The notes under the pieces were generated by a model. The model was not told the origin of the DNA and did no database searches. It was given only the letters and a program-made list of their open reading frames with translations. DNA of 13,240 bases from Candidatus Eiseniibacteriota bacterium (GTDB taxonomy: Bacteria; ARS69), in assembly GCA_052390515.1 (NCBI GenBank), contig JBQTGV010000102.1, forward strand, positions 1-13,240, given 5' to 3'. Positions 1 through 13,240 of this stretch are shown piece by piece (the first letter of the stretch is position 1; every line of letters begins with the position of its first letter). The position numbers were made by a program, and so were the translations under genes.

Positions 1-313
1 GCGTTGCGTCCCGGCCGCGCGATGCCGACCCCGAGCGCAACGATCAGCCAGAGCAACGAGGCCTGCAGCAGCAGGAACCCGACGATCTTCATCCAGGCGA
101 AGCCGGGGTGGACGAGGCGGACGAGCCAGCCGCCGGCCTCGTCGGTGAGCGCGCTTCCGAAGGCGATGCAGACGAGGCCGGCGGCTGGCTCGTCCGCCTC
201 GTCCACCCCGGCTTCGCCTGGATGAAGATCGTCGGGTTCCTGCTGCTGCAGGCCTCGTTGCTCGGGCTGATCGTTGCGCTCGGGGTCGGCATCGCGCGGC
301 CGGGACGCAACGC
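1..313. repeat. Long inverted repeat (fold-back palindrome): 143-bp arms at 1-143 and 171-313, 27-nt loop at 144-170
   Basis: Base i pairs with base 314-i along both arms, with one mismatch seen (50 A vs 264 G). This explains the mirror-image ORFs 4..225(+) and 89..310(-). Confidence 0.97.
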
Positions 314-356
314 CTACGCGGACAGCGAGTCGCGCACGCTTCGACCCGGCCCGTGA
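171..356 (+). CDS. 3' fragment of a hypothetical integral membrane protein, 5' part lost at the fold-back junction
   Basis: Frame of ORF 108..356 reads DEAGGWLVRLVHPGFAWMKIVGFLLLQASLLGLIVALGVGIARPGRNAYADSESRTLRPGP*, with a hydrophobic TM segment and GC3-rich codons. The inverted loop read on the minus strand gives a plausible upstream continuation, GLVCIAFGSALT-DEAGGW. Confidence 0.6.
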   Translation, partial: DEAGGWLVRLVHPGFAWMKIVGFLLLQASLLGLIVALGVGIARPGRNAYADSESRTLRPGP

Positions 357-363
357 GCCGCGC

Positions 364-1173
364 TCAGCTCGGCGCCCCGCAGACGATGACCTCGTGCCCC
401 TCGTCGACCAGGACGTTCCCCTCGAACAGATCCCAGTCGTAGCCGCCCTGCCCGTCGTACACCGCGTCGACCCTCCAGCCCTCCACGACGACGCCGGCCG
501 TACCCGAAGGACAGCCGCCCGCGGACGGCACGGTGAGAGCGGCCGTCCAGGACATGGCGAACGCGAGCTCGCCGCCCGAGCCCTGCCCGGACAGCGCGAA
601 CGACACGCCCACGTCGCCGTCGCCGTCCAGCGTGTACGGGCCGGCGGGCAGACCGGCGACGAGGATGCCCAGCGCGAAGTCCAGCGTGAGATCCAGCGTC
701 GAGCCCTGATCCTGCGCGTGCGCGTCGAGGAAGTAGTCCAGGACGAGTTCCATCGAGGCCGTCGTGGAGTCCGGATTCTGTTGGGAGACCCCGCCCGCAT
801 CACGAAAGCGGATCAGGAAGTACACGTCGTACGAGGCCGTTCCGCTCGAGTCAGTCTCCGTGCCCTCGACGTCCACGACCCACGCGCCCTGCGCCGGATC
901 CCACGCCGCCGCCGCGTCGCGCTGCAGGGTCCCTCCCTCGGGCAGCCCGAGGTCCCCGGAGACGCCACTGAAGTCGCCGGCGGCCATCTCGTCGATGCCG
1001 TCCACGAGCCCGTTCACGAAGTCGAACGTGGCCAGGGCTTGCTCCTGCACGGTCTCGGCGTCGAGCTCGACGTCGTCGCCGGCCCCCGTGGGGCCAGCGT
1101 CCTTTTTGTCGCACCCCCCCGTCACGGCGAAGAGCGCGAGAGCGATGAGCCGGACGAGATCGCTGGTTTTCAT
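364..1173 (-). CDS. Hypothetical acidic exported protein, probable lipoprotein (269 aa)
   Basis: ATG at 1173 preferred over GTG at 1185, with purine-rich GGAAGAA upstream. MKTSDLVRLIALALFAVTGG-C is a signal peptide II-like N-terminus. The Asp/Gly-rich mature part has beta-strand-like segments and strong GC3 bias. Confidence 0.8.
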   Translation of the reverse strand: MKTSDLVRLIALALFAVTGGCDKKDAGPTGAGDDVELDAETVQEQALATFDFVNGLVDGIDEMAAGDFSGVSGDLGLPEGGTLQRDAAAAWDPAQGAWVVDVEGTETDSSGTASYDVYFLIRFRDAGGVSQQNPDSTTASMELVLDYFLDAHAQDQGSTLDLTLDFALGILVAGLPAGPYTLDGDGDVGVSFALSGQGSGGELAFAMSWTAALTVPSAGGCPSGTAGVVVEGWRVDAVYDGQGGYDWDLFEGNVLVDEGHEVIVCGAPS

Positions 1174-1348
1174 CGGTTCTTCCACACAGGGATCGGGGCC
1201 TTCCGGAAGTCATCGGCCTGCATCGACGAGGCCCTGAACCCCGTTGACGGATTCGCCCCGGTATTCCCATCATCCCCCGTTTCTCTGTGTTCCGGGCTCG
1301 TTCGACGGCCGTGCGGGCGGGCCCCTTCGCGTCGAAAAGGAGACGTCG

Positions 1349-2503
1349 GTGCCGATTCCGAGAGGGCTTCTTGCGGTCGCACTCGTCCTGGTGGCCGGCA
1401 GCGTGGCCCACGCCACCCCGCGCTACTCCGCGATCGTCGGACAGGACTGCAACCTGTGCCACATCAACCCCACTGGCGGGGGACTGCGGGACCCCTACTC
1501 GAGTCAGTACCTCCTGCCCACCCGCCTCGCCATGCAGATCGGCGGACGCTCCGACGAGGCGATCGCCAATCCCCAGATCAGCGACGATCTGGTCGTCGGT
1601 GCGGACCTTCGCACCATGTGGCTGTGGCAGGAGAACAAGGACGCTGGGAACAACTTCCGCGCGATGCAGGGATCGCTCTACTTCGCGCTCGGGCTCGGGG
1701 ATCCGCGCTACAAGATCTACGTGCACCAGGAGTTCGGACAGCGGGACGTCAACGTCGAGGCCTTCGGTCTCGCCTACATCCTCCCCGCCAACGGCTACGT
1801 GAAGGCCGGGCGAATCGTGCCCGCGTTCGGCTGGAAGGTGGCGGATCATCGAGCCTTCGCGCGCCGTGACTTCGTCTTCCTGCCGCAGTTCCCCCCGCAC
1901 AGCGACACGGGCGTGGAGATCGGTTTGTATCCCGCGGACTTCACCTTCGAGGCCTCGGTGACCAACGGGCAGTTCCAGAGCCCGGTGGACGCCAACGACA
2001 GCGTGGCGCTGGCCGGGCGGACCTCCTGGAAGTGGACCCGTGAGCCGTTCCACGTCGTCGTGGGCGGCTCGTGGTACCACAACGAGGCCGTCAACGAGGA
2101 TCTGGATGCCGTCGGTCCCCTGGCCGCGGCCCGCTGGGGCCGGCTCCGCTGGTTCGGGGAGGCCGACTGGACCCGCCGGGAAGCGGCTCCCGTGGAAACT
2201 TCGCCCACCGTCTGGGGGTTCGTGACCTCCAACGAGCTCTCCCTCCAGCTCGTCCAGGGACTGGATGTCGTCGCCACGTACGACTTCTACGATCCCGACA
2301 CGGACCTCGAGACGGGTGCGGCGCACCGAATCGGGGTCGGCATGGATGCGCTCGCCCGTTCGTTCGTCCACCTTTCCGCGAAGGTGAACCTCTTCTCCTT
2401 CGACAACGGAGCCACGGTCGAATCGATCTTCGAACCCGGCTCGACCGACGGTACGGTGGACGGATTCACGCAGGCCGAGCTGACCGTTCACTTCCTGTAC
2501 TGA
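1349..2503 (+). CDS. Monoheme cytochrome c / outer-membrane beta-barrel fusion with Cyc2-like architecture (384 aa)
   Basis: GTG at 1349 follows SD AAAAGGAGA. Signal peptide ends ...GSVAHA. The mature N-terminus TPRYSAIVGQDCNLCHINPTGGG has a single CxxCH (1448-1462). The rest has amphipathic beta-strands and the C-terminus ELTVHFLY fits a BAM beta-signal. Confidence 0.82.
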   Translation: MPIPRGLLAVALVLVAGSVAHATPRYSAIVGQDCNLCHINPTGGGLRDPYSSQYLLPTRLAMQIGGRSDEAIANPQISDDLVVGADLRTMWLWQENKDAGNNFRAMQGSLYFALGLGDPRYKIYVHQEFGQRDVNVEAFGLAYILPANGYVKAGRIVPAFGWKVADHRAFARRDFVFLPQFPPHSDTGVEIGLYPADFTFEASVTNGQFQSPVDANDSVALAGRTSWKWTREPFHVVVGGSWYHNEAVNEDLDAVGPLAAARWGRLRWFGEADWTRREAAPVETSPTVWGFVTSNELSLQLVQGLDVVATYDFYDPDTDLETGAAHRIGVGMDALARSFVHLSAKVNLFSFDNGATVESIFEPGSTDGTVDGFTQAELTVHFLY

Positions 2504-2528
2504 GGCACCAGGGAAAGCGAGGGATCCG

Positions 2529-3155
2529 GTGAAGCAGCTGACGATCGCGCTCCTCACGTCGACGACATTCGCCACCGCGGCGCTCGCCGAGCCGTTCCGG
2601 ATCGGACCGGAGGCCGGAGAGTGTCTCGTCGTGTTCGAGTCGAGCGCGCCCATGGAGACGTTCGAGGGACGGACCGGCCGGGTGAGCGGGACCGTGGAGC
2701 TGGATCCGGCCGCGCTCGCGGAGACGCTCGCGCTGACGGTGGAGGTCGACATGGCGAGCCTCGACACCGGCATCGGCATGCGGAACACGCACATGTGCGA
2801 GAACCACCTGCACACCGAGCGCTTTCCCAAGGCGATGTTCACCGCGGCGAAGATCGTCGATGGCGCCGGCGCGAGCCTGCTCGACGGCAGGCCGCACGCG
2901 CTCACCGTGCAGGGCACGATGAACCTGCACGGCGTGACCCGTACCGTGGAGATTCCTCTGCGTCTCACGCGGAGCGAGGGTCCAGGCGGCGCCCGGCTGC
3001 ACATCGAGAGCTCGTTCGAGATCAGCCTCGCCGACTACGAGATCCCGCGGCCGAAGTTCCTGGTGATGAAGCTCAACGAGGTCCAGAAGGTGCGCGTGGA
3101 CCTGTGGGCGGCTCCCGGCGCGCCCGAAGTGGTCGAGCGGGAGGCCGCTTCCTGA
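2529..3155 (+). CDS. yceI: YceI-family periplasmic polyisoprenoid/lipid-binding protein (208 aa)
   Basis: Signal peptide MKQLTIALLTSTTFATAALA. YceI-type motifs are SLDTGIGMRNTHM..LHTERFPKAMF, LTVQGTMNLHGVTRTV and FEISLADYEI. Confidence 0.9.
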   Translation: MKQLTIALLTSTTFATAALAEPFRIGPEAGECLVVFESSAPMETFEGRTGRVSGTVELDPAALAETLALTVEVDMASLDTGIGMRNTHMCENHLHTERFPKAMFTAAKIVDGAGASLLDGRPHALTVQGTMNLHGVTRTVEIPLRLTRSEGPGGARLHIESSFEISLADYEIPRPKFLVMKLNEVQKVRVDLWAAPGAPEVVEREAAS

Positions 3156-5053
3156 TTCGCGGGGCGCTCGCCGCGCTGGCGGCGGCGTCCACCCTCGCCC
3201 CGAGCGCGCCGCCGAGCCCGGCCGCCGCCGATCCGGTCGCGCGCGTCACCGAAGCGCTGGCGGCCCGCGGCTTCGAGAACGTCGTCGTGCAGACCGCCGG
3301 CACGTCGCTGACGGTCTGGTACGAGAACCGCGTCCTGCGGGACGAGCTCGCCGCCATGGGCGAGGTCGCGCGGCTCGTCCTCGATCAGGCGGGCCCGGCG
3401 CGGACGCTTCGCCTCGTCCCCGAGAGCTACGGCGTCCCCACGCTCTCCGTCCGCGCGGCCGCCGCGGACTGGCGCGCTTTCCTGGAGGGCCGTGCCGGAG
3501 CGGAGTGGTTCCGCGGGCGAGTCGAGGTGCTCGCCGCGGACGGTGCTCCGTCGGCGCGGGCCGTGCCGGGCCCCCGAACCCACGCCTCCACCGGGCGATT
3601 CGACCTTCGCCTCCGCCCCCTCTTCGACTTCGAGCTGGGCATCGCCGACGATCCGTTTCGATCGTCCTCGCGGGTGGCGGTGGAGGCAGTCGGGTGCCTC
3701 CTGCCCGGCACCGTGCTGACCCTGCAGCTCCCGGTCCGCGTCCACGACAGCCTGGACTCGTCGACGCCGAGGATCGCGCCGGGGAGGAACACGCTCTCGT
3801 GGGGCGGATGGCTGCCGGGCGGGCTTCTCGGAACGGCCTCCGGTGGCCTCTTCGCCGGGGACCGTTGGGGATTCGGCGGCGAGATCGGCCGACTCGCCGC
3901 GGAGGGCGCTTTCGAGCTGCGCGCCGGCGCGGACTGGACCGGCCTGCTCGACTTCAACCGCGACGTCACGTTCTACAGCAGCCTCGACGCCTGGTCCGGC
4001 TTCGTCGCGCTGACCCATCGCCCGGAGGAGGTCGACCTCGAGGCCACCGTGGCCGTCGCGCGCTTCCTGGATGGAGATCCCGGAGTGCGCGTCGACCTCG
4101 ACCGGCGCTTCCAGGAATCCGAGCTCGGCTTCTTCGTCATCGACACGCGCGTGGATACGGTCCTGGGAGTCACGCTGCGCCTTCCGCTGCCGGCTGCCCG
4201 GCTCCCGCGCCCGTCCCCGGTTCGGCTCGCCACCGTCCCCGAGTTCCCGTTCGAGTACCGGGAATCGCTGAACGAGATCGGCCAGCAGGCCCGGCCCCAC
4301 GACGACCTCGACCGGCTACGCAAACGGCTCTACCCCACGTGGGTACGGAACCAGGTGGGGCGCATGGTCGATCCGGCGGGCCAGCCCGTCCTCCAGCACC
4401 GGAAGGCCGCACCCGCTCCCGGGGCCACCCTCCACGGCATGACCGGCCTGGTGATCGTGCCGACCGCCGCGGTGCTGCCCGACGGCGCCATCCGGTTCGG
4501 AGCCGGCTTCGTGGAGCGAGAGTGGGCCTACCAGGGGCGTGACGACATGGACAACGAGGTCTGGTTCCTCGCCGTCGGCTTCCTGCCGCGCGTCGAGGCC
4601 TCCATCCGGGCGACCGTGCTTCCGGAGCTTTCCCTGCTCGAGGGCCAGGAGGCCCCTGCCGTGGACCGGCTGGCCAGCGCCAGGGTCCTCCTCCTCGAAG
4701 AGCGCGGGCTCCGGCCCGCCGTCGCGGCCGGCATCGATGACGTCCGCGGGACGCGCCTCTACCATTCGCTCTACCTGGTGGGGACGAAGTCGTTCCGGGT
4801 GGGACCGCCGACCTTCCGCGCGACGCTGGGCTACGGGGCCGACCCGATCCAGGCGAACCTCCACGTGCTTCGCGGGGTCTTCGGCGGCGTCGAGGCAGAG
4901 GTCGGCCCGTGGGCTCGCGCGCTGCTTGACTTCGACACGGAAAAGTGGAACTCTGGCGTCGCTCTGACCGCGTTCGGTCGCCTGAGTGCGCAATTCGTTC
5001 TCTTGCATCTGGATACGCCGTCAGGGGCACTCGCGTGGACTCACCGCTTCTAG
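3152..5053 (+). CDS. YjbH/GfcD-like outer-membrane protein (exopolysaccharide / group 4 capsule-associated family); start uncertain (CTG 3152 or GTG 3104)
   Basis: An Ala-rich signal peptide is followed by LAARGFENV..WYENR and then GLFAGDRWGFGGE..ARFLDGDPGVRVDLDRRF. YjbH-type motifs come later: GMTGLVIVPTA, FLPRVEASIR, RPAVAAGIDD..SLYLVGTK, GVFGGVE. C-terminal LAWTHRF is a beta-signal. The part of the ORF before about 3100 overlaps yceI out of frame. Confidence 0.8.
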   Translation: MIRGALAALAAASTLAPSAPPSPAAADPVARVTEALAARGFENVVVQTAGTSLTVWYENRVLRDELAAMGEVARLVLDQAGPARTLRLVPESYGVPTLSVRAAAADWRAFLEGRAGAEWFRGRVEVLAADGAPSARAVPGPRTHASTGRFDLRLRPLFDFELGIADDPFRSSSRVAVEAVGCLLPGTVLTLQLPVRVHDSLDSSTPRIAPGRNTLSWGGWLPGGLLGTASGGLFAGDRWGFGGEIGRLAAEGAFELRAGADWTGLLDFNRDVTFYSSLDAWSGFVALTHRPEEVDLEATVAVARFLDGDPGVRVDLDRRFQESELGFFVIDTRVDTVLGVTLRLPLPAARLPRPSPVRLATVPEFPFEYRESLNEIGQQARPHDDLDRLRKRLYPTWVRNQVGRMVDPAGQPVLQHRKAAPAPGATLHGMTGLVIVPTAAVLPDGAIRFGAGFVEREWAYQGRDDMDNEVWFLAVGFLPRVEASIRATVLPELSLLEGQEAPAVDRLASARVLLLEERGLRPAVAAGIDDVRGTRLYHSLYLVGTKSFRVGPPTFRATLGYGADPIQANLHVLRGVFGGVEAEVGPWARALLDFDTEKWNSGVALTAFGRLSAQFVLLHLDTPSGALAWTHRF

Positions 5054-5137
5054 CGGGATCCGCGTTCCGGGTGCAAAGTGAAGCCGTTGCTCCAAGTCCG
5101 TCCCCGCGGCGAGCAACCATCGATCGGAGAGTCGCCC

Positions 5138-5503
5138 ATGATTCAGTTCGTCACGACTACACGCTCCTTCGCCCTGCCATTGCTCGTGATCGGGCTCGTG
5201 AACCTCGCCGGCATGTCGGAGTGCTCGCGCGTCGGCAGCTCGGTCACGGATCCGGATTCGAGTCCGGAGCTCGGGTCGCCGTCCCGCGACGAGTGCGTCG
5301 AGCAGTGCAACCTCGCGGCGAAGGAGGCACTCCTCGCCGAGGGCGAGCTGCACGACACCAACTTGTTGGAATGCGACGGGGATCCAGCCTGCATCGACCA
5401 GGAGCGTGAACGCCACACGGCGGTGATGCTCGACATTCGCGCGGACTACCGCGAATGCGTCGAGAGCTGCCACGATCAGGGTGGTGGAAGCGGAGGCGAG
5501 TAG
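5138..5503 (+). CDS. Small exported Cys-rich protein, possible lipoprotein (121 aa)
   Basis: ATG at 5138 follows GGAGAG. The hydrophobic N-terminus ends in LAGMSE-C. The mature part has the pattern CxxxC-x21-C-x5-C-x21-CxxxCH. Confidence 0.8.
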   Translation: MIQFVTTTRSFALPLLVIGLVNLAGMSECSRVGSSVTDPDSSPELGSPSRDECVEQCNLAAKEALLAEGELHDTNLLECDGDPACIDQERERHTAVMLDIRADYRECVESCHDQGGGSGGE

Positions 5504-7658
5504 CAGACGACGTCGGATTCCGCATCTCGCGGGGCTCGCCCTCTCGCTGGCTCTCGCGGGGTGCGGAACAGGGGGCGAAGCCCCGGCCGGCGTCGTGCTC
5601 GTCATCGTCGACACGCTCCGCGCGGACCGCCTGGGATGCTCCGGTCATCCTGGCGCCCGCACCCCCGCTCTCGACCGTCTCGCGCGGGCAGGCGCCCAGT
5701 TCCGCGAGACCTTGAGCCACGTCCCCGTCACCGCGCCTTCCGTCGCCACGATCCTCACGGGCACGCTCCCGCCCCATCACGGCGTCCGCGACAACGGGTT
5801 CTTCGTCCTCGGAGACTCGCCGGCCACCCTCGCAGAGGTGTTCGCGCGGGCAGGGTGGGAGACGGCCGCGTTCGTGAGCGCCGCCGTTCTCGAACGGACG
5901 TACGGGTTCGACCGCGGGTACGGCACGTACGACGACGACCTCTCGGCGCCGTTCGCGTTCCACCGCGCCGACCTCGCGCCGATCGAGGCGGAGCACCAGA
6001 ACGTGGAGCGGCGCGGGGCGGACACGACGGAGCGCGCTGCGGCATGGCTGGGGGCAATCGCCGGTACCCCCTGCTTCCTCACCGTGCACCTCTTCGATCC
6101 GCACGATCCGTACGACCCGCCGCCGCCTTCCCACGCCGCGACTGTGGCGCAGCTGTACGACGGAGAGGTGACCGCCGCGGACGCGTGCGTGGAGCAGCTG
6201 CTGCACGCCCTGGCTGAGACCGGGCGCCTCGACCGGACCTGGGTGACGGTCGTCGCCGACCACGGCGAAGGTCTCGGCGAGCACGGTGAGTCCGTGCACG
6301 GCTTCTTCGTGTACGACTCGACGCTGCGCGTGCCGTGGCTCGTGCGCGGCCCGGGTCTGGAAGGCGGACGGATCATCGCGCGCGGTGCGAAGCTCGCCGA
6401 CGTGGCGCCGACCCTGCTCGGTCTCGCCGGCCTCGGGGGCGCGTTCGGCCAGGGCGAGTCACGCGCGGGCGAGCTCCGCAGCGGGATTCCGACGGCCGAC
6501 ACGCAGGCCGGCGGCGGCGTCTACCTCGAGACGTTCCGCACGCTCACGAGCTACGGCTGGAGCGAGCTGGTCGGACTCCGCACCGGCCGGTGGAAGCTGA
6601 TCCGTGCACCCCGGCCGGAGCTGTACGACCTCGCCTCCGACCCTCGTGAGCTCGCGAACCTGCACGGGAGTCTCCCCGACACGGTGCGCGCGCTCTCCGG
6701 CGAACTCGACCTGCTGATCGCCGCGTCGGCGCGTGCGGACGCGCCGGCTCCCTCGCCGATCGACGACGAGACGCGGCGGAGGCTCGAGGCGCTCGGCTAC
6801 CTGTCGGCAGGGACGGAACCCGCGGCGCCAACCGGAGCCCGCATCGATCCGAAGGACGGCGTGGCTGCGTTCGACCGCAGACAGCGGGCGAAGGAGCTCG
6901 TCGTGGCAGGTCGGGCGTTCGCCGCGGGCGGCCGGCCGGACGAGGCCAAGGCTGCGCTGGCGGAGGCGGTCGAGCTGGCGCCGGACTACGGGCCTGTCTG
7001 GTACGAGCTGGGCCAGGTGCAGCGCGGCCTGGGGGACGACGCGACCGCCGAGCGCAGCTTCGCCCGGGCCGTGGAGCTCGACCCCTCGCTCGTGAGGGCG
7101 TGGACCGTGCGCGGCCTCCTGGCCTACGCCGGCCGCCGGGACTCCCTCGCCCACGAGTGCTTCCGCGCGGCGTGGGAACGCGCTCCGGCCCCCTGGACGC
7201 GGCAGAACCTCTTCGAGTTCCTGCTCCGTACGGGGCGGTTCGACGAGGCCGTTCGCTTCGCCGGCGAGGCGGCCGCCCGCGATCCCTCGGACCTCTGGCC
7301 GCGTCATGCGCACGCCTTCGCGCTCGGACGAGCCGGGCGCACCGCCGAGGAGGCCGGGTACTTGAAGAGCGCGCTTCCCGCGGGCGATGCGACGGCGCGC
7401 TTTCGCCTGACCGAGCTGGCCGGCGGCGGCGCGCGTCCCGCCGACCTCGGGGCGGCCATGCAGCAGCTGAACGCGACGGCGGGCGTGTTCCGCGGCTACC
7501 GCGCGCCGCTCTGGCTGGACGTGGCGCGGCATGCCGCGCGCGCCGGTCAGCCCGACGCCGAGGCCTACTACACGAAGGCGCTCGACGACAGCTACGGTGC
7601 CGAGTGGGAAGACGAGGCGGTCGCCGGCGGCGGCAGGCTGATCATGAAGCGGCGCTAG
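5481..7658 (+). CDS. Sulfatase-like alkaline-phosphatase-superfamily hydrolase/transferase lipoprotein with C-terminal TPR repeats (725 aa)
   Basis: Lipobox LALAG-C. Motifs VDTLRADRLG, TAPSVATILTG, HLFDPHDPY, YDGEV, ADHGEGLGEHGE, WKLI..PELYDL..DPRE and RLEALGYL. TPR-like helices include ALAEAVELAPDYGPVWYELG and FARAVELDPSLVRAW. Exact start (GTG 5481 or 5484) is uncertain. Confidence 0.9.
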   Translation: MVEAEASSRRRRIPHLAGLALSLALAGCGTGGEAPAGVVLVIVDTLRADRLGCSGHPGARTPALDRLARAGAQFRETLSHVPVTAPSVATILTGTLPPHHGVRDNGFFVLGDSPATLAEVFARAGWETAAFVSAAVLERTYGFDRGYGTYDDDLSAPFAFHRADLAPIEAEHQNVERRGADTTERAAAWLGAIAGTPCFLTVHLFDPHDPYDPPPPSHAATVAQLYDGEVTAADACVEQLLHALAETGRLDRTWVTVVADHGEGLGEHGESVHGFFVYDSTLRVPWLVRGPGLEGGRIIARGAKLADVAPTLLGLAGLGGAFGQGESRAGELRSGIPTADTQAGGGVYLETFRTLTSYGWSELVGLRTGRWKLIRAPRPELYDLASDPRELANLHGSLPDTVRALSGELDLLIAASARADAPAPSPIDDETRRRLEALGYLSAGTEPAAPTGARIDPKDGVAAFDRRQRAKELVVAGRAFAAGGRPDEAKAALAEAVELAPDYGPVWYELGQVQRGLGDDATAERSFARAVELDPSLVRAWTVRGLLAYAGRRDSLAHECFRAAWERAPAPWTRQNLFEFLLRTGRFDEAVRFAGEAAARDPSDLWPRHAHAFALGRAGRTAEEAGYLKSALPAGDATARFRLTELAGGGARPADLGAAMQQLNATAGVFRGYRAPLWLDVARHAARAGQPDAEAYYTKALDDSYGAEWEDEAVAGGGRLIMKRR

Positions 7659-7695
7659 GGTCCGTCACGAGCGAAGCGTCCACGATGACCACACG

Positions 7696-10083
7696 TCAGA
7701 ACTCGAGCTGGTTCCCCGGAACGGCCTCGGGCGGGGTGAGCAGGAGCGCCTCCCCCGGCCGTCCCGCGATCTCACGCAGGTATCGCCAGGCGTAGCCCTC
7801 GTCCGTGCCGACGTCGCCCAGGGCGGCGCCGAACGACGGCAGCTCGGGGAGGAGCCGCGGGATCCGGAAGCGCCGGCGCGGCGGGTACTCCTCGAGGATC
7901 ACGTCCTCGGGATCGAGGCCGGCCCGCCCGGCGGCTTCCTCCACCGCGTCCAGCAGCGTGCCGAGGTCGTCGCACAGGTTCCTCTCGACGGCATCGCCGC
8001 CCATCCAGATGCGCCCGCCGCCGATCTCGCGGACGCGCCCCGCGTCGAGGCTGCGCGCGGCCGCCACCCGCGCGACGAACTCGCCGTACATGCCCTCGAT
8101 CAGCTCGCGCGCCCGCTCCCGTTCGTCGTCGGAGAGCGGCCGGCCCGGCAGACGCTCGTCCACGAACGGGAAACGGATCCCGGTACGCAGATCCGCGTGC
8201 ACACCGCGCTGCACGCCGCTCGCGGAGAAGCCAGTGCGCTCGCCGACGCCCGCGTCCCACACCCAGCCGGAGATCACGCCGATCGAACCCGTCACGGTGA
8301 GCGGCGTCGTGAAGATGCGGTCCGACTCCATGGAGATCCAGTAGCCGCCCGATGCGGCGACATCGCCCTGACTCACGACGACCGGCTTCTCCTTCTCGCG
8401 GATGCGGCGCATGGCGTCCGCGACGAGGTCGCTGGCCAGGCGGTCGCCGCCGGGCGAGTCCGCGCGCAGCACCACCGCCGCCACGTCCTTCCGTCCGGCG
8501 AGCTTCCGCAGATGTGCCGACGTCGCGCGGCCGCGGATGCCCTCGTCCGTCGCGCAGACGCCCTCGGCGTACACGAGCGCGACGGTCGGCGGCCGGCCCC
8601 AGCGCTCGTCGGGGAAGTCCGACGCGCCCGCGGTCTTCGCCCCGACCACGGCGCCCTGCTTCTTCAAGCTGTCCACCACGTCCGGCCAGCGCGCCAGCTC
8701 GTCGATCAAGCCGGCCTCCTTCGCTTCCGGAGCGCGGAGCATCCCCGGTCCGTCGACGAGGGAATCGAACGCCGCCGGAGAGATACCGCGGCCGTCACAC
8801 ACTCCGCCGCGGATCGTCTCGTAGAGAACGTCCACCTCGCGACCGTACTGCTCGTGGTCGGCGCCGGACATCTCCGTGCGCGAGTACGTCTCCACCGCGG
8901 TCTTGTACGGGAAGAAGCGCAGCTCCTCGAAGCCGAGGCCGAGCTTGTCGAGCAGACCTTTCCAGTACGTGCGGTGCAGGGCGATGCCGGCGAGCTCCAT
9001 CTGCCCGTTGGGATCCATGCTGACGCGGTCCGCCACCGAGGCCAGGTACGCGCCGGACATGCGCACACGATCCACGTGGACACGCACGTTCTTGCCGGCT
9101 TCGCGGAGCGCGGCGAGCTCGGCGCGCAGCTCCCACACCAGGGACGGGCGGAGGCTCGCGCCGGCGAGGTTGAGCACGACGCCCTCGACGGCCGGGTCCC
9201 TCCGAGCGGCACGCAGCCGCCGGCCGACGTCGAGCCAGGCCACGCGGTCGTCGTCGAACCAGAGGTCCTTCTGGTACGAGAGAGTCTTGTCCTCGAGGTC
9301 GATCGGCACCCAGCGGCGTTTCACCGGCCGGTGCAGGCCGCGGTGCGGAGGGTTCGTGCGGACGACCCAGGTCGTCGTGCGGCGATCGCCGTCCTCGAAT
9401 CCGGGCAGGGCGTGCACCGCGAGGCGGTCGAACGTCAGTCCGACGTTGAGCCGCCAGTCGATCCCATCGGCGTCGGTCTCGTCGAGGACGCGCGCGCCGA
9501 CGTGGAGGCCGGAGAATGGACGAAGCTCCACGCCGGCGGACCAGGTACCGTCGTCCGGATGCCGCGGCGCATCCATGAGGGCCCAGTCGGCGAAGAGCGT
9601 GACTCGGGACGTGGCGAAGGGTCGAACGCCGACGTCGGCGACGACCGAGCGGCGGTAGGTCTCGACCGAGGCGAAGCCCGCCGCGCCGAACGAGAGCCAC
9701 TTCGCCGGCCGCTCGATGGTGCCGAGCTCGATGCCGTTCTCGCCGCCGGCGTCACCCGCCGACCAGCGCCAGGCCGCGCCGAAGTGGCGGTGGCGATCGC
9801 CGCGTGCGATCCCGACGCGATAGTCGTGCGCGCCGAGCCGCTGCTCCACCGAAAGGCCGAGGGTGCCGGCGTGCGAGATCCCCCCGTCTTTGTCGTCGTT
9901 CCGCCACACGGAGAGGTCACCGGCGGACGATGTGGCCCAGGCTGCGGGGTTCACGAAACCGCCGAGGGAGCCGGCGGTCACACCGGGCGGCGCGGGCAGC
10001 AGATCCCGGCGGGCGATATCGGAGGCGGCCGCCGGCGCGGCGACCGCGGCGGCGACGGCGACCACGACGACGGTTCGCGTCAC
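7696..10083 (-). CDS. sppA: Signal peptide peptidase SppA (peptidase S49, tandem domains) with an extra N-terminal beta-rich domain (795 aa)
   Basis: GTG at 10083 follows GGAG and lies 2 nt past the upstream stop. Signal peptide MTRTVVVVAVAAAVAAPAAA. S49 motifs are YLASVADRV, YKTAVE (catalytic Lys), RADSPGG, KPVVVSQGDVAASGGYWIS (catalytic Ser at 8350-8352), TGSIGV and GGRIWMG. Confidence 0.9.
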   Translation of the reverse strand: MTRTVVVVAVAAAVAAPAAASDIARRDLLPAPPGVTAGSLGGFVNPAAWATSSAGDLSVWRNDDKDGGISHAGTLGLSVEQRLGAHDYRVGIARGDRHRHFGAAWRWSAGDAGGENGIELGTIERPAKWLSFGAAGFASVETYRRSVVADVGVRPFATSRVTLFADWALMDAPRHPDDGTWSAGVELRPFSGLHVGARVLDETDADGIDWRLNVGLTFDRLAVHALPGFEDGDRRTTTWVVRTNPPHRGLHRPVKRRWVPIDLEDKTLSYQKDLWFDDDRVAWLDVGRRLRAARRDPAVEGVVLNLAGASLRPSLVWELRAELAALREAGKNVRVHVDRVRMSGAYLASVADRVSMDPNGQMELAGIALHRTYWKGLLDKLGLGFEELRFFPYKTAVETYSRTEMSGADHEQYGREVDVLYETIRGGVCDGRGISPAAFDSLVDGPGMLRAPEAKEAGLIDELARWPDVVDSLKKQGAVVGAKTAGASDFPDERWGRPPTVALVYAEGVCATDEGIRGRATSAHLRKLAGRKDVAAVVLRADSPGGDRLASDLVADAMRRIREKEKPVVVSQGDVAASGGYWISMESDRIFTTPLTVTGSIGVISGWVWDAGVGERTGFSASGVQRGVHADLRTGIRFPFVDERLPGRPLSDDERERARELIEGMYGEFVARVAAARSLDAGRVREIGGGRIWMGGDAVERNLCDDLGTLLDAVEEAAGRAGLDPEDVILEEYPPRRRFRIPRLLPELPSFGAALGDVGTDEGYAWRYLREIAGRPGEALLLTPPEAVPGNQLEF

Positions 10084-10085
10084 GT

Positions 10086-11435
10086 CTACTCCACGTAGCC
10101 GAGCGCGCGCAGCCGCTCGGTCAGCTCGGGGCTCGCCGTGTCGAGCTCCCGCACCTGCGCCGCGCCGACCAGCGCGGCCAGCTCGCGGCCGAGCGCGGCT
10201 CCCCGCTCGGCGTTTGCGGCGTTCGCCGGCCCGACGTCGCGCGTTTCGCCCGGATCCCGCGCGAGATCGTACATCGAGAGCGTCCCCTGCGCGGTGTGCG
10301 CGATGACCTTCCAGCGCCCCGACTCCAGCGCCTTCCACGGGCCCATCTCGCTCGGGGCCGCGGCCGGCTCGATCGGCGCGCCGTGGGCGGCGGCCAGCAG
10401 GCTTCGCCCCTGATGCGACGGCGCAGGCGGCAGCCCGAGAGCTTCCAGCACCGTCGGCGCGATGTCCAGGCTCCGCACGGTCTCGCCGACCAGCCGCGGG
10501 GACGCTCCCGGAACGGCGAGGATCAGCGGCACGTGCACCAGCTCGCCGTGCACGGTGTGGGAGTGGAGGAGCGAGCCGTGGTCCCAGAACTCCTCGCCGT
10601 GGTCGGAGGTCACGGCGACGAGCGTCGACTCGTCGAGGCCGCGGGTTTCGAGGAGGCGGGTCAGCCGGCCGAAGCGCACGTCGAGGGCGCGGATTCCCCC
10701 GTCGTACAGCGCGACGAGGTGGCGTCGGTCTGCCTCGTCGAGCGTGGGAGCTTCGCCCCCGTCCAGGCCGCGGAAGGCGCGGCACAGCGCGCGCGTCTCG
10801 GGTCCGGTGACTTTGCCGGCGTAGCCGGGGTCGTAGAGGCGATCGTACGGAGGCGGCGGATCGTACGGGACGTGCGCGTCGTAGCCGTGTAGGAAGGCGA
10901 AGAAGGGTGCGCCTGCGGCCTGGTCGAGGAACGCTCCGAGCTGCTCGACCGACCAGCCGAGGCCGACGTCCGACTCCTCGTAGCGCTCGAAACCGCGGGC
11001 GAAGCCCAGCTCGCCGGCCACGTTGCCGCCGCCGGTGAACGCGACGGCGCGGAGGCCGGCTTCCTGCAGAACCTCGGCGAGCATCGGTAGCTCCGCTCCC
11101 ACCTGCGACGCCGGCCGGGACTGGAACAGTGCGCGGTGGGACGGCAGCGTGGACGCCGCCTGCGCGATGCAGCGCGCGAACTGCGTGCCTCCCCGCGCGA
11201 GGCGGTCGAGGTGCGGTGTCGTGCCGAGCGGGCAGCCGAAGGCGCCGAGCCGGTCGGCGCGGACCGTGTCCAGGGAGACGAGGATGGCGTTCGTGGCGGA
11301 AGGACGCGGCGCGGGTCCACAGGCCGAAGCGCTTATTGCAACTGCCGCAGCGACGGCCGAGGCGGCCGCCGCGGCGATCAGCCGGCATGACGGCCCGCGG
11401 GTGCGCGCGTGGACGGCGGGATTCCTCGGAGGCAT
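10086..11435 (-). CDS. Sulfatase-like alkaline-phosphatase-superfamily lipoprotein (449 aa)
   Basis: Lipobox-like ISASA-C. Motifs SLDTVRADRLG, STLPSHRALF, HGYDAHVPY, LYDGGI, TSDHGEEF..HG, MYDL..DPGE and C-terminal RLRALGYVE. Start codon is uncertain. Confidence 0.9.
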   Translation of the reverse strand: MPPRNPAVHARTRGPSCRLIAAAAASAVAAAVAISASACGPAPRPSATNAILVSLDTVRADRLGAFGCPLGTTPHLDRLARGGTQFARCIAQAASTLPSHRALFQSRPASQVGAELPMLAEVLQEAGLRAVAFTGGGNVAGELGFARGFERYEESDVGLGWSVEQLGAFLDQAAGAPFFAFLHGYDAHVPYDPPPPYDRLYDPGYAGKVTGPETRALCRAFRGLDGGEAPTLDEADRRHLVALYDGGIRALDVRFGRLTRLLETRGLDESTLVAVTSDHGEEFWDHGSLLHSHTVHGELVHVPLILAVPGASPRLVGETVRSLDIAPTVLEALGLPPAPSHQGRSLLAAAHGAPIEPAAAPSEMGPWKALESGRWKVIAHTAQGTLSMYDLARDPGETRDVGPANAANAERGAALGRELAALVGAAQVRELDTASPELTERLRALGYVE

Positions 11436-11506
11436 CGGGGGACTCTAGGTCGGAGCGCGGAGGATTCAAGATCCGATTTCGGACCGGCCCACCGGCGGGG
11501 CGGGCC

Positions 11507-11535
11507 TTGACCCTCAGTATAACCATGGTTATACT
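11507..11535 (+). promoter_or_regulatory. Sigma70-type promoter of the TA operon
   Basis: TTGACC (11507-11512), a 17-nt spacer and TATACT (11530-11535) form an AT-rich patch in GC-rich DNA, ending 6 nt before the antitoxin ATG. Confidence 0.85.
11516..11535. promoter_or_regulatory. Perfect 20-bp palindrome, probable TA autoregulatory operator
   Basis: AGTATAACCA|TGGTTATACT overlaps the spacer and -10 box directly upstream of a ribbon-helix-helix antitoxin gene. Confidence 0.85.
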
Positions 11536-11541
11536 TCGCTC

Positions 11542-11781
11542 ATGAAAACGGCCATCTCGATTCCCGATGACCTGTTCCGGGCGGCCGACCGCGCAGCGAA
11601 GCGGCTTGGGCTCTCGCGGAGCGAGTTCTATCAGCGGGCCATCGCGCGCTTCCTCGACCAGAAGGACGAGGGCCGGATCACGACGGCCTTGGACGAGGTG
11701 TACCGGGACGACCAGCCCGGCGGTCTCGATCCGGCTCTCGACCGGATGCAGCGCGCCAGCCTTCCTCGCGAGCCGTGGTGA
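11542..11781 (+). CDS. mazE: Ribbon-helix-helix (CopG-like) antitoxin, MazE6-like (79 aa)
   Basis: MKTAISIPDDLF..ADRAAKRLGLSRSEFYQRAIARFL is an RHH signature. The protein ends in Trp, and its stop overlaps the toxin GTG. Confidence 0.88.
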   Translation: MKTAISIPDDLFRAADRAAKRLGLSRSEFYQRAIARFLDQKDEGRITTALDEVYRDDQPGGLDPALDRMQRASLPREPW

Positions 11782-12115
11782 TCCGCGGCGAGATCTGTGG
11801 GCGGACCTGGCCGAGCCCCGCGGCTCGGAGCCCGGCTACCGGCGGCCGGTCGTCGTGATCCAGTCGGACTCCTTCAATCGGAGTCGGATCGGAACCGTCG
11901 TCGTGGCGGTGGTGACCTCCAACGTGGACTTGGCCGCGGCACCCGGCAACGTCCGTCTGAAGCGGCGGGAAAGCAAGCTGCCACGGGAATCAGCCGTGAA
12001 CGTGTCGCAGATCCTCACGCTGGACCGTCGGCTCCTGACCGAGCGGGTAGGGAAGCTGCCGGCGACGGTTCTGGGCGAGGTGGAGGCCGGCCTGCGGCTC
12101 GTTCTGGCACTGTAG
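11775..12115 (+). pseudogene. mazF: MazF/PemK endoribonuclease toxin, frameshifted by a 1-nt deletion at about 11796-11798 (or a sequencing error)
   Basis: GTG GTG ATC CGC GGC GAG ATC (MVIRGEI) is out of frame with the MazF body WADLAEPRGSEPGYRRPVVVIQSDSFN..VTSN..APGNV..SAVNVSQILTLDR..GLRLVLAL*. Adding one base (ATC TG[G] TGG) restores GEIWWADL. Confidence 0.82.
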
Positions 12116-12122
12116 AGGAGGA

Positions 12123-12398
12123 GCAGCGTTTCCACGACGCGCTCGGCTTACCCCGCATCGCACTGAGGTTATGCTGCGTGTCCACGCGGGGCGGAACTTA
12201 CCCCGGGAGCGTACGCCTTCACACTCGCCGCCAATGGCCACCCTTCCACGGCGGACCGGGAGAGTCGGCGCGCACAGGCGCACGGCCACGTCGCTCGTGA
12301 CGATGCCCTCGGAATGGAGACGTAACACGGCCCGAGGCAACAACTTACTCCGGGAGAGCTTGTAAGCGTACCCTCGGGGCGAGCTGGGGCCGTTACGT
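12123..12398. repeat. Intergenic degenerate direct repeats plus a nested imperfect stem-loop
   Basis: 12123-12155 and 12173-12205 match at 24/33 positions with a 50-nt period. AACTTAC(C/T)CCGGGAG occurs at 12195-12209 and 12342-12356. Nested inverted repeats span 12320-12398. Confidence 0.5.
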
Positions 12399-12429
12399 TG
12401 CCGACCTGGCCCTGCTACCCTCCGGCGCC

Positions 12430-13240
12430 ATGCCCGAACTCCCCGAAGTCGAGACGATCGCGCGCGGGATCGAGGCCGTCGTCGGCCAGGAGATCGCCGC
12501 CGTCGTGCTGGGCAAGCACGACTGGGTGCGCTTTCCGCCGCCGTCGGCCAAGGCGCATCTCGTGGGACGGCGGATCGGCGCCGTGCAACGCCGGGGCAAG
12601 CAGATCCGCATCGTGCTCGAGCCGGAGGGCAGCATCGTCGTGCGGCTCGGCATGACCGGGCAGATCACGCTCTCGCCTTCGGGGGAGCCGGCGGCGCCGC
12701 ACACGCACCTTCGCCTCCGCCTCGCCGGGAACGGCCATGAGCTCCGCTTCCGCGACGCGCGCCGCTTCGGCGGCGTCTGGATCCGGCGGACGGAGAGCGA
12801 CCCCGCGCCGGATCTCCCCGGGCCGGACGCGCTCGACGTGGGGCTCGCCGAGTTCCGCGCGCTCCTCGCGCGGCCGCGGCAGGTGAAGGCGCTCCTGCTC
12901 GATCAGCGCGTCCTCTCCGGCGTCGGGAACATCTACGCCGACGAGTCGCTCTTCGCCGCGCGCATCCATCCGAAGGCCGTGGCGGCGAGGCTCGCGCCGG
13001 GCCGCGTGCGCGACCTGCACCGCGCGCTTCGCCGGATCCTCCGCCGCGCGATCGCCGACGGCGGCTCGACGCTGCGGGACTACCTCGACGCCGGCGGGAA
13101 CCCCGGCGACTTCCAGACCCGGCACCGGGTCTACGGGCGGGAGGGGGAGCCGTGTCCGCGGTGCGGCGCGACGATCCGGAGGATCCAGGCGGCGGGGCGG
13201 TCGTCGCATGTGTGTGGGAGGTGTCAGCGGGGGCCGCGCA
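12430..13240 (+). CDS. mutM: Formamidopyrimidine-DNA glycosylase Fpg/MutM, 3' end runs off the window (hence missing from the ORF track)
   Basis: Translated by hand: MPELPEVETIARG, RRGK, LGMTG, FRDARRFG, H2TH KALLLDQRVLSGVGNIYADESLF..IHP, and zinc finger VYGREGEPCPRCG..GRSSHVCGRCQ. No stop codon within the window. Confidence 0.97.
   Translation, partial: MPELPEVETIARGIEAVVGQEIAAVVLGKHDWVRFPPPSAKAHLVGRRIGAVQRRGKQIRIVLEPEGSIVVRLGMTGQITLSPSGEPAAPHTHLRLRLAGNGHELRFRDARRFGGVWIRRTESDPAPDLPGPDALDVGLAEFRALLARPRQVKALLLDQRVLSGVGNIYADESLFAARIHPKAVAARLAPGRVRDLHRALRRILRRAIADGGSTLRDYLDAGGNPGDFQTRHRVYGREGEPCPRCGATIRRIQAAGRSSHVCGRCQRGPR

Follow-up and report, generated by a model that had tools for sequence, protein, structure and literature searches.

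A predicted monohaem cytochrome-porin and its dedicated YceI-family partner probably belong to an undescribed electron pathway across the outer membrane

Why should the gene for a cytochrome fused to an outer-membrane-type porin be followed directly by the gene for an exported protein of the YceI family? The question is raised by a stretch of 13,240 bases (hereafter the window), for which a first-pass annotation had reported such a gene pair and had proposed that the YceI protein could ferry a quinone or isoprenoid across the periplasm in place of a haem carrier, unlike the haem wires of Mtr/Mto-type systems. We reproduced the coordinates of both genes exactly, with a gap of 25 bp (2504-2528) between them. 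The features used below are as follows.

1244..1273, + strand: promoter-like sigma-70 match TTGACG-18-CATCAT, a weak consensus match 76 bp 5' of the porin start
1349..2503, + strand: monohaem cytochrome-porin fusion P0001, 384 aa, from ORF translation; GTG start with GGAG 8 nt upstream
P0001 residues 1-22, ~23-80 and 81-383: predicted signal peptide, haem-binding segment and 16-strand beta-barrel with C-terminal HFLY
1448..1483, + strand: attachment site for haem c, which is also the signature of the family, CNLCH-I-NPTGGG, P0001 residues 34-45
2529..3155, + strand: exported YceI-family protein P0002, 208 aa, from ORF translation and Pfam PF04264
2781..2807, + strand: YceI subfamily motif R-N-x-H-M-[RC]-E-N-H, P0002 residues 85-93

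One sigma-70-like site was found in positions 800-5600, compared with a mean of 0.1 in shuffled sequences, and no terminator-like site separates the porin gene from the YceI gene or the latter from the gene that follows. Two flanking genes were considered as further members of the module and rejected: the downstream YjbH-like gene at 3107-5053 has a homologue at 0/80 related loci, and the upstream ORF at 364-1185 on the - strand, which matches no Pfam family, has a homologue at 2/80.

What kind of protein P0001 is can be judged from its sequence and its predicted fold. Its N-terminus resembles a signal peptide when judged by eye, with VAGSVAHA before the predicted boundary and TPRY after it. 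An AlphaFold2 model built from a 29-row alignment contains 16 strands (pLDDT 82.8, pTM 0.82), and its Foldseek matches in the PDB are 16-strand porins, led by OprP (2o4v, TM 0.60) and OprO (4rjw, TM 0.59), in agreement with the first-pass description of a haem-bearing barrel of outer-membrane type. Pfam and NCBIfam returned no family above cut-off for P0001, a PDB sequence search returned no related chain but only short haem-motif matches, and the clusters returned by the ESM Atlas were all unnamed, with Porin_O_P, at 20% of members, as the nearest that has a name. The family comprises 3588 representatives at 50% identity (E<=0.001), carried, according to record titles, mostly by FCB-group phyla and mostly by uncultured soil and sediment phyla. 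A CxxCH lies within the first 140 aa of 195/213 porin relatives, only 2 of which have more than one, while the other 18 appear to be N-terminally truncated. The pattern CxxCHx[NDS]P[TSAN]GGG is matched by 150 of these 195, and the consensus of the relatives reads P-R-[YFL]-[AS]-[AV]-R-[YT]-G-Q-x-CxxCH-x-NPTGGG-x-R; residues C34, C37, H38, P41, G43, G44, G45 and R47 are invariant across 29 aligned relatives. By sequence and model, P0001 is thus predicted to be a haem-bearing 16-strand barrel of a large, separate and unnamed family marked by CxxCH-x-NPTGGG. We infer that it is located in the outer membrane, and with good confidence we regard it as a redox porin.

Cyc2 is the main genomic marker for calling iron oxidation, which makes it the obvious protein for comparison. 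Cyc2 and P0001 alike combine a signal peptide, predicted in P0001, with a single N-terminal CxxCH and a 16-strand OprO/OprP-like barrel in ∼380-450 aa; in the available text of PMC8406198 the Cyc2 barrel was modelled on OprO/OprP templates and Cyc2 is required to have at least 365 aa, compared with the 384 aa of P0001. The two families also share a conserved A-x-P-x-aromatic-A..R stretch just N-terminal to the haem site, and both have small periplasmic cytochromes or cupredoxins as partners in relatives. The published Cyc2 motifs are however absent. P-x-F-A-R-[QK]-[TY] occurs in 0/195 porin relatives, with P0001 reading P-R-Y-S-A-I-V, although a looser P-x-[FY]-[AS]-x-R-[QKYT] is found in 52/195; CxxCH-4-P-x-L occurs in 0/195 even when spacings of 2-5 are included, its place being taken by N-P-T-G-G-G. 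The case for homology to Cyc2 therefore comes from the architecture and from a motif of loose similarity. Furthermore, Cyc2 is known as an Fe(II) oxidase of Acidithiobacillus, Zetaproteobacteria and Gallionellaceae (Keffer et al. 2021, PMC8406198, available text), whereas record titles place the porin family mostly in FCB-group phyla; and a YceI partner is not reported for Cyc2, a literature search having found no paper that names both, whereas the porin family has a near-obligate one. In PMC8478452 Cyc2 appears only as FeGenie calls. Taken together, sequence and model indicate that P0001 is a cytochrome-porin built like Cyc2, yet of a separate family. This would make the family a large sister to Cyc2 that a screen with the published motifs would drop, and the reading of 'Cyc2-like' metagenome matches would change.

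The second protein of the pair, P0002, has a signal-peptide-like N-terminus that ends in AALA, followed by EP. The absence of a Cys lipobox leads us to treat it as a soluble periplasmic protein. Against Pfam YceI PF04264 it scores 77.5 bits (E 1.8e-21, cut-off 23.7), but it reaches only 47.3 bits against the NCBIfam YceI equivalog, far under the cut-off of 232, which places it in the YceI family and not among E. coli-type orthologues. Its sequence matches in the PDB are E. coli YceI (1y0g), 5ixg, X158 (2x32/2x34) and TT1927b (1wub). In 39 YceI partners of the porin R85, M89 and H93 are invariant, and M89 and H93 stand where ordinary YceI paralogues have L and F. Both L and F are present at those columns in 6/7 ordinary paralogues of the same genomes, and the same six are without the conserved C-terminal I-x-R-P-x-F-L-x-x-K-L-x-x-x-Q of the subfamily. 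Scores against the subfamily profile separate the two groups, with porin-linked YceI proteins at 199-265 bits and other YceI paralogues at <=93 bits in two phylum samples. On these sequence criteria P0002 is assigned to a YceI subfamily dedicated to the porin. No fusion of YceI with a cytochrome or a porin was found among longer proteins at E<=1e-10, a search that is weak as evidence.

Whether the two genes belong together was asked in both directions, the first-pass annotation having called for a survey of gene neighbourhoods for yceI. At 50 of 80 related genome loci a YceI homologue accompanies the porin, directly downstream on the same strand at 48 and upstream on the opposite strand at 2. 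Because 5 of the 30 loci without YceI end <300 bp past the porin, 75 loci are informative, and the pair is present at 50/75 (YceI directly downstream at 48/75) while at the other 25 the porin stands without YceI, indicating that the porin is able to work without it. The distance from porin stop to YceI start has a median of 37 bp (n=47) and is <=100 bp in 40 cases; a single negative distance, at locus L054, is spurious and arises from a fragmented match. In the reverse test, 80 metagenome loci were seeded on the YceI subfamily motif and checked for the porin, which lies upstream on the same strand at 69 and downstream at 1; 9 loci are cut and 1 (L142) has a YceI gene with no porin in the 1479 bp upstream. 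The porin is thus found at 70/71 informative loci. Whole genomes agree: in the window's own phylum, 9/9 genomes with a full-length high-scoring porin encode a YceI protein of 199-253 bits directly after it and genome G001 has neither gene, and in a second phylum 11/41 genomes have a porin of at least 361 bits, and these 11 and no others encode a 235-265 bit YceI directly downstream. In one Zixibacteria genome (G016) a 180-bit subfamily YceI and the sole porin are on different contigs. These genome-locus, metagenome-locus and whole-genome linkage counts rule out chance adjacency. The porin-YceI link is near-obligate and is kept across many bacterial phyla, and we consider it very likely that the two proteins form a functional unit. 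A literature search found no paper on the pair.

A functional unit need not be a redox unit. The YceI protein might instead be a helper, either a dedicated chaperone for the haem segment or unfolded barrel or a fixed subunit capping the periplasmic mouth, with no quinone involved. The tight one-to-one linkage with short gaps would suit such a role, as would the departure of the subfamily from ordinary YceI proteins at conserved positions and its extra conserved C-terminal segment. Moreover, 14 porin positions are specific to YceI-linked copies, and 8 of them fall in the haem segment, at residues 26-59; YceI-linked and unlinked porins are also clades in a quickly built porin tree, so this clustering may only reflect descent. 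Docking of the two proteins, a check suggested in the first-pass annotation, was modelled: complex prediction gave an ipSAE of 0.52 in 2/3 runs and 0.00 in run 1, with the best control at 0.00, contact agreement of at least 33% and partner pLDDT of at least 77. In the benchmark of the method the pass mark was reached by 58/80 solved complexes and 2/110 mismatched pairs, but passes at ipSAE <=0.60 include only 7 of the 80 solved complexes and both passing mismatches, a band that is more often wrong than right. The prediction gives weak support to docking, under this reading and under the redox reading proposed below alike. Against a helper without redox function stand the related porins that manage without YceI at 25 informative loci, the production of Cyc2 in the E. 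coli outer membrane without such a helper (PMC13692758, available text), and the fact that the YceI fold is known as a lipid binder. We regard a helper role as unlikely.

What else lies near the porin bears more directly on electron transfer. Within the window itself, a search for CxxCH across all six frames gave none besides CNLCH, and cupredoxin (PF00127) matches nothing on the contig of the window; the genome has two such matches, on contigs C202 and C8. The window is thus without a periplasmic multihaem or copper protein, as had been claimed. The further proposal that YceI stands in for a haem carrier is not borne out, as worded, by comparison with relatives. A monohaem class-I (A3-type) cytochrome c is encoded within 3 kb at 36/50 YceI-linked loci and 13/30 other loci (49/80 in all). 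In YceI-linked loci that have it, this cytochrome is a lipoprotein and the usual gene order is porin-YceI-cytochrome; in YceI-less branches a monohaem cytochrome c or a cupredoxin directly follows the porin, the cupredoxin at loci L040 and L053. Tandem cytochrome P460 proteins, Crp-family regulators and type IX-sorted CxxCH proteins also recur near the porin in relatives, where its haem partners are monohaem or are di-haem P460 proteins. Cytochromes of the A3 type occur in the window's own genome too, where a cytochrome-domain profile has four matches, all on other contigs; an A3-type cytochrome c is encoded on contig C77. The genome also carries two genes for haem-copper oxidase as well as genes for cytochrome c maturation; a single-protein query for a TIG-cytochrome of the type at locus L002 gave no match there. 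Given the cytochrome c genes near 36/50 pairs and the cytochromes or cupredoxins after YceI-less porins, YceI most likely acts beside a haem carrier and not instead of one.

We therefore propose that the cassette is the outer-membrane end of an envelope electron route in which YceI works beside cytochrome c and presents a quinone to the porin haem, a reading to which we give a probability of roughly 40%. The haem segment of P0001 would enter the 16-strand barrel from the periplasmic side. A small substrate would enter the pore and exchange electrons with the haem, which, where the barrel opens to the periplasm, would also exchange electrons with periplasmic partners. There YceI would dock and offer the haem a bound lipophilic molecule, most probably an isoprenoid quinone. 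In most relatives the route would include the monohaem class-I cytochrome c, which in the window's genome would be encoded elsewhere. We consider it probable that the pair belongs to a so far undescribed route for electrons across the outer membrane; that YceI is the quinone-bearing redox partner of the porin, a role assigned by analogy, is possible but doubtful. Periplasmic partners of Cyc2 are still given as unidentified in the available text of PMC13692758, and the near-obligate partner of this porin family has a fold known for quinone binding. A bolder version would make YceI a true shuttle, loaded with menaquinol at the inner membrane and carried over the periplasm to exchange electrons with the porin haem, a haem-poor, lipid-carried path in many FCB-group phyla that would be unlike any conduit described so far. 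The 14/50 linked loci without a cytochrome c within 3 kb, the window included, would then be its minimal form. We find the shuttle quite unlikely.

The analogy on which the quinone assignment draws comes from two known systems. As the first-pass annotation had stated, YceI proteins are reported as binders of isoprenoid quinones and as neighbours of cytochromes: the available text of PMC9113575 describes ubiquinone-8 binding by the YceI-type GNA1030 and linkage of bcnA/yceI to cytochrome b561, and that of PMC8981238 describes a UQ-8-binding, YceI-like X158 domain, which in Cbp2D is joined to c-type cytochrome domains in one protein. In LcoA-BcnA and E. coli YceJ-YceI, as in the pair here, the gene for a membrane cytochrome is coupled to that for an exported YceI protein, and the LcoA-BcnA model has a lipocalin-borne quinone recycled by the cytochrome (PMC9113575, same text). 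This resemblance suggests another reading, in which the pair is an outer-membrane counterpart of LcoA-BcnA that shields the outer membrane and does not serve respiration: YceI would hold quinol or trap lipid peroxyl radicals or aldehydes, and the haem porin would re-reduce or re-oxidise it. Linkage of bcnA to membrane cytochrome b561 in many Gram-negatives, for which recycling of lipocalin-bound quinone has been proposed (PMC9113575, same text), is consistent with such an antioxidant unit. However, LcoA is an inner-membrane di-haem b561 whereas P0001 is predicted to be an outer-membrane c-type monohaem barrel, and no b561 family is among the Pfam matches of the 13 window ORFs. The porin-linked YceI proteins form a separate subfamily, while ordinary YceI paralogues elsewhere in the same genomes could fill the BcnA role. 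Furthermore, the neighbours of the porin (cytochrome c, cupredoxin, P460, Crp-family regulators and type IX-sorted haem proteins) point more to a chain for electron transfer than to a stress response. We do not consider an antioxidant unit likely.

Cbp2D/Cbp2E of Cellvibrio and Saccharophagus resemble the cassette in combining a YceI-fold quinone module with monohaem c-type cytochromes outside the cytoplasm, and an electron-transfer role is suspected for them (PMC8981238 and PMC12542752, available text of each). They differ in being secreted multidomain proteins with cellulose-binding modules and a link to polysaccharide oxidation, whereas the cassette consists of separate proteins with no CBM and a porin partner. 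Should the YceI partner of the porin carry a redox lipid, it would be the third independent YceI-cytochrome coupling, after b561 and Cbp2D, and the YceI family would gain a general role as a quinone-presenting module. The cassette also shares with MtrCAB, PioAB/MtoAB and Geobacter Pcc the combination of an outer-membrane barrel with haem proteins for electron passage. Those systems thread multihaem cytochromes through larger barrels, whereas here one haem would be fused to a 16-strand barrel and the window has no multihaem protein.

A final reading concerns lipid traffic, with the barrel as a channel for an isoprenoid, quinone or phenolic lipid that YceI ferries and that the haem senses or modifies, a possibility the first-pass annotation had raised as redox-gated lipid transport. 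Polyisoprenoid binding by YceI fits this idea, as do some gene neighbours: nine Ignavibacteria loci have, after the porin gene, a run of genes for a type III polyketide synthase, an ICMT-type methyltransferase and a glyoxalase-fold protein, and at locus L047 a UbiA prenyltransferase gene is convergent to the porin gene. Enzymes like those of the Ignavibacteria loci make phenolic lipids. The polyketide neighbours are however confined to one narrow clade and lie 100-290 bp away, so they may be coincidental, and the cargo of general 16-strand porins is small hydrophilic solutes. We think lipid traffic very unlikely, as the partners that recur beside the porin are electron carriers.

The first-pass annotation had described a porin gene with a haem site, a YceI gene 25 bp after it, and no periplasmic multihaem or copper protein in the window. 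This observation is correct in every detail, because the gene order and coordinates are exact, a six-frame reading of the window finds no CxxCH other than the CNLCH of the porin, and the two cupredoxin matches of the genome lie on other contigs. The two genes, in a window of 66-75% GC, are:

1349-2503, + strand: haem porin P0001, a 384-aa open reading frame with a GTG start and GGAG 8 nt upstream
2529-3155, + strand: YceI-family protein P0002, 208 aa, beginning 25 bases past the porin gene

P0001 starts with a signal-peptide-like segment ending AHA (followed by TP), continues with P-R-Y-S-A-I-V-G-Q-D-C-N-L-C-H-I-N-P-T-G-G-G-L-R and ends in HFLY. No Pfam or NCBIfam family scores above its cut-off for this protein, and the 65 clusters of relatives found by a word-indexed search are all 'hypothetical' or unnamed; an exhaustive profile search returned 3588 representatives at E≤0.001, of which 563 reach E≤1e-30. 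Residues C34, C37, H38, P41, G43-45 and R47 are invariant in a 29-row alignment, and the haem-site consensus over 195 relatives is A-x-P-R-[YFL]-[AS]-[AV]-R-[YT]-G-Q-x-C-x-L-C-H-V-N-P-T-G-G-G-x-R-x-x-[YF].

An AlphaFold2 model made with the 29-row alignment (pLDDT 82.8, pTM 0.82) has 16 strands spanning residues 81-383, preceded by a helical segment that bears the haem. M106, H167 and H381 are conserved candidates for the sixth haem ligand, and H167 sits within the long loop joining strands 5 and 6, which is the constriction loop in 16-strand porins. Foldseek matches of the model are 16-strand general porins, with OprP (2o4v, TM 0.60) and OprO (4rjw, TM 0.59) at the top. These two are also the templates named for Cyc2, a fused cytochrome-porin Fe(II) oxidase described as a 16-strand porin that has a signal peptide and a single CXXCH (PMC8406198). 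The same source defines Cyc2 by an upstream motif, A-X-P-X-F-A-R-[Q/K]-[T/Y], and by P-X-L four residues past the haem site, and reports that sequences without the upstream motif were screened out of the Cyc2 set (PMC8406198). None of the 195 relatives of P0001 matches either motif; their upstream stretch resembles that of Cyc2 if one extra residue is allowed. Compared by motifs and architecture, P0001 thus appears to work like Cyc2 by design yet fails the published membership motifs. We regard it as belonging to a sister family of Cyc2.

The pairing that the annotation had proposed as a module is conserved. We scanned one genome per species, which gave 386 stretches encoding a porin relative, and used the best 80 of 386. 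All 80 come from metagenome-assembled genomes, assigned by their records to Eisenbacteria, Krumholzibacteriota, Gemmatimonadota, Fibrobacterota, Zixibacteria, Ignavibacteriota, Bacteroidota, Calditrichota, Verrucomicrobiota and Latescibacterota. A tblastn search with P0002 matched 50 of these best 80 loci, with YceI directly downstream on the same strand in 48 and upstream on the opposite strand in two (L033, L038); five of the 30 loci lacking a match end less than 300 bp past the porin. Between porin stop and YceI start the median gap is 37 bp (n=47), and the gap is at most 100 bp in 40, a negative value at L054 being due to a fragmented porin match.

The reverse test was a metagenome scan seeded on R-[ND]-x-H-M-[RC]-[ED]-[ND]-H, a motif derived from porin-linked YceI copies, which confirmed 221 relatives, 80 of which were kept. 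A porin lies upstream on the same strand in 69 of the 80 (within 219 bp in 68, at 2568 bp in L152) and downstream in L151; in nine loci fewer than 600 bp precede YceI and no porin matches. L142, with no porin in the 1479 bp upstream of YceI, is the sole such case with room among the 80. Because the seed came from linked copies, the test speaks for YceI of that type, which on these sequence data appears almost never to occur away from the porin.

Whole genomes gave a similar picture in two phyla. Ten of the 12 species genomes of the window's phylum have a porin match at E≤1e-10, and all nine full-length high-scoring porins are followed immediately by a YceI of 199-253 bits; the tenth high-scoring YceI (genome G008) is at a contig start, and the remaining YceI paralogues score at most 66 bits. 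Genome G001, 100% complete, has neither the porin nor its YceI. In the phylum of locus L022, 36 of 41 sampled genomes have a porin-family match. The 11 genomes with a porin of at least 361 bits are the same 11 in which a YceI of 235-265 bits comes directly after it on the same strand, and the 25 with weaker porins (110-223 bits; one of them, G031, flagged unpublished) have no YceI at E≤1e-20 except a 92.6-bit copy on another contig in G027. An exception to the pairing is the Zixibacteria genome G016, where a 180-bit porin-type YceI (contig C156, 5907-6503) lies away from the only porin, on contig C7. The C7 porin is followed by a cupredoxin, and the genome has no second porin match.

In a quick, unrooted maximum-likelihood tree of 79 porins (two fragments dropped), a 48-row clade with support 100 comprises 44 YceI-linked rows and two cut loci, as well as L029 and L013. 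The cupredoxin, cytochrome-only and Ignavibacteria groups fall on the other side, along with seven YceI-linked rows. Since the YceI-linked label needs at least five changes on this tree, the link appears to be old and to have been lost or replaced several times.

P0002 has a signal-peptide-like start ending ALA (followed by EP) with no cysteine lipobox, and matches Pfam YceI (PF04264, E 1.8e-21). All extracted partners likewise have a signal-peptide-like start and no lipobox, and 39 of them, 34-54% identical to P0002, have in common F36, S38, G47, T49, G54, T80, R85, M89, H93, P100, G129, H134, G135, I172, R174, P175, L178, L182 and Q186. We set the partners against seven ordinary YceI paralogues that the same genomes encode. 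The majority of these have L and F in place of M89 and H93, and H and F in place of A40 and T49, and the ordinary paralogues lack the C-terminal I-x-R-P-x-F-L-x-x-K-L-x-x-x-Q conserved in the partners. By sequence, the porin-linked YceI is a subfamily of its own, in which M89 and H93 might bind metal or haem or face the porin. At L004 (7103-8767, Gemmatimonadales) the partner lies within a 555-aa open frame, with the YceI domain at residues 57-207 and no Pfam match or CxxCH elsewhere in the frame; the extra length could either extend the protein at its C-terminus or be a high-GC run-on.

Clustering all open reading frames of the 80 porin loci revealed a recurrent third gene near the pair, encoding a monohaem class-I cytochrome c (Pfam PSCyt1/Cytochrome_CBB3) with an invariant CxxCH, M-P and W, often with TIG or other Ig-like domains ahead of it. 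At YceI-linked loci the signal peptide of this cytochrome terminates in a G-C-[SA]-D lipobox, whereas at YceI-less Bacteroidota and Ignavibacteria loci it does not. The annotation had proposed a lipid route replacing haem carriers, which does not fit the presence of the cytochrome c domain profile within 3 kb of the porin at 36 of 50 YceI-linked and 13 of 30 other loci. The gene stands right after YceI (porin-YceI-cytochrome) or right before the porin; across the 80 metagenome loci seeded on YceI, 18 have it after YceI, 17 ahead of the porin and one elsewhere, while 31 lack it and 13 are cut. Neither the window nor its nearest relatives (L003, L005-L008, L010) have it, which puts them in the minority; in L002 it is 3.8 kb downstream. 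The window's contig has no cytochrome c profile match; its genome has matches on contigs C77, C104, C72 and, weakly, C5, together with two haem-copper oxidase subunit I genes and cytochrome c maturation proteins.

In YceI-less branches, the cytochrome c directly follows the porin at L029, L052, L058, L060, L063, L067, L068, L070 and L074, and by profile at L027, and a cupredoxin follows the porin in Zixibacteria L040 and L053. Four loci, all YceI-linked, have a tandem cytochrome P460 (two P460 domains, two CxxCH, 317-360 aa) just upstream of the porin:

L036, 4760-5842: tandem cytochrome P460
L044, 4945-5931: tandem cytochrome P460
L045, 4699-5730, - strand: tandem cytochrome P460
L050, 4893-5846, - strand: tandem cytochrome P460

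Crp-family regulators occur near the porin in L042 and L056. Hybrid sensor kinases also recur among the neighbours, as do CxxCH proteins that carry a type IX secretion tail. Proteins of ~280-296 aa with an FlgD-Ig or type IX sorting tail adjoin the cassette at six loci, with one CxxCH each, not found in L033:

L050, 8215-9096: tailed protein
L051, 8107-8952: tailed protein
L066, 8112-8957: tailed protein
L057, 4986-5867: tailed protein
L033, 5072-5953: tailed protein
L019, 4063-4950: tailed protein

The tailed proteins may be cell-surface cytochromes. L011, L015 and L018 have instead 900-aa beta-propeller proteins with two CxxCH and the same tail. Taken together, the redox neighbours fit a redox porin that would exchange electrons with small carriers in the periplasm, as has been proposed for Cyc2.

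Nine Ignavibacteria loci of one narrow clade (L061, L071-L073, L075, L076, L078-L080) carry, 100-290 bp past the porin on the same strand, a type III polyketide synthase, an ICMT-family methyltransferase, a glyoxalase-fold protein and a 163-aa unknown. Type III synthase-methyltransferase pairs make phenolic lipids (alkylresorcinols or alkylpyrones). At L047, a locus without YceI, a UbiA-family prenyltransferase gene (7222-8082, - strand) is convergent to the porin, 10 bp away.

YceI-family proteins are described as binding isoprenoid quinones: GNA1030 holds ubiquinone-8 (PMC9113575), and UQ-8 is present in one of two X158 structures (PMC8981238). They also recur with cytochromes, as with the b561 LcoA, for which the published model is that the cytochrome recycles a lipocalin-bound quinone (PMC9113575), and in Cbp2D, where a YceI-like domain has fused c-type domains (PMC8981238). 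The haem of Cyc2 is expected to sit on the periplasmic side of its barrel, and the periplasmic carriers of Cyc2 are described as unidentified (PMC13692758). We propose that P0002 would dock at the periplasmic mouth of P0001 and present a bound lipophilic redox molecule to the porin haem, alongside cytochrome c. A Cyc2-like porin and its small carriers in the periplasm would be suited to taking up electrons from an external donor, e.g. Fe(II). Menaquinol is a low-potential quinol; as the bound lipid it would instead suit outward flow or peroxide removal. A rival reading makes the pair an outer-membrane antioxidant unit of the LcoA-BcnA kind. Lipid traffic is another rival.

The annotation had asked for a docking model at the periplasmic face of the porin, near the haem. 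Complex prediction with the mature porin, the mature YceI, an alignment for each and haem gave an ipSAE of 0.52 in two runs and 0.00 in one, against 0.00 for the best control; in calibration 58 of 80 solved complexes and 2 of 110 mismatches passed the mark, but at ≤0.60 only 7 of the 80 did so, together with both passing mismatches. A pass in this range is rated more often wrong than right unless the partner guess is already likely. The runs share at least 33% of contacts, with a partner pLDDT of at least 77. The prediction weakly supports a contact between P0001 and P0002, which as a further rival could be that of a non-redox chaperone or cap. Eight of 14 porin positions that are conserved in YceI-linked copies and differ in unlinked ones fall in residues 26-59, beside the haem, a clustering that may just reflect descent because the linked and unlinked groups are clades.

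Our literature search found no paper naming both Cyc2 and YceI. Judged by title and abstract, no paper on YceI with extracellular electron transfer concerns the porin-YceI pair, those examined further being on Cbp2D (PMC8981238, PMC12542752), and wider searches gave nothing relevant among the top matches listed. Within the known Cyc2 type of cytochrome-porin system, what appears to be new is the family signature and the near-obligate pairing with YceI.

The rest of the window holds:

3107-5053, + strand: YjbH/GfcD-like outer-membrane protein (PF06082, E 4.7e-35), ~648 aa, ending THRF
5481-7658, + strand: sulfatase domain (PF00884, E 8.7e-39) with C-terminal TPR repeats, 725 aa
7696-11526, - strand: 1276-aa open frame with signal peptide peptidase SppA (S49) domains in the last ~500 residues only
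11567-12115, + strand: MazF/PemK-like toxin domain at residues 78-180 of a 182-aa frame
12430-13239, + strand: formamidopyrimidine-DNA glycosylase (Fpg), after the toxin gene and reaching the window's end

The likely GTG start of the YjbH/GfcD-like gene overlaps the final 49 bp of the YceI gene, with no terminator-like site between them; this gene is not conserved beside the pair (0 of 80 loci). The long N-terminal part of the SppA frame could be either genuine protein sequence or a high-GC run-on. Because the toxin domain occupies only residues 78-180, the true start of its gene is probably later, and a small antitoxin open reading frame upstream is possible.
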